Source: an uncultured Trueperaceae bacterium (GTDB taxonomy: Bacteria > Deinococcota > Deinococci > Deinococcales > Trueperaceae). Taken from it: a stretch of DNA of 64,000 nt. The translations under genes were made by a program, and so were the position numbers. The notes under the pieces were generated by a model, which did no database searches, was not told where the DNA came from, and was given only the letters and a program-made list of their open reading frames with translations. Where the stretch lies: positions 192,001 through 256,000 of the forward strand of contig CAVSGP010000004.1 in NCBI GenBank assembly GCA_963727505.1, in the 5' to 3' direction. Positions 1-64,000 of the stretch are shown piece after piece (position 1 is the stretch's first letter; each line of letters begins with the position of its first letter).

Positions 1-2
1 TC

Positions 3-1556
3 ATCGAACAGATGCGCGAGGACATCGGCAAGCCCAAGAAGGGCTTCGAGCCGGCCATCGAGCTCGACACCGCCGACATCGACCTGATGAAGCGCGAGGC
101 CTCGACCGCCGGCCTGCGCGACGCCCTGCTGACGAAGGGCAAGCACGAGCGCGCCGACGCCATCAGGGCCGTCCGCGACGGCATCCTGGAACGCCTGGTG
201 CCCGACACCGATGCCGACGGGGCGAGCGATCGCCTCAAGCAGCTCAAGGCCGCTTACGACAAGGCCGAGCAGGCCGAGATGCGGCGCCTGGTGCTCGAGG
301 AGAACCAGCGCACCGACGGCCGCCGCCCCGACGAGATCCGCCCCATCTGGATCGAGACGGGCGTGCTGCCGATGGCGCACGGCTCGGCGGTGTTCACGCG
401 CGGTGAGACGCAGGTGCTGTCCGTCGCCACCCTCGGCACCGGCCGCGACAACCGCCTGGTCGACGACCTGGGCCTGGAGAACACCGAAGAGTTCATGCTG
501 CACTACAACTTCCCGCCCTTCTCCACGGGCGAGGTGAAGCGCCTGCGCGGGACCTCGCGCCGCGAGGTCGGCCACGGCAACCTGGCGCGCCGCGCGCTGG
601 TGCGGATGGTCCCCGGCCAGGAGGACTTCCCCTACGTGCTGCGGCTCGTGGCCGAGACCCTCGAGTCCAACGGTTCGAGCTCGATGGCCTCGGTGTGCTC
701 GGGCTCGCTGGCCCTGATGGACGCCGGCGTTCCGGTCCGCAAGCCGGTGGCGGGCATCGCCATGGGTCTGGTCAAGGAAGGTGAACGCTACGCCATCCTG
801 AGCGACATCCTCGGCTCCGAGGACGCGCTCGGCGACATGGACTTCAAGGTGACCGGTACCGGCGACGGCGTCACCGCTCTGCAGATGGACATCAAGATCA
901 CCGGCATCACGCCGGCGATCATGCGCGAGGCGCTGGCCCAGGCCCGCGCCGGCCGGCTGCACATCCTCGGCAAGATGGGCGAAGCGCTGCCCGCGCCGCG
1001 CGAGGAGATCTCGCCGCGCGCCCCGCGCATCATGAGCGTGCGCATCCCCGTCGACAAGATCGGCACGGTCATCGGGCCCGGCGGCAAGCAGATCCGCGAG
1101 CTCGAAGCGCTGGGCTGCACCGTCGAGGTGGCGGAGGACGGCCTCATCAAGATCTACAGCGAGGACGCCGCGGTCGCCAAGGAGGTCGCCCGGCGTATCG
1201 AGGAGATGACGGCCACCGCCGAGATCGGTATGGAGTACGACGGCAAGGTCGCCAAGGTGACGGATTTCGGTGCATTCATCACGCTCTTCCCCGGCACCGA
1301 CGGCCTGCTGCACATCTCGCAGATCGCCGAGGAGCGCGTGGAGCGCGTCGAGGACCACCTCAAAGAGGGCGACACGATCCGCGTCAAGGTCAACTCCATC
1401 GACGACCGCGGCAAGATCGACCTGGTACGTCCCGAGCTCGAAGGCAAGATCGCACCCCGCAGCAGCGGCGGCGGGCGCCGTGGAGGCGGCGGCGGGCGCG
1501 GCGGGCGCGATGGACGGGACCGCGGCGACCGCCGGCCCCCGCGCGACCGGCGCTGA
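3..1556 (+). CDS. pnp: Polyribonucleotide nucleotidyltransferase (PNPase), 5'-truncated by window edge
   Basis: RNase PH motifs (HGSAVFTRGETQ, ESNGSSSMASVC, GDMDFKV), KH domain (IGPGGKQI), S1 domain; frame open to window start. Confidence 0.98.
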   Translation: MEQMREDIGKPKKGFEPAIELDTADIDLMKREASTAGLRDALLTKGKHERADAIRAVRDGILERLVPDTDADGASDRLKQLKAAYDKAEQAEMRRLVLEENQRTDGRRPDEIRPIWIETGVLPMAHGSAVFTRGETQVLSVATLGTGRDNRLVDDLGLENTEEFMLHYNFPPFSTGEVKRLRGTSRREVGHGNLARRALVRMVPGQEDFPYVLRLVAETLESNGSSSMASVCSGSLALMDAGVPVRKPVAGIAMGLVKEGERYAILSDILGSEDALGDMDFKVTGTGDGVTALQMDIKITGITPAIMREALAQARAGRLHILGKMGEALPAPREEISPRAPRIMSVRIPVDKIGTVIGPGGKQIRELEALGCTVEVAEDGLIKIYSEDAAVAKEVARRIEEMTATAEIGMEYDGKVAKVTDFGAFITLFPGTDGLLHISQIAEERVERVEDHLKEGDTIRVKVNSIDDRGKIDLVRPELEGKIAPRSSGGGRRGGGGGRGGRDGRDRGDRRPPRDRR

Positions 1557-1569
1557 GCTGAGCCACACA

Positions 1570-1619
1570 GGGCCCTCCCGTTCCGCGACGGGAGGGCCCG
1601 GCGGCGCCGATGCGCCGCC
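1570..1619 (+). terminator. GC-rich hairpin pair downstream of pnp (putative terminator or processing site)
   Basis: Perfect 12-bp stem GGGCCCTCCCGT/ACGGGAGGGCCC (1570-1599), then GGCGGCGC/GCGCCGCC; no U-tract. Confidence 0.55.
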
Positions 1620-1920
1620 CCCTATCTGAATCGCGCGGCGCGGACCGCACGAACCACGCCCGGTGGGACCGAGCGCATCGGAACGAGCGCACCGCAGCGC
1701 CTTCCCCCTCGACCGACCGCGGCACGCCTCCCCTGGGAGGCCGGGACGACGCGAGGCCCGCGTCCCCCCCTATCTTGCGAGCACGGACCGCCCGTGAAGC
1801 CACCGGGCGGCCGCGCAACAAGCGATTCCGGCACGGCGCATGCCGTCGCCGACGCGAACACCCGCACCGGGTGCCGCGTGGCGAGCGTTGCGCTGCGCCG
1901 ATGGACACGAGAGGAGTGTC

Positions 1921-3576
1921 ATGGCTGCGGACGACCGCAAACTTCGCATCATCCCGCTGGGCGGCATGGGCGAGATCGGCAAGAACATGTTCGCCTTCGA
2001 GTACGAGGGCGAGATCCTGCTCATCGACGGGGGGCTCGCGTTCCCCGACGCCGACATGCTCGGGGTCGACATCCTGGTCCCCAAGATCGACTGGGTGGTC
2101 GAGAACGCCCACAAGATCAAGGGCTGGGTGCTGACGCACGGCCACGAGGACCACATCGGCGGGCTGCCCTACATGATCAAGCTGCTGCCCAAGATCCCGA
2201 TGTACGGCGCCAAGCTCACGCTGGGCCTGTTACGCGGCAAGTTCGAGGAGTTCAAGCTCTCCGAGTCCGACGTCGATCTGCACGAGATCACGCCCGACGA
2301 CCGCATCAAGATCAGCAAGTACTTCACCGTCGACTTCTTCCGCATGACCCACTCGATCCCGGACAACAGCGGGCTGGTCATCCACACGCCGCTCGGGCGG
2401 GTGGTGCACTCGGGCGACTTCAAGCTCGACTACAACCCCGCCGACGGCAAGACCAGCCACCTGCACAAGCTCGCGCAGGCCGGCGAGGACGGCGTGCTGC
2501 TGCTGATCTCGGACTCCACCAACGCCGAGCGCCCCGGCTACACCCCCAGCGAGCGCGACGTCATGGCCGCGGTCGACGACCTGGTCGCCAAGGCGAGCGG
2601 CCGCGTCATCGTCACCACCTTCTCCAGCCACGTCCACCGGCTGCAGAACTTCGTGCGGATCGCCGAGAAGTATGACCGACGCGTGGTGATGGAGGGGCGC
2701 TCCATGATCAAGAACGCCACCATCGCACAGGAGCTCGGTTACCTGGAGCTGAAGCAGCCCTTCGTCGCCAGCGACAACGTCGGCGACTTGCAGGACGACA
2801 AGGTGCTGTTCCTGTGCACGGGCTCGCAAGGGCAGCCGATGGCGGCGCTGAGCCGACTGGCGTCGGGCAGCCACCGCAAGATCAACCTCAAGCCCGGCGA
2901 CACCGTCATCATGTCGTCCAACCCCATCCCCGGCAACGAGGAGGCGGTGGGGCGCGTCATCAACCAGCTCTACGAGCGCAGGGTCAACGTCTTCTACCCG
3001 CCGACGTACAAGGTGCACGCCTCGGGGCACGCCTCGCAGGAGGAGCTCAAGCTCATCCTGGACCTCACGCGCCCACGCTTCTTCATGCCGTGGCACGGCG
3101 AGATGCGTCACCAGGTCAACCACCAGCGGCTCGCCGAGGGCATGAGCCATCCCCCCAAGAAGGTGCTCATCGCCCACAACGGCGACGTTCTCGAGTTGAC
3201 CAAGGACAACCTCAAGGTCGCGGGCCAGGTCGAGGCCGGCGTGCTCTTCATCGACAGCGTCGGCCGGACCGGCGACGAGGTCACCGAACCGGTCATCCGC
3301 GACCGCCAGATGCTCTCGGCCGAAGGCGTCATCGTCATCATGGCGCTGGCGGGACGCAAGCCGTCTGTGGAGGTCATCACCCGCGGCGTGGCGCAGGGCG
3401 ACAACGGACTGGTCAAGGAGATCGAACGCATCGCGCTCGAGGGTCTGCAGAAGGGCGTACGCGAGAAGCGACGGCTCAACGACATCCGGGACGACATCTT
3501 CTACCCGGTGCGTCGCTACATCCGCAAGGCCACCGGGCGCAACCCCCTCATCGTGCCCACGGTGCTCCAGGGGTAA
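1921..3576 (+). CDS. rnj: Ribonuclease J
   Basis: IIPLGGMGEIGKN, THGHEDHIG, HSGDFK, HASGHA, WHGE motifs; GAGGAG RBS before ATG 1921. Confidence 0.97.
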   Translation: MAADDRKLRIIPLGGMGEIGKNMFAFEYEGEILLIDGGLAFPDADMLGVDILVPKIDWVVENAHKIKGWVLTHGHEDHIGGLPYMIKLLPKIPMYGAKLTLGLLRGKFEEFKLSESDVDLHEITPDDRIKISKYFTVDFFRMTHSIPDNSGLVIHTPLGRVVHSGDFKLDYNPADGKTSHLHKLAQAGEDGVLLLISDSTNAERPGYTPSERDVMAAVDDLVAKASGRVIVTTFSSHVHRLQNFVRIAEKYDRRVVMEGRSMIKNATIAQELGYLELKQPFVASDNVGDLQDDKVLFLCTGSQGQPMAALSRLASGSHRKINLKPGDTVIMSSNPIPGNEEAVGRVINQLYERRVNVFYPPTYKVHASGHASQEELKLILDLTRPRFFMPWHGEMRHQVNHQRLAEGMSHPPKKVLIAHNGDVLELTKDNLKVAGQVEAGVLFIDSVGRTGDEVTEPVIRDRQMLSAEGVIVIMALAGRKPSVEVITRGVAQGDNGLVKEIERIALEGLQKGVREKRRLNDIRDDIFYPVRRYIRKATGRNPLIVPTVLQG

Positions 3577-3595
3577 TCCGGCCGGTCGCGGCCCA

Positions 3596-4246
3596 TCAAG
3601 CGATGGGGTCGTCGGCCCAGGGCGCGGGATCCGCGCCGCTCAGCCAGTCCCGCAGACGTTCCAGGGCGCGCGCCGTGAGCGCGCGCCCTTGCGTGATCAG
3701 GTCGTCCTCGACGAGCAGGGCGTTGCTGATGCGTCGCTGGCAGTCGTAGCCGGCGGCGGCCACGTAGCGGCCCTCGCGGTAGAGGTCGAGGGCGCGCTCC
3801 ACCGGCACCTCGTAGAGCACCGCGACCTCGTGACACGCCAGCGCGTATTCGGTCACCGGACGTTCCTCGCGCACCGCGTAGACGTCCTGGACCTCGCGAT
3901 CGAGGCCGTTCTCGTAGCTGCGTACCGAGCGTACACTCCCGAGGAACGTGAGCTGCCCGGGCCGCACCACCAGCCCGATCTCCTCCTCGGCCTCACGAAC
4001 GATGTCGACGAGGGTCTCGCCCACCCGCACGTGCCCGCCGACGGACACGTCGATCCGGCCGCCCTCGAGATCCTTGCGGCGCGAGCGGCGCTGCAGCAGC
4101 ACCAGCCGGCCCTCACGCACCACCCACAGATGGAAGGCGCGGTGCCAGTCGCCGTCGGCATGGACGGCCGCACGCGCTTTACCGCGGCCGAGCGGGGCGC
4201 CGTCGTCGTCGAGCAGTTCGAGCAACTCGTCGGCGGGGGTCGTCAT
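3596..4246 (-). CDS. NUDIX hydrolase (IDI-like)
   Basis: WHRAFHLW, GGHV..GE....VREAEEEIG Nudix box; TAGAAT 6 nt upstream of ATG. Confidence 0.85.
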   Translation of the reverse strand: MTTPADELLELLDDDGAPLGRGKARAAVHADGDWHRAFHLWVVREGRLVLLQRRSRRKDLEGGRIDVSVGGHVRVGETLVDIVREAEEEIGLVVRPGQLTFLGSVRSVRSYENGLDREVQDVYAVREERPVTEYALACHEVAVLYEVPVERALDLYREGRYVAAAGYDCQRRISNALLVEDDLITQGRALTARALERLRDWLSGADPAPWADDPIA

Positions 4247-4380
4247 GCGGTCATTCTAGGAGGCGGGCGCGGCAGCGGACGCGAACCATCGCGCATGGCC
4301 CGCGCAGGCTCCCGACGCTCGAACCTTCCCGCCTACCCACGCCTCCCGCTCGCCTCGTCTGATGCTGTTGCTGCTGCTGC

Positions 4381-4410
4381 TTGACGCGCCGCGCACGGCG
4401 CTCGTACACT
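4381..4410 (+). promoter_or_regulatory. Sigma70-type promoter for tRNA-Pro
   Basis: TTGACG-18nt-TACACT, ending 40 nt before the tRNA. Confidence 0.7.
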
Positions 4411-4449
4411 TTGTAAGCACCGACGCGGGCAAGGCGTCGGCGACCGCCC

Positions 4450-4526
4450 CGGGGTGTAGCGCAGCCTGGTAGCGCACTTGACTGGGGGTCAAGTGGTCGC
4501 TGGTTCAAATCCAGTCACCCCGACCA
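4450..4526 (+). tRNA. tRNA-Pro(GGG)
   Basis: Cloverleaf CGGGGTG...CACCCCG-A-CCA; anticodon arm CTTGA-CTGGGGG-TCAAG; GGTTCAAATCC T arm. Confidence 0.97.
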
Positions 4527-4555
4527 GATGAATGTCGTCCAGGACGGCAGAATGA

Positions 4556-4595
4556 AGGTGGGCCTTCCGAGACTCGGGAGGCCCACCTGTTTGTT
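4556..4595 (+). terminator. Intrinsic terminator after tRNA-Pro
   Basis: Stem AGGTGGGCCT...AGGCCCACCT followed by GTTTGTT. Confidence 0.7.
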
Positions 4596-4625
4596 GTGTG
4601 CCGGTTGTGTGCCGGTTGTGTGCCG
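4593..4625. repeat. 3 x 11-bp perfect tandem repeat GTTGTGTGCCG
   Basis: Read directly from the sequence. Confidence 0.9.
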
Positions 4626-4880
4626 ATTCGAGCCGACGCACGCCCGGGTTGACCAACTGGCAGATTCGGGATCGACTCATCACGGGTGAACCGTATTGGG
4701 TTTGATGGGGACTCCGTTCTCGCGGTCCGACGAAAGCGGTCCCCGCGCCCGATCGGGGTGGCGGATGGCCGCCCCGGGGCAACCGTCGCCACACGTCGAA
4801 CGGTAGGCCGCGTCTGCCAGGAGGGGTGAGGGACCAAGGTCTCTGTACCTACTCGTCGGCGCTTGCACCGTCCACCGGGG

Positions 4881-5864
4881 TCATGACCCGACCATTTCAA
4901 CAACACGAGAAGACGAGCCGGTCGCAGCCCCTGCCCGCTGCCCCGACCTCGCTTCGATGGCTCGCTCGATCTCGGGAACGGCGCGCAGTGCAGCCGAACG
5001 GCCGTAGGCGATGAGCCGGTCCAGAAGGTCGAAGTCGAACACGCCGATCTCGCGCGGAATCTCAACGACCAGCCGCACGTCCGCCTCGTCGAACTCTTCG
5101 GCCTGAAGACGGTGGGCTGTCAAAGCATTGAGGCGCAGAAGCAGGCCGACGCCGGTACGGGGAAGGATGGGCGCCAGAGGTGGCGTCACGCTGACCCCGA
5201 CGACGACATCGGCGCCAAGGGCCCGTGTGGCGCGAACCGGAAGGTTGCTGACCACGCCGCCATCGATGAGCCAATGCGAGCCCCGCGCAACGGGCGTGAA
5301 GACGCCGGGAAGCGCCGCGCTGGCATGGAGCGCCCTCGCAAGGTTGCCGGTACGCAGGACGGCCACATCGCCGGTCATCACATCGGTGGCGGTAGCGGCG
5401 AACGGAATGTCCAGCTCTTCGATGGCCCGGTGCGCAGCGATGGCATCGAGGTGCTTCTCCAACCGAGCACCCGAGTCGCGGCCCAACCCGAAGACATCGT
5501 GCTCGACGTAATCGACCGCCTCGAGCAGGCCACTAGCCCGTTGGCGCCACGAGCCGGACCGCCAAGGGTTCCCAGGCGCCTCCGACAATAGGTCCGCCAA
5601 GCGCGCGGGCTCCCCGATCAGTCCGGGGTCGGCCGCGAAGAGGCCTCCCACGATCGCGCCCATAGACGCACCAGCGATGGCGCCGATGGCGATGCCCGCT
5701 TCCTCGAGGACCTGCAGCACGCCAATGTGGGCCAGGCCGCGAGCGCCTCCTCCTCCCAACGCAACGCCGACACGGGTGCTCGGTTCGGCGCCCTTCGACG
5801 CGGTGCCTGGTAGCGCTGCGTCGAACGGGCGGTGGTTCACTCCTGACGCCAGAACTGCGGTCAT
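4881..5864 (-). CDS. Patatin-like phospholipase
   Basis: GGGGARG, GASMG nucleophile, SAALPG, DGG motifs. Confidence 0.93.
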   Translation of the reverse strand: MTAVLASGVNHRPFDAALPGTASKGAEPSTRVGVALGGGGARGLAHIGVLQVLEEAGIAIGAIAGASMGAIVGGLFAADPGLIGEPARLADLLSEAPGNPWRSGSWRQRASGLLEAVDYVEHDVFGLGRDSGARLEKHLDAIAAHRAIEELDIPFAATATDVMTGDVAVLRTGNLARALHASAALPGVFTPVARGSHWLIDGGVVSNLPVRATRALGADVVVGVSVTPPLAPILPRTGVGLLLRLNALTAHRLQAEEFDEADVRLVVEIPREIGVFDFDLLDRLIAYGRSAALRAVPEIERAIEARSGQRAGAATGSSSRVVEMVGS

Positions 5865-5879
5865 GGGTCCGTCTCCCTC

Positions 5880-6563
5880 CTAGTCCTGCAAGGAGTTCCC
5901 GCTGGCGCGGCTGGAAAGGTTGACGGTGCGAACGATGCTTGCGACGAGCACTTCGGCGTCGGCATCGGGACCGAAAAGCGCTTCGAACAACACGGTGTCC
6001 AGGAAGGTGCGGGCGATCTCGAAGGACGTCTGCGCATCGACGTCGGCCGCCGCCGATTCGCTCAGGACTTCACCCAGAGCGTCGAAGGCCAGCTGGCGGG
6101 CCTCGTCCCAGTGCGCTCGGACGGCCTCGCGTTGAAGGATCTCCCGCACCATGATGCGCAGCATCGGCGCGGCGTGCCTAGCTATACCGTATGCGCTCAT
6201 GCCGGCCCGTCTCAGGACCTCGTGGGCATCCAGGCGGGGTTCGCTCGTTGCGATGTCGGCGATGGTCGCGCTCAACAGCGGCAGCACGGTGCGCTCGTCG
6301 ATCAACGCCTCGAGCAGGCCCTCCTTGGCGCCGAAGTAGTGGAAGATCAGCCCCGTCGCCACCCCCGCCGTGGTGGCGATCACCTTGACCGGAGTCGCGT
6401 CGAAGCCGCGCTCCGCGAAGAGCGCCATCGCGGCATCGAGGATGGCGGCGCGCGTTTCCGCACCGCCACCCGCGACCTTCGGCCGCCGGCCGAGCGGCCG
6501 CTGGGGCGACGCCGGGCGATTGCGCGCCCCTCCGGTCTCGGGCAAGCGCTCTTCATTCGCCAT
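5880..6563 (-). CDS. TetR/AcrR family transcriptional regulator
   Basis: TRAAILDAAMALFAERGFDAT...IATTAGVATGLIFHYFGAKEGL HTH. Confidence 0.93.
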   Translation of the reverse strand: MANEERLPETGGARNRPASPQRPLGRRPKVAGGGAETRAAILDAAMALFAERGFDATPVKVIATTAGVATGLIFHYFGAKEGLLEALIDERTVLPLLSATIADIATSEPRLDAHEVLRRAGMSAYGIARHAAPMLRIMVREILQREAVRAHWDEARQLAFDALGEVLSESAAADVDAQTSFEIARTFLDTVLFEALFGPDADAEVLVASIVRTVNLSSRASGNSLQD

Positions 6564-6722
6564 CGCGCACCCCCCTTCCCGGCTGCACCGGAACGCAGCA
6601 AGCTCGGGCGAGCAGCGCGATGGTGGGGGTGCGCCTCCCCGAGCGCACCCCCACCATCGACCCAGCTTCCCATCGCATCATGTTCCCGAGCCCACTCGCC
6701 TCTACGGCCAGGTCCGCCACCA

Positions 6723-6929
6723 TCATGCCGACGGCCGGGCGGTCCCCTTCGTCGCTCCACCGATACCGGCCAGCGCTGAGAGCGCCGCCAGCGCTACGAC
6801 CACGCTCACGATCCACGCGTTCCAGGCTCCCGCAGACACACTCGCGAAGCCCAGCAACCACGGCGCCACGAACAGCCAGGCGCCCAGCACCAAGTTCGTC
6901 CAATCCTTCCAGCGGGACCAAGTCTTCAT
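6723..6929 (-). CDS. SPW-repeat small membrane protein (single repeat unit, 68 aa)
   Basis: WKDWTNLVLGAWLFVAPWLLGF...AWNAWIV; GGAGGAGG RBS. Confidence 0.75.
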   Translation of the reverse strand: MKTWSRWKDWTNLVLGAWLFVAPWLLGFASVSAGAWNAWIVSVVVALAALSALAGIGGATKGTARPSA

Positions 6930-6954
6930 CGCATTCCTCCTCCGATCAGTATCT

Positions 6955-7000
6955 AACTGACCGTTCAATTCATATTAGTCACGAACCCCTCTCGCGTCAA
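6955..7000 (-). promoter_or_regulatory. Promoter TTGACG-17-TAATAT with TetR-like operator AACTGACCGTTCAATT
   Basis: -35 at 7000-6995, -10 at 6977-6972; imperfect palindrome (12/16) at 6955-6970 over the predicted start site. Confidence 0.65.
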
Positions 7001-7512
7001 CCCCCTGGGGGTATATCGCGACCGTCCCGCCCCACCGGCAAATGCCTCTGGACCTTCCAGCGATCTAGCCGTATCATCCACATCGCTTTGGACCGGCCGA
7101 CACCGGGTCCCTAGGTCAGAGGTTCCGAGGAGACGGGGCCCCTTCCCCTACTGGACGGTGTTCGTGCAAGCGAGACAGAGGCACAAGCGGATTCGACCGC
7201 AAGCCACAGAGGAGGCTCCTTGAACGCGTTTCCGTCGACGAGAAGGCCCGAGCGGTCCTGCGACAGCTGCAGAGCCACGGTCGGAGCCTTCCGAGGAGGG
7301 TGCGTGGCGCGCACGTGTGCCGGAGGCCATGCCCACAGCGAGAGCCCCTGTCCACGACAGGGGCCGTGGGCCCATCCAGGCCTCGACCATGCCAAGAGGC
7401 GCGGGGCGGAGGGGATCCATACCCCCCAACGTTCTCGCCTCACGCGTCAGCTGGCCCGCCAACCCCACCCACACCCTTGCCCCCTTCCCGAAGCTCCGAA
7501 GTGAGGTAGCCC

Positions 7513-8286
7513 GTGCTGGTTCCCTGGACCGTAATCCTCCTCGCGGCGGTGGTCGTCGGCTTCGTCACGTCCGCCCTCCGCATCTGGATCGACCGCGTCT
7601 TCTTCGTCATCATCCTGCTCACACTGGGCCACCTGCCGATCAGAGAGGCAATCGCCCTGAACGTCCTGGTCCTGCTCCTCGCCTCGCTCACCCACGGGCT
7701 CGTGCGACGCGAAGGCTGGATCTGGGGAGAGTTCGCCCGTTTCCCATCCTGGGAAGGCTGGGCAGCCGTGCTCGCAGGGTTCACGGGAGGCGCCCTGGGA
7801 TGGACATGGGGGCTCATCCTCCCGGGCAGAGTCCTGCTCGGCGTGCTCGGCATCTACGCCATCGCGATGGCGATCCGACTCGCCGTGGTGAAGCCGCGGC
7901 AGGGCCGCCCAGACGCCGGCCACCCAGGCTGGATCCTGCCCATCGCCCTCGGTGCCGGCGCGCTCACCGGGCTCATCTCAGCGGGCGGCAAACCATTCGC
8001 CGTACCGCTCTACAACCGAGCCCTGGGGCACCACTGGCCGGTCGCCTACGCCATCGCAACGTTTGGTACCATCGGTGCCGCCATAGGCGCAGGCCTGACC
8101 CAGCTCGCGCTGAACGGTTACGGCCTCCCCGAAGTCGAGACCGTCCTGGCGGCCTGGGCCGGAATCTCCCTGATCGCGTGGCTCACCGACCGCATCTGGA
8201 GTCCCAAGCTGATGAGGGTCACTGCGCTCGCGGTGGCGGTCGTGCTCTTCCTGGTCGGCATCCGATTCAGCCTGAGCGCCTTCTAG
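7513..8286 (+). CDS. TauE/SafE-like (TSUP) membrane transporter, divergent
   Basis: About 8 hydrophobic segments; GALTGLISAGGKPFAVP resembles the TSUP Gly-rich repeat motif; GAGGT RBS before GTG. Confidence 0.6.
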   Translation: MLVPWTVILLAAVVVGFVTSALRIWIDRVFFVIILLTLGHLPIREAIALNVLVLLLASLTHGLVRREGWIWGEFARFPSWEGWAAVLAGFTGGALGWTWGLILPGRVLLGVLGIYAIAMAIRLAVVKPRQGRPDAGHPGWILPIALGAGALTGLISAGGKPFAVPLYNRALGHHWPVAYAIATFGTIGAAIGAGLTQLALNGYGLPEVETVLAAWAGISLIAWLTDRIWSPKLMRVTALAVAVVLFLVGIRFSLSAF

Positions 8287-8546
8287 GACGCGGGGCGGAC
8301 AACGGCGGTCAAGCGCCACGGCCGGCGCGGGAGTTGGGCGCAGTTCGTGGACAGTCTCGGGCTTGGGCTCTGGCCTCAGAACGCCAAGAAGTTGTGTCTG
8401 TACAGGGAGGCGCCCGTCCGTGCCGTGTACCGATGATGCTTCGCATGTAGAGGGTAGGGAGGCCGACCGCACAGCCGTATGCCGGACCGGACCCCTTGGC
8501 CCACGCATCATCGGACTGCGAGCATCCTGTGGCCGCCAGCCAGCCC

Positions 8547-9020
8547 CTAGCGAGCGCCGAACGCGACCAAGCGAGGATCGAACCGGATGGGGATGGGATG
8601 ATCGATCGTCAGCAGAGGAAAGCTGGGATGGTCTGGATTGATGATGATGTTCTGTTGAAGTGGCATCACTGCGCTGGGAACCGCCAATGCAAGGAACGCA
8701 CCATCCGCTCGCCAGGCTTCCCCGAGATCGCGTGTGATGGGCCCGATCGGGTTCGCGTCCCAGCTGGTGGGTAGGTCCTCCGGTGGTAGGCCGTAGACCT
8801 CGCCATCCGGGATCACTGCCCGGACGGCCAGGCGATCGCGAAGCGCGGATGCCGTTTCGGCGTTCGCCAGGATCTCCAACGCCGCCAGGGCAGGCGTGTC
8901 ACTCGTGTAGATCACACGCCGGTCGCGGTGGTTCCAACGTCCAGGACTCTTGGCGGCTCCTTCGCCAGAGAATGCCGAGTCGGCGTGCCGAACCGAGACG
9001 ATCCGCCATACGACCGTCAA
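8547..9020 (-). CDS. RES domain toxin (NAD+ phosphorylase family)
   Basis: WRI...AFSGEGA...GRWN, YTS...LAALE, VPSAV, NIIINPDHP; TTG start overlaps antitoxin stop. Confidence 0.92.
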   Translation of the reverse strand: MTVVWRIVSVRHADSAFSGEGAAKSPGRWNHRDRRVIYTSDTPALAALEILANAETASALRDRLAVRAVIPDGEVYGLPPEDLPTSWDANPIGPITRDLGEAWRADGAFLALAVPSAVMPLQQNIIINPDHPSFPLLTIDHPIPIRFDPRLVAFGAR

Positions 9021-9487
9021 GACGGGATGCCATACTCGATCCGGCCCAGCAGATCCTCTACCTCCTGAACGCCCGCATCCGTCCTGGCCATGATCAGCGG
9101 ACTCACGTTCCCGAGAGCGCGTTTCGGAGTTCGGATCCACTGTCGCGCCTCTGCCTCGTCTCCCAGCACAGCCACAGCTCTGGCGAGCAACCTGGTGAGC
9201 CGGTAGAGCCGGTCGCTCTCTTCGGCGGTCAGCCTCTTCGTCTTCTTCCTACGACCGAAGGTACTTCGTGAGATGTCGACGGCCCTCAGGACATCACCTT
9301 CCGGGACGCTCATGTACTCCGCCAGCCGAGAAACGGACGCGCTCTCGAGACCCCTACCAACCGCGCGGATCACGACGTCAGTGTCGGGCTCTTTCGGCAG
9401 GCCGAGGATCCTGACCGTGATCTTGCGAGAACGCATCTCAGGCGTCTCGACCTTCGGAATCCTGTAAGCCCGCCGAGCGGTCGTCAT
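9017..9487 (-). CDS. Xre/MbcA/ParS-type antitoxin (DUF2384)
   Basis: LTAEESDRLYRL...A..W...P.RALG..SPL...T..G...VEDLLGRIEYG pattern; immediately upstream of the RES toxin. Confidence 0.92.
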   Translation of the reverse strand: MTTARRAYRIPKVETPEMRSRKITVRILGLPKEPDTDVVIRAVGRGLESASVSRLAEYMSVPEGDVLRAVDISRSTFGRRKKTKRLTAEESDRLYRLTRLLARAVAVLGDEAEARQWIRTPKRALGNVSPLIMARTDAGVQEVEDLLGRIEYGIPS

Positions 9488-9514
9488 GTGGCCGTCATCC
9501 CTTCCTCGCCGTTG

Positions 9515-9542
9515 GCCCATATGGGCACATTGATTATAGCAT
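9515..9542 (-). promoter_or_regulatory. Extended -10 promoter (TGcTATAAT) and palindrome GCCCATATGGGC upstream of the TA operon
   Basis: TATAAT at 9538-9533 on the minus strand; perfect 12-bp palindrome 9515-9526. Confidence 0.65.
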
Positions 9543-9840
9543 CTGGCACTACTGCGTCTGGCACTGTAACATCGGGCATCGCCGCTTCCTGGCACCGACC
9601 GAGGGCATCGCGCTTTCCGGCGCGAATTGGCACCGCGTCCCCCTCGTCCGGACCAACAGCGGTCCCGGAATTCGTCCAACGGGCCGGCGTCCACGTCCGG
9701 CGGCACGCAGGTCACGCCCTCGAGGCCCGGACCCGGCGCAGTGCAGATGCGGGCTACAACACCGGAGCGTCCACCGCGAGTGCTAGCGTTGGCTGACCCT
9801 CCTATCCGGACGAGAGCACCCGCGAGGGTCCTAGGGGAAG

Positions 9841-10134
9841 ATGAACCCATACGAACGACGTCGCGAGCGTGGCGCAGGCCCCGCCCAACGAGCTCGAAGA
9901 CCCTGGCAGGACAGGCCGGCCCGCATGCTGTCGTCCGGCGACACGACCAGGTTGAGCGCCCTGGTCGAACACGGGCTGGTCGCTATCCACGAGATCCGCA
10001 GGCAACGCGCCGTGTACGCCACCATCGAAGTTGCGATCGACCGCGCCCCGCCCCGTCTCACCGTCCTCGACGCGGCCGAGCATTCCACGTCCTCGCCGAA
10101 CGCCGCCGGCGCACCCGACGGGAAGGCGTCATGA
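9841..10134 (+). pseudogene. Possible remnant of a small winged-helix DNA-binding protein
   Basis: C-terminal half (TRLSALVEHGLVAIHEIRRQRAVYATIEVAID) looks wHTH-like, N-terminal half does not; stop overlaps next ATG. Confidence 0.25.
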
Positions 10135-11303
10135 ACCCCGCCGAACCGCCGCGAGGCTTCCCAAAGGCGGAGTACGAGGCGCGCCTGGAGCGTGCACAAC
10201 GTTCGATGCGTGAGGACGGGCTCGACGCTCTGCTGCTCATGAGCGAGCCCGACGTGCGCTACTTCAGCGGTTTCGTCACACCGCTCTGGCAGAGTCCGAC
10301 GCGACCCTGGTTCTTGATCGTGCCCGCGGCCCGCAAGCCGATCGCGGTCATCCCCGAGATCGGTGCGCCACTCATGCTGCGAACCTGGCTCGAGGATGTA
10401 CGGACGTGGCCCGCTCCACGCCCCGAGGACGACGGTGTGTCGCTCCTGCTCGACGCGTTGCGGGGCATCGGAGCGGGAGCGGGTCGCGTCGGCCTTCTCA
10501 CGGGCCCGGAGACGGCGCTGCGCATGCCGCTGGCCGACTACCATCGGTTGCGCGACGCGCTGCCGCACGCACGGTTCATGGACGCGACGGGCCTCATGCG
10601 CAGCCTCCGTCTGGCCAAGTCCGAACGCGAGATCGCGAAGATCGGCTACGCGTGCGAGGTCGCGTCGACCGCCTTCGCGTCCGTGCCCGAGCTGGCGTTC
10701 GCCGGGCAGCCCCTGGCAGAGACCTTTCGCGCTTTCAGGATCGCCCTTCTCCGGGCGGGCGCCGACGACGTCGCCTACCTGGCCGGGGGCGCCGGGCCCG
10801 GCGGCTATCCCGACGTCATCTCGCCGCCGAGCGGAAGGCTATTGCAGGACGGGGACGTCCTGGTGCTCGATACCGGCGCGGTTCACGACGGCTACTTCTG
10901 CGACCATGACCGCAACTACGCGATCGGCCGTGCAGACGACACGGTGCTGCGCGCCTACGACACCCTCTACAGGGCCACCGAGGCTGGACTGCGTGCCGCG
11001 CACCCCGGCTCGACCTGTACCGACCTGTTTCACGCCATGCGTGCCGTGATCGAAGCGGACGGGCACGAGGCCGACCCCTTCGGCCGCATGGGACACGGGC
11101 TGGGTATGCAACTGACCGAATGGCCCTCGATCCGGACGGGCGACGCCACCGTGCTGTCGCAGGGGATGGTCCTCACGCTCGAGCCGGGGCTCACGCTGGG
11201 CTCGGGCCGTTGCATGGTCCACGAGGAGGACATCGTGATCCGCGACGACGGGGCGCATCTGCTGAGCCGTCGTGCAGCGCCGAGCTTGCCGGTCGCGGGG
11301 TGA
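10131..11303 (+). CDS. M24 family Xaa-Pro peptidase/creatinase-like metallohydrolase
   Basis: Creatinase-N region plus metal ligands DTG...GYFCD, GHGLG, TLEPG, HEED. Confidence 0.9.
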   Translation: MNPAEPPRGFPKAEYEARLERAQRSMREDGLDALLLMSEPDVRYFSGFVTPLWQSPTRPWFLIVPAARKPIAVIPEIGAPLMLRTWLEDVRTWPAPRPEDDGVSLLLDALRGIGAGAGRVGLLTGPETALRMPLADYHRLRDALPHARFMDATGLMRSLRLAKSEREIAKIGYACEVASTAFASVPELAFAGQPLAETFRAFRIALLRAGADDVAYLAGGAGPGGYPDVISPPSGRLLQDGDVLVLDTGAVHDGYFCDHDRNYAIGRADDTVLRAYDTLYRATEAGLRAAHPGSTCTDLFHAMRAVIEADGHEADPFGRMGHGLGMQLTEWPSIRTGDATVLSQGMVLTLEPGLTLGSGRCMVHEEDIVIRDDGAHLLSRRAAPSLPVAG

Positions 11304-11382
11304 GCATCCTGGGCCCGAGGCGCCGCCTTGGAGAGGCACAAGATCGCCGACCAGGCAGGTTGGCGCGCTCGGGACAGGCCAC

Positions 11383-11874
11383 CTACGAGGGCGCCGCCGG
11401 CACGCCGGCGGCGAGGAACGCCCTGGCCTCCTCCACCCCGTACCAGCCCTCCCCCGCGCCAACCTCGGGGTAGAGGCGATCGAGCATCGCCAGGGTCGGG
11501 GTGGGCAGGTCCTCCAGATCGACCGGGCCGTGCGGCGGTGGCACGTGGATATCGACCGCGAGCAGCTCGTGGTCGCCTTCGGCGCGCATGAACAGGCCAG
11601 CCAGACGGACTTCCAGCACATCGCCGGGCTGCGGCTGCGCGTTGGTCAGCACCAGCACGTCGAAGTGCGGTGCGGGCGGCTCCCCGAACCCGGCCACCCA
11701 ACCGGAGGCGCCCTTGAAGCGCCGGACGTACAGGAGCGACTCCTGGTCGGTGCTGACGAAGACCCCGCGCTGCGGTCGGAACTCCATGTGGTGCCGCTCT
11801 CCGCGCGGCTGCATGATCACGACCCATGCAAGCTCCGGATGCCGCGGATGCGGCTCGCCCGGCCCGAACGGCAT
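11383..11874 (-). CDS. Inorganic pyrophosphatase-like fold protein, divergent
   Basis: Layout VVI.QPRG...G.V.G......DVLVL....PGDVLEVRLAGLF....GD..LLAV matches family I PPase; catalytic residues altered. Confidence 0.55.
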   Translation of the reverse strand: MPFGPGEPHPRHPELAWVVIMQPRGERHHMEFRPQRGVFVSTDQESLLYVRRFKGASGWVAGFGEPPAPHFDVLVLTNAQPQPGDVLEVRLAGLFMRAEGDHELLAVDIHVPPPHGPVDLEDLPTPTLAMLDRLYPEVGAGEGWYGVEEARAFLAAGVPAAPS

Positions 11875-12167
11875 CAGGAACCGCCCACCGCGTGCGCAGG
11901 GGTTCGCGCGTGGAGGGAGCAGGGACCGCGAGCCTCGCTCGGAGGGTCCGCCCGCGCATCGTCGCCCTGCGCCCCGCTCCCCTCCACGCCCCGCCACTCG
12001 CCCAGCCGTTCCTCGACCATGGGGCAATATAGCTTCCCTGCACTCGGCACCCCGCTCGGTGCATCCACAGTACGCTCAGGACGTCCGAGGGGGTCTGGTC
12101 CTCGTTTATTGCGAGGAAGAGCCTCTCGCCACGGCACCCCGGTCGCGGAACTCGGCGAAGGAGAAGC

Positions 12168-12864
12168 ATGGTCCGAACCACGCACCTCGATCGCAACCAC
12201 CGCACGCGATAAGCCGCTCCCGAACACGTTCATCCGCAACGACGCCGGAAGCGACACGCTCGCCGTGATCTTCCCCGGCCTGGGCTACCGCGCCACGATG
12301 CCCCTGCTCCACTACACCCAGCGCGCCCTCCACGAACGCGGCGCCGACATCCTGCGCCTCGATCTCGCGTACGATCTCGATCCCGACTTCCCCCGGGAAG
12401 ATCCGTCCGCTCGGCGGACGTGGATCCGCGACGATGCACGCAGCGCGTACGAGGCAGCCGCCCGGCAAGGCCCCTACCGCGACGTAGTCTTGGTCGGCAA
12501 GTCCCTCGGGACGCTCGCCCTAACCGACATCCTCGAACGGGACGAGCAGCAACCTTCCCCCGCCTGCGTGTGGCTGACCCCCCTGTTGAACGACGCCTCG
12601 CTGGTCGAAACCATCCGCCACCGGCGACCCCCTTCCCTGTTCGTGATCGGCACCGCCGACCCCCTCTACGACGGGACGCTGGTCGACGATCTCGCAGCGC
12701 GCACCGGGCGCCGAAGCGTGGTCGTCGAAGGCGCCGATCACAGCCTCGAGATCCCGGGGGACATGCCGACGACCCTGCAGGCCATGCAGGCCTATCTCTC
12801 GGCGCTCGAGGGATTCCTGGCGAGCTCCGGCACGACCACCGAGCGCGCGCAGCCACTCCCTTGA
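12168..12864 (+). pseudogene. Alpha/beta hydrolase with apparent 5' frameshift
   Basis: PGLGY, GKSLG, GTAD, ADHSL motifs in one frame; RBS AAGGAG + ATG 12168 lies in another frame that stops at 12210-12212. Confidence 0.65.
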
Positions 12865-12983
12865 GCGTGGCTGTGGCTGCGTCTGCAATGGGAGAGGCGC
12901 GACCTCGGCCGCTCCCTGCGCGAGGAGGCTTCTGGCGCGGGCGAGGGTTCGCGGCACGCAGCGAGACCGAGAGAGGGGGATGC

Positions 12984-13406
12984 ATGATCCACTACCTCGA
13001 ATCCGCCGACACCATCACGCCGAACCAACTGGCTGGCTTCTTCGATGGCTGGCCCCGACCGCCGACGCCCCAGACCCACCTTCACATCCTGAGAAGCAGT
13101 GACGAGGTCGCACTCGCGCTGACCGACACGCCCGAACCCCGCGTCGTAGGGTTCGCCACGGCCATCACCGACGGCGTCCTGGCGGCCTACATCCCGCTCC
13201 TCGAGGTCCTGCCCGACCACCGCGGACGCGGCATCGGCAGCGAGTTGGTCAGGCGCCTCCTGGTGCGCCTCGACGGCCTCTACATGATCGACGCCCTCTG
13301 CGACCAGGACGTGCTGCCGTTCTACACGTCGCTCGGTATGGAGCCCGCAACCGGCGCGTCGATCCGTGTCTACGCGCACCAGTCCGGCTCGGCCCGAGAG
13401 CCGTAG
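12984..13406 (+). CDS. GNAT family N-acetyltransferase
   Basis: EVLPDHRGRGIGSEL acetyl-CoA motif; PFYTSLG. Confidence 0.9.
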   Translation: MIHYLESADTITPNQLAGFFDGWPRPPTPQTHLHILRSSDEVALALTDTPEPRVVGFATAITDGVLAAYIPLLEVLPDHRGRGIGSELVRRLLVRLDGLYMIDALCDQDVLPFYTSLGMEPATGASIRVYAHQSGSAREP

Positions 13407-13438
13407 GCCACGCCCACCGCTGCGCAGACCCCCGAAGG

Positions 13439-14269
13439 TCAATCGATCGCTCGTCGCATCGCGACCAGCGCGATGGCCACCATGGCCGTGTCGAACACCA
13501 CCAGCGCGGCGGTCATCGTGAGCAACCTTCCGACGTCGAAGCCGTCGAGGATGAGCCCGCGGGCGCCGGCGATGGCGTAGGTCATCGGATTGGCCCGCGC
13601 GATCCAGCGCAGCCACACGGGCATCGCCTGCAGCGGCGCTAGCGCGTTCGACGCGAACAGGATCGGCAGGCCCACGAACCCGGTCACCGCGAACCACTGC
13701 GCGTGGTTGCGGAACGCGAAGGCCAGCGCCATCGACAGCGCCGTGACACCGATCCCCAGCAGGACCCCGGTGGCCAGGACCAGGGCCACGCCGCCGAGTC
13801 CGGACGCCACGCGCACGCCCAGCAGGAACGCCACCAGCAGGATGAGCACGCCCTGCGCCGTGCTGACGCCGAGCACGAAGGCGAAGCGGCTCCACAGCAG
13901 CGCCGCGGGCGGGATCGGCGCCGCCATCAGGCGCTTCAGCATGCCCGTCTCGCGGTCGAACAGGACCTCCACCCCCCCCGCGAGCGCGCCGTTGAAGACC
14001 GTCATGATCACCACGCCGGCCGTCATGAACGCGATGTAGCTCGAGCCCTGCACCATCCCACTCTTCGCGAACAGGTTGCCGAACAGCACCAGCCACAGCG
14101 CGGGCTGCGCCAACGCCACCACGATCGAGAGCGGCGTGCGCTTGAGCCGCCACCACCAGCGTGTGCTGAGCGCCCAGGTCGCCTGCCCGAACGGGGTCGA
14201 TCGGGCGGGGAGGGTCGGGACGGGTCCCTCCCCGCCGCCCCCGGCAGGGCCGCGGTCGACGTGCTTCAT
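13439..14269 (-). CDS. ABC-2 exporter permease (DrrB-like)
   Basis: DRETGMLKRLMAAP, P.WLRWIARANPMTYA; about 6 TM segments. Confidence 0.92.
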   Translation of the reverse strand: MKHVDRGPAGGGGEGPVPTLPARSTPFGQATWALSTRWWWRLKRTPLSIVVALAQPALWLVLFGNLFAKSGMVQGSSYIAFMTAGVVIMTVFNGALAGGVEVLFDRETGMLKRLMAAPIPPAALLWSRFAFVLGVSTAQGVLILLVAFLLGVRVASGLGGVALVLATGVLLGIGVTALSMALAFAFRNHAQWFAVTGFVGLPILFASNALAPLQAMPVWLRWIARANPMTYAIAGARGLILDGFDVGRLLTMTAALVVFDTAMVAIALVAMRRAID

Positions 14270-15237
14270 CTGGAGGCACCTCGTGCGGGCCCGTCGCTCG
14301 TAGAGCGCGAGACCTCCTCGGCCGTGAGCTGCAGGAAGACGTCGTCGAGCGTCGGCTGCTGGAACGCCAGCTCGAGCACGTACGCTCCCGCATCCCTTCG
14401 GAGTCGATCCACGACCTCCCACAGGCGTTCCGGCTCCCCCGTGAAGACCAGCTTCCCACCGTCGTCCACGCCGAAGGCCACCCGCGCGTCCAGCGAGCTC
14501 GCCACGTTCGGTGCGCCCGGCGCCAGGCGCACCTCCAGGCGGTGCGCACCGCGCAGGATCTTCGCCCGTAGCTCGGCGGGCGTCCCGATCGCCCGCAGCG
14601 CCCCCCGGTCGAGAATGGCCACCCGGTCGCACAGGGCGTTCGCCTCTTCCAGATAGTGCGTCGTCAGCACGATCGCGGTTCCGGCGGCCCGCAGGTCCCC
14701 GATCAGGGCCCACAGCTGGCGGCGCGTGTGGATGTCCAACCCTACCGTCGGCTCGTCGAGCAACAGGATCGGCGGTTGCGGCAGCATGCCGATGGCCAGA
14801 TCGAGACGGCGCTGCATGCCCCCCGAGTAGGTTCGCACCAGACGATCGGCGACGTCCCCCAGCCCCGACCACCTCAGCACGGCCTCGACGCGCACGCGGC
14901 GCTGGGCCCTGGCCAGCGGGTAGAGCGCGGCGTGCAGCTCCAGGTTCTCGCGCCCGCTCAGGTAGGGGTCCAACGCCGGCCGCTGCATGACCACGCCGAC
15001 GTTGGCGCGGACCGTCAGCGGCTCGACCCGCGGGTCCGATCCGAGCACCCGCACCTCGCCCGCCGACGGCGCCGTCAGCCCCAGCATGAGCTCGACGGTG
15101 GTCGTCTTCCCCGCCCCGTTCGGCCCCAGCAGACCGAAGATCTCTCCTGCGCGCACGTCGAGTGATAGGGCGTGGAGGGCCCGTACCTCCCCGAAACGCT
15201 TCTCGACGGACCGAAGGCTCACGACCGTAGGCGTCAC
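14266..15237 (-). CDS. ABC exporter ATP-binding protein (DrrA-like)
   Basis: GPNGAGKTT, YSGGMQRR, LLLDEPT, TTHYLEEA. Confidence 0.93.
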   Translation of the reverse strand: MTPTVVSLRSVEKRFGEVRALHALSLDVRAGEIFGLLGPNGAGKTTTVELMLGLTAPSAGEVRVLGSDPRVEPLTVRANVGVVMQRPALDPYLSGRENLELHAALYPLARAQRRVRVEAVLRWSGLGDVADRLVRTYSGGMQRRLDLAIGMLPQPPILLLDEPTVGLDIHTRRQLWALIGDLRAAGTAIVLTTHYLEEANALCDRVAILDRGALRAIGTPAELRAKILRGAHRLEVRLAPGAPNVASSLDARVAFGVDDGGKLVFTGEPERLWEVVDRLRRDAGAYVLELAFQQPTLDDVFLQLTAEEVSRSTSDGPARGASR

Positions 15238-15325
15238 GCGGAAATCGCCCCTCTCCCACCGGGCGACGGCGTGCCGAACGGCGCGTAGACCGGCCTGCCA
15301 CAGGCGTCTGCGAGCTTGCCCGGCT

Positions 15326-16051
15326 TCACGCGCCAGCGGGTCCCGACCCGTCGAGCGCGGCGAGGAAGCCCTCGACCAACCGCATGAAGCGCTCGTAGTC
15401 CGGACGGAACACCTCGTGCCCCGCCTCCTCCAAGAACTCGACCCGCAACTGCGGCAGCGCCGTTCGGTAGCGCTCGAGGTCGGCCGCCGCCACGCTCGCG
15501 CTCTTCCCGCCGACCACCAGGAGCACCGGGCAGGCGAGAGCGTGCAGGTCGTCCCACAGGTCGACCCGCCGCGCATCGCGCCGGATCGCCCGGACCACGC
15601 GCTCTGGGATTCCGCGCTCGCGCGCGAACGGCAAGGCGTACTCGAGCCACGCCCCGTCGAGCTCCGGCGACCGCGCCGCATAGTCGAGGAGGATCAGCCC
15701 TCGCACCTGTTCGGGCTGCCGCACGGCGTACGCCAGCGCAACGGGCACGCCCATCGAGAACGCCATCACGCAGGCCGGCCCGAGCCCGGCTCCCGCCAAC
15801 ACCGCCTCCAGGTCGGCCACCCGATCGTCGAACGTGTACCCGTTCTCGGGCGCTGCGTCGCCCTCGAACACACCCCGCTTGTCCACGGCCAACGTCGACC
15901 GCGAAGCCAGGCGCACCATCTCCGCACGGAAATCGCTCGCCTGACCCAAGCTCCCGGGTAGGTAGACCAGCGGCACCTGTCCAGCCCCACCCCGCCGAAC
16001 GAGGTAGTGCAGCCGCACCCCGTCGCGCTCCCCCCAACGCTCTTCGATCAT
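15326..16051 (-). CDS. Alpha/beta fold hydrolase
   Basis: DKRG, AFSMG nucleophile elbow, AGHEV; TATGGT 6 nt upstream of ATG. Confidence 0.85.
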   Translation of the reverse strand: MIEERWGERDGVRLHYLVRRGGAGQVPLVYLPGSLGQASDFRAEMVRLASRSTLAVDKRGVFEGDAAPENGYTFDDRVADLEAVLAGAGLGPACVMAFSMGVPVALAYAVRQPEQVRGLILLDYAARSPELDGAWLEYALPFARERGIPERVVRAIRRDARRVDLWDDLHALACPVLLVVGGKSASVAAADLERYRTALPQLRVEFLEEAGHEVFRPDYERFMRLVEGFLAALDGSGPAGA

Positions 16052-16175
16052 GCGTACACCATAGCGGAAGGGACAGGGTGGTCCACATGCGAACCGATTG
16101 TGTCTCCCCCCTCTGCTCCACGGGGCGGCCGCCCTCCCTACCCGGAGGAGCGGGCGCGGGGACGCCGCCTGAACT

Positions 16176-16730
16176 TCAGCGCTTCCACAGGTCCGCGATG
16201 ATGGACACGAACCGCATCTCGCCGTGAGAATTGCGCGGATCCGAGCGCTGCGAGCGGAAGATCGGCCCGTCCTCCGGGTCCCACGGCCGGTGATGGAAGC
16301 GCCCGTGCTCGTCGCAGTACTCCAGCAGCTCGACGTCGAAGCCGGCGCTCCCGAACACCTCCGCGAACAGCCGGTGATCGTACAGCACCCTGTGGTCCGC
16401 CGCCGGGTGCTCGGCCGGACCCGGCCCGCCCACCTGCACCAGCCGCCGATACGCGGGATCGCCGAAATTGCCGTCGGGAACGGCGCACCGCAGGTATCCT
16501 CCCGGCTCCAGGAACTCGAAGGACAGCGCGGCCGCGCGGCGTCCCTCCTCCAGCGTGAGGTGCTCCCAGACGTGCTCGCACAGGAAGGCGGACACGAGCC
16601 GGCTCGAGAAGCTCGCAACGAAGTCCGGCCGCTTCAGGAGGTCGAGGTCCTCCTTCTGCGTCGGGATCCATCCCGGATAGCGCTGCTCGCCCGCGCCGAG
16701 GATCACCCGACGGCGCGCCCGCCGGGACAC
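16176..16730 (-). CDS. Class I SAM-dependent methyltransferase
   Basis: ILGAG, EHVWEHL, LEPGGYLRCAVPD. Confidence 0.85.
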   Translation of the reverse strand: MSRRARRRVILGAGEQRYPGWIPTQKEDLDLLKRPDFVASFSSRLVSAFLCEHVWEHLTLEEGRRAAALSFEFLEPGGYLRCAVPDGNFGDPAYRRLVQVGGPGPAEHPAADHRVLYDHRLFAEVFGSAGFDVELLEYCDEHGRFHHRPWDPEDGPIFRSQRSDPRNSHGEMRFVSIIADLWKR

Positions 16731-16807
16731 CGCTCAGATCCACCATGCGCCCGAGCTTGACGGCTACCCGGCCGGCGCGGCTTCGGCATCACGTGCGCGC
16801 CAGGCGC

Positions 16808-17416
16808 TCAACTGCGGCAGGCGCGCCCCCAGTCGATGGCCCGCGAGAGCAGTCCGGCCACCGCCTCGAGCCCGGCCCGGTCCTCCTCGTCGAAGGTCGC
16901 GACCCGGTCGCTGTCCAGGTCGAGCACCGCCGTCACGGCCCCGTCGCCATCGGAGTCGCCATCGAAGATAGGCACCACGATCTCGGAGCGCGAGCGCGGA
17001 TCGCATGCGATGTGCCCGGGGAAAGCGTGGACGTCCGGGACCACCTGGCTGGCGCGTTGCGCGACGGCGGCGCCACACACGCCGGCGCCGACCGCGATAC
17101 GAACGCACGCCGGCCGGCCCTGGAACGGTCCGACGACCAGCTCACCGTCGCGAACCAGGTAGAACCCTGCCCAGTTGAGTCCTGGCAGCCACTCGTAGAT
17201 GGCCGCGGCAGCGTTGGCGAGGTTGGCGAGCCAGTCGGGCTCGCCCTCGATCAGGCCCGCCAGTCGCTCGAGCAACTCGGCGTAGAGGTCCGACTTCGAC
17301 CGGGCCGAACTCGACGGGGCCGAACTCGACGGGGCCGAATTCGAGGGGGCCGAATCCGACGGGGCCGAATCCGAGGGGGCCGACACGGCCTCTCCGTGAC
17401 TGTGGGTGTCTGCCAT
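16808..17416 (-). CDS. msrC: GAF-domain free methionine-R-sulfoxide reductase
   Basis: NWAGFY, GPFQGRPACVRI..G.GVCG, HIACD..SRSEIVVP. Confidence 0.88.
   Translation of the reverse strand: MADTHSHGEAVSAPSDSAPSDSAPSNSAPSSSAPSSSARSKSDLYAELLERLAGLIEGEPDWLANLANAAAAIYEWLPGLNWAGFYLVRDGELVVGPFQGRPACVRIAVGAGVCGAAVAQRASQVVPDVHAFPGHIACDPRSRSEIVVPIFDGDSDGDGAVTAVLDLDSDRVATFDEEDRAGLEAVAGLLSRAIDWGRACRS
17296..17383. repeat. 15-bp tandem repeat (5-6 copies) encoding SAPS[DNS] in the msrC N-terminus
   Basis: Repeated GGGGCCGAA(C/T)(T/C)CGA(C/G) units. Confidence 0.9.
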
Positions 17417-17614
17417 GGAGACCAGACTAGCGGTCGCGGCGGCACGTTACACCTACTCGCCCGACGCCCACGCCCCGTGTCCGGGTCGATCGCCGTTCCG
17501 CGCCCCGCCCCCCACGCCGTTGGCGTAGGCTTGAAGGGTTGAACGGCCCCCCAGGGGCTTGATCGAACGACACGACCGTGCGCGGTCTCAGGCAGGACGG
17601 GATCCGCACGGTAA

Positions 17615-19876
<2,262 letters not shown>

Positions 19877-20028
19877 CGATGGACGGCCGACGGCGGACGG
19901 CTGCGCGGTGGGGCGCCCTCGGGGGCGCCCCACCGCTTCGTGTGCACGCGGGTGCGCCGCGCCCCGGCCGATAACGCTCGAGTAACGGCCGTTCACCTAC
20001 CCTCCTTCCCCAAGGGGAGGAGAGTCAC

Positions 20029-20541
20029 ATGAGGCGCTTCACGTTTCCTTCGGCCGGTCCCACGCGAGCCGCGATCACCGTCGCCGTGATCTGCCTGGCG
20101 TTCGCCCTGATCGCCGGCAGCCCCTCGGCCCGCGCCCAGGGACTCTTCGCGGGCTGGGAGCTGGGCGCCCTCGACGTGGTCGTGCCGACGCTGGGCGGCC
20201 AGTTCGGGGTCACCGTCGCGCCGCACGCCGTGGCCCGGCTGACGGTCGACGACTTCGCATTCGTGTTCTTCCAGATCGGGACGGACGTGCTCTACGACAG
20301 CGCCCCACCGCGCGGCGCGATCTCGTGGTACGTCGGCGGCGGACCCCAGGTCTACGCCAGTCCCTTCGGCGTCCCCGGCGCATTCGGACCGGTCGCCGCC
20401 TTCGGACTGCATCTCACCGCCGGTCTCGACGTGCCCACCGGCCCGACCACGGCGGCCTACCTCGAACTGCAACCCGCCACCGACCTGGGGTTCCACGGCA
20501 TCATCGTGGGGTTCAGGATCGGGGTCAACTACGACTTCTGA
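20029..20541 (+). CDS. Exported protein, probable small outer-membrane beta-barrel
   Basis: Signal peptide (ARA|Q), alternating Gly/aromatic strands, C-terminal GVNYDF. Confidence 0.6.
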   Translation: MRRFTFPSAGPTRAAITVAVICLAFALIAGSPSARAQGLFAGWELGALDVVVPTLGGQFGVTVAPHAVARLTVDDFAFVFFQIGTDVLYDSAPPRGAISWYVGGGPQVYASPFGVPGAFGPVAAFGLHLTAGLDVPTGPTTAAYLELQPATDLGFHGIIVGFRIGVNYDF

Positions 20542-20689
20542 GCTCCGCCGACGGGCCGCGGCGCCGACGGCATGACCGGCCGCCGCGGGTCCGCATCGAC
20601 CGCACGAAGGACAATGCCTCATCGACCGCCTCTCGCAGCGGTACCGTGACGGAAAGGCAACCAGCGCCCGCGAGAGGAACGGTACCCGC

Positions 20690-22360
20690 ATGCCATCGAA
20701 AGCACGCACGGTCAGGGCACCCCGAGGCGTCGAACGCACCTGCAAGGGCTGGCAGCAGGAGGCCGCCCTGCGGATGCTCATGAACAACCTCGACCCCGAC
20801 GTCGCCGAGAATCCCGACGAACTCATCGTCTACGGCGGCAGCGGACGGGCGGCGCGGAGCTGGGAGGCGTTCGATGTCATCGTCGCCACCCTGAAGCGCC
20901 TCGAGAACGACGAGACCCTCCTCATCCAGTCCGGCAAGCCGGTCGGCGTGTTCCGCACCCACGACAAGGCACCCAGGGTGCTCATCGCAAACTCCCTGCT
21001 GGTCCCGGCCTGGGCCACCTGGGAGGAGTTCCGCAAGCTCGAGGCGGCAGGCCTCACCATGTTCGGGCAGATGACCGCCGGCTCCTGGATCTACATCGGC
21101 ACCCAGGGGATCCTGCAGGGCACGTTCGAGACCTTCGCCGAGGCAGCCGCCCAGCACTTCGGCGGCGACCTCGCCGGGCGCTGGATGCTGACCGCCGGCT
21201 GCGGCGGAATGGGGGGCGCGCAACCGCTGGCCGTGACCATGAACGGCGGCGTGTGCCTCATCGTCGACGTCGACCCCACGCGGCTGGAACGCCGCGTGAA
21301 GACGCGCTACCTCGACGAGGTCGCCGACGATCTCGAGGACGCCCTGACCCGCGTCGAGCGCGCCGTAGGCGCGCGGGAAGCACGATCCATCGGGCTGGTG
21401 GGCAACGCTGCGGAGGTGTTCCCGGAACTGGTACGCCGTGGCCGCGTGCCCGACCTCACGACCGACCAGACGTCGGCCCACGACGCCCTGAACGGCTACG
21501 TACCGGCGGGGTTGACGCTCGAGCAGGCGTCGGCACTCCGGGTCGCCGAACCCGAACGCTACGTCGAACGCGCCAAGGCCAGCATGGCCGAGCACGTGCG
21601 CGCCATGCTGGCGCTTCAGGAGCGAGGCTCGGTGGTCTTCGACTACGGCAACAACCTCCGCCAGCAGGCCAAGGACGCCGGCGTGCAGGACGCCTTCGCC
21701 TTCCCCGGCTTCGTGCCCGCCTTCGTCCGTCCGCTGTTCTGCGAGGGCAAGGGTCCATTCCGGTGGGCGGCGCTGTCGGGGGACCCGGCCGACATCGCGC
21801 GCATCGACACCGCCATCCTCGAGGCCTTCGCCGACGACGAACGTCTGACACGCTGGATCCGCATGGCGAGCGAACGGGTGGCGTTCCAAGGCCTGCCGGC
21901 ACGCATCTGCTGGCTCGGCTATGGCGACCGAGCCAAGCTGGGCGCCATCATGAACGACCTGGTGGCGTCGGGTGAGGTGAGCGCGCCCATCGTCATCGGC
22001 CGCGACCACCTCGACAGCGGCTCGGTGGCGTCGCCCAACCGTGAGACCGAGGCCATGCGCGACGGCAGCGACGCCATCGCCGACTGGCCGATCCTCAACG
22101 CGCTGCTCAACACCGCCGCGGGCGCGAGCTGGGTGTCGGTGCATCACGGCGGCGGCGTGGGGATCGGCTACGCCATCCACGCCGGCATGGTGGTGGTCGC
22201 CGACGGCACGCCGGAGGCTGCCGAGCGGCTCGAGCGCGTGCTGACCACCGACCCCGGCAGCGGTGTGATGCGCCACGCCGACGCGGGCTACCCGGAGGCG
22301 GTACGGACCGCCCGCGAGAAGGGCATCGACCTGCCGATGCTCGCCCCCGACACGCCGTGA
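20690..22360 (+). CDS. hutU: Urocanate hydratase
   Basis: [40 protein letters not shown]. Confidence 0.98.
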
Positions 22361-23664
22361 GCGCCGGCGATCCGAGGAAAGCCACGCTATTGGTCCATCA
22401 CGCCGACGCTCTCGTCACGCTTGCCGGCCACGGCACGTCGCCGCTCACCGGCGCAGCCCTCGGTGAGCTGGGCATCATCGCCGACGGAGCGGTGGCCGCC
22501 GCGGGCGATCGCATCCTGGCCGTCGGACCCAGCGACCGCGTCGAGCGCGAGGTCTCGCTGGCCGAAGGCGCTCAGGTCATCGACGCGCGTGGCCGGACCG
22601 TCCTGCCGGGCTTCGTCGACCCCCACACCCACCTGGTGTACGCCGGCACCCGCGAGCGTGAATTCCCGCTGCGGCTGGCGGGCGCGTCCTACCTGGAGAT
22701 CCTGCAGGCGGGAGGGGGCATCCTGGGCACGGTCGGGGCCACGCGCGCCGCCGACGAAGCGACGCTGGCGCGGCTCACGCGCGAGCGTCTCGACACCGCA
22801 CTGCGCCACGGCACCACCACCCTGGAGATCAAGAGCGGCTACGGGCTCGACACCGCCACCGAGCTGAAGCAGTTGCGGGCCGCAAAGCGCGCCGGGCGCG
22901 GGCATCCCGTGCGGACCGTCGCCACCTTCATGGGCGCTCACGCCTTCCCAGCCGAATACCGCGACGACCCCGAAGGCTACGTCGATCTGGTGGTGGAGGC
23001 GATGATCCCGGCGGTGACCGAGTCCGCGCTCGCCACCTTCTGCGACGTCTTCTGCGAGGAGGGCGTGTTCAGCCCGGCTCAGTCCCGGCGCATCCTCGAG
23101 GCGGGGCGCGCTGCCGGCCTGCAGCCCAAGCTCCACGCCGACGAGCTCGCCAGCTCGGGTGGGGCGGAGTTGGCCGGCGAGCTGGACGCCGTCTCCGCCG
23201 ATCACCTGGTCTACGCCTCCGAAGCGGGGTTGGCGGCGATGGCGGCCGCGAAGGTGGTGGCCGTGCTGCTGCCCGGCACCACCTTCAGCCTGATGGGGAG
23301 CCGCTACGCGCCGGCCCGCCGCATGGTCGACGCCGGCGTGCCGGTCGCGCTGGCCACCGACGCCAACCCGGGTTCGAGCCCGACCGAGTCGATGCAGATG
23401 ATCGTCAACCTGGCGTGCCTGCAGCTCAAGCTCTCGCCCGAGGAGGCCATCGCTGCTGCCACGCTCAACGCCGCGCATGCCGTGGGCATGGCCGCCGAGG
23501 TGGGATCGCTCGAGGTGGGCAAACGCGCCGACCTGCTGGTGGTCGACGCGCCGAGCCCCGCCTATCTCGCCTACCACTACGGCACCAACCTTGCAGAACG
23601 TGTGATCGCCGGCGGGCGGGTGGCCTGGCAGCGCGACGCCCGGGACAGGGAGGACCGACCGTGA
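22357..23664 (+). CDS. hutI: Imidazolonepropionase
   Basis: [38 protein letters not shown]. Confidence 0.96.
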
Positions 23665-24593
23665 GCGAACGCTACCCCGCCGATCTGGCGCCCACCGGCG
23701 TCGCCACCTTCTTCAAGGCGCCGCTGGTGGAGAGCTTCGAGGCGTGCAAGGGCAAGGTCGCGGTGCTCGGCGTGCCGCACGACCTGGGGGTGGGTTATCG
23801 CCCGGGCGCCCGTTTCGGGCCGCGCGCCGTGCGCGAGGCCTCCACCCGGCTGGGTCCGCTGCCTGCCGAGGGCGTCTTCGACGTCGAGCGCGACCGCCTG
23901 GTGCTGACCGGCACCTCCGTCGTGGACGCCGGCGACGTCGACGTGCTGCGCAGCCAGCCGGGCGCCACATTGGAGGCGGTCGAGGCCAGCGTGATGGCGC
24001 TGCTGCGAGCCGGCGCCTTCCCCGTGCTGATCGGCGGCGACCACTCCGTCACCGGCCCCGCCGTACGGGCACTGGCTGCCCAGGGGCCGCTTGGCGTGCT
24101 CCAGATCGACGCCCACCTCGACGTGACCGACGAGGTGATGGGCAGCCGCGACACCAGCAGCAGCCCGATGCGGCGCGCGTCCGAGGCGCCTCACGTCGAG
24201 CGCATCGTGCAGGTCGGCATCCGCGGCCCGCGGACCTCCCCGGCGGGCTACCGCGACGCCGAGGAACGGGGCAACCTGGTCCTCACGCGCGAGGCCATGC
24301 GCTCACAGGAGGGCTGGGACGCGCTACTGGACGCCGTGGCGGCCTTCGAACGGTGTTACGTCACGCTCGACATGGACGCCTTCGATCCCGCCTTCGCACC
24401 CGGCGTGTCCTCGCCGGAGCCCGGCGGCTTCGATTACCCCGAGGTCCGGAGGCTGCTGCGCGAGGTCGCCGCGCGAACCGCAATCGTCGGCTTCGACGTG
24501 ATGGAGACGAACCCCCTCGTGGACGGCAGCGGCGCGACTGCCTATCTCGCCGCCGTGGCGGCGCTGGAGCTGCTGGGCGCGATCTTCCCGTAA
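23661..24593 (+). CDS. Ureohydrolase (agmatinase/formimidoylglutamase family), probable HutG role
   Basis: GARFGP, GGDHS, DAHLD, DMDAFDPAFAPG; GTGA coupling to hutI. Confidence 0.85.
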   Translation: MSERYPADLAPTGVATFFKAPLVESFEACKGKVAVLGVPHDLGVGYRPGARFGPRAVREASTRLGPLPAEGVFDVERDRLVLTGTSVVDAGDVDVLRSQPGATLEAVEASVMALLRAGAFPVLIGGDHSVTGPAVRALAAQGPLGVLQIDAHLDVTDEVMGSRDTSSSPMRRASEAPHVERIVQVGIRGPRTSPAGYRDAEERGNLVLTREAMRSQEGWDALLDAVAAFERCYVTLDMDAFDPAFAPGVSSPEPGGFDYPEVRRLLREVAARTAIVGFDVMETNPLVDGSGATAYLAAVAALELLGAIFP

Positions 24594-24752
24594 GCCCGGC
24601 ACAGGCGCCGGGCCCCGCTCGGGCGTGGCCCCGACCGAGAGACGGCGCCCGCCCCGGCCCGCCGGCCACGCGCGGCGCCGCCGTCCGTCGAGCCTGCCAA
24701 CGGAGAGATTTCTAATCGTCCCGATCTCGCCATCCCGTAGAATGCTTCCGAC

Positions 24753-27700
24753 GTGAAAGACCGATGGGGGCTGAGCGTTCTGGGCCCTGCCGTGTTGCAG
24801 CGCCCGGGACGAGCGACGGAAACGCTAGAGAGGAAGGCCGCGGCGCTGCTGGCCTACGTGGCCATCGCCGGATCGACGCCGCGCGCCACGGTGGCAGGTC
24901 TGCTGTGGCCCAACGTGGTCGATGCGCGCGCCCGTAACAACCTCCGGCAGCTCCTGCACCGGCTCCGTACCTTCGAGGACCTACTCCAGCCGGGCGGCGA
25001 CCTGCGGCTCGGCGCCGTCACCGCGGACGTCACGGAATTGCAGGAGCTGCACGCTGCCGGCCACGCCGAAGCCATCGCCGAGCGCTGGGGCCTGCATGCG
25101 CCGATGCTGCTCGAGGACCACAGCTACGACGACTGCCCCGACCTGGCCGAATGGGTGATCGCCGAGCGCGAGCGCCTGCTCGACATCGTGCGTAGCAGCC
25201 TCGAGACGGAGGCCGACCGGCTCGAGGCTGCCGGCGACGTCCGGCGGGCGCTCCAGCTGGCGCAGCGGCTCTCCGCCCTCGATCCCCTGTCGGAAGTGGA
25301 CTACCGAAGGGTCATGCGACTCCACTATCTCTCCGGTGACCGGGGCCAGGCCATGGCCGCCTTCCGCCGCTGCCGCCAGATGCTGCGCGAGACGTTCGGG
25401 CTCGAGCCCCTCCCCGACACCGTGGAGCTTGCGAGAGCCATCGACAGCGGCTCGTCGGCCGCGCCACGTCCCCGCCCGACGGTAGCACTGCCGGTCACGC
25501 TCCTCCGGCCGCCGCGATTGCTGGGACGCGAGGCGGCGTGGCAGGCCCTCGAGGACGCCTGGCGGCGGGTGCACACCATCGTCGTGCTGGGCGAGCCGGG
25601 CATCGGGAAATCTCATCTGATGCACGACTTCGCCGCGACCCGGGGCGAAGCCCTGGTCACGCGCGGCATGCCCGGCGACCGTAACGTCGCCTACGCCAGC
25701 AAGGCGCGTTCGCTGGCAGCGATCCTGCGCGACCATCCGGATTACGCCGACGAGCCCTGGGTGCGCGACGAACTGGCACGCATCCTCCCCGACCTCTTCC
25801 CACGACCCGCCGGACAGGCGCCGATCACCGACGAGCCCCAGAAGCTCCGCCTGTTCGAGGCCGCCGCACGGGTCCTCGCCAGGGCCCTGGAGGGCAAGGC
25901 CGTGCTCGTGAACGAGGACGCTCACCAGTGGGACGACGCCAGCTTCGAGATGGGCGCGTACTTCGTCACGCGCTTCGCCGACGCGCCGGTCCGGGCCCTG
26001 GTCTCGTACCGCCCGGACGAGATGGGCCGAGCGAGGGTCCGCACCATGCGTGCCGCCGCCGAGAGCGGGCTGGCCGAGATCGTGACGCTCGAGCCGCTCG
26101 GGTTGGACGCCATCGAGGGCCTCATCGCCGAGACCGGCATGGCGGACGCGGCACCTCCCGCCTCCCTGGTCCTCCAGGTTTCGAGCGGGAATCCCTTCTA
26201 CGCCCTCGAGTTCCTGCGCAACGCCTGGCAGAAGGCCTCGGGCGACACTCCCGTTGGAGGCGACGCCCTTCCCAGCAGCGCGGCCGGTGTCCTCTCCGGT
26301 CGGATCGAGCGCCTGTCGCGCGCAGCAGCCGACGTGCTCCGGATGCGGGCGATGGCCGGCACAGCCTTCTCGATGGAGCTCGCAGCCGCCGTCCTGGAGG
26401 TGCCTTCCGGCTCGGTGCGGGCCGGGGTGGACGAGCTCGAGCGCCACCGGCTGCTGCACGAGGGCGAGCTGGCGCACGAGCTCGTGGCCGACGCCATCGA
26501 GGGCCGGACACCCCCCGAGGCCGCCCGGCTGTGGCACCGGCGGCTCGCCGTCCAACTCGAGGCCTTCGACGAAGCTCCCACCGCCATCGCCACGCACTAC
26601 CTGGCCGCGTGGGAGCCGACGCGCGCGTTCCCCCACCTGCTGCGCGCGGGGGACGGCGCCCGCGCGGTGTTCGCGCTCGAGGAGGCCGAGCGCTGGTACC
26701 TGCGCGCTCTCTGGACGGCCCCGAACGAGGCCGGGCGCGGCGACGCGCTCGTTCACCTGGACGACGTCGCGTCGCAGCGAGGACGCATCGAGGACGCCGA
26801 GGCGCTCCTGGGGGAGCTCGAGCGCGTCGCATCGACCCTGCAGGACCCCGTCCTTCTGATCGAGAGCGCGCTGCGGTGGGCGCGCTGGGCCACGGTGCGC
26901 GGCGAGCACTCGCTCGCTGCACGCAAGGCCCGCCAGGCGCTCGACGATGCCCTCGATCTCGGCGACGCCGAGCGCATCGACCGCGCCCGGCTGGCGCTCG
27001 GCGACATCGCCTACTTCTCCGGTGCCTACCCGGAGGGGCACGACCACTTCCTCGAGGTGACGCGCACGGGGCACGAGGCGCGGCGTCTACGCGCCTTCCA
27101 GCGCCTCGGCGCGCTGGAGGCCATGCGCGGCGACGTCGACGCGGCCTTCGAGCATCACCGCGAGGCCCTCACCCTTGCGCGCCGCCTGCACGACGTGCCA
27201 CTGATCGCGACCCTGCTCAACAGCCTGGGTGCCGACCGCGAGCGGCGGGGTGCCTACGAGCAGGCCATCGAACACTTCTCCGAGGCCGCCGAGGTCGCCC
27301 TGCGCGCAGCGGACCGCCGCACCGGCGCCATCGCCCTGTCCAACGCGTCGCTGACCGAGGTAAGCCGCGGCGCCCTGGCCGCCGCGCTCGGGCACGCCGA
27401 GCGCGCGCTGGAGGTCTCCGCCCCTCTCGGAGCCGACCGCTCCGCGGCGATGGCCAATTTCGCGCACGGTTACGCGCTGCGGCGTGTGGGCCGCTTCGGC
27501 CCCGCGCGCGCGGCGCTGCGCGAGGCGGCCCGGCTCCGCGAGGCGGCATCCGACGTACGCGGCGCCCTGGTAGCAAGGTTCAACCTGGCTGCCATCGACC
27601 TCGAGACCGCCAAGGGCGGCGACCGCGCCGCCGCGACGGCCCGGGTCGAGGCCGTGCTGGAGGAGCTGGCACAACTCAACATCCCGCAGTTCTACGCCTG

Positions 27701-28082
27701 GTGCCTCCTCGAGCAGGCGCTCCTGACAAGCGATCCGGGCCTGGTCCGTGAGCGCGTCGCGCAGGCCACCGAGCTGGATGACGGCGCCCACCTGCAACTC
27801 GCCGCCGCCGTGGCCGCCCTTCGCGGCGGCGTGCTGGCGGGCGCCAACGGCGCGGCCACCGCCATGAGGCGGTCCGTCCAAGAACGCCTCGAGGCCGGCC
27901 CCGTACTGGAGACCAGCTTCGCCTACCTGTTGCTGGCGCACACGGCCCCGTCAGCGGACGAGAGACGCGTGCTGCTCGAGCACGCCAACGCCCGTCTCGA
28001 TCAGGAGGTCGGCGTCCTCGGCAGAGCAGCGAAGAGGAGCCGCCGGGAGTACCTCGCGCGGCGGCTGCCGAGCGCCGACTGA
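24753..28082 (+). CDS. SARP/BTAD-AAA ATPase-TPR transcriptional regulator
   Basis: ARNNLRQLLHRL, DPLSE...R.M (BTAD), GEPGIGKS P-loop, GNPFY, TPR-like C-terminus. Confidence 0.9.
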   Translation: MKDRWGLSVLGPAVLQRPGRATETLERKAAALLAYVAIAGSTPRATVAGLLWPNVVDARARNNLRQLLHRLRTFEDLLQPGGDLRLGAVTADVTELQELHAAGHAEAIAERWGLHAPMLLEDHSYDDCPDLAEWVIAERERLLDIVRSSLETEADRLEAAGDVRRALQLAQRLSALDPLSEVDYRRVMRLHYLSGDRGQAMAAFRRCRQMLRETFGLEPLPDTVELARAIDSGSSAAPRPRPTVALPVTLLRPPRLLGREAAWQALEDAWRRVHTIVVLGEPGIGKSHLMHDFAATRGEALVTRGMPGDRNVAYASKARSLAAILRDHPDYADEPWVRDELARILPDLFPRPAGQAPITDEPQKLRLFEAAARVLARALEGKAVLVNEDAHQWDDASFEMGAYFVTRFADAPVRALVSYRPDEMGRARVRTMRAAAESGLAEIVTLEPLGLDAIEGLIAETGMADAAPPASLVLQVSSGNPFYALEFLRNAWQKASGDTPVGGDALPSSAAGVLSGRIERLSRAAADVLRMRAMAGTAFSMELAAAVLEVPSGSVRAGVDELERHRLLHEGELAHELVADAIEGRTPPEAARLWHRRLAVQLEAFDEAPTAIATHYLAAWEPTRAFPHLLRAGDGARAVFALEEAERWYLRALWTAPNEAGRGDALVHLDDVASQRGRIEDAEALLGELERVASTLQDPVLLIESALRWARWATVRGEHSLAARKARQALDDALDLGDAERIDRARLALGDIAYFSGAYPEGHDHFLEVTRTGHEARRLRAFQRLGALEAMRGDVDAAFEHHREALTLARRLHDVPLIATLLNSLGADRERRGAYEQAIEHFSEAAEVALRAADRRTGAIALSNASLTEVSRGALAAALGHAERALEVSAPLGADRSAAMANFAHGYALRRVGRFGPARAALREAARLREAASDVRGALVARFNLAAIDLETAKGGDRAAATARVEAVLEELAQLNIPQFYAWCLLEQALLTSDPGLVRERVAQATELDDGAHLQLAAAVAALRGGVLAGANGAATAMRRSVQERLEAGPVLETSFAYLLLAHTAPSADERRVLLEHANARLDQEVGVLGRAAKRSRREYLARRLPSAD

Positions 28083-28328
28083 CCGACCGGGCCCTCTCGA
28101 CCCGCGTTCATCCTCCCTTGACCTCCGGGGGCGCGCGCAGCACCCTCCGGCTGCGGGTCGATGATCGGGCACGAGCCCCCTCCCCGTCGGGGCTTCCACG
28201 CCGTTCCGGGTACGCGTCGACTCCGCCGGCGAGGCCGCAGACCGTCCGCGCCGTCCCCCCGCGGTTCATGGTGCTCTTTCCTGGAACCTGCCTGCTTCGG
28301 GCATGCTGCAGGCGGAGGTGGTCTCGCG

Positions 28329-30227
28329 ATGAGACGCGCCATGAGACAACTCGCCATGAGACATCGACGCGGGCTGACGCTAGCCGTGCTGTCCCTGACG
28401 GTCCTGCTCGGGGCCTGCAATCTCGTCCAGGATCCCACGTCCCCTCCCCCGCCGCCCCCCTCACCGACGACGCAGCTCACCGTGACGCCCAGCGTCCTGA
28501 ACGGCGTCACGACGGCCACCGTGGGCGTCACCGCCGGCGGCACATGGACGCTCAGCTCCGACCATCCCGGGTGGGTCGCGCTGCAGCCAGCTTCGGGCAG
28601 CGGGTCGACCCAGGTCACACTGACGGTCGACCCCTCCAGCCTTCCACCGGGGAGCTACAGCATCGGCCTCACCCTGAGCGCGGGAGGGACCACCTCCAGC
28701 GTGCACGTCCCCTTCAGCTTCCCGGACGTCACCCTCACGGTCACCCGGGGGGACACGCTCAGCAGCCAGGCCCTCGAGCCGACCGCCCCGAAGGCACCGA
28801 ACCCCGCCCTGCACACCTTCGCAGCCGGTCCAGGCGACCTCGTCGTGGGCGTCGGCAAGGTACCGTCGCAGGCCCCCGCGCTGGACCTCGCCCCGATCCG
28901 GGCGTCGCAGGGCGTACGTGTTCGCAGTGCGTTCGCGCGTGCCGGGGTCGTGACGGTCCACGCGCAGAACGCAGCGGCAGCAGCCCGCCACCTGTCGGCC
29001 CTCCCCGGCGTTCGCTACGTCGAGGCGGCCGTGACGCTCCAAGCCTTCTCCAACGACACCTTCCGCTCCGAGCAGTGGAACCTCGACAGGCTCTCGGCCG
29101 AACAGGCCTGGCCCTCGGGGGACGGGACCGGCCAGACCATCGCCATCCTCGACCGGGGCTTCGATCCCGCCCACCCCGATCTCAGCGGCAACGTGAGCGG
29201 CACGCATGACGCCGTCGGTGGCGGTAGCGACGTCATGGTGAGCGACTCCAGTTGTGGCTCCCACGGTACGCACGTGGCGGGCATCGCCGCCGCCGTCGCC
29301 AACAACGATCGCGGTGTGGCGGGCGTCGCCCCCGGCGCCGGGTTGCTGCTCGTCAACATCGGCGACGCCGCGGCCAGCGGCTGCGCCATGACCAACACCA
29401 CCCTCATCGATGGCCTGAACTACGTCACCAACGGCGGAAATGCGCGCGCACGGGTGGTCAACATGAGCCTGGGCGCCACGACCGATCTCGGACAGGGCGT
29501 GCGCGACGCCCTCTCGGCCGCGCAGTCCGCCGGCATCGTGCTCGTCGCCGCGGCCGGCAACGACCAGAACAACCAGCCCACCCCCGTCGCCTACCCGGCC
29601 GCCTACCCCGAGGTGCTCGCCGTGGGAGCGACCACGCGCACCGACGAGATCGCCTACTACAGCGATCGCGGCCCCAACCTGTGGGTGGTGGCGCCGGGAG
29701 GAGGTACCGCGTCGGGCCCCGGTCAGGCATCCGACCAGATCATCAGCACCTGGTACGACTGGAGCGTCTCACCCCCCACCGAGACCTACGCCTACGACCT
29801 GGGCACGAGCATGGCGAGCCCCGCCGTGGCGGCGATCGCCGCCCAGCTCCTCACCGCCCGTCCGGCTGCGACCCCCGATCAGATCGCCACCGCGCTGGCG
29901 AACGGCGCGACCGACCTCGGGGCCGCCGGCTTCGACACCACCTTCGGCTACGGCCTGGCGAACGCCGTCGCCAGCAAGCAGGCGCTGGCCGACACCAGCC
30001 CGTTGATCGTCGAGACCTCGGACGGCCGCAGCTTCGACGTGACGCGTGGCGTGCCCCTCACGATCCCCAACCTGCCCGCGGGCAGCGTGACGCTACGAGC
30101 CGGCACCGACGACAACGGCAGCGGCACCCTGGGCGATGCCGGCGGCGAGCTCTACGCTCAGACCACCGTGACCGTATCGTTCGACGCCCCCGAACCGCAG
30201 GTCGGCCTGGCCGTGACACCGCAGTGA
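28329..30227 (+). CDS. S8 subtilase lipoprotein with N-terminal BACON-like domain
   Basis: Lipobox LGAC; triad motifs ILDRG, HGTHVAG, GTSMASP; GGAGGT RBS; start could be ATG 28329, 28341 or 28356. Confidence 0.92.
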   Translation: MRRAMRQLAMRHRRGLTLAVLSLTVLLGACNLVQDPTSPPPPPPSPTTQLTVTPSVLNGVTTATVGVTAGGTWTLSSDHPGWVALQPASGSGSTQVTLTVDPSSLPPGSYSIGLTLSAGGTTSSVHVPFSFPDVTLTVTRGDTLSSQALEPTAPKAPNPALHTFAAGPGDLVVGVGKVPSQAPALDLAPIRASQGVRVRSAFARAGVVTVHAQNAAAAARHLSALPGVRYVEAAVTLQAFSNDTFRSEQWNLDRLSAEQAWPSGDGTGQTIAILDRGFDPAHPDLSGNVSGTHDAVGGGSDVMVSDSSCGSHGTHVAGIAAAVANNDRGVAGVAPGAGLLLVNIGDAAASGCAMTNTTLIDGLNYVTNGGNARARVVNMSLGATTDLGQGVRDALSAAQSAGIVLVAAAGNDQNNQPTPVAYPAAYPEVLAVGATTRTDEIAYYSDRGPNLWVVAPGGGTASGPGQASDQIISTWYDWSVSPPTETYAYDLGTSMASPAVAAIAAQLLTARPAATPDQIATALANGATDLGAAGFDTTFGYGLANAVASKQALADTSPLIVETSDGRSFDVTRGVPLTIPNLPAGSVTLRAGTDDNGSGTLGDAGGELYAQTTVTVSFDAPEPQVGLAVTPQ

Positions 30228-30278
30228 TCGCTCGGTAGGAGGCCCTGCCGGGGCGCGACCGACGGCTGGATCCGTAGT

Positions 30279-30345
30279 CCCGAGCTTGACTCTCTGGATT
30301 CTGCGCCGCTAGACTCGGTGCATACCCGAGTAATAAGCTCGGGAT
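30279..30345 (+). promoter_or_regulatory. Promoter TTGACT-18-TAGACT with two CCCGAG-N7-CTC(G/T)GG operator copies
   Basis: -35 30286-30291, -10 30310-30315; palindromes at 30279-30297 (1 mismatch) and 30325-30343 (perfect). Confidence 0.7.
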
Positions 30346-30454
30346 TCTTCGGTGGCAGCCAATCCGGCGCCCTGCAGGGCGCCGTTGCCGCCTCCATGAA
30401 CCGGCTGAGAGGGGGCGGCCCCTGGGACCGTCTCCTGTGAAAGGAACCGGACGC

Positions 30455-31450
30455 ATGCCTTCGCCCGCCACGCGCCGTTCGCGGCCGCTCCCCGACGGTC
30501 CGATCCGATCGGCCGCCTTTGCCCTGGTGCTAGCGCTCGCCGCGGCGGGCGCCCAACCCGCCCCGGCGGTCGCGCCGTCCGAGGTCGTCGACCTGTTCCG
30601 GCTCGAGGCCCGGGCTCACGCCGCGGCGAGCCTGAGCACGGACGGCCACACCGACGACGCCCGTGCGCAACTCGACGGCGCCGCGAACGGTCCGGTCGCG
30701 GCGCTCACGGCCACCCCTGACTTCGATTCCCTGCTCGCAGACGTCGGCAAGTTGCGCGCTGCCGTGCAGCGCGGGGATGGGCGTGCCGCACGCGAGGCGG
30801 CCGCCCGCATCGACGCCATCGTCCGCGACCGGACCGTGGCCCGGCTCGACGGCGCCGATGCCGTGCAGGCCGTGCTGATCGCGCTGGTGCGCGAGGCCGG
30901 CCGGGAGGGGCTCGAAGCCGCCAACGCCGCCGGCGTCCCGGCATCCACCGAGCCCCAGGCCTACGCCTCCGCGCTGGCGGACGTCGCCCTCGACCTTGCG
31001 CGGGAGCACGGCGCCGCCGGCACGACCCGGGATGCGTTGGCCACCCTGCAAAGCGCGCTCGGGGCCCCCGGCGGTTCCGGCACGGGGGCCGAGGTCATCC
31101 GCTCGTCGGCCGACAACGCCCTGGCGGCGCTGGGGGCGCCTGCCAGCGCAGCCGATACCGAGCGGCTCTTCGCTGCGATCGACCACGATCTCGACCTCGC
31201 CGAGGCGCGCTACCGCGCGGGGGACGTCGCCGGCGCACGCGAGGCGCTCATCGACGCCTACCTGGAGAACTTCGAGGACCTCGAACCCCCGCTCGTGGAC
31301 GCCGCGCCCGACCTCAAGGAGCGCCTCGAACACACCCTGCGTGACGGATTGCGTTCGCTGGCGGCGCAGGGCGTCTCGCCCGACCGCTTCGAGGCGGCCG
31401 TGGAGAACACGCGGGCCGATCTGGAGCGCGCGCGGGAGGCGCTGCAGTGA
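30455..31450 (+). CDS. Exported all-helical protein with FTR1-periplasmic-like C-terminal domain
   Basis: Signal peptide; YRAGDVAGAREALIDAYLENFEDLEPPL resembles YRSGEVDKAFQLSRSAYLDHFEYAEPKL in the next gene. Confidence 0.7.
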   Translation: MPSPATRRSRPLPDGPIRSAAFALVLALAAAGAQPAPAVAPSEVVDLFRLEARAHAAASLSTDGHTDDARAQLDGAANGPVAALTATPDFDSLLADVGKLRAAVQRGDGRAAREAAARIDAIVRDRTVARLDGADAVQAVLIALVREAGREGLEAANAAGVPASTEPQAYASALADVALDLAREHGAAGTTRDALATLQSALGAPGGSGTGAEVIRSSADNALAALGAPASAADTERLFAAIDHDLDLAEARYRAGDVAGAREALIDAYLENFEDLEPPLVDAAPDLKERLEHTLRDGLRSLAAQGVSPDRFEAAVENTRADLERAREALQ

Positions 31451-32793
31451 CACCGGCCCGGGCCACAACCGCGCTGGCGACCACGGCGCTGGCGACCACG
31501 GCGCCGGCGAGCGCAGCGCCAGCCACCGTCCGCCCCCGCCGCCTGGCGCCGCGCTCGTTCACCGTGCTGCTCGCGCTGGCGCTGGCTACGACGCTGCTGG
31601 CGTTGTTCCCGCAGGCACGCGCCCAGCAGAAGGTCGATGTCGGCGCCGAACTGCACACCGCCCACGACATGGTCGCTCGTAGCCTGCGCCTCTACCGCTC
31701 CGGCGAGGTCGACAAGGCCTTCCAGCTCTCGCGCTCGGCCTACCTCGACCACTTCGAGTACGCCGAGCCCAAGCTGCGGGTGCTCGACCCCGACCTGATC
31801 CTGGACACGGAATTCCTCTTCGCCAACCTCCGCAACTCCATGAAGGCGGGCGCCCCCATGAGCCAGATCGACGGCGCCGCCACCAAGATCTACGCCAACT
31901 TGCTGCGCGCTGAGACCGTGATCAGCGGCACCGGTGCGCTAGCGCCGACGCTGGCCGCGGGCGGGAGCTTCTTCATCCTGTTCCGCGAGGGGCTGGAGGT
32001 CGTGCTGCTGCTGGGCGCGATCCTGGCCTACCTGCGAAGCACCCGCAACGACCGGCTCGCACCCGGCGTGTGGTACGGCTTGCTGGCTGCGCTGGCCGCT
32101 ACGGGCCTCACCTACGTCGCCGCATCGACCGTGCTGCGCTTCGCGCCCGCCTCGCGCGAGTTGCTCGCGGGCATCACCAGCGTGGTGGCGGTGGGCATCC
32201 TGTTCTACCTGAGTTTCTGGATGTTGCAGCAGAGCGACCGGCGACGCCACATGGAGTTCATGCGGGCGCGGCTCGGCCAGGCGGTGCAGCGTGGCAGCCT
32301 CCTCGCCGTTGCGGGGGCCGCGTTCGCCAGCGTCTACCGCGAAGGGTTCGAGACCGTGCTGCTCTACCAGGCGCTGGTCGGCGTCAGCGGGCCGGTGATG
32401 GGCTACCTGTGGCTCGGGCTGGCCCTCGGGGTGGTCGCCCTTGCGCTGGTGGCGTTCCTGATCCTGCGCCTTCAGCGCAGGCTGCCCCTGCAGGTGTTCT
32501 TCCGGGTCGCCGTCACCGTCACCGCGCTGCTGGCCGTCGCCTTCGCGGGCAACGCCGTGCGGGCGCTCCAGGGTGCCGGCTGGCTGCCGATCACCAACCT
32601 CCTGGGGACGTTGCCGCGCCTCAACCCAAGCCTCGCGGCGCTGACCGGCTTCCACCCCACCCTCGAAACCGTGCTGGCGCAGGTCTGCTTGATCGGCGTC
32701 TACGCGGTCGGGATGGTAGCATTCCTCCTGCGTCGGGGCCGGCTCAGGGCTCAACGTGCCGCCACCGCGACGGGTGAGACGTCCTCGAGCTGA
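31447..32793 (+). CDS. FTR1/EfeU family iron permease with N-terminal periplasmic domain
   Basis: Two RExxE motifs (REGLE, REGFE), about 7 TM segments; GTGA overlap with the upstream gene. Confidence 0.93.
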   Translation: MTPARATTALATTALATTAPASAAPATVRPRRLAPRSFTVLLALALATTLLALFPQARAQQKVDVGAELHTAHDMVARSLRLYRSGEVDKAFQLSRSAYLDHFEYAEPKLRVLDPDLILDTEFLFANLRNSMKAGAPMSQIDGAATKIYANLLRAETVISGTGALAPTLAAGGSFFILFREGLEVVLLLGAILAYLRSTRNDRLAPGVWYGLLAALAATGLTYVAASTVLRFAPASRELLAGITSVVAVGILFYLSFWMLQQSDRRRHMEFMRARLGQAVQRGSLLAVAGAAFASVYREGFETVLLYQALVGVSGPVMGYLWLGLALGVVALALVAFLILRLQRRLPLQVFFRVAVTVTALLAVAFAGNAVRALQGAGWLPITNLLGTLPRLNPSLAALTGFHPTLETVLAQVCLIGVYAVGMVAFLLRRGRLRAQRAATATGETSSS

Positions 32794-32890
32794 CGGCGGC
32801 TCCTCGTATCACGGGCAGAATCCCACCGGCGGCCCCACGCGCCCGACGGTGGGGCGCTGGGTACCGCTCGCCCGCTCTGACGCCAAGGCC

Positions 32891-34999
32891 ATGACCACCC
32901 CGAACCCCTCGCCGCCGCAAAGCGCCGTTCGCATCGGCATCGACGTCGGCGGGACCTTCACCAAGGGCGTCGCGCTCGACGCCGTCACCAGGAAGATCTA
33001 CGCACGCGTCCGCGTCGCCACCACGCACCATGCCTCCGAGGGCGTGGTGGCGGGCGTGCTGCAGGTCCTGGAGGGGCTTCTCGCTGCGCTACCGGCCGAT
33101 CGTCCGGTAGCGCTCGTGGCGCACGCCACCACGCAGGCCACCAACGCGCTACTCGAGGGCGACATGGCGCACGTGGGCTTGCTGGCGCTCGGGCCGGCCG
33201 CCGAGGAGCGCCTGATCCGCCGGCGCACGCAGCTCTCCGAGCTACGGCTGGCCGGTGGCCGGCCGCTCGAGCTGAGCTGGGCCTTCGTGCCTGCCGACGC
33301 GCCGGACTTCGACGCGCGCGTGCGCGCCCTGGCCGCGACCTGGCAGGTCGACGGGGTCGAGGTGGCGGCCGTGAGCCAGGCGTTCGCCGTCGAGGACCCT
33401 ACTCTCGAGCGCCGCGCGGCCGAGCTGCTGCGGGAGGCTGGCCTGCCCGCCACCGGCGGCTCGGAGCTGACCGGCGTCTACGGCCTGGAGATGCGCTCGA
33501 GCACCGCCGCCATCAACGCCTCGATCCTGCCCACCATGCTCCGGACCGCCGAGCACGTGGAGCGAGCGTTGGAGCGCACCCTGCCTGGCGTTCCCCTGCT
33601 GGTGGTCCGCGGCGACGGCGGCGCCGTCGATCTGCAGGGACTGCGCGAAGCTCCCATCCACACCGTCGTCAGCGGTCCCGCCGCCTCGCTGGCGGGCGCC
33701 ATCCTCTACCACGGCGTATCCGATGGCATCCTGTTCGAGGTCGGCGGCACCAGCACGAACATCGGCGCCGTCAAGGCAGGACGCCCGGTGATGAAGCACA
33801 TGACGGTGATGGACTTCCCCACGGCGTTGCGAGCGGCCGACATCCGCATCGCGGGCGTGGCGGGGGGCAGCCTGGTGCGCCTCTCGGGCCGACGTATCGA
33901 GGAAGTGGGGCCGCGCAGCGCGCATATCGCCGGCCTTCCCTACGCGTCTCTCGCCGACCCAGCCGATCTAGAAGGCGCGCGCCTCGAGCGCATCGCGCCG
34001 CGCCCCGGAGATCCCGCCGACTACGTCGTCATCGACGCCGCCGGCGGCCGTTTCGCGATCACACCCACCTGCGCGGCCAACGCCCTGGGCCGCCTTCCGA
34101 CCGACGACCCCGGCTACCGAGAAGCGGACGCCGCCCGCAGGGCACTGGCACCACTGGCACGCAGTCTCGGCGCCGGGATCGACGACGTGGCGGTGGCGGT
34201 GCTGGAAGCCAGCGCCGAGAAGCTCACCCGCACGGTGCGGGCCGTGGCCGACGACCACGACCTTGGGGGCACCCGGCTCTACGGCGGCGGCGGCGCCGCC
34301 CGCGTGCTGGGCCCGGTGGTCGCCGCGCGCCTGGGCATGCCGTTCGAGTGCATTCCCGAGCCCGACATCATCTCCAGCATCGGAGCCGCCCTCACGTTGA
34401 TCCGCGTGGAGCGCGAACGCAACGCCGGCATCGACGATCCCACCGTCGGCGACCTGCTGTTGCGCGAGGTCGAGGGGGAGGCCGTGCGGCTCGGCGCGGA
34501 CCCGGCGCGCCTGCAGTCCGAGGTCCACTACCTGCCCGAGGAGCGACTGCTGCGCGCCGTGGCGTTCGGGGCTCATCCCGTCGACGGTCATCAGGGTGAC
34601 CTCGACGACGACGTGCTGCGCACGCTCGCACGTCCGCAGCTCGGAGGCGGCCCCTGCGAGCTGCGCTACCGGAGCCCGGCACTGGTGCTGCTCAGCGGCG
34701 AGCGCCAGGAGCGCCGCCTGTTCTCCCGCATCCACCGTCACCCGATGGTGGCGATGGACCGGCGCGGAGCACGACTGCTGGAGCTCGACGACGCCACCAT
34801 CCTGACCGGCGCTCCGGGCGAGGTGCTGGCCGCTCTCGAGGCCCGTCTCGGGACCGGCACCGCGCCCCGGACGCACGCCGTCACGCCGCGCCGACTCATC
34901 GATTGCAGCCACCTGAGCGATCCCGACGCCCTGCGGCGCTTCCTCCGGGGCGCCTTCAGGCTCGAGACCCAGGTGGCGCTGGTCCTGAACGAGAGCTGA
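32891..34999 (+). CDS. Hydantoinase A/oxoprolinase-like ASKHA ATPase
   Basis: IGIDVGGTFT, HATTQATNALLEG, SGPAAS, EVGGTSTNI, AGGS. Confidence 0.88.
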   Translation: MTTPNPSPPQSAVRIGIDVGGTFTKGVALDAVTRKIYARVRVATTHHASEGVVAGVLQVLEGLLAALPADRPVALVAHATTQATNALLEGDMAHVGLLALGPAAEERLIRRRTQLSELRLAGGRPLELSWAFVPADAPDFDARVRALAATWQVDGVEVAAVSQAFAVEDPTLERRAAELLREAGLPATGGSELTGVYGLEMRSSTAAINASILPTMLRTAEHVERALERTLPGVPLLVVRGDGGAVDLQGLREAPIHTVVSGPAASLAGAILYHGVSDGILFEVGGTSTNIGAVKAGRPVMKHMTVMDFPTALRAADIRIAGVAGGSLVRLSGRRIEEVGPRSAHIAGLPYASLADPADLEGARLERIAPRPGDPADYVVIDAAGGRFAITPTCAANALGRLPTDDPGYREADAARRALAPLARSLGAGIDDVAVAVLEASAEKLTRTVRAVADDHDLGGTRLYGGGGAARVLGPVVAARLGMPFECIPEPDIISSIGAALTLIRVERERNAGIDDPTVGDLLLREVEGEAVRLGADPARLQSEVHYLPEERLLRAVAFGAHPVDGHQGDLDDDVLRTLARPQLGGGPCELRYRSPALVLLSGERQERRLFSRIHRHPMVAMDRRGARLLELDDATILTGAPGEVLAALEARLGTGTAPRTHAVTPRRLIDCSHLSDPDALRRFLRGAFRLETQVALVLNES

Positions 35000-35009
35000 G
35001 GAGGAGACC

Positions 35010-35465
35010 ATGCTGTACCGACGCCAGCGCCACTTCCCCGCCTACCTGGCAGTGCTGATCACCGCCGTCGTCGTCTTCCCGCTGGCGTTCCTGCTGGGCC
35101 GCGCTACGGCGCCGACTCCGAGCCTCGCTACCCAGCTCACGCCCTCGATCTACGCCGTGCAGCACGCGCAGGGAACGCTCGACGTGGTGGACCTGGAGTA
35201 CGCCCGCGCGACGGGCGGAGGCCAGAGCGCCGGGGCCCAGACCGGCGACAGCCTCACCGCCGCCAAGGACGCCGCCCGCCGCGGGCTCGACGACCTCGAC
35301 CAGGCGACGGACCTCTCCCGCCTGTACCCCGATCGCGCCCGACAGGCGCGCGCCGATTTCGAGGCGCTCCTGCGCGCGATCGACCGGCGCGCCGCTCTCG
35401 ACGAGGTGAAGACGCTGACCGGCGCGCTCCGCGCCGACCTGGCCGCCATCGTCCCGGCGCTGTAG
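35010..35465 (+). CDS. Membrane-anchored helical hypothetical protein
   Basis: GAGGAGGAG RBS 10 nt after previous stop; one N-terminal TM then amphipathic helices. Confidence 0.75.
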   Translation: MLYRRQRHFPAYLAVLITAVVVFPLAFLLGRATAPTPSLATQLTPSIYAVQHAQGTLDVVDLEYARATGGGQSAGAQTGDSLTAAKDAARRGLDDLDQATDLSRLYPDRARQARADFEALLRAIDRRAALDEVKTLTGALRADLAAIVPAL

Positions 35466-35512
35466 GTGCGGCGGGGCGGCGCGCACCAAGACAACGGAAC
35501 TACTTCAGCGCG

Positions 35513-35542
35513 TTGCCCCGCCCACCACGCACGTCGTACAAT
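35513..35542 (+). promoter_or_regulatory. Promoter for tRNA-Arg(CCT)
   Basis: TTGCCC-18nt-TACAAT. Confidence 0.6.
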
Positions 35543-35577
35543 GCCGGGCGCGACCGCGCCCACGCGCGGCGCCATGC

Positions 35578-35654
35578 GCGCCCGTAGCTCAGCTGGACAG
35601 AGCAGGGGACTCCTAAGCCCAAGGTCATAGGTTCGAATCCTATCGGGCGCACCA
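35578..35654 (+). tRNA. tRNA-Arg(CCT)
   Basis: GCGCCCG...CGGGCGC-A-CCA; loop CTCCTAA; GGTTCGAATCC. Confidence 0.92.
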
Positions 35655-35679
35655 CCACGACGCTGGTCGAGCGTCCCGG

Positions 35680-36516
35680 CTACTCGCCGCGGTCGGCCAG
35701 CGTCGACCCCACCGACGCCACCGTGATCGCGGCCAGGGCCGTCACCTGCCGTGGCCCCAGCACGTCTCCCAACAGCACGATGCCGACCAGGGCGGCGATG
35801 GCGGGCTCGCTGCTGAGCAACACCCCGAAGGCGCGCGCGCGCATCCTCCGCATCGCCTCGAATTCCAGCGAGAACGGCACGATCGTCGAGATCAGCGCCA
35901 CGGCCAGCCCAAGCAGGAGGAAACGGGGTTCGAGCAGCGCCGCGCCTGCCCGCCCCACCCCCGCCGGAAGCAGCACCACCGCCGCCACCGCCATAGCCAG
36001 CGCCAGCCCCTGCAACCCCGGCAGGGTGCGCCCCAGCTTCCCACCCACCACGATGTACAGACCCAGGCAGGTGGCTGCTGCGGCGGCGTAGGCCAGCCCG
36101 ACCGGGTCGAGCGGCACGCCCCCGAGCGGCGCGAGGAGCACGATGCCCGTCGCAGCCAGCCCGACCCACAGCAGATCGCGCGCCCGCCGCGTGCCGAGGA
36201 GCGCCACGGTCAGCGGCCCCGCGAACTCGATGGTGGCGACCACGCCGAGCGGCAGCCGCGCCAGCGCCTCGTAGAAGAACAGGTTGAGCCCGGCGAGGAT
36301 GAGGCCGAAGGCCAGCAACCGCCGCACATCGGCACGCGTCAAGGCCGTCAACTGCGGACGCGTCAGCGTCAGCAGGACGCCGGCGCCGAGCGCCAGGCGT
36401 GCGAAGGCCGTGCCCTGCTCTCCCCAGGCGCCGAACAGCCGGGTCGCCAGCGCTGCACCGAGGTGGATCGACACGATAGCGGCGATCTCCAGCGCCGGGG
36501 CAGGCGTTACCCGCAC
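35680..36516 (-). CDS. EamA/RhtA family DMT transporter (start uncertain)
   Basis: FYEALARLPLGVVATIEFAGP, PFSLEFEAMRR, SSEPAIAAL. Confidence 0.9.
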   Translation of the reverse strand: MRVTPAPALEIAAIVSIHLGAALATRLFGAWGEQGTAFARLALGAGVLLTLTRPQLTALTRADVRRLLAFGLILAGLNLFFYEALARLPLGVVATIEFAGPLTVALLGTRRARDLLWVGLAATGIVLLAPLGGVPLDPVGLAYAAAAATCLGLYIVVGGKLGRTLPGLQGLALAMAVAAVVLLPAGVGRAGAALLEPRFLLLGLAVALISTIVPFSLEFEAMRRMRARAFGVLLSSEPAIAALVGIVLLGDVLGPRQVTALAAITVASVGSTLADRGE

Positions 36517-36679
36517 CAGACGGCGGGCTACCACATCCGCCGCCGATACGGGGAGCGGTGCGGGTGCGATGCGGGCGGGTGAGCGGCCATGGTGGGCGGC
36601 CAATCTACCGCATCCCGGCGAACGCGGCGATGCGGACTCCACCACACCCGCCCTCCCACCGACCCGCCTAGACTGTGCC

Positions 36680-36850
36680 GTGATCGGACATCTGCTGGCC
36701 TTCGTCCTCTTCGGCGTCGTGTACACGCTCTTCCGGCTGGTAGCCGGCCACGGCATGGGCCTCGTACCCTCGCTGGTCGTCAGCATCCCTTGCGAGGTGG
36801 CCGGCGTGGTGGCCGGCCGGTCGGTGAAACGCTGGATGCAGGGCGGCTGA
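36680..36850 (+). CDS. Small 2-TM membrane protein (56 aa)
   Basis: Hydrophobic ORF; TAGACT 5 nt before GTG. Confidence 0.5.
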   Translation: MIGHLLAFVLFGVVYTLFRLVAGHGMGLVPSLVVSIPCEVAGVVAGRSVKRWMQGG

Positions 36851-37033
36851 GCGACGCCGTCCCCAGGATGTAGGGGAATCTCCGACAGGCGCGTCGGAAA
36901 GACGGGGATGGGGGCCGCTCCCCCGTGGTCCTAGGCTGGCATCGAGGAGTGCCCTGAGGCGCTGAGGCTCCATCGGGAGCCCGCCAGCAGCCTGCCGGGA
37001 GCACACCGGCTCAGGACCTCGAAGGGGGTCGCC

Positions 37034-37492
37034 ATGCTGGTCAGCGATTGGATGGTCGCAGATCCTGTCACCGTCACGCCGGAGACCAAGCTCTTCGAGG
37101 CGCAGAAGGTGATGCGCGACGGCGGGTTCCGGCGCCTGCCGGTGGTATCCCGGGGACGTCTCGTCGGCATCGTGACGGACCGCGACCTCCGGGAGGCCGC
37201 GCCGTCCAAGGCGACCAGCCTGTCGGTGTTCGAGCTCAACTACCTTCTCAGCCGCCTCGCGGTCCACGACGTGATGAAGACGGCCGTCTTGACCATCTCG
37301 CCCGACGACCCGATCGAGCGGGCCGCCCTGCTGATGAACGAGCACAAGATCTCGGGCCTGCCCGTCGTCGACGGCGACGCCGTAGTGGGCATCCTCACCA
37401 TCACCGACCTGCTGCAGGCACTGGTATCCCTGCTCGACCTGGAGACCGGAGGCCGCGCCACACCGCTCGAGCGCGAAGCCCCGTCCAACTGA
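37034..37492 (+). CDS. CBS-pair protein (AcuB-like)
   Basis: RRLPVV..G.LVGIVTDRDL, SKATSLSVFELNYLL, SGLPVVD. Confidence 0.92.
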   Translation: MLVSDWMVADPVTVTPETKLFEAQKVMRDGGFRRLPVVSRGRLVGIVTDRDLREAAPSKATSLSVFELNYLLSRLAVHDVMKTAVLTISPDDPIERAALLMNEHKISGLPVVDGDAVVGILTITDLLQALVSLLDLETGGRATPLEREAPSN

Positions 37493-37597
37493 CCCCGACT
37501 CTCCTTCTACCTCCTAGCGCACCCTGTCCGCGGCTCTTCTGCCGCGGACAGGCGTTTCTGGCGGTCGGCCGCTTCCTGGGCGCGCTCCAGGCCGCCG

Positions 37598-38062
37598 TCA
37601 GGGCACGAACGCTGCGCCGATCTCATCCAGGATCTCGGCCGCGACACGATCGACCGCCTCCAACACCGCCGGCGAGAGCCCCTCACCGGGCTCGAACATG
37701 CTGCCCTGGACGCCGAACACCAGCAAGCGTCCCGGCAGGGCGCCGAGCGTCCGTGCCAGCTCGACCACGTTGGCAAGGGGCAGCAGGTGGCTCGAGGAGC
37801 CTGCGGGCAGGGTCGCTCCGGCCAGGGCGGTGGCATCGATCCGCCGCGTCGCTCCCGGCACCAGCCCCGCATCCATGGCGTCCACCACGATGGCGACGTC
37901 AGCGTCGCGCCACACCTCGATGAGGTCGGCGGGCTCGCCGGCGTTCACGAGGACGGTCACACCCGGCCCCGCGGCGTGGGCCACCTTCAGCGCCACCGCC
38001 GGCCCCACGCCGTCGTCGCCACGCAGCTCGTTGCCGAGCCCGGCGATCAACACCCGCGTCAC
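37598..38062 (-). CDS. Hydrogenase maturation protease
   Basis: GLGNELRGDDGVG, VVDA, SSH. Confidence 0.93.
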   Translation of the reverse strand: MTRVLIAGLGNELRGDDGVGPAVALKVAHAAGPGVTVLVNAGEPADLIEVWRDADVAIVVDAMDAGLVPGATRRIDATALAGATLPAGSSSHLLPLANVVELARTLGALPGRLLVFGVQGSMFEPGEGLSPAVLEAVDRVAAEILDEIGAAFVP

Positions 38063-39366
38063 GGCCGGCGTTCCACCGAGAGATCCAGGAAATGCGTGGC
38101 GCAGGAGATGCAGGGATCGTAGTTGCGGATGGCCTGCTCGCACTGCCAGGTCAACGCCTGATCGTCGAGGTCCAGGTGGGCTTCCACGAAGCGCGCCAGG
38201 TCGTCCTCGATGGCGCGCTGGTTCTGCGACGTGGGCGGCGTGATGACCGCTTCCTCGATGGTGCCGTCCGCGGCAAGCGTGTAGCGGTGGTAGAGCAGTC
38301 CGCGTGGGGCCTCGCTCCAGCCCGATCCCCGGCCGGCCCGGGGCGGAACGTCGGCGGCGCTGGGATCGGGGCGCCGGTAGCGCTGGACGAGCGACAGCGC
38401 CTCCTCGACGGCGTACAGCGTCTCCACCGCCCGAACCACGATGCTCTGGAAGGGGTTGCGGCAGGTGGGACCCAATCCGGCCTCCCGGGCCGCGGTCTGC
38501 GCCCGGGCCGACAGCCGGTCGAAGTTCAGGCTGTAGCGCGCCAGCGGGCCGGTCATGTACGTCCCGCGCCCGCGCAGCACGGCGTGCAGGGCGTTGGAGT
38601 GCTCGACGTGAAGCTCCTCGACGTGGTCCTCGAACTCCTCGGGACCGATGTCGAGGCCGCGGTCGGACACCATGCGTCCCGCCTCCATGGGGTAATCGTG
38701 CGAGTGGCGCAGCGACACGTACTCGTGGTCGTGCTCGAAGTCCGGGAACGTGAAGCCGCCCACCCAGCGCACCGTCTCCTCCGCTGCTTCCAGAGCGCGC
38801 TGCAGCGGCTCGACCAGCACCTCCAGCTCGGAAGCGCTCGGAGCCCGGTAGAAGCCCCCCACGCGCACGTTCACCGGGTGGACGGCGCGGCCGCCGACCA
38901 CGTTCATGAGGTCGTTGCCCGCCTTCTTGAGCGTCAGCCCGCGTTGGACCACGTCGGGAACGACCTTGGCGAGCTCGAGCGCGCTGGCGTAGCCGAGGAA
39001 ATCCGGGGCGTGCAGCAGGTAGATGTGAAGGGCGTGGCTCTGGATCCACTCGCCGCAGTACAGCAGCCGCCGGAGCGCCTGCACGGAGGCGTCGACCTCG
39101 ACCCCGCAGGCCGCCTCGATGGCCTGCACGGCGCTGGTCTGGTAAGCCACCGGACAGATGCCACAGATGCGCGCCGTGATGTCGGGCGGTTCGGTGTAGG
39201 CGCGGCCCCGCAGGAACGCCTCGAAGAAGCGCGGCGGTTCGTAGATGTCGAGCGCGACCTCCTCGACGGTCTGCCCGCGCACGCGCACACGCATGGCGCC
39301 CTCGCCCTCCACCCGGGCGAGCGCCCCTACGCTGATCCTGCGCATCTCGCGCGCCTCAGAGTCCAT
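38059..39366 (-). CDS. Group 3b [NiFe]-hydrogenase large (alpha) subunit
   Basis: RVEGEG, RICGICP (L1), DPCISCATH (L2) plus short cleavable tail. Confidence 0.95.
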
Positions 39367-40243
39367 CCCGCGACCCCCCTTCGGCGTCCGAACCCGATCC
39401 GTACGGATCCTCACGGCCGAAGGCCGGCGCAGCGGCGTTGAACGTGCGCAGCGCGCGGCGACTCGCTTCCTCGTCCATGCCCAGGCTGTCGCGCCACCAG
39501 CGCATGAGCGAGCCCACGTTGGCGGTCTCGGCGGGGCCGAAGCAGGCGTAGCAGCCGCGGCCGACCGCGGGGCACAGAGCCCCGCACCCCGCCTGGGTGA
39601 TGGGACCCATGCAGGGCACGCCCCGGGACACCATCACGCAGGGGATGCCGCGACGCTTGCAGGACTGACACACGCTCACCGTGGGGAGTTGTGGCCGGCG
39701 CTGGTGCAGCAGGGCGCCGATGGCCTCGAGGAGCTGTTCCTTGGCGATGGGGCATCCGCGCAGCTCCAGATCGACCTTGATGTGCGCGGCGAGGGGTGTG
39801 GCGGTCGGCAGCACCTCCAGCACCTCGGGATGGGCGTATACGGCCCGGGCGTAGGCGTCCACGTCAGCGTAATTGCGCAGCGACTGGATTCCGCCCGCGG
39901 TAGCGCAGGCACCGATGGCGATCACCGTGGTCGATTCCTGCCGGATCGCCTGGATGCGCTCCCGTTCGTCAGGGGTCGTGATCGAGCCCTCGACCAACGA
40001 CACGTCATACGGTCCTTCGACGACGGCGCTCGACGCTTCCAGGAAGTACGCCACCTCTAGACGATCGGCCAGCGCCAGCAGCTCCTCCTCGCAGTCGAGC
40101 AGCGTCAACTGACAACCATCGCAGGAAGAGAACTTCCACACTGCCAGCCGGGGGCGGCGCCGTCCTGCACCCTCACCGCCGCCCGGCCGCGCTCCGCGCC
40201 GCTGCACGGCGTCCGCCTCGTTGGTGATCACGTCGTCCCTCAC
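39356..40243 (-). CDS. [NiFe]-hydrogenase small (delta) subunit
   Basis: SCDGC, GACA, RGCP, CQSC...C...CMGP...GCGALCP...CYACFG. Confidence 0.93.
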
Positions 40244-41130
40244 GCTTCCGCCACCTGCAAGAGGTCCTTCACGTTCCCGAAGGGATAGACCGGGCCGTCC
40301 CGGCACACGAAGCTGGGTCCGAACTGGCAGTGGCCACACAGTCCGACGCCGCACTTCATGTTGCGTTCCATCGATACGTGGATCCTCGGTTCGGCCACCC
40401 CTCGCTTCAACAGCTCGAGCGCCGCGAAGCGCATCATCAACTCCGGTCCGCACACCATCGCCACCGCCTCTGCGGTGTCGACCGGGGCCCGCCCGATCAG
40501 CGTGGTGACGAAACCCACCGACCCCTTCCAACTCTCGTTGGCGCGATCGACCGTGATGGCGACGTCGAGATCGAGCCTGGAGCGCCAGTGGCGTAATTCG
40601 TCGACGAACACCATCTCCGCGGGGCGGCGGGCGCCGTAGAGCAGCGCCACCCTCCCGAAGCGCTCGCGCCTGGCGAGGACCTGGTACAGCACCGGGCGCA
40701 GCGGCGGCAGCCCGATGCCTCCCGCCACGATGACGAGGTCGCGGCCCTCGGCTTCGCCCACCGGCCACGCGCTGCCGAACGGTCCTCGCACGCCGACGGG
40801 ATCGCCCGGACCCAGCGCGCTCAGGTGCCGCGTGACGGCGCCGACCGTTCGCACGGTATGGATGAGGCGCTCCCCGTCAGCGGGATCGCCGCTGATCGAG
40901 ATCGGCACCTCCCCCGCCCCGAAGGCGTACAGCATGTTGAACTGGCCGGGTCGGAACGCGGGAACGGCTCCGGCAGGCGGAGGAGCATCGGGACCGGGAC
41001 CGCCCGCCGGCCGCAGCTCCACCGTGAAGGTGTCCGCGGTCTCGGTCCAGCGCCGCACGACCACGTAGGGACGTGGGAGCATCGCCGCGTTGGCGACGGG
41101 ACCGAACGAGGCCTCAGAGCGGCTGTCCAT
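40240..41130 (-). CDS. Hydrogenase gamma subunit (FAD/NAD(P)-binding, 2Fe-2S)
   Basis: [25 protein letters not shown]. Confidence 0.93.
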
Positions 41131-41578
41131 AGAGATCCAGGAGCTGCAGGCGCGTGGCCTGCAGTCGCGCGGTCACGATGCCCGCGAAGCGCTTCATGAG
41201 CTCGTAGCCCAGGGAGGGGTCGTCATCACACTTGCCGCGAAGACAGGTGCCGTCGAAGGCCGTGGCGCGGACGTCGGACATGGTGCGCGCGTCGAACTGC
41301 CAGGTGTAGGGCGGGAAGAGCCAGGACCAGCCCAGTACCTCCCCCTCGCCCAGCGTCTCGAGGCGTCGCGAGGGCCCGCCCGCGAAACGGATCTCGAGGC
41401 TCACGATGCCCCCGCGCAGCACGAAGAAGCGGTCGGCCGGCTCGCCGAATTTGAAGATCGTATCGCCGGTATTGAAGTGGACGTTCCAGCCGCAGCCTGC
41501 GATGAAGTCGAGCTGGTCCTTGTCGAGGCCCGCGAACACGGGGCTGGCGCTCAACAGCGCCGTCATGTCTCGCATCAT
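41114..41578 (-). CDS. Cyclic nucleotide-binding domain protein (no HTH)
   Basis: IFKFGEPADRFFVLRGG, LGEGEVLGWSWL; 154 aa. Confidence 0.9.
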   Translation of the reverse strand: MMRDMTALLSASPVFAGLDKDQLDFIAGCGWNVHFNTGDTIFKFGEPADRFFVLRGGIVSLEIRFAGGPSRRLETLGEGEVLGWSWLFPPYTWQFDARTMSDVRATAFDGTCLRGKCDDDPSLGYELMKRFAGIVTARLQATRLQLLDLYGQPL

Positions 41579-42783
41579 GGTTGTGCTCCCCTCGCCGGGG
41601 GCCCCCTCCTCGAGGGTTCCCGCTGCGCCTTCTCGGCTGCCTCGCGTTGCTGGCTGACCGCCATCGCCGCCTCCTGGGTGATGTCGATGCCGACCGGGCA
41701 CCAGGCGATGCACCGCCCGCACCCGACACACCCCGACGTACCGAACTGGTCGAACCAGCTGCTGAGCTTGTGCGTCAACCACTGGCGGTAGCGCGCCGAC
41801 ACGCTCTGCCGGACGCTTCCACCGTGCAGGTAGCTGAACTCCAAACCGAAGCAGGAGTCCCAATCGCGACTCCGCTCGGCCACCCGGCCCTCCAGGTCGG
41901 TCGTGTCCACGACGGTGGTGCAGAAGCAGGTCGGGCACACCAGGGTGCAGTTGGCGCATGCCAGGCAGCGTTCGGCGACCTCCGCGAAGAGCGCGAGCTC
42001 GTGCCCCTGCGCGAGGGCTGTCCGCGCGGCCTCAGAATCGAGCGATCTCTCCATGCTCCGCCCCGCGTCCTCCACCCTGGAGGCGCGTTCCGACCGTTCG
42101 TCCTCGCTCGCTGGGCGGCCGCCCAGTGCGTCGAGCAGTGCCAGGCCACGCTCGCTGGCGGCGCGCGCCACGAAGCCGTGTCGCTCCGCGTCGATGAGTT
42201 CGGTCAGCACCACGTCGACGCTCCCTGCCGCATCGTCGAGGCCGGGCCCCGTACCCATGGAGGCACAGAAGCAGGTGGCCCCTGGCCGGGTGCATTCCAC
42301 GACGACGAGGAAAGCGCCCTCGCGTCGCGCCGCGTAGATGCCGTCGACGTGCGGGCCGTTCATGAGAACGCGGTCCTGCACGCCGATGGCGGCCAGGTCG
42401 CAAGGCCGGACGCCGAAGAGTGCGAGGGGGCGGTCGGGTCCCGGCTCGGCTCGCACCTGCAGACCGCCGGGGCCGTCACGCCGAGCGGTGAACAGGCGCG
42501 TCTCGGGTGGGTGAAGGTAGCGCTTGTAGCTGTGCGCGCCAACCCGGAAACCGAAGCGTTCGGCCGCGCGCGTCGGATCGTCCTCGGTTCGCACCAGGCG
42601 GTATTGCCCGGGGGCCGCCTCGTCCGACCAGCCGCGAGGCAGCTCGTCGCCGACGGCGACCTCGTCCAGCACCAGGGTCTCGTGCTCCACGCGCGGCGCG
42701 ATCACGCGGTAGCCGCGCGCCAGCAGAGCCTCCACCAGACGTTCGGGGGCGTCGTTCTCGAGCCAGACCGGGTCGCTCATCAC
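41575..42783 (-). CDS. Hydrogenase beta subunit (4Fe-4S dicluster)
   Basis: CLACANCTLVCPTCFC and CVGCGRCIAWCP. Confidence 0.93.
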   Translation of the reverse strand: MMSDPVWLENDAPERLVEALLARGYRVIAPRVEHETLVLDEVAVGDELPRGWSDEAAPGQYRLVRTEDDPTRAAERFGFRVGAHSYKRYLHPPETRLFTARRDGPGGLQVRAEPGPDRPLALFGVRPCDLAAIGVQDRVLMNGPHVDGIYAARREGAFLVVVECTRPGATCFCASMGTGPGLDDAAGSVDVVLTELIDAERHGFVARAASERGLALLDALGGRPASEDERSERASRVEDAGRSMERSLDSEAARTALAQGHELALFAEVAERCLACANCTLVCPTCFCTTVVDTTDLEGRVAERSRDWDSCFGLEFSYLHGGSVRQSVSARYRQWLTHKLSSWFDQFGTSGCVGCGRCIAWCPVGIDITQEAAMAVSQQREAAEKAQREPSRRGPPARGAQP

Positions 42784-43064
42784 ACGTTCCCTCCCGCGCC
42801 GAAAGACCCCGGCGTCGGCCCGCCGGGCGCGGCACGGAACCCGTCCGCGCGATCGTTGGATTTCGTATCGATCCTGGCGATGCTCGGCACACGACCTCCC
42901 GACCGATGCCCGGCACGCCCCACGACCTCGCTTTCACGCTACGAAGGCGGGACGCAAGTCAGCCACGGCGTTTACACGACACTGCCTGTGGGACTTTTAC
43001 CGACCGTTGGCGGCCCTTGGTCATCCTCTCACCGCGACCGGAACGCGTCCTGGTAGAAGGGGCC

Positions 43065-44219
43065 ATGCGCCGCCCGCTTCAGCTCCTGGCGATCCTGCTG
43101 GTCCTCGCCTCGGCCTCCGCCGCCACGCCCTTCACCGTCGGCGTGATCGTCTCCAAAGAGGGCACGGCCCGCGTCACCGGCGACGCCGAAGCGCTCGCCG
43201 CCATCGCCTACGCCTCGCGCGTGCGGGCGTCCGGCGGCATCTTCGGTACCCCCCTGGAGCTCCGCGTCGAGGACGACGCGGGGGATCCGACGAAGGCCGT
43301 CCAGATCGCCCGAACGCTCATCGGTGACGGTATCGACGCGCTCGTGTGCTGTACCACCGAAGCGGCCTCGGAGCCGGTGGCCCGGCTCGCCGAGGCGTCC
43401 GGCGTGGCCCTGCTGTCGATGTCGACGCTCGACGGCGCGGGCGGCACGCCGTACTGGAGTTTTTCGCTCGCTCCGCGCGACGAGGACGCGCTGGCTGCGG
43501 TGGTGGCGGACGCCAGCGCGCGCGGCCTCGGGAGCCTGGCCCTGATGACACTCGACAACGGCTTCGGAGACGTTGCCGTGAAGGACCTGAAGGCTCTGCT
43601 GTCCGTGGCCGGACTCGGTTACGCAGCGGAGGCCCGCTACCCGCCGGGGGCCGATGTCCTCACGCCCGAGGCGCTCTGGATCGCCACGCGCCAACCCGGT
43701 GGCGTGGTGATATGGGGTCTCAAGAACGATCTTCTCGCCGCGATCGATGGTCTCCACCGCCGCGGCTACCGCGGCCCGGTGTACGCCCGCAGCGCCCTGT
43801 TGAAACCAGTGATGGGCGGACTGGCGCTGAGCCGGCTCGAGGGCGTTCGCTTCGCGGTGGCGCCGGTGACCGTGGCGCAGGGTCTTCCGCCTACCGCGAC
43901 CTGCGCAGAGGCCGCCCGGACCGCCGCCGACCGCTTGCTCGGCGTGTACGGCGGCATCATCGACCTGGCACCCGCCGCGTCCGCGTACGACGCGATCGAG
44001 CTGTTGAGGGCGGCCTTCGAGCAGGTCGCCGCGCTGCGCCTGCCGGACAGCGACGCCTCTGCTCGCCGGCAGGCGGTGCGCGACTCCCTCGTCGGCCTTC
44101 CCCCGACCTGCGGCGCGGGCGGGCTCTACGACCTGCGCGAGGGCAAGCGCGACGCCGTCGAACCGGCGGGACTGGCGATCGCTGTGGTGCAGGGAGGCCG
44201 GCTGGAGGCCGCACCTTAA
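43065..44219 (+). CDS. ABC substrate-binding protein (LivJ/branched-chain fold), orphan
   Basis: Signal peptide; GGIFG.PLELRVEDD.GDP; no permease genes adjacent. Confidence 0.8.
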   Translation: MRRPLQLLAILLVLASASAATPFTVGVIVSKEGTARVTGDAEALAAIAYASRVRASGGIFGTPLELRVEDDAGDPTKAVQIARTLIGDGIDALVCCTTEAASEPVARLAEASGVALLSMSTLDGAGGTPYWSFSLAPRDEDALAAVVADASARGLGSLALMTLDNGFGDVAVKDLKALLSVAGLGYAAEARYPPGADVLTPEALWIATRQPGGVVIWGLKNDLLAAIDGLHRRGYRGPVYARSALLKPVMGGLALSRLEGVRFAVAPVTVAQGLPPTATCAEAARTAADRLLGVYGGIIDLAPAASAYDAIELLRAAFEQVAALRLPDSDASARRQAVRDSLVGLPPTCGAGGLYDLREGKRDAVEPAGLAIAVVQGGRLEAAP

Positions 44220-44356
44220 GGAACCACCGTCGAGGGGGCCACGGTGAGCCACGGCCCCAGCGAGGCCACGACGGGCGCGTCGGGCGCGTCGGGCCCCGTT
44301 TGGAGCCCCGGGGGGCAAGACCGGGCGCAGAACCGGCCCGCGGTACACTGGCGACA

Positions 44357-45469
44357 ATGATCGAGAAGCTGAACACCCTCACGGACGAGTTCGAGGCGCT
44401 CGAACGAAGTCTTGCGGACCCGGCGTTGATCGCGGACACCGGGCGCTACCGCGAGGCCATGCAGCGATACAGCGAACTCAAAGAGATCGTCGATGTCTTC
44501 AGGGAGTACCGCGACGCGAGCCGGCAGCTCGACGAGGCCCACGAGCTCGAGGGCGATCCCGAACTCGGAGACGAGGCGCGGGCCGAGACCGAACTGCTGC
44601 AGCCACGCATCGAAGCGCTCGAGCAGTCCCTGGAGCGCCTGCTCCTCCCCACCGACCCTTTCGACGACAAGGACGTCATCGTCGAGGTACGGGCGGCCGC
44701 AGGGGGCGACGAGGCCTCGCTCTTCGCTCGCGAGGTGCTCGACATGTACCTGCGTTACGCCGAGGGCCTCGGTTACGGCACGGAACTGCTCGATTCGCAC
44801 CCGACCGACGTCGGCGGCCTGTCCAAGGTCTCGTTCGAGATCCACGGCCGCGGGGCTTACAGCCGTTTCAAGTTCGAGTCGGGGGTGCATCGGGTACAGC
44901 GCGTACCCGCCACCGAGGCGCAGGGACGCATCCACACCAGCACGGTGACGGTGGCGGTACTGCCCGAGGCCGAGGACGTCGATGTCCACCTCTCCGGGTC
45001 GGACTACCGGATCGACGTGTACCGTTCCAGCGGCCCCGGCGGTCAGTCGGTGAACACTACCGACTCGGCGGTGCGGGTCACGTACAGGGCGGGCACCGCC
45101 GACGAGATCGTGGTGACATGCCAGGACGGCAAGTCGCAGATCAAGAACAAGGAGAAGGCGCTGGCGGTGTTGCGCGCGCGGCTGCTCGAGCGCGAGCGTG
45201 AGCGCGCGCTCGTCGAAGCGCGGGAGGCACGCCTTGTGCAGATCGGCAGCGGTGAGCGCAGCGAGAAGGTGCGCACCTACAACTTCCCGCAGTCGCGCGT
45301 GACCGATCACCGCATCGGCTACACCACCCGCGACCTGCAAGGGGTGCTGCTCGGCGGCCTTCAGGAGCTGACGGCGGCACTCTCGGAGGCCGAGCAGGGG
45401 CGCCGGCTGGAAGCGATGGCGGCGAAGCCCTCGAACGGCGAGACCGCGGCGGCCGGTGGCACGGCGTGA
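44357..45469 (+). CDS. prfA: Peptide chain release factor 1
   Basis: RVQRVPATE (PxT), GPGGQSVN, RTYNFPQSRVTDHR. Confidence 0.97.
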   Translation: MIEKLNTLTDEFEALERSLADPALIADTGRYREAMQRYSELKEIVDVFREYRDASRQLDEAHELEGDPELGDEARAETELLQPRIEALEQSLERLLLPTDPFDDKDVIVEVRAAAGGDEASLFAREVLDMYLRYAEGLGYGTELLDSHPTDVGGLSKVSFEIHGRGAYSRFKFESGVHRVQRVPATEAQGRIHTSTVTVAVLPEAEDVDVHLSGSDYRIDVYRSSGPGGQSVNTTDSAVRVTYRAGTADEIVVTCQDGKSQIKNKEKALAVLRARLLERERERALVEAREARLVQIGSGERSEKVRTYNFPQSRVTDHRIGYTTRDLQGVLLGGLQELTAALSEAEQGRRLEAMAAKPSNGETAAAGGTA

Positions 45470-45929
45470 GTTCGTCGTTGCCGCGGCGATCCTGCTGGAC
45501 GCCCAAGGGCGCGTCCTGCTCGTAGGCAACGACTGGCAAGGGTACGGGAACGTCCGCTACACGCTTCCGGGAGGGGTGGTGGAACGCGGGGAGTCGACGC
45601 TCGACGCCCTCCGTCGCGAGGTCCGCGAGGAGACGGGCCTCGTCCTCACGGAGATCACCCACCTGGCGTACGCCGTGCACGTGGAGGACCGTCGTCGTAA
45701 CGACCGCGCCGTGTCCTTCGCCTTCCACGCCCGCTACGACGGCCTCCTGAACCCGCGAGATCCCGACGGCTTCATCGTCGAGGCCCGGTTCTTCCCAGCC
45801 GAAGACGTCAAGAGCATCATCCCCATCCCGCCGCTGCGTGACCCGCTGGTGGCCTACTTGCAGGGCCAGCGTCCCGGCACGTTCTACGCCTACGCCGGCT
45901 GGGACGGTCGCGACGTGCAGCCGGCATGA
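45456..45929 (+). CDS. NUDIX hydrolase
   Basis: PGGVVERGE....LRREVREETG. Confidence 0.9.
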   Translation: MARREFVVAAAILLDAQGRVLLVGNDWQGYGNVRYTLPGGVVERGESTLDALRREVREETGLVLTEITHLAYAVHVEDRRRNDRAVSFAFHARYDGLLNPRDPDGFIVEARFFPAEDVKSIIPIPPLRDPLVAYLQGQRPGTFYAYAGWDGRDVQPA

Positions 45930-45954
45930 GGCGCGGCCCTGATAGCATGCCGCC

Positions 45955-47187
45955 ATGGACGTACCCAGCGGGCTCGCTCCGGCCGAGGCGGTCGGCATCC
46001 TGCAGCAGGACGCTCCCACCCTCGGAAGTGAGCGCGTCGATCTGATCGACGCGCTGGGGCGCGTCCTCGCCGACGACCTCGCCAGCCTGTGCGACCACCC
46101 CGGCGTCGACAACTCGGCGCTCGACGGCTATGCCTGCAGGGCGGCGGATACGTCCGCCGCCCGCGAAGCGACGCCGGCAAGGCTCAGGCTCGTGGGCGAA
46201 GCGCCCGCAGGTCGCCCCTTCGAGGGTCGGGTAGAGCCCGGGGAGGCGGTCCGCATCTTCACGGGCGCCGCCGTTCCGGACGGCGCCGACGGCATCGTCC
46301 CGGTCGAGGCAAGTCACGAGGGCGAGGACGGTCTGATCGAGCTCTCGCAGCCGGCGCGTGCCGCCGACATCCGACGACGCGCCCAGGATCTCGTAGACGG
46401 ACAGGTCTATCTTCAACGTGGGCGGCGGCTGGATGCCGCCACCATCGGGCTCGCGGGCGGCATGGGGCACGCGACCGTGCCGGTGATGCGCCGGCCGCGG
46501 GTGGCGCTCCTGACCACCGGCGACGAGGTCGTGGATCCCGGCCGGACGCTCGAGCGCGGGCAGGTCTATGACAGCAACGGTGCATCGCTCATGGCGCTGG
46601 GCCAGGCGGCAGGGGCCGATATGCTCCGGCTACCCCGCGTCGGCGACGATGCCGATGCCCTCGAGCGCGCCCTGGAGCCGCTCGGGGCCGTGGACCTGCT
46701 GCTCACCTCCGGCGGCGTGTCGATGGGGCGCTACGACCGGGTGCGCGACCTGTTGTTCGGTCGGGGAACGGTGCGCTTCTGGAAGGTCGCCATGAAGCCC
46801 GGCGGACCCGCCCTCTACGGCCGGCTCGGAGAGCTCCCGGTGTTGGGCCTGCCCGGAAACCCGGTATCCAGCATGGTGGTCTTCCTGGTGCTTGCCCGAG
46901 CCTTCCTCGACGCCGCCCTCGGTCGCAGCGACCCGCCGCCCTACCTCGACCGGCGACCGGCTCGCGCGGGCACGGCCTTCCGCGGAGCGGCGCTCAAGGA
47001 GAGCCTGCCGCGTGCCCGGTTGACGCACAGCGACGACGGGCTGGTCGCCGTGGGATTGGTGAACCAGTCCTCGGGCGTGTTGCGCTCGATGAGCGAAGGC
47101 GACGCGCTCGCCGTGGTGCCGCCTGGGCGCGATATCGATGCCGGTGAGCCGCTCGACGTGATCCCGCTGGCGGAGCACCTGCGGTGA
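45955..47187 (+). CDS. moeA: Molybdopterin molybdotransferase
   Basis: SALDGYA, TGAAVPDGAD, TGDE, SGGVSMG, GLPGNPVS. Confidence 0.95.
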   Translation: MDVPSGLAPAEAVGILQQDAPTLGSERVDLIDALGRVLADDLASLCDHPGVDNSALDGYACRAADTSAAREATPARLRLVGEAPAGRPFEGRVEPGEAVRIFTGAAVPDGADGIVPVEASHEGEDGLIELSQPARAADIRRRAQDLVDGQVYLQRGRRLDAATIGLAGGMGHATVPVMRRPRVALLTTGDEVVDPGRTLERGQVYDSNGASLMALGQAAGADMLRLPRVGDDADALERALEPLGAVDLLLTSGGVSMGRYDRVRDLLFGRGTVRFWKVAMKPGGPALYGRLGELPVLGLPGNPVSSMVVFLVLARAFLDAALGRSDPPPYLDRRPARAGTAFRGAALKESLPRARLTHSDDGLVAVGLVNQSSGVLRSMSEGDALAVVPPGRDIDAGEPLDVIPLAEHLR

Positions 47188-47765
47188 GCCCGGCCCCAGT
47201 GCAGCTGCGCGAGGCTCCGCTTTCCCACGGCTTCTACGCCCGCCCGGCGGACCAGGTCGCGCGCGACCTGCTCGGGCAGCGTCTGTGCGTCGAGCAGGGC
47301 GGGCGCCGCTCGCTCACGCGCATCGTCGAGACCGAGGCCTACCTCGGCGAGATGGACCTCGCCTGTCACGCCTCGCGCGGCCTCACCCCTCGTACCCGGA
47401 CCCTCTATGGACCTCCCGGCACCGCCTACGTCTATCTGATCTACGGACTGCACCATCTGTTCAACGTCGTTGTTCTGGCCGAAGGCGAGCCGCACGCCGT
47501 GCTCGTCCGTGCCGTCGAACCGCTCTCGGAGCTGACGGCCCGCACCGACGGACCCGGCCGGCTGACCCGTGCGCTGGGCATCGATCTCTCGCACAACGGC
47601 ATCGAACTCGCCGGTCCACCGGTCTCGATCCTGCCGGGCGACCCTCCAGCCCGCGTGGGCGTAGACCGTCGCATCGGCGTCGACTACGCCGGCGACTGGG
47701 CGGCCGCTCCGCTACGCTTCGTCGACGTCGCCTCGACCCACCTCTCGCGCCCCACGCGGCGCTGA
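47184..47765 (+). CDS. mpg: DNA-3-methyladenine glycosylase (MPG/AAG type)
   Basis: IVETEAY, YVYLIYG, AVLVRA, GPGRL. Confidence 0.93.
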   Translation: MSPAPVQLREAPLSHGFYARPADQVARDLLGQRLCVEQGGRRSLTRIVETEAYLGEMDLACHASRGLTPRTRTLYGPPGTAYVYLIYGLHHLFNVVVLAEGEPHAVLVRAVEPLSELTARTDGPGRLTRALGIDLSHNGIELAGPPVSILPGDPPARVGVDRRIGVDYAGDWAAAPLRFVDVASTHLSRPTRR

Positions 47766-47798
47766 CGCCAGCCCGGGCGCGCACCCGCAGAAGCGTCG

Positions 47799-48731
47799 TC
47801 AGCGGCCCTGCGGGAACTCCTCCCGCGGCGTCAGACTGGTGTCGCGCACGCCCGCCTCGAAGGGCTCGACGTGCACCGTCGTCACCAGGTCCGAGAGCTC
47901 GGCATGCATGCGGTCCTCGAGCCTCGCCACCAGACGGTGAGCGTCGCGCACGCTCAACTCCGGATCGACGAAGACGTCGACCTCGGCGAAACGCGCGCGT
48001 CCGGCCCCGCGGGTCCGCAGGCGGTGGTATCCCTTGACCTCGGGCGCGTCGTCGAGCACCCTCAGGATGATGTGCTCCTCGGCCTCGGGGAGCCGCTCGT
48101 CCAGCAGCTCCGAGACCGAGTGCCGGAGCACGCGGACGCCCACGGCCACGATGTTGAACGCCACCAGGATGGCGATGATGGGGTCGAGCGGGCCCCAGCC
48201 TGTGATGGCCACCAGCGCCACGGCCAGCACCACGCCGATCGACGTCCAGACGTCGGTGAGCAGGTGGCGGGCGTTGGCTTCCAGGGCCGCCGAGCGCTCG
48301 CGACGCCCTGTCCGGAACAGGAAGGCCGCCAGGCCGCCGTTGACCGCCGCGGCCAGCGCCGCGATCAAGGAGCCGAACACGATGTGCTCGAGCGCCTGCG
48401 GGTGTAGCAGGCGCTGCACCGCGGTGACCAGGATGACCATCGCCGCTACGACGATCAGCGTGGCCTCGAGCACGCTCGAGAGGTACTCGGCCTTGGAGTG
48501 ACCGTATGGGTGGCGGTAATCGGGCGGCGTCCCCGCCACCGACAGGGCGATCATCAGCGCGACCGCCGCCACCAGGTTCACCAGTGACTCGGCGGCGTCG
48601 GACAGGAAGCCGACCGAACCGGTGAGCGCGTAGGCGCCGAACTTCAGGATCAGGATGACCAGGGCACCGACGAGGCCGACGCGTGCCGCACGCCGCCGTA
48701 CGGCGCCGCCGTCGTCAGCCCCGGTGCTCAC
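47799..48731 (-). CDS. Cation diffusion facilitator transporter
   Basis: SDAAES, HPYGHSKAE, HLLTD, VHVEP. Confidence 0.93.
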   Translation of the reverse strand: MSTGADDGGAVRRRAARVGLVGALVILILKFGAYALTGSVGFLSDAAESLVNLVAAVALMIALSVAGTPPDYRHPYGHSKAEYLSSVLEATLIVVAAMVILVTAVQRLLHPQALEHIVFGSLIAALAAAVNGGLAAFLFRTGRRERSAALEANARHLLTDVWTSIGVVLAVALVAITGWGPLDPIIAILVAFNIVAVGVRVLRHSVSELLDERLPEAEEHIILRVLDDAPEVKGYHRLRTRGAGRARFAEVDVFVDPELSVRDAHRLVARLEDRMHAELSDLVTTVHVEPFEAGVRDTSLTPREEFPQGR

Positions 48732-49126
48732 GCCGTCTCGTCCTCGTCAGGGGCGCCCTCCGCGGAGGAAGCGTCCCCTTCCGTGGCGAGATCGTCGGCG
48801 CCACCGAGTACCTCCTCGGGATCGGCGCCGGCCGCGATGGCACCCATGATGGCCTCCAACTCCTCGCCCTCGAAATCCGTGACGGTCTCCTCGATCAGTC
48901 GCAGGGCGCGCTCCGCCTCAGGCTCTGGGACGAGCACCACCGCCGAGCCGACGCCGCTGGCGCCAAGGTTGGAGAACACGTCGGTGAGGAGGTCCGAGCC
49001 GCGCACCATGGCGACCATCCCTTCCTCTTCGAGGAGTGCCGCCACCATCTCCGCCAGCGCCTGGGCCGGCGCCACGTCCACGATGGTCCACCGGTCCCCG
49101 TTGATGACGACGGTCTGTCCCTTCAC
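48728..49126 (-). CDS. Hypothetical protein (DUF2007-like)
   Basis: AEMVAALLEEEG...VLVPE..AERA pattern; coupled to neighbours. Confidence 0.65.
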   Translation of the reverse strand: MKGQTVVINGDRWTIVDVAPAQALAEMVAALLEEEGMVAMVRGSDLLTDVFSNLGASGVGSAVVLVPEPEAERALRLIEETVTDFEGEELEAIMGAIAAGADPEEVLGGADDLATEGDASSAEGAPDEDETA

Positions 49127-49127
49127 G

Positions 49128-50288
49128 TCACTTCACCCCCTGTCCGAGGAACGCGTGCGCCAATGCGCGATAACCAGCCCGGGCCACATGCAGGCTGGCG
49201 ACCTCCACGCTCTCGTCGGTGGTGTGCGCCAGCTCCTCCTCGCCGGGGCCGAAGCCGACCACCACGCCGCCCGAGCGGACCAGGTGCGGGGCGTCGGTCG
49301 CGAACCACCAGGTGCGCTCCTCCAGGGCTCGGCCGGCCTCCGCCAATGCCGCGCGCAACGCACCGCGGGCCGTCTCGATGACGGGACTCTCGCCGGGAGC
49401 CAGGTAGGCGTCGACCGAACGGGGGAACTCCCGCCGCAACGCCCCGTCCTCGCTCTGTGCGTATTCGGTGGGGACGGTGATCTCGACGCGCGGATCGGCG
49501 GCGATCTCCTGGAGGCGCCGCATCACGCTCGCCTCGTCGTCGCCCGGGATGGTGCGGTAGTCGACGGTCAGCACCGCCGAGCCCGGCACGACGTTGACGC
49601 CGCCCTCCGGGAAGGTCAGGAGCTGGGTGGGTGTGGCGCTGGACCCGTGCAGCGGGCCGCCCGCGGGAAGCTCGGCGCGCTCCAGCCGTTCGAGGAAATG
49701 TGCGGCGTTCAATAGCGCGTTCTCTCCCAGCTCCGCCTTGGCCGCGTGCGCGATGCGCCCGGGGAAGCGCACCTCGAGCTCGATGCGGCCCCGGTGTCCG
49801 AGCATCAGGTCGAGTTTGCTCGGCTCGCCCAGTACGATCACATCGGCGGCCAGGCTCTCGCCCAGGAAGCGCGCACCCAGCCCCCCGACCTCCTCTTGCA
49901 CCACGCCAGCGACGACCAGCGTGCCGGCGAAACCCGTCCGCGCGGCGTCGGCCGCCGCCAGCGTCATGCAGGCCAGGGCGCTCTTCATGTCGCACGCGCC
50001 GCGCCCCCATAGCCGCCCGTCCACCACCGCGCCGGACAGCGGGGGCTGCGGCCACAGCGAGGCATCGCCCACCGGCACGGTGTCGAGATGACCGTTGAAC
50101 ATCACCACAGGCCCGTCGCCGCGCCGGAACACGCCGAGCACGTTGCCGGCCTCATCGCGCCGTACCTCGTCGAAACCGAGTTCGCCGAAGGCGCGCAGCA
50201 GCACCTCCGCCGCCGGGTCCTCCCGACCCGAGGGGCTAGGAGCGCGGATCAGGTCGGAGGCGAGCGTCACCAGGGCGTCGGAATCCAT
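49128..50288 (-). CDS. M20 family metallopeptidase/deacylase (ArgE/YgeY-like)
   Basis: GHLDTV, GRGACDMK, QEE, GEPS, AHTTDE. Confidence 0.92.
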   Translation of the reverse strand: MDSDALVTLASDLIRAPSPSGREDPAAEVLLRAFGELGFDEVRRDEAGNVLGVFRRGDGPVVMFNGHLDTVPVGDASLWPQPPLSGAVVDGRLWGRGACDMKSALACMTLAAADAARTGFAGTLVVAGVVQEEVGGLGARFLGESLAADVIVLGEPSKLDLMLGHRGRIELEVRFPGRIAHAAKAELGENALLNAAHFLERLERAELPAGGPLHGSSATPTQLLTFPEGGVNVVPGSAVLTVDYRTIPGDDEASVMRRLQEIAADPRVEITVPTEYAQSEDGALRREFPRSVDAYLAPGESPVIETARGALRAALAEAGRALEERTWWFATDAPHLVRSGGVVVGFGPGEEELAHTTDESVEVASLHVARAGYRALAHAFLGQGVK

Positions 50289-50348
50289 GCCTGGCATCAT
50301 ACGAACTTTCCCATCGCCGCCCCGCGCTGCGTCGGCTATCCTCCGGGC

Positions 50349-51140
50349 ATGACGCAGCTCGCCTGGGACTGCGGCGCCTGCGGCCACCACAACGCCGCCG
50401 GGGCCGTGTGCGCGGCGTGTGGGGTCGCCAAGCGCTACCTCGACGACCCGCCGCTCGATCTCCCGTTCCCGCCACGCCTCACGGCTCTCCCCGGCTTCTA
50501 CGCCGGGCTGCTGTGGACGGCCGTCGCCCTGCTCGCCGCCGCGCTGCTGCTGGCGCCGGGGTGGCGCACCGCGCTCGGCCTCGGCCCGGTGTTCGTAGGG
50601 TTGGGCCTGGCGTCGGCGGCGGGCGCCGCCTGGTCGTCCCTCGTCGACGCGCTGTGGCAGCGCTCGTTCAACGAGATGCGGCTCGAGGTGCCCGAGACCG
50701 CCCGTAGCGGCGAGCCCTTCGAGGCCACCCTGACGCTGGTGCCCTACGACCGCGTCGCACCGGTGCACGTGAGCTTCGCGCTCGTCGACAACTTCTACCA
50801 GCGCGCGAGCGACGGCAGCGTGCAGACACGCACGCGCCGCCTCGACCGGCAGGTCGCGATGTTCGGCGAGCCTCTCCGCGGGCGCCACACGCACGTGCTC
50901 AAGGCCCTCTTCCCCGCGCCCTTCCCGGCGACGCGCCATACCGACCTGGTCGCAGAGGCGATGGCGTCGCTGCTGGGCGTCCTGGGGTGGGTGGTTCCGG
51001 GTCTCAGTTTCACGGCGCGCAACCTCAAAGAGCACGGCGGCTACTTCGTCAGCGCCAGCGTGCGCGTGGGTTGGCTGCGGCGCACCTTCAAGCGCCGGGT
51101 GATCACCTACTTCGTCGGCGCCGACCTCTACGTCGGTTGA
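50349..51140 (+). CDS. Membrane protein with N-terminal Zn-ribbon
   Basis: WDCGACGHHN....VCAACG; two TM helices. Confidence 0.7.
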   Translation: MTQLAWDCGACGHHNAAGAVCAACGVAKRYLDDPPLDLPFPPRLTALPGFYAGLLWTAVALLAAALLLAPGWRTALGLGPVFVGLGLASAAGAAWSSLVDALWQRSFNEMRLEVPETARSGEPFEATLTLVPYDRVAPVHVSFALVDNFYQRASDGSVQTRTRRLDRQVAMFGEPLRGRHTHVLKALFPAPFPATRHTDLVAEAMASLLGVLGWVVPGLSFTARNLKEHGGYFVSASVRVGWLRRTFKRRVITYFVGADLYVG

Positions 51141-51481
51141 GCGGGGCCGCCCGCCATGCGCAGCGCCAGCTCGTCGTCGGGCCACCAACCGAAGCGCGCC
51201 ATGTCCACGCGTCCGCCCTCCAGCTCCACGCCTTCGGCCCGCAGCAGCGCCGTCTGCAGCTCGCCGTGACCCACCTTGTAGGTGGAGATGCCACCGCGGG
51301 CGTTCACCACGCGCTGCCACGGGACGTCCCCGTCGGCCTCCCGCAGACCGCGCAGCACCGCGCCCACGGCCCGCGCGGCGCCCGGCCTCCCCGCCAGCAG
51401 CGCCACACGACCGTAGCTCACCACGCGGCCCTCGGGAACGGCGCGTACCACCCGCAGCACCGCACTCCGGAACGGATCCAT
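51128..51481 (-). CDS. Alkyltransferase-like (ATL/MGMT family) DNA-binding protein
   Basis: VPEGRVVSYG, ARAVG, PWQRVV (Trp at the catalytic Cys position). Confidence 0.9.
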   Translation of the reverse strand: MDPFRSAVLRVVRAVPEGRVVSYGRVALLAGRPGAARAVGAVLRGLREADGDVPWQRVVNARGGISTYKVGHGELQTALLRAEGVELEGGRVDMARFGWWPDDELALRMAGGPAQPT

Positions 51482-51577
51482 GCCCCATGCTAGCGGGCGG
51501 GCCTCGTCGCAGCCGGCAGTGAAGCCACGTTCATCGCGTCACCCGCCACGATGCGGAGGCGCGCCGTAGACTGCGCC

Positions 51578-52705
51578 ATGCTCCGCGCTCACCTCCGGTC
51601 TCCCCTCGCCTGGATGCGGATCGTCGTCCTGGCGGGCTCTCTCGCCCTGGCCGTCGCCCTCGCCGCACCCCTGCCCCTGGCAGCGCACGAGCCGATCCCT
51701 CCGCCCGATGCCGCGCTGGAGGCGGCGCTGCTGCGCGCTACCAACGACGCGCGTACGGCCCAGGGGCTGGCGCCCGTCGCCCAGGACGAGGGCCTGGCGC
51801 GGGCAGCGCGCGCGCACGCCGCCGAGATGGCGCAACTCAACTACTTCTCCCACGGATCCCCGGTCCCGGCGCACGACTCCCTGCAGAAGCGCCTGGCGCT
51901 GGCCGGCAGCCCGTTGGTGGACATCGCCGAGAACATCGTCATGCTGGCCCGTCCCGGCGACGCCGAGACCGCCGGCCGCCAGGCCGTGGACGACTGGTTG
52001 CACTCCCCGCCGCACCGCAGGAACCTCCTCGACGCGCACTACGACCGCGTGGGCTTCGGAGTAGCCCGCAACGGCCAGGGCGAGCTCTTCGCGGTGCAGG
52101 ACTTCGGAGCCGATCCCATCGATCTGCTGGACGTCACCGTCGCCCACGCCTCTCGCACGGTGCACCGCGTGACCGTCCAGATCAGTGCGCGCGTGGCCAC
52201 CCGCGCGCTGTTCCACCTCGGTGACGCAGCGCCCGAGACGCGCGACCTTCCCGCCGGCACCTCGACGGTGACGCTCACCACCGAAGCGACCGGAACGTCG
52301 ACCCTGTTCGCCGGCGTGCCCTTGCAGGGCAACCACTACGTCGTCGACGACGGCGGCACGCTCGATCTCGCGAGCGGTCGCTACCTTCCCGACCCCGGCG
52401 AACCCCGCACGACGCTGAGCGTGCTTGATGTCGGCGTCCGGCGCGAGACCGAGAGCGGTGCGCGGCTCGAGCTGCGCTACGCGCCGCCTTCGCGCGGCAG
52501 GCTCGCCCTCTTCGTACAGGGCAACGCACAGCCCACCGCCCGCGTTTCGCCGGGCCGCTTCACGGTGTTCCTTCCCGACACGCTCGGGCCCTCCACGCTG
52601 TCGGTCGGGCTGGAAGGCGCCGGCAACGAAGTCTCCATCCTCCATCGCTTCCACATCGATCCCGGGGCAGACGTCCCTCGTCTGCTGGCCGGCAAGGCAC
52701 GCTGA
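51578..52705 (+). CDS. Secreted CAP/SCP domain protein
   Basis: Signal peptide; HAAEMA..NYFSH, AENI, WLHSPPHRRNLL. Confidence 0.88.
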   Translation: MLRAHLRSPLAWMRIVVLAGSLALAVALAAPLPLAAHEPIPPPDAALEAALLRATNDARTAQGLAPVAQDEGLARAARAHAAEMAQLNYFSHGSPVPAHDSLQKRLALAGSPLVDIAENIVMLARPGDAETAGRQAVDDWLHSPPHRRNLLDAHYDRVGFGVARNGQGELFAVQDFGADPIDLLDVTVAHASRTVHRVTVQISARVATRALFHLGDAAPETRDLPAGTSTVTLTTEATGTSTLFAGVPLQGNHYVVDDGGTLDLASGRYLPDPGEPRTTLSVLDVGVRRETESGARLELRYAPPSRGRLALFVQGNAQPTARVSPGRFTVFLPDTLGPSTLSVGLEGAGNEVSILHRFHIDPGADVPRLLAGKAR

Positions 52706-52721
52706 GGGTATCCTCGCTCCG

Positions 52722-52907
52722 GTGTCCAGCGCGCTGTCGTTCCTCGTCCGCATCGCCGCCTACCTGTTCCTGGTCGGGATCGTCATGGTCGTGGTGTCGC
52801 CCGTGCCGGCGTTGTCGCGGCGCTTCCCGCGGCTCTACCTGCTGGGCTTCCTGATCTCGGTGGTGAGCGTGTTCCTGGTGCTGGCGGGCGCCCTGTTGCT
52901 GGGCTGA
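52722..52907 (+). CDS. Small 2-TM membrane protein (61 aa)
   Basis: Hydrophobic ORF; TATCCT 7 nt before GTG. Confidence 0.55.
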
Positions 52908-53022
52908 GGCCGTCGGGGGCGGCGCGGGCCACGACCCGAGCAGCCTGCTAGAATGGCCGCCGCAGCACGACGGGGCGGCCACGACACGGCCTGGGGCGGG
53001 CTCCGCCAGGAGGGAAGGAACC

Positions 53023-54357
53023 ATTCGGGCGCACATCATCACCTACGGGTGTCAGATGAACGAGTACGACACCCACGTCATCCAGTCGGAGCTGGTGGCG
53101 GGCGGCCATCAACTGGTCGAGCACCCCGCCGACGCCGATCTGGTGCTGCTCAACACCTGCGCCGTGCGCGGCAAGCCGGTCGAGAAGGTGGTGTCGCTCC
53201 TCGGCGAGTTCCGCAAGGAGAAGCAGCGCGGTCGCCCGCTGGCGGTCGGCCTGATGGGCTGTCTGGCCCAGCTCGAGGAGGGGCAGGCCATCGCCGACAA
53301 GTTCGAGGTCGACCTGCTCGTCGGGCCCGGCGCCATCTCGGACATCCTGCCCGCTATCGAAGCGGTGGAACGGGGCGAGGGCAGATACCGCAGCCTGCGT
53401 TTCCGCGACGACCTCGACCGGGTCCTGCCACCGGCCCCGGACGCCCTCACCGGCTTCCTGACCATCATGCGGGGATGCAACCATCACTGCACCTACTGCA
53501 TCGTCCCCACCACCCGTGGCCCGGAGGTCTCGAGGCCGGCCGACCTGATCCTGCGCGAGGCCCAGGCCATGCGCGAGGCCGGCGTGCAGGAGGTCGTGCT
53601 GCTCGGTCAGAACGTCAACTCCTATGGGTTGGGCGACCCCGCGCTGCCCTCGTTCGCGGAGCTGCTGCGCAAGGTGGCGGCGGTGGGCATCCCGCGCGTG
53701 AAGTTCACGACCAGCCACCCCATGAACTTCACCTCGGACGTCATCGACGCCATCGCCGAGGAGCCCAACGTCTGCAACTACATCCACCTGCCCGCCCAGA
53801 GCGGCAGCGATCGGGTGCTTCGCCGTATGGCGCGCGAGTACCGCCGCGAGCGCTACCTCGAGATCGTCCACGAGATCCGCGCGAAGGTCGACGGCGTGGT
53901 GCTCAGCACCGATCTGATCGCCGGCTTCCCGGGCGAGACCGAGGAGGACTTCGAGGCGACGCTGTCGCTCTACGACGAGGTCGCCTTCGACCACGCCTAC
54001 ATGTTCGTCTACAGCGCACGCCCCGGCACGCCTTCGGCCGAACGCTTCGAGGACCTCCCGAAGGCCGTGAAGGTGGGACGCCTGCAGCGCCTGATCGAGC
54101 GTCAGAAGCACTGGTCGCTGGGCTCCAACCGCGCCTTCGAGGGCCGCGAGGTGCGCGTGCTCATCAAGGACCTGGGGCGCGACGGCAGCTACGGGGTGGG
54201 GCACTCCGACCAGAACCACACGGTGCTGGTGCCGCGTGAGCAGGTGAGGCACATGGGATTGCATCGCGTGCGTATCAACCACGCCACGCCCCACACGCTC
54301 TACGGCGATGTCGTCGGCGCGGACGTGAGCGCGGTGCCGCTGGTCATGGCGTCGTGA
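53023..54357 (+). CDS. miaB: tRNA-i6A37 methylthiotransferase MiaB; probable ATT start
   Basis: [23 protein letters not shown] radical SAM motif, TRAM-like end. Confidence 0.95.
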
Positions 54358-54821
54358 GCGCGCGTGCGCCCGGCCCGCCCGCGGCAGCCGTCACGCGCGA
54401 TCTCGCTGCCACCGTGTTCGTGGCCTGGCGCGGCCACCTGCTGATGCACCGCCACCGCAAGCTCGGCATGTGGCTCCCCTGCGGCGGTCACGTCGAGCCT
54501 CACGAGCTTCCCGACGACGCAGCTGTGCGCGAAGTGCTCGAGGAGTCGGGCGTGCACGTGGAGCTGGTGGGCGAGCGGGCGCTGGCGCTGCCGGCGCCGC
54601 GTCAGCTGATGCGGCCGCGCGGCGTCCAGCTCGAGACGATCCGGGAGGATCACGAGCACATCGACCTCATCTACTTCGGTCGCCCGGTCGAGCCCTACGA
54701 CGGCAGTCTTTCGGCCGACCAGGACGGGCTCGGCTGGTACGACGCCGCGTCTCTGCAGCGACTCGACCTCACCGACGAGGTACGGGCCTGGACCGAGCTC
54801 GCCCTCGTGGAGCTGGGCTGA
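54354..54821 (+). CDS. NUDIX hydrolase
   Basis: [15 protein letters not shown].......[18 protein letters not shown]. Confidence 0.9.
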
Positions 54822-54890
54822 CGCTCCACGACCTCCGTCCGAATACACAGAACGCCGTCCTGCAGCGCGTTCGGGTGCGTAGGGCGGCGC

Positions 54891-54920
54891 TTGTCCCGTC
54901 GTCGACGCGGTGTGTATACT
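54891..54920 (+). promoter_or_regulatory. Promoter for tRNA Pro-Gly-Arg cluster
   Basis: TTGTCC-18nt-TATACT. Confidence 0.65.
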
Positions 54921-54981
54921 TTGGTGCCGCCGGGCCGCAGGGCCCGCTGGGCGAGCGGCGGCCGAACGCCGTGAGACGGTA

Positions 54982-55058
<77 letters not shown>

Positions 55059-55092
55059 GCCACGCGGCGGCCGCGCCCGGCGCCGCACGCGC

Positions 55093-55168
55093 GCGGGAGT
55101 AGCTCAGTTGGTAGAGCGACAGCCTTCCAAGCTGTATGTCGCGGGTTCGAATCCCGTCTCCCGCTCCA
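55093..55168 (+). tRNA. tRNA-Gly(TCC)
   Basis: GCGGGAG...CTCCCGC-T-CCA; ACAGC-CTTCCAA-GCTGT. Confidence 0.97.
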
Positions 55169-55220
55169 ACCGCCCGCGTTCCGGGCCCCTCCGGGGCCCG
55201 GAACCCAAACGGCGACGCAC

Positions 55221-55296
55221 GCACCAGTAGCTCAGTGGATAGAGCAGCCGCCTTCTAAGCGGTAGGTCGAGGGTTCGAGTCCTTCCTGGTGCACCA
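55221..55296 (+). tRNA. tRNA-Arg(TCT)
   Basis: GCACCAG...CTGGTGC-A-CCA; GCCGC-CTTCTAA-GCGGT. Confidence 0.97.
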
Positions 55297-55453
55297 GTAT
55301 CCCCTGGGACGCGAATCCGCGCCAAGGCGATCGGCGCGGACACCTCCCTTGGGCCCCCGCCGTCGCGGGAGTTGGCGGGATGGACACCTTGGCTATGCTG
55401 TGAGCGTCCTGAGACCTTGGCGTGAGCCGCGCCTCCGCGAGAATGGGAGCACC

Positions 55454-56326
55454 ATGAAACAGACACGATCGTGTGGTCTGCTACTGGCAGCGTTGGTCCT
55501 TTTCGGCACGACTGCGTGCAGTACGGCGACCGGAGCCGGAGGTTCTTCGGGGGGCTCCGGTGGCTCATCCACCGCTGTTCCGCGACCGGATCACGTCGTC
55601 ATCGTGATCGAGGAGAACCACGTCTTCACCGACATCTACGGCAACGGTGCCGCGCCCTACATGACGAGCCTCGCCGATGGCGGGGCCCTGTTCACGCAGT
55701 CGCACGGCGTCGAGCACCCCAGCGAGCCCAACTACCTCGACCTGTTCTCGGGCTCCAACCAGGGCGTGACGGACGACTCCTGCCCGCACACCTTCACGAC
55801 CCCGAACCTCGCCAACGCGCTGATGGACGCGGGCTTCACCTTCGGGGCCTACTCGGAGGACCTCCCGAGCGCTGGAAGCACCGTGTGCTCCCATCAGAAG
55901 TACGCAAGGAAGCACGACCCCTGGGTGAACTGGCCCGGTATCCCCGGCGGCACCGCGATGCCCTTCACCGGTTTCCCGAGTGATTACTCCACGCTTCCGG
56001 ACGTTTCGTTCGTGATTCCCAACCTCGACCACGACATGCACGACGGCAGCGTGGCGCAGGGCGACGCGTGGCTCGAGACCAACATCGACGGTTACGCGCG
56101 ATGGGCGAAGACGCACAACAGCCTCCTCATCGTCACCTACGACGAAGGTGCCGGCTCGAACCAGCGCATCTATACGGTGTTCTACGGGCAGCATGTGAAG
56201 CAGGGAAGCTATCCGGAGCGTATCGACCACTTCTATGTCCTGCGTACGCTCGAGGACATGTACGGGTTGAGCCCGATGGGCTCCAGCGCCTCCGCAACAC
56301 CCATCACGGATGTCTGGGAGCCGTAG
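55454..56326 (+). CDS. Phosphoesterase/acid phosphatase (SapM-like) lipoprotein
   Basis: Lipobox TTAC; HVVIVIEENH, HPSEPNY, RKHDPW, DMHDG, TYDE. Confidence 0.9.
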   Translation: MKQTRSCGLLLAALVLFGTTACSTATGAGGSSGGSGGSSTAVPRPDHVVIVIEENHVFTDIYGNGAAPYMTSLADGGALFTQSHGVEHPSEPNYLDLFSGSNQGVTDDSCPHTFTTPNLANALMDAGFTFGAYSEDLPSAGSTVCSHQKYARKHDPWVNWPGIPGGTAMPFTGFPSDYSTLPDVSFVIPNLDHDMHDGSVAQGDAWLETNIDGYARWAKTHNSLLIVTYDEGAGSNQRIYTVFYGQHVKQGSYPERIDHFYVLRTLEDMYGLSPMGSSASATPITDVWEP

Positions 56327-56590
56327 CTGACGCCGAGGAACACCGCGACGTTGTCCGCAACGTTGTCCACGACTTTGTCCGCGACGTCGTCCTCACCGCT
56401 GTTGGCAACGCTCAGGTCGGGGTGGCCACCACCGGTCAAGTCGATCGCACATTCGGGTCGGTCGCAACGAGCGCGGACGGCCCCGTTCCGGCTGTCGCAC
56501 CGGGGTGGGGCCGGCAGGCGGTCGCGGCGAGCCCGTAGAGCAGCGTGACCGTCTCGCCGCCGGCGTTCGCCACCGCCAGGTCGGCGCGGA
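56327..56590 (-). pseudogene. FG-GAP/VCBS-repeat gene remnant
   Basis: ADLAVANAGGETVTLLYG and DLTGGGHPDLSVANSG...VAVFLG in different frames; 4 x 12-bp tandem repeat 56344-56391. Confidence 0.55.
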
Positions 56591-56687
56591 GCGCTCGTGC
56601 GGTAGCGCGGCTGGGCCGTGCATCGGACCTGCCACCTGCTACGATGAACCGCACGAACGACAACGTGGGGGTCACGGGAGGGACATC

Positions 56688-58349
56688 ATGGTCAAGCCGA
56701 CCCTGATGGCAGTCGACGACGATCCGCAGGTGCTCACGGCCGTCGCCAGCGACCTGAAGCGCCGCTACGGCGAGCAGTACCGCGTGCTCTCGGCCGGCTC
56801 AGGCGCGGCCGGGCTTGAGCTGGCGCATAAGCTCCGGCTTCGCAACGACGAGGTCGCGCTGTTCCTGTCCGACCAGCGCATGCCCCAGATGACCGGCACG
56901 GAGTTCCTGGCGCAGGCCAGCGAGATCTTCCCGCGCGCCAAGCGCATCCTTCTGACGGCCTACGCCGATACCAACGCCGCCATCGAGGCGATCAACCGGG
57001 CAGACGTCCACTACTACCTGTTGAAGCCGTGGCATCCGCCGGAAGAGAAGCTGTTCCCGGTATTGGACGACTTCCTCGACGATTGGCAGGCGCACTACCG
57101 GCCGCCGTTCGAGGGGTTGCGGCTGCTCGCCTACCGCTGGACCCGGGACGCCTACGCCCTGAAGAACTTCCTTGCCAGGAACCAGGTCCCCTACCACTTC
57201 CTGGACGTGGAGACCGTTCCCGAGGCGAGGAACCTTCGCGCCGACGCCGAGCTCTCCGACGCCCAGCTTCCCGCCATCGTCTTCCAGGACGGAACGGTGC
57301 TTCCCAACGCCGATGCGCCACAGGTCGCCGAGCGCCTCGGGCTCAAGACCCACGCCGACGCCGCCTTCTACGACCTCGTCATCATCGGCGCCGGACCCGC
57401 CGGGCTTGCCGCCGCCGTGTACGGCGCCAGCGAAGGGCTCCGCACGCTGCTGGTCGAGCGCGACGCCCCCGGTGGCCAGGCCGGCGAGAGCTCCCGCATC
57501 GAGAACTACCTCGGGTTCCCCGCCGGCATCGCCGGAAGCGAGCTGTCGCGGCGCGCCACGACGCAGGCGCGCCGCTTCGGCGTCGACATCCTCGTTCCGC
57601 AGGAGGCGGTGGCGGTCCACGTCGACGGCCCGGGCCGTCGGACCGTCTTCGCCGACGGCAGCGAGATCCTCAGCCACGTGCTTCTGATCGCCAGCGGGGT
57701 GTCGTACCGCCGCCTGGAGGCGCCGGGGCTGCACGAGCTCACCGGCACCGGCGTCTACTACGGAGCAGCCGCCACCGAGGCCCCCACCGTGGAGGGACGC
57801 GATGCGTACGTGGTAGGCGGAGGCAACTCGGCCGGTCAGGCAGCCATGTACTTCTCCCGTTTCGCGCAAAGCGTCACCATCCTGATCCGAGGAGAGAGCC
57901 TCGCGTCCTCGATGTCGCAGTACCTCATCGACCAGATCGATGCCACGCCCAACATCACGGTGCGCAACAACACCCGGGTGGTGGAAGCGCGGGGCGAGAA
58001 GAACCTCGAGCAGCTCGTGATCCGGGACGGCTCCACCGATACCACCGAGGTCGTCGAGGCCGCCGGGCTCTTCGTGTTCATCGGCGCCCTGCCCCACACC
58101 GAGTGGCTCGACGGCCTGGTGCGGCGCGATCCCAAGGGCTTCGTGCTGACCGGTCCGGACCTGACCGATGACGGCGGACGCTTGCGGAACTGGCCCCTGG
58201 AACGCGACCCCTACCCCTTCGAGACCAGCGTGCCCGGGATCTTCGCCGCCGGCGACGTGCGCAGCGGATCGGTCAAGCGGGTGGCCTCCGGCGTGGGCGA
58301 GGGCTCGGTCTCGGTGTCGTCGATCCACCGCTACCTGGCCGAGCTGTGA
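56688..58349 (+). CDS. Response-regulator receiver fused to TrxB-like FAD oxidoreductase
   Basis: REC (VDDD, SDQRMP, LTAY, KPW); GAGPAG, IENYLGFP, GGGNSAGQ, AAGDV; GGAGG RBS. Confidence 0.93.
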   Translation: MVKPTLMAVDDDPQVLTAVASDLKRRYGEQYRVLSAGSGAAGLELAHKLRLRNDEVALFLSDQRMPQMTGTEFLAQASEIFPRAKRILLTAYADTNAAIEAINRADVHYYLLKPWHPPEEKLFPVLDDFLDDWQAHYRPPFEGLRLLAYRWTRDAYALKNFLARNQVPYHFLDVETVPEARNLRADAELSDAQLPAIVFQDGTVLPNADAPQVAERLGLKTHADAAFYDLVIIGAGPAGLAAAVYGASEGLRTLLVERDAPGGQAGESSRIENYLGFPAGIAGSELSRRATTQARRFGVDILVPQEAVAVHVDGPGRRTVFADGSEILSHVLLIASGVSYRRLEAPGLHELTGTGVYYGAAATEAPTVEGRDAYVVGGGNSAGQAAMYFSRFAQSVTILIRGESLASSMSQYLIDQIDATPNITVRNNTRVVEARGEKNLEQLVIRDGSTDTTEVVEAAGLFVFIGALPHTEWLDGLVRRDPKGFVLTGPDLTDDGGRLRNWPLERDPYPFETSVPGIFAAGDVRSGSVKRVASGVGEGSVSVSSIHRYLAEL

Positions 58350-59749
58350 TCGACCCGCAGGAGCTCCGGAAGGTCACCGCCTTCGCCGACCTGGCGGACG
58401 ACGACCTGCAGTGGCTCGCAGAGCGAGCCGAGATGCGGACCTTCGAGCCCGGTGATGCACTGATGGTGGAAGGCGACGCCACCGTAGAGATGATCGCCCT
58501 CCTCGAAGGCGAGATCACCTGGCGGAAAGAGAAGGAACCGTCCGACGGGCTGGTGATCGTCGGACGGGGCGGTGACATCACGGGACTGATGCCGCATTCA
58601 CGGATGACGCACACTCCCGTGACGTTGCGGGCGGTGGTCCGCACGCGTACCGCGAACTTCCCGAAGGCGATCTTCCCCGCCATGCTGGAACGCATGCCGG
58701 TGCTGCACGTGCGGTTGGCATCGATCGTGATCGACCGTTCGCGGGAGTTCACCCGCCACGGCGAACAACGCGAGAAGCTGATGAGCCTCGGTAGGCTGGC
58801 CGCCGGCCTGGCGCACGAGTTGAACAACCCCGCAGCGGCCATCCAGCAGCGTACGGACGGGCTCGCTCGGCGCCTCGACGACCTCAGCGCCATGGCGCTG
58901 CGCGGACTCGCGCCGGGCGCCGCAGAGGCGCTCAGGGAGCGCGTTCCTGTCATCGTCGGGAAGCCGTCGACCGGTGGGCCGGCTCTCATCCTCGACGCGC
59001 TCGAGCGAAGCGACGCCGAAGAAGCGGTGACGCGCTGGCTCGAAACGCGCGACCTGCCGGACCCATGGGCGGCCGCCGAAACACTGGTCGGCGCCGGACT
59101 CTCGACAGCCGACCTGGAGCAGCTGACCGACGGCGTACCCGATGACGCCGTGGGCGCAGGCCTGGAGTGGCTGACGGCGGACCTTGCGCTCCGGCGCCTG
59201 GTGGCCGACATCGCCGACGCCACGGGCAGGATCGTCGAGCTCATCGCCGCGGTCAAGGCCTACTCCAACATGGACCGGGCCCCACGCAGTCAAGAGATCG
59301 ACCTGCGCGCGGGGATCCGGTCGACCCTCGCCATGCTGAGCCACAGACTTCGCAGCAAGAACGCGGTGCTCCGAACCGATTTCGCTACAGACACGCCGCG
59401 CGTGGCCGGCAACCCGGCGGAGCTCAACCAGGTCTGGATGAACCTCCTGGACAACGCCATCGACGCCATCGACGAGGGCGGCGAGATCACCGTTCGCACC
59501 TCGGGCGCGGCAGGACGCGCCGTGATCGCGATCCTCGACGACGGGCCCGGCATCCCCGACGAGATCAAGGCGCACATCTTCGAGCCCTTCTACACCACCA
59601 AGGACGTCGGTGAGGGCACCGGCCTGGGGCTCGACGTGGTGCGCCGCATCGTCGAGCGGCACAGGGGCGACGTGACCGTGGAGTCGGAACCGGGACGCAC
59701 CAGCTTCGAGATTCGACTCCCACCCGTGGATGCCGCGGCGGCGCAATGA
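58346..59749 (+). CDS. Cytoplasmic histidine kinase with N-terminal cNMP-binding domain (paralog 1)
   Basis: AHELNNP H box, NQVWMNLLDNA, DDGPG, GTGLGL; no TM segment. Confidence 0.92.
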   Translation: MIDPQELRKVTAFADLADDDLQWLAERAEMRTFEPGDALMVEGDATVEMIALLEGEITWRKEKEPSDGLVIVGRGGDITGLMPHSRMTHTPVTLRAVVRTRTANFPKAIFPAMLERMPVLHVRLASIVIDRSREFTRHGEQREKLMSLGRLAAGLAHELNNPAAAIQQRTDGLARRLDDLSAMALRGLAPGAAEALRERVPVIVGKPSTGGPALILDALERSDAEEAVTRWLETRDLPDPWAAAETLVGAGLSTADLEQLTDGVPDDAVGAGLEWLTADLALRRLVADIADATGRIVELIAAVKAYSNMDRAPRSQEIDLRAGIRSTLAMLSHRLRSKNAVLRTDFATDTPRVAGNPAELNQVWMNLLDNAIDAIDEGGEITVRTSGAAGRAVIAILDDGPGIPDEIKAHIFEPFYTTKDVGEGTGLGLDVVRRIVERHRGDVTVESEPGRTSFEIRLPPVDAAAAQ

Positions 59750-61155
59750 CGGCCGAGCACGAGCTTCGCCGCGTGGAGGTCTTCGCCGATCTCGAGGAGG
59801 ATCACATCGCATGGCTCGCCGAGCATGCCCACTACCTGGACCTCGAACCCGGCGAGATCCTCTTCCGCGAAGGCGACCCGGCCACAGTCCTGTTCGCCAT
59901 CATCGAAGGCGAGATCCGGGCGCGTCGCGAGGAGGGGCCGTCCGACGACCGTGTCATCGTGCGAACGGCCGGCAACGTCACGGGCATGCTTCCGCACTCG
60001 CGCCTCACGCAGTCGCCGTTCACGGGCCGCGCCACCATCTTCACGCGCGTGGCCACCCTCTCGACGGACCTGTTCCCCGAGATGCTGCGGCGCATCCCCT
60101 GCCTGCAGGCACGGCTGGCGGCGGTGATGGTCGACCGCTCCCGCGAGTACACGCGGCGCGACGATCAGCGCGAGAAGCTCCTGAGCCTCGGCAAGCTCTC
60201 CGCCGGGCTCGCCCACGAGCTCAACAACCCCGCCGCCGCCATCCAGCGACGGGCCGACGAGCTGGCGCACCGGCTCCAGACCCTCAGCGACGTCGCTCGC
60301 TCGCTCCTCGAGCGCCAGGTGGAGCACGACCGTCTCGTCCCCTTGTTGACGCTGGCGACCATCGACCGGGCCGCAGCCGGTGGCGGCCTCGATCCCCTGG
60401 ACCGCAGCGAGGCGGAGGACGCCCTCACCGCCTGGCTCGAGCATCGGTCGGTCCCCGACGCTTGGCTCACCGCGGAGACGCTCGTGTCGGCCGGCGTGAC
60501 CGAGCCGCGCCTCGACGAGGCGACCCGGACGCTACCGGAAGCGATGGTCCCGCTCGCACTCCAGTGGCTCGAAGCCGACCTGGCGTCGCGGAGACTGCTC
60601 GACGACGTCGCCGAGGCCACCCGCCGCATCACCGAGCTGATCGGCTCCGTCAAGGCCTACTCGAACATGGACCGGGCTCCGACGAAGAGCGCCATCGACG
60701 TCCACGAAGGCATCCGCTCCACGCTCGCCATGCTGGCGCACGAGCTGCGCATCAAGGAGATCGGCCTGAAGACCGAGCTCGATCCGTTGCTTCCCAGGGT
60801 GAGGGGGAACCCCGGTGAGCTCAATCAGGTGTGGATGAACCTCATCGACAACGCCATCGACGTCCTCCCGCCGGGTGGGGAGATCCTGGTCGCGACGTCC
60901 CGTTCCGCCGACGAGGCCATCGTTCAGGTCGTCGACAACGGTCCTGGCATGCCTCCCGAGGTCCAGCGGCGCGCCTTCGAGCCCTTCTTCACCACCAAGG
61001 CGGTCGGGGACGGGGCCGGTCTGGGGCTGGACATCGTTCATCGCATCGTGCGGGACCACGAGGGGAGCGTCCACATCGAGTCGGCTCCCGGGCGCACCTG
61101 CTTCGAGGTCCGGCTCCCCGCTTCCCCCTCGGAGCCCGTCTCGAAGCCCGCCTAA
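59746..61155 (+). CDS. Cytoplasmic histidine kinase with N-terminal cNMP-binding domain (paralog 2)
   Basis: Same architecture; LFREGDPA, AHELNNP, DNGPG, GAGLGL. Confidence 0.92.
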   Translation: MTAEHELRRVEVFADLEEDHIAWLAEHAHYLDLEPGEILFREGDPATVLFAIIEGEIRARREEGPSDDRVIVRTAGNVTGMLPHSRLTQSPFTGRATIFTRVATLSTDLFPEMLRRIPCLQARLAAVMVDRSREYTRRDDQREKLLSLGKLSAGLAHELNNPAAAIQRRADELAHRLQTLSDVARSLLERQVEHDRLVPLLTLATIDRAAAGGGLDPLDRSEAEDALTAWLEHRSVPDAWLTAETLVSAGVTEPRLDEATRTLPEAMVPLALQWLEADLASRRLLDDVAEATRRITELIGSVKAYSNMDRAPTKSAIDVHEGIRSTLAMLAHELRIKEIGLKTELDPLLPRVRGNPGELNQVWMNLIDNAIDVLPPGGEILVATSRSADEAIVQVVDNGPGMPPEVQRRAFEPFFTTKAVGDGAGLGLDIVHRIVRDHEGSVHIESAPGRTCFEVRLPASPSEPVSKPA

Positions 61156-61378
61156 CGCGCTCGGCTCCGGACCCCGGTGGACCCGGCGCGAGAAGCGCAG
61201 CCCGGCGGTCTTCGCGCTCGAAGACGGTCGCCGCACGGATCACTCCCAACGGATCCCACGCCCAACGGTCCCGGCGGAGACCGGGGCCCGCCCGCAGCCA
61301 TCCGGCGCCTTCGCCGGTTCAAGGTGACCCGAGTTCCCACGCGCCGCGCCGGTCTGATAGACTATTGGACGCGAGCTT

Positions 61379-61456
61379 GGTGGATGTAGCTCAGTAGGTT
61401 AGAGCATCGGATTGTGGTTCCGAGGGTCGTGGGTTCAAATCCCATCATCCACCCCA
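61379..61456 (+). tRNA. tRNA-His(GTG)
   Basis: G-1 GTGGATG...CATCCAC-C-CCA; TCGGA-TTGTGGT-TCCGA. Confidence 0.96.
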
Positions 61457-61574
61457 CCAACGGGGCGAGGTCCTGCACGGGCCGGCCCCGGCGCCCGGGA
61501 GGGGTCGCTGCGCGGCCCCTCTTCGCGGCGTGATACCAGCCGCGCTGCGCCAGCGGCCCTCCGGGGCGCCTCAT

Positions 61575-61658
61575 GCGAGGATGGCGGAATTGGTAGACGC
61601 GCTAGATTTAGGATCTAGTGGCCTAGCCGTGCGGGTTCAAGTCCCGCTCCTCGCACCA
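61575..61658 (+). tRNA. tRNA-Leu(TAG)
   Basis: GCGAGGA...TCCTCGC-A-CCA; CTAGA-TTTAGGA-TCTAG; long variable arm. Confidence 0.96.
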
Positions 61659-61663
61659 GGACG

Positions 61664-61691
61664 GCAAGCCCCGGGGCTTGCCGCTCTCTTT
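61664..61691 (+). terminator. Hairpin/terminator after tRNA-Leu
   Basis: GGCAAGCCCC/GGGGCTTGCC followed by GCTCTCTTT. Confidence 0.55.
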
Positions 61692-61789
61692 GAAGGCGTT
61701 CGCTCATCGGCGAACGCGCGTCGCCGCCCTGCCGGACCCGGCCCCGCCTCGCGCGGGCGCCCGCGCGACGTGGAAAGGCTAGGAGATCC

Positions 61790-63226
61790 ATGGAAACAGA
61801 GCTCATCGAGAAGCAGGCGGTCAACGCCACGTTCAAGGTCACGGTCCCGGCGGGCGAGGTCGACGCCGCGTTCGATCGTGTGCTGGGAACGCTCTCGCGT
61901 CAGATGAAGGTGCCTGGCTTCCGTCCTGGGCGGGCGCCGCGCGGGGTGCTGGAACGGCGCATCGGTCGCGACACGCTCGAGGAAGAGGTCCAGGAGGCAC
62001 TGGTCGACGCGAACTACGCCGACGCCGTGCGCGAGCTCGATCTCACGCCGGTGCACGCCCACTTCCACGGCGATGCGCCCAAGGAGGGCGAGCCGTTCAC
62101 CTTCGAGGTGCACGCCGAGCTCTACCCCGAGGTCTCCCTGCCCGACGTCTCCGAGATCGTCATCGACGCCGCCCCCCGCGAGCTCGACGAGGCCATGGTG
62201 AACGACACCATCGAACAGCTCCGCAACCAGAACGCAACCCTGGTCCCGGTGGAGCGTAGCGTCGAAGGTACCGATTACGTGCTGCTCGAGTCGCTCCCAC
62301 CCGCAGGCGAGGGCGACGAGCCTTCGGAGGGCACCGGCTCGGTACAGCCCGTGGACATGGAGTCGGCCGCCGAGGAGATCCGCGAGCAGCTCGTCGGAAA
62401 AGGCATCGGCGACATCATCGATCTCGAGCTCCTGGACGACGCCCAGGGGCCGGACGAGGACACGGAGCCGGTCAAGCGCACCCTGCGAGTGCTGGTGAAG
62501 GACGTCAAGGGCAAGGAGAAGCCCGAGGTGGACGACGACTTCGCCAAGACCCTCGGGTTCGAGACGTGGACGGAAGCTCGTGAGCAAGTCGCCGCCAGCC
62601 TGAAGAGCCAGCTCGAGCGCGAGGCCTTCGATCAGCAGCGCGAGGAGCTCCTCGACAAGCTCGTCGCCGGTACCGACTTCGAGGTGCCCGCCAGCCTGCT
62701 GCAGCGCCGCCAGCGCAGCCTCCTCCAGGACCTCCAGGACGACCTCCAGCAGAAGGGCACGACGTTGGAGCGCTACCTGGCGGACCTCGAGGCTCGCGAG
62801 GGGCGCGAGGCGTTCGACGCCGAGCTCCAAGAAGCGGCAGAGCGCGGGGTGCGCCGCGACCTGGTGCTCGAGCGACTGCAGGAGGTGCGCGGCACCGAGG
62901 TCAGCGACGAGGAGCTCGACGATGCCGTGCGCTACATGGCACGGCGCCGGCAGCAGGAAGCGGGCCGCTTCAAGCGCGAGATGGGCGAGCGCTGGCTTTC
63001 GAACTACCGCTTCCTCCTGGCGCGCGACAAGGCGCTCCGCGAAGTCGTCCGGGAGCTGACGGGCGCAGCCACCAGCGACGACACCGGTGCGGCCGAGGCG
63101 GGCTACGAGTCCGCGGCCGCGGGCGCGGCCGACGACGAGGCGGAAGACGACGAGGTCCACGAAGACGAGGGTCACGAGCATGAGGGCCACGAGGTCGAGG
63201 TGGAGGCGCCGCGCTCGGAGAGCTGA
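61790..63226 (+). CDS. tig: Trigger factor
   Basis: VPGFRPGRAP ribosome-binding motif, DDDFAK; tRNA-Leu-tig-clpP-clpX synteny. Confidence 0.96.
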   Translation: METELIEKQAVNATFKVTVPAGEVDAAFDRVLGTLSRQMKVPGFRPGRAPRGVLERRIGRDTLEEEVQEALVDANYADAVRELDLTPVHAHFHGDAPKEGEPFTFEVHAELYPEVSLPDVSEIVIDAAPRELDEAMVNDTIEQLRNQNATLVPVERSVEGTDYVLLESLPPAGEGDEPSEGTGSVQPVDMESAAEEIREQLVGKGIGDIIDLELLDDAQGPDEDTEPVKRTLRVLVKDVKGKEKPEVDDDFAKTLGFETWTEAREQVAASLKSQLEREAFDQQREELLDKLVAGTDFEVPASLLQRRQRSLLQDLQDDLQQKGTTLERYLADLEAREGREAFDAELQEAAERGVRRDLVLERLQEVRGTEVSDEELDDAVRYMARRRQQEAGRFKREMGERWLSNYRFLLARDKALREVVRELTGAATSDDTGAAEAGYESAAAGAADDEAEDDEVHEDEGHEHEGHEVEVEAPRSES

Positions 63227-63306
63227 GGCGAGGCGCCCGCATCGCGCGGGCGCCGGCTCGAGCCGTCGAGGGCCACGCCCCGGCGCGATGGTAAGCTGGA
63301 GGCCGT

Positions 63307-63924
63307 ATGCCGCTCGTCCCTTACGTGATCGAACAGACCGGCCGCGGTGAGCGGACCTACGACGTCTACAGCCGTCTGCTCAAGGAGCGGATCATCTTCC
63401 TCGGGGCCGCCATCGACTCCGAGACCGCCAATGTGATCACGGCGCAGCTCCTGCTGCTCGATTCGCAGTCGAGCGAGCAGCCGATCAACATGTTCATCAA
63501 CACCCCGGGCGGTGAGGTCTACGCCGGGCTGGCGATCTACGACGTCATGCAGTACATCTCGGCGCCGGTCCACACCAACTGCGTGGGGATCGCGATGTCG
63601 ATGGGGTCGGTCATCCTGATGGCGGGTGAGCGGGGCCACCGGGTGGCGTTGCCGCACAGCCGCATCATGATCCACGCTGGCTCGGCGGGGTTCCCGCGCT
63701 CGAGCCTGCCCGACCTCGAGGTGCAGGCGCGCGAGTTCATGGAGATCCGCGACACGCTCGAGTCCATCTACCAGCAGCACACCGGTCACCCCCGCGAGAA
63801 GCTCCGGCAGGACATGGAACGCGACAAGTTCATGGCGCCCGAGGACGCCGTGACCTACGGGCTGATCGACCGGGTCGTGGAACCGCGGCACCTCGGTCGG
63901 TTCGGGACCGACCAGGCGGGCTGA
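63307..63924 (+). CDS. clpP: ATP-dependent Clp protease proteolytic subunit
   Basis: ERTYDVYSRLLKERIIF, INTPGG, SMG, IMIH, RDKFM. Confidence 0.97.
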   Translation: MPLVPYVIEQTGRGERTYDVYSRLLKERIIFLGAAIDSETANVITAQLLLLDSQSSEQPINMFINTPGGEVYAGLAIYDVMQYISAPVHTNCVGIAMSMGSVILMAGERGHRVALPHSRIMIHAGSAGFPRSSLPDLEVQAREFMEIRDTLESIYQQHTGHPREKLRQDMERDKFMAPEDAVTYGLIDRVVEPRHLGRFGTDQAG

Positions 63925-63926
63925 GC

Positions 63927-64000
63927 GTGGCGCAGGCCCGGTGCAGTTTCTGTGGCCGAACCCAGGCCGAGGTCCGCGAGCTGGTCTCGGCCGCCAACGG
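63927..64000 (+). CDS. clpX: ClpX N-terminal zinc-binding region (partial)
   Basis: GTG start 2 nt after clpP stop; reads MAQARCSFCGRTQAEVRELVS. Confidence 0.85.
   Translation, partial: MAQARCSFCGRTQAEVRELVSAAN

Follow-up and report, generated by a model that had tools for sequence, protein, structure and literature searches.

FTR1 permeases pass bare metal ions by way of their REXXE motifs, and the prevailing view is that they depend on a redox partner to oxidise or reduce iron at the pore. In the EfeUOB system of E. coli and Bacillus subtilis, an FTR1-family permease with two REXXE motifs is encoded in one operon with its extracytoplasmic helpers. FtrABCD of Bordetella, Brucella and Burkholderia and the cFtr1-P19 and FetMP systems provide their FTR1 permeases with accessories both outside and inside the membrane, P19-type clusters including ATP-using (ABC-type) components, and yeast Fet3p/Ftr1p joins a REGLE-type permease to a multicopper oxidase. 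Many prokaryotic genomes carry FTR1 without a redox partner, and the cluster described here (genes A–D) would provide a concrete alternative partner set; in an excerpt of PMC9723733, ammonia oxidisers are described as having FTR1 genes "without the corresponding fet3p gene".

The window, that is, the whole stretch of 64,000 nucleotides analysed here from an uncultured Trueperaceae bacterium, contains the following features.

30279..30297, no strand assigned, imperfect inverted repeat (CCCGAG-N7-CTCTGG), a copy with one mismatch that lies upstream of the perfect one and overlaps the −35 hexamer
30286..30315, + strand, promoter-like site (TTGACT, 18 nt, TAGACT), the sole such site ahead of A–D
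30325..30343, no strand assigned, perfect inverted repeat with the sequence CCCGAG-N7-CTCGGG, shortly after the −10 hexamer
30455..31450, + strand, gene A, exported protein of 331 aa, three four-helix bundles
31447..32793, + strand, gene B, FTR1 permease of 448 aa made up of a signal segment, an N-domain of four-helix type in the periplasm and a membrane domain with REGLE and REGFE
32891..34999, + strand, gene C, stand-alone hydantoinase-A-type ASKHA ATPase, cytoplasmic, 702 aa from the ATG
35010..35465, + strand, gene D, single-pass membrane protein of 151 aa

Like EfeUOB, A–D would comprise an FTR1 permease and extracytoplasmic helper proteins in one operon, but EfeUOB has EfeO/M75, which was not found in the window's genome, and it has no cytoplasmic ATPase. 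B differs from EfeU in an extra N-terminal helical domain, and falls below the NCBIfam cut-offs for EfeU equivalogs (108.9 against 255 bits for NF041756, and 117.5 against 303.8 for TIGR00145). An FTR1 permease with accessories on both membrane sides is common to A–D, FtrABCD, cFtr1-P19 and FetMP, whereas P19/FetP was not found here and no polyferredoxin or cupredoxin gene lies within the A–D cluster; the ATP-using protein is an ASKHA hydantoinase-A homologue in A–D and an ABC ATPase in the P19-type clusters. The permease is of the REGLE type, as in yeast Fet3p/Ftr1p, but no multicopper oxidase is encoded beside B.

Organization of the cluster

The original prediction described four co-oriented genes, with gaps of −4, about 97 and 10 nt, for an exported helical protein, an FTR1 permease with REGLE and REGFE, a 702-aa hydantoinase A-type ASKHA protein and a TM-anchored helical protein; the same four + strand ORFs were recovered, with gaps of −4, 97 and 10 nt, and all four descriptions held. 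The start of A at 30455 is backed by a GAAAGGA ribosome-binding site and an ATG that are conserved in the orthologous leaders. The open frame of C begins at 32756, and its ATG start at 32891 agrees with the 700–705-aa length of its relatives.

The region has two promoter-like sites, where 0.1 would be expected; one of them precedes a tRNA, and the TTGACT and TAGACT hexamers ahead of A are both conserved in all eight orthologous upstream regions, two of which come from genomes without gene A. No promoter-like site was detected inside the A–D cluster, including the B–C gap, nor any convincing terminator-like site. The genes, for which separate transcription had been considered beforehand, thus appear to form an operon behind one conserved promoter. 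The perfect inverted repeat at 30325..30343 is the only perfect copy across the 3.26-Mb genome and is a candidate operator or leader hairpin; its arms are kept in 8/8 orthologous leaders while the 7-nt spacer varies, and the one-mismatch copy sits 46 nt upstream of it. No match to an Rfam family or known riboswitch was found in the leader. A regulon sharing the repeat was sought across the genome and none was detected, matches with at most one mismatch numbering 25 against 23 for the reversed control.

The permease and the hydantoinase-A-type protein

B, the sole FTR1 gene of the window's genome, matches FTR1 (PF03239) at 70.5 bits (Pfam cut-off 25.3) over residues 174–366, and its REGLE (residues 180–184) and REGFE (298–302) are invariant in all 14 aligned relatives. 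The N-terminal four-helix-type domain spans about residues 60–165 and has eight residues (R96, A98, Y99, L100, E104, E107, R111 and E122) that are invariant in 14 of 14 sequences.

C scores 167.8 bits with the Pfam family Hydantoinase_A (PF01968) and 74.5 bits with Hydant_A_N (PF05378); the window's genome has one further PF01968 match only, to DnaK. It lies far under every NCBIfam equivalog cut-off, the best score being 73.2 bits against a cut-off of 1000. Its model (pLDDT 87.7, pTM 0.86) has, over 702 residues, the full A-subunit fold of the hydantoinase/oxoprolinase/carboxylase family. Full-length Foldseek matches (E-value = 8.5e-31 to 1.9e-23) with the same multi-domain fold include N-methylhydantoinase (NMHase, 9H03; 9h03_A, the best at 8.5e-31), acetophenone carboxylase alpha (5L9W; 5l9w_b), acetone carboxylase beta (5SVC; 5svc_B) and the caprolactamase protein CapA (6YRA; 6yra_A). 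Among proteins of 1230–3510 residues, no fused or longer form of C was seen at E ≤ 1e-30, which is weak evidence.

Residues D18, T22, D242 and E283 of C are kept in 40 of 40 sequences, and the DxGGT, GDGG and GGGG glycine motifs are retained. D18 and E283 are the counterparts of D11 and D295 of CapA, and the phosphate-1 and phosphate-2 motifs keep their key acidic residues; mutation of D11 or D295 abolishes caprolactamase activity, and the ATP-site motifs of CapA are DxGGTxTD, D(V/M)GGT and GxxPGP, according to the portion of PMC8453981 used here. Three acidic residues canonical for the A subunits are lost in C, where TFTD reads TFTK, GGTSxD reads GGTSTN (in EVGGTSTN) and TDAN reads CAAN. In all 30 C sequences from the clade of FTR1-linked and archaeal proteins, Lys replaces the last Asp of motif 1 and Asn replaces the Asp that follows GGTS. 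After GPRSA, C reads HIAGLxY instead of GxxPGP, a point at which its HMM alignment with CapA and NMHase is interrupted. Because of the loss of the three acidic residues and of GxxPGP, nucleotide handling by C may differ or be impaired.

Search for redox partners and a hydantoinase B subunit

The earlier claims that the known FTR1 partners are absent and that the ATPase is an orphan were both borne out, the former for EfeO/M75, P19/FetP and a multicopper oxidase beside the permease, by searches of the window's genome, which is 97.4% complete. Neither Peptidase_M75/EfeO (PF09375), to which control genomes respond, nor P19/FetP (PF10634) has a match in it. The single Cu-oxidase_3 match is on contig C1, away from the cluster, and the DyP-type peroxidase family has no Pfam match among the four genes and their immediate neighbours. 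A GSDH-cupredoxin gene, found near C in eight loci of Actinomycetota and Nitrososphaerota, was considered as a part of the module and excluded, since the window's genome has only a weak, unlinked match to the GSDH part.

Hydantoinase_B (PF02538) has no match in the window's genome and is absent from four of the five other module-bearing genomes; in one module-bearing actinobacterial genome, a hydantoinase B gene lies about 360 kb from the module. No B-type hydantoinase gene adjoins C in any of 80 clustered loci.

Conservation of the gene pair

In all nine orthologous loci of the window's family, the gene immediately before C, on the same strand, is a B-type FTR1, and so it is in ten of ten bacterial loci of this clade among genome contigs (Trueperaceae, Deinococcus, Actinomycetota and Chloroflexota). 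FTR1 is also directly upstream of C in every one of the 14 Actinomycetota genomes carrying C, and on a plasmid of Deinococcus taeanensis B directly precedes C with an overlap of 4 nt. The proposed gene-neighbourhood check, whether homologues of the ATPase are generally next to FTR1, thus came out positively in all bacterial cases examined, a setting which distinguishes bacterial C from the A subunits named above.

The two genes also occur together. Among 60 relatives, orthologues of C (at least 74% identity) and B (at least 71%) are present in the same nine genomes, and 15 further relatives have only a distant FTR1 (28–43% identity) and no C orthologue. Among 51 Actinomycetota, B and C orthologues are in the same 14 genomes (11 of 47 without four unpublished genomes), and two others have a distant FTR1 only. 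The B–C association is not due to chance, and C is an obligate genetic partner of the permease. A is absent from two of the nine close relatives, and D comes after C in nine of the ten bacterial genome-contig loci, being missing in one Chloroflexia locus. The flanks of the bacterial loci (UvrA, PolA, AcrB, TetR and others) are unrelated and vary from one to another, and no other enzyme gene is conserved beside A–D in bacteria. Among the papers listed by full-text searches, we could not find any description of an FTR1 gene paired with hydantoinase A; the part of PMC7785015 that was consulted deals with zinc/iron (ZIP-type) permeases only.

Helical proteins A and D

Gene A has no Pfam or NCBIfam family match, and gene D has no Pfam match. 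A begins with what reads as a signal-like hydrophobic segment, and its model (pLDDT 87.4) is all-helical. Residues 244–330 of A align with residues 73–159 of B (E-value = 5e-6), and the last bundle of A contains an AYLxxFExxE motif in which A268, Y269, L270, E274 and E277 are invariant in 31 of 31 sequences; in Nitrososphaera, FTR1 carries an A-like region as an N-terminal fusion. A specific fold family for A was sought and not assigned. Its sequence profile gave nothing below E 0.41 against solved structures, its model gave nothing at E ≤ 0.001 in Foldseek (EfeO, 7wgu_A, is a weak match at rank 15 only, E 0.37), and VIA-align gave generic four-helix bundles only, the best being 5xsd_L (rmsd 1.9 over 98 residues, model residues 232–331) with a Z of 13.2, which is within the range common for helical bundles.

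The residues of D indicate one hydrophobic segment after a short, positively charged N-terminal tail, with a cytoplasmic N-terminus of the M-x-x-Y-R type and an outer helical domain that carries an (L/I/V/M)EY motif. Of 119 full-length representatives, 105 have the YR motif and 106 have EY; conservation is strong in the cytoplasmic tail of roughly 9 residues. Homologues of D (392 representative clusters at E ≤ 0.001) come after C in Deinococcota, Actinomycetota and Chloroflexota, and its best matches in the ESM Atlas are unnamed clusters of ~150 aa at 0.86–0.88, below the 0.9 line.

One four-helix-bundle domain with a conserved ExxE/Tyr motif recurs in A, in the N-domain of B and in D, a homology that the original prediction had not noticed. 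These domains stand in place of the usual periplasmic redox or copper protein, so that a periplasmic metal-handling partner is probably present. The cluster defines two small protein families, namely, the A-type ExxE four-helix bundle and D.

Possible roles of C

We give a probability of about one half to the reading that A–D equips an FTR1 importer with a new set of accessories, C acting on the cytoplasmic side of the permease. The operon would import metal through B, most likely iron, as the family motifs and an archaeal DtxR-type neighbour of C suggest. We infer that the ExxE domains of A, B and D bind the metal outside the membrane and hand it on to the REGLE/REGFE pore, and that C, without a hydrolase (B) subunit, is located on the cytoplasmic side of B, perhaps touching the conserved N-terminal tail of D as well. 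Through ATP binding or hydrolysis, C would accept the incoming ion, trap or release it, or gate the pore. It would in this way exert the pull that other FTR1 systems derive from coupling to a ferroxidase or reductase. If the ATPase truly acts on the permease, this would be a new way to energise or gate metal uptake. The original prediction of an undescribed iron uptake system is retained in so far as a conserved unit was found without the known partners that were searched for; its further proposal, uptake of a metal chelate with the ATPase processing or releasing an imported ligand, finds no support, FTR1 permeases being carriers of bare metal ions and no sign of a chelate having emerged.

Glycerol kinase with the GlpF facilitator and the hexokinase-like kinases on VDAC have the ASKHA fold and trap their cargo at the cytoplasmic mouth of a channel. 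These kinases phosphorylate an organic substrate, whereas the cargo of A–D would be a metal ion and the contact of C with the channel is weakly predicted. The structure 7nie is among the weak Foldseek fold matches of C. In a predicted complex of B (residues 168–436) and D (1–38) with C (12–702) as the partner, the score was 0.32 (best of three controls, 0.00), which is weak support from a band in which passes are more often wrong than right unless the guess is likely beforehand. At least 70% of the contacts are common to the runs, and the pLDDT of the partner is at least 79. In the calibration, 116 of 157 solved complexes passed, as did 2 of 215 mismatched pairs, but 18 of the 157 and both of these mismatches did so with a score of 0.60 or under; the B–D–C run, with its own alignments and three chains, was unlike the calibration.

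The tree of 77 C homologues consists of two clades (support 100). In clade 1 (39 rows), the bacterial rows are FTR1-linked in 11 of 11 cases and the other 28 are Nitrososphaerota. In the sister clade (38 rows), 32 have a DcuC/GntP-type permease gene just upstream and, since this clade is also permease-linked, association with a permease characterises the C family as a whole, which the original prediction had not recognised. Its other neighbours, an FAD-dependent oxidoreductase (PF12831) and a small HExxH-type or DUF309 protein, resemble a set of catabolic enzymes, which favours an enzymatic over a transport-energising role. In the archaeal rows C does not adjoin FTR1 in 25 of 28, FTR1 being within the C locus in three; a DtxR-type iron-dependent repressor gene adjoins C in nine loci, and C comes after an Asp/Glu/hydantoin-racemase-type gene in 15. 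FTR1 was found in all five archaeal genomes checked, on another contig in three of them. Because most archaeal C genes are apart from FTR1, C may be able to work without a neighbouring permease gene, as a soluble enzyme.

The alternative that survives best, though somewhat unlikely, is that C is soluble and, as an ATP-dependent enzyme, serves as a kinase-like activator of a carbonyl, lactam or bicarbonate. It would act on a small cytoplasmic molecule needed when metal arrives (for example, in making or recycling a low-molecular-weight ligand or a phosphorylated compound that holds Fe(III)), so that its coupling to FTR1 would be metabolic and regulatory rather than physical. All characterised members require for turnover the B subunit that is absent here, yet C has the full hydantoinase-A fold with the catalytic D18 and E283. 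The archaeal location away from FTR1 and beside a racemase-type gene, and the enzyme genes around the sister clade, also fit such an enzyme, but in bacteria no other enzyme gene is conserved beside A–D, B and C are strictly adjacent, with an overlap of 4 nt in Deinococcus, and the complex prediction is weakly positive. Family A subunits phosphorylate substrates or bicarbonate, as given in the excerpted text of PMC8453981, in keeping with an activating enzyme.

The placement of C at the FTR1 permease could be widened to a new class of permease-coupled ASKHA ATPases that dock on carriers otherwise secondary or channel-like, FTR1 in one clade and DcuC/GntP-type permeases in the other, and make uptake ATP-dependent or ATP-gated, which for FTR1 would mean redox-independent, ATP-driven iron uptake replacing the ferroxidase; in this general form the proposal is quite unlikely. 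It is improbable that A–D are merely co-regulated in a metal-starvation response, with C in a role unrelated to transport, such as metal sparing or repair: the DtxR-type gene beside C in archaeal loci where FTR1 is mostly not adjacent, and the single dedicated promoter with its candidate operator, would suit this explanation, but co-regulation rarely preserves adjacency, order and strand over three phyla together with full co-occurrence of orthologues, and the paralogous clade is again tied to a permease. That C is an ordinary hydantoinase/oxoprolinase A subunit with its B subunit elsewhere and an incidental FTR1 neighbourhood, as the labels in Pfam and public sources and the distant hydantoinase B gene of one actinobacterial carrier might suggest, is highly improbable and largely refuted by the absence of PF02538 from the window's genome and four of the five other carriers, the very low equivalog score, an active-site signature unlike those of CapA and NMHase, and the conserved FTR1 neighbourhood.

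The pairing with permeases gives a first functional context to a large hydantoinase/oxoprolinase group that is without a B subunit and mis-described by its name. The module is present in culturable Deinococcus species.

Gene organization of the module

The window, whose G+C content is 72-74%, belongs to a genome of 3.26 Mb that is 97.4% complete; the closest public record is an uncultured Trueperaceae genome (locus L043 in the one-genome-per-species collection), the C protein of which is 97% identical. The four genes, designated A to D, are separated by gaps of -4 (A-B), 97 (B-C) and 10 nt (C-D), and are arranged with their surroundings as follows.

Features of the module and its flanks (window positions)
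24753-28082, BTAD-AAA_16-TPR regulator gene (1109 aa), upstream of A-D
S8 protease gene, also upstream of A-D
30286-30315, promoter-like site TTGACT-18-TAGACT, the sole one ahead of A-D
30279-30343, span of two inverted-repeat copies, one perfect and the other, overlapping the -35, with one mismatch
30325-30343, perfect inverted repeat CCCGAG-N7-CTCGGG, just 3' of the -10
30455-31450, + strand, A, exported helical protein, 331 aa
31447-32793, + strand, B, FTR1 permease, 448 aa
32891-34999, + strand, C, hydantoinase-A-type ASKHA protein, 702 aa
35010-35465, + strand, D, single-pass membrane protein, 151 aa
35578-35654, tRNA-Arg(CCT) gene, 3' of D
EamA/RhtA-type gene, opposite strand to A-D, flanking the cluster

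B matches the FTR1 family of Pfam at 70.5 bits and C matches Hydant_A_N and Hydantoinase_A, and no family match was found for A or D in Pfam or NCBIfam. The original prediction had described the cluster correctly at all points that could be checked (ORFs, gaps and families). The module is best read as an FTR1-based uptake system with an undescribed accessory set: full-text literature searches returned no description of the pairing of FTR1 with a hydantoinase-A-like protein, and public records give the genes generic names only. On the Deinococcus taeanensis plasmid, where B and C overlap by 4 nt, A to D are annotated as 'hypothetical', 'FTR1 family protein', 'hydantoinase/oxoprolinase family protein' and 'hypothetical'.

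Linkage of B and C

Of the 60 relatives of the window's genome, nine carry a full-length C orthologue (74-96% identity), the remaining C matches being partial and at most 34% identical. B orthologues (71-94% identity) exist in exactly these nine genomes; in 15 further genomes, which lack a C orthologue, the only FTR1 is a distant one (28-43% identity). The order B-C-D is retained in all nine carriers; A was recognized by tblastn in six, through its last domain only in one, and is absent in two, the spacing between the regulator gene and B there being only about 300 nt. A scan of the one-genome-per-species collection returned 80 loci encoding C relatives, in ten of which (four Deinococcota, four Actinomycetota and two Chloroflexota) a B-like FTR1, including the helical domain at its N-terminus (N-domain), lies directly 5' of C; three Nitrososphaerota loci have an FTR1 elsewhere within the locus. 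In the Actinomycetota around one carrier, the genomes with a C orthologue and those with a B orthologue coincide, at 14 of 51 (11 of 47 when the unpublished carriers G078, G080 and G101 and the unpublished non-carrier G087 are excluded), and the two genes are always adjacent and on the same strand. The gene-neighbourhood check proposed in the original prediction placed bacterial C orthologues next to FTR1 in 9/9, 10/10 and 14/14 loci, and none of the bacterial genomes examined has the C-type ASKHA protein without the permease. Linkage of B to C is both conserved and specific. Because the genes flanking A-D vary by locus (UvrA, PolA, AcrB, TetR, MFS and others), the conserved unit is A-B-C-D, with B-C as its invariant core.

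At one actinobacterial locus (G083:C4:1032314-1035458) B and C are each split into two frames, by joint decay or an assembly error. The C gene is carried on large plasmids in Deinococcus geothermalis and D. taeanensis and was found in none of six sampled genomes of a Deinococcus-like genus; within the genus, the module would appear to be accessory, with a patchy distribution.

Promoter and inverted repeat

The promoter is kept in all eight upstream regions of relatives, including those of the two genomes lacking A, in which it stands before B. The 97-nt gap between B and C contains no promoter-like site, and no convincing terminator was seen in the cluster interior. On sequence grounds, A-B-C-D is predicted to form one operon. 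No second perfect copy of the inverted repeat exists in the genome, and the arms of the repeat are conserved in 8/8 relatives, with the N7 spacer free to vary. Since copies with up to one mismatch number 25 in the whole genome versus 23 for a reversed control, the repeat appears to be a dedicated control site, not part of a regulon; it is a candidate that could act as an operator or a leader hairpin. The leader matched no Rfam family. In two relatives, C-to-T changes in the left arm would retain G-U pairs if read as RNA. The BTAD-AAA_16-TPR regulator gene is syntenic just 5' of the module in Trueperaceae relatives, directly adjoining it in several, with the S8 protease gene intervening here and in two others; its product may control the operon.

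Outer helical domains

The model of A (pLDDT 87.4) is all-helical, with about three four-helix bundles, the last of which (residues 244-330) aligns with residues 73-159 of B (E = 5e-6). A and the N-domain of B have in common the motif AYL(D/E)xFExxE, whose Tyr and two Glu are invariant in 31/31 A-type and 14/14 B sequences (Y99, E104 and E107). D homologues follow C in nine of the ten bacterial one-genome-per-species loci, the exception being a Chloroflexia locus, and constitute one family across three phyla with 24-28% identity to the window's D. The family comprises 392 representative clusters at E<=0.001, all of about 140-165 aa. Of 119 full-length representatives, 105 start with M-x(0-3)-Y-R, the outer part of 106 includes an (L/I/V/M)EY motif, and all have a membrane segment (median start, residue 10) preceded by a tail of median net charge +2. 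Because a D profile weakly retrieves A-type proteins (E = 4e-10 to 4e-3) and an A profile retrieves one D (E = 1.4e-5), the outer part of D probably forms a helical bundle of the type seen in A. ExxE motifs are Fe(III)-binding sites in other proteins, and the ExxE domains of the module may bind metal. In the FTR1 proteins P0189-P0200, about 640-690 aa long, cytochrome c domains (PF13442, PF00034) are joined to an A-type helical domain; the haem domain may fill there the redox role missing from the window's module.

Protein C

The AlphaFold model of C is confident (pLDDT 87.7, pTM 0.86) and matches, over its whole length, the A subunits of N-methylhydantoinase (NMHase), acetophenone/acetone carboxylase and caprolactamase (CapA) (E = 8.5e-31 to 1.9e-23), but its sequence is far from all curated equivalogs (best 73.2 bits versus a cut-off of 1000). 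The only other PF01968 match in the window's genome is DnaK. No cognate hydantoinase B subunit was found in the window's genome or in four of five other module-bearing genomes, in agreement with the orphan status originally proposed for C; the fifth has a hydantoinase B gene about 360 kb away.

C was compared with CapA and NMHase by use of the motifs in PMC8453981, which gives the CapA ATP-site motif list and the acidic-residue mutations that abolish caprolactamase activity. D18 and E283, the counterparts of the acidic residues reported there as essential, are kept in 40/40 sequences. At other positions C bears a distinctive signature: TFTK replaces TFTD (30/30 in the FTR1/archaeal clade), EVGGTSTN replaces D(M/I)GGTSxD (N290 in 30/30), HIAGLxY follows GPRSA in place of the canonical GxxPGP (H345 and Y351 in 40/40), and CAAN replaces TDAN (C394 in 38/40). 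Because of these two features, C is plausibly an active ATP-binding protein and plausibly not an ordinary lactamase subunit.

Proposed mechanism

In the module, a permease whose REGLE/REGFE motifs are intact is combined with three related outer helical domains, a small membrane protein (D) with a conserved cytoplasmic stub, and a cytoplasmic ASKHA protein. We infer that the outer domains would gather metal and pass it to the FTR1 pore, and that C, at the inner face of the permease, would act with ATP on the incoming ion, by accepting, trapping or releasing it, or on the pore, by gating it. One complex prediction, of C with the membrane domain of B and residues 1-38 of D, gave this contact weak support, with a score of 0.32 (best of three controls, 0.00). 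Of 157 solved complexes, 116 reach the complex-score mark, against 2 of 215 mismatches, but at scores <=0.60 only 18 of the 157 do so, along with both passing mismatches. The runs share at least 70% of contacts, with partner pLDDT of at least 79. This raises the odds that C contacts B/D a little, without proving it. The coupling of an ATPase to the permease stands a fair chance of being a new principle.

The wider family of C

In the main rival to this coupling, C would be a soluble enzyme that makes a product required on metal arrival, and the archaeal contexts of C speak for this reading. In Nitrososphaerota, linkage to FTR1 is looser than in bacteria: an Asp/Glu/hydantoin-racemase-type gene lies 5' of C in 15 loci and a DtxR-type iron-dependent repressor gene lies near C in nine. 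The Nitrososphaera order is C, DtxR, an 817-aa FTR1 and a separate A-like gene; the N-terminal 410 or so residues of this FTR1 align with the full length of A. A long FTR1 of this type was found in all five archaeal genomes checked; its distance from C is about 16 kb in one and probably about 7 kb in another, and in the other three it lies on other contigs. A gene for a fusion of a glucose/sorbosone-dehydrogenase propeller with a plastocyanin-type cupredoxin, of which none lies near the module in the window, occurs near C at Nitrososphaerota and two Actinomycetota loci (L094, L095, L106-L108, L061, L079 and L091); in these lineages its product may serve FTR1 as a redox partner.

A quick maximum-likelihood tree of 77 C homologues of at least 520 aa consists of two clades (support 100), one with 11 FTR1-linked bacterial and 28 Nitrososphaerota rows, the other, its sister, with 38 rows spread over many bacterial phyla. 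A permease of 11-13 segments and about 450 aa is encoded just 5' in 32 of these 38, in the same orientation and mostly at a distance of 0-24 nt. It has no Pfam match in most members and matches DcuC (NF037994, E = 3.7e-6); a haloarchaeal plasmid copy, recorded as 'citrate transporter', matches PF03606 at 36.7 bits. Since the sister clade is also permease-linked, pairing with a membrane carrier is a trait of the whole C family, not of the FTR1 branch alone. The idea, advanced earlier, that C processes an imported chelate found no support in the FTR1 branch and would fit better in the sister clade, where the carrier is of the organic-anion type. The enzyme-rich neighbourhoods of this clade also favor a soluble enzyme: the gene after C encodes a small soluble protein, HExxH-bearing in NC10 and Proteobacteria and of DUF309 in Melainabacteria, and a gene for an FAD-dependent oxidoreductase (PF12831) often comes next. 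The sister-clade unit, a DcuC/GntP-type permease, a hydantoinase-A-like protein and a small protein (about 200-245 aa when HExxH-bearing), often with PF12831, was recognized at L054, L063, L069, L089, L097, L132 and 28 further loci, and ranges over many bacterial phyla and haloarchaeal plasmids.
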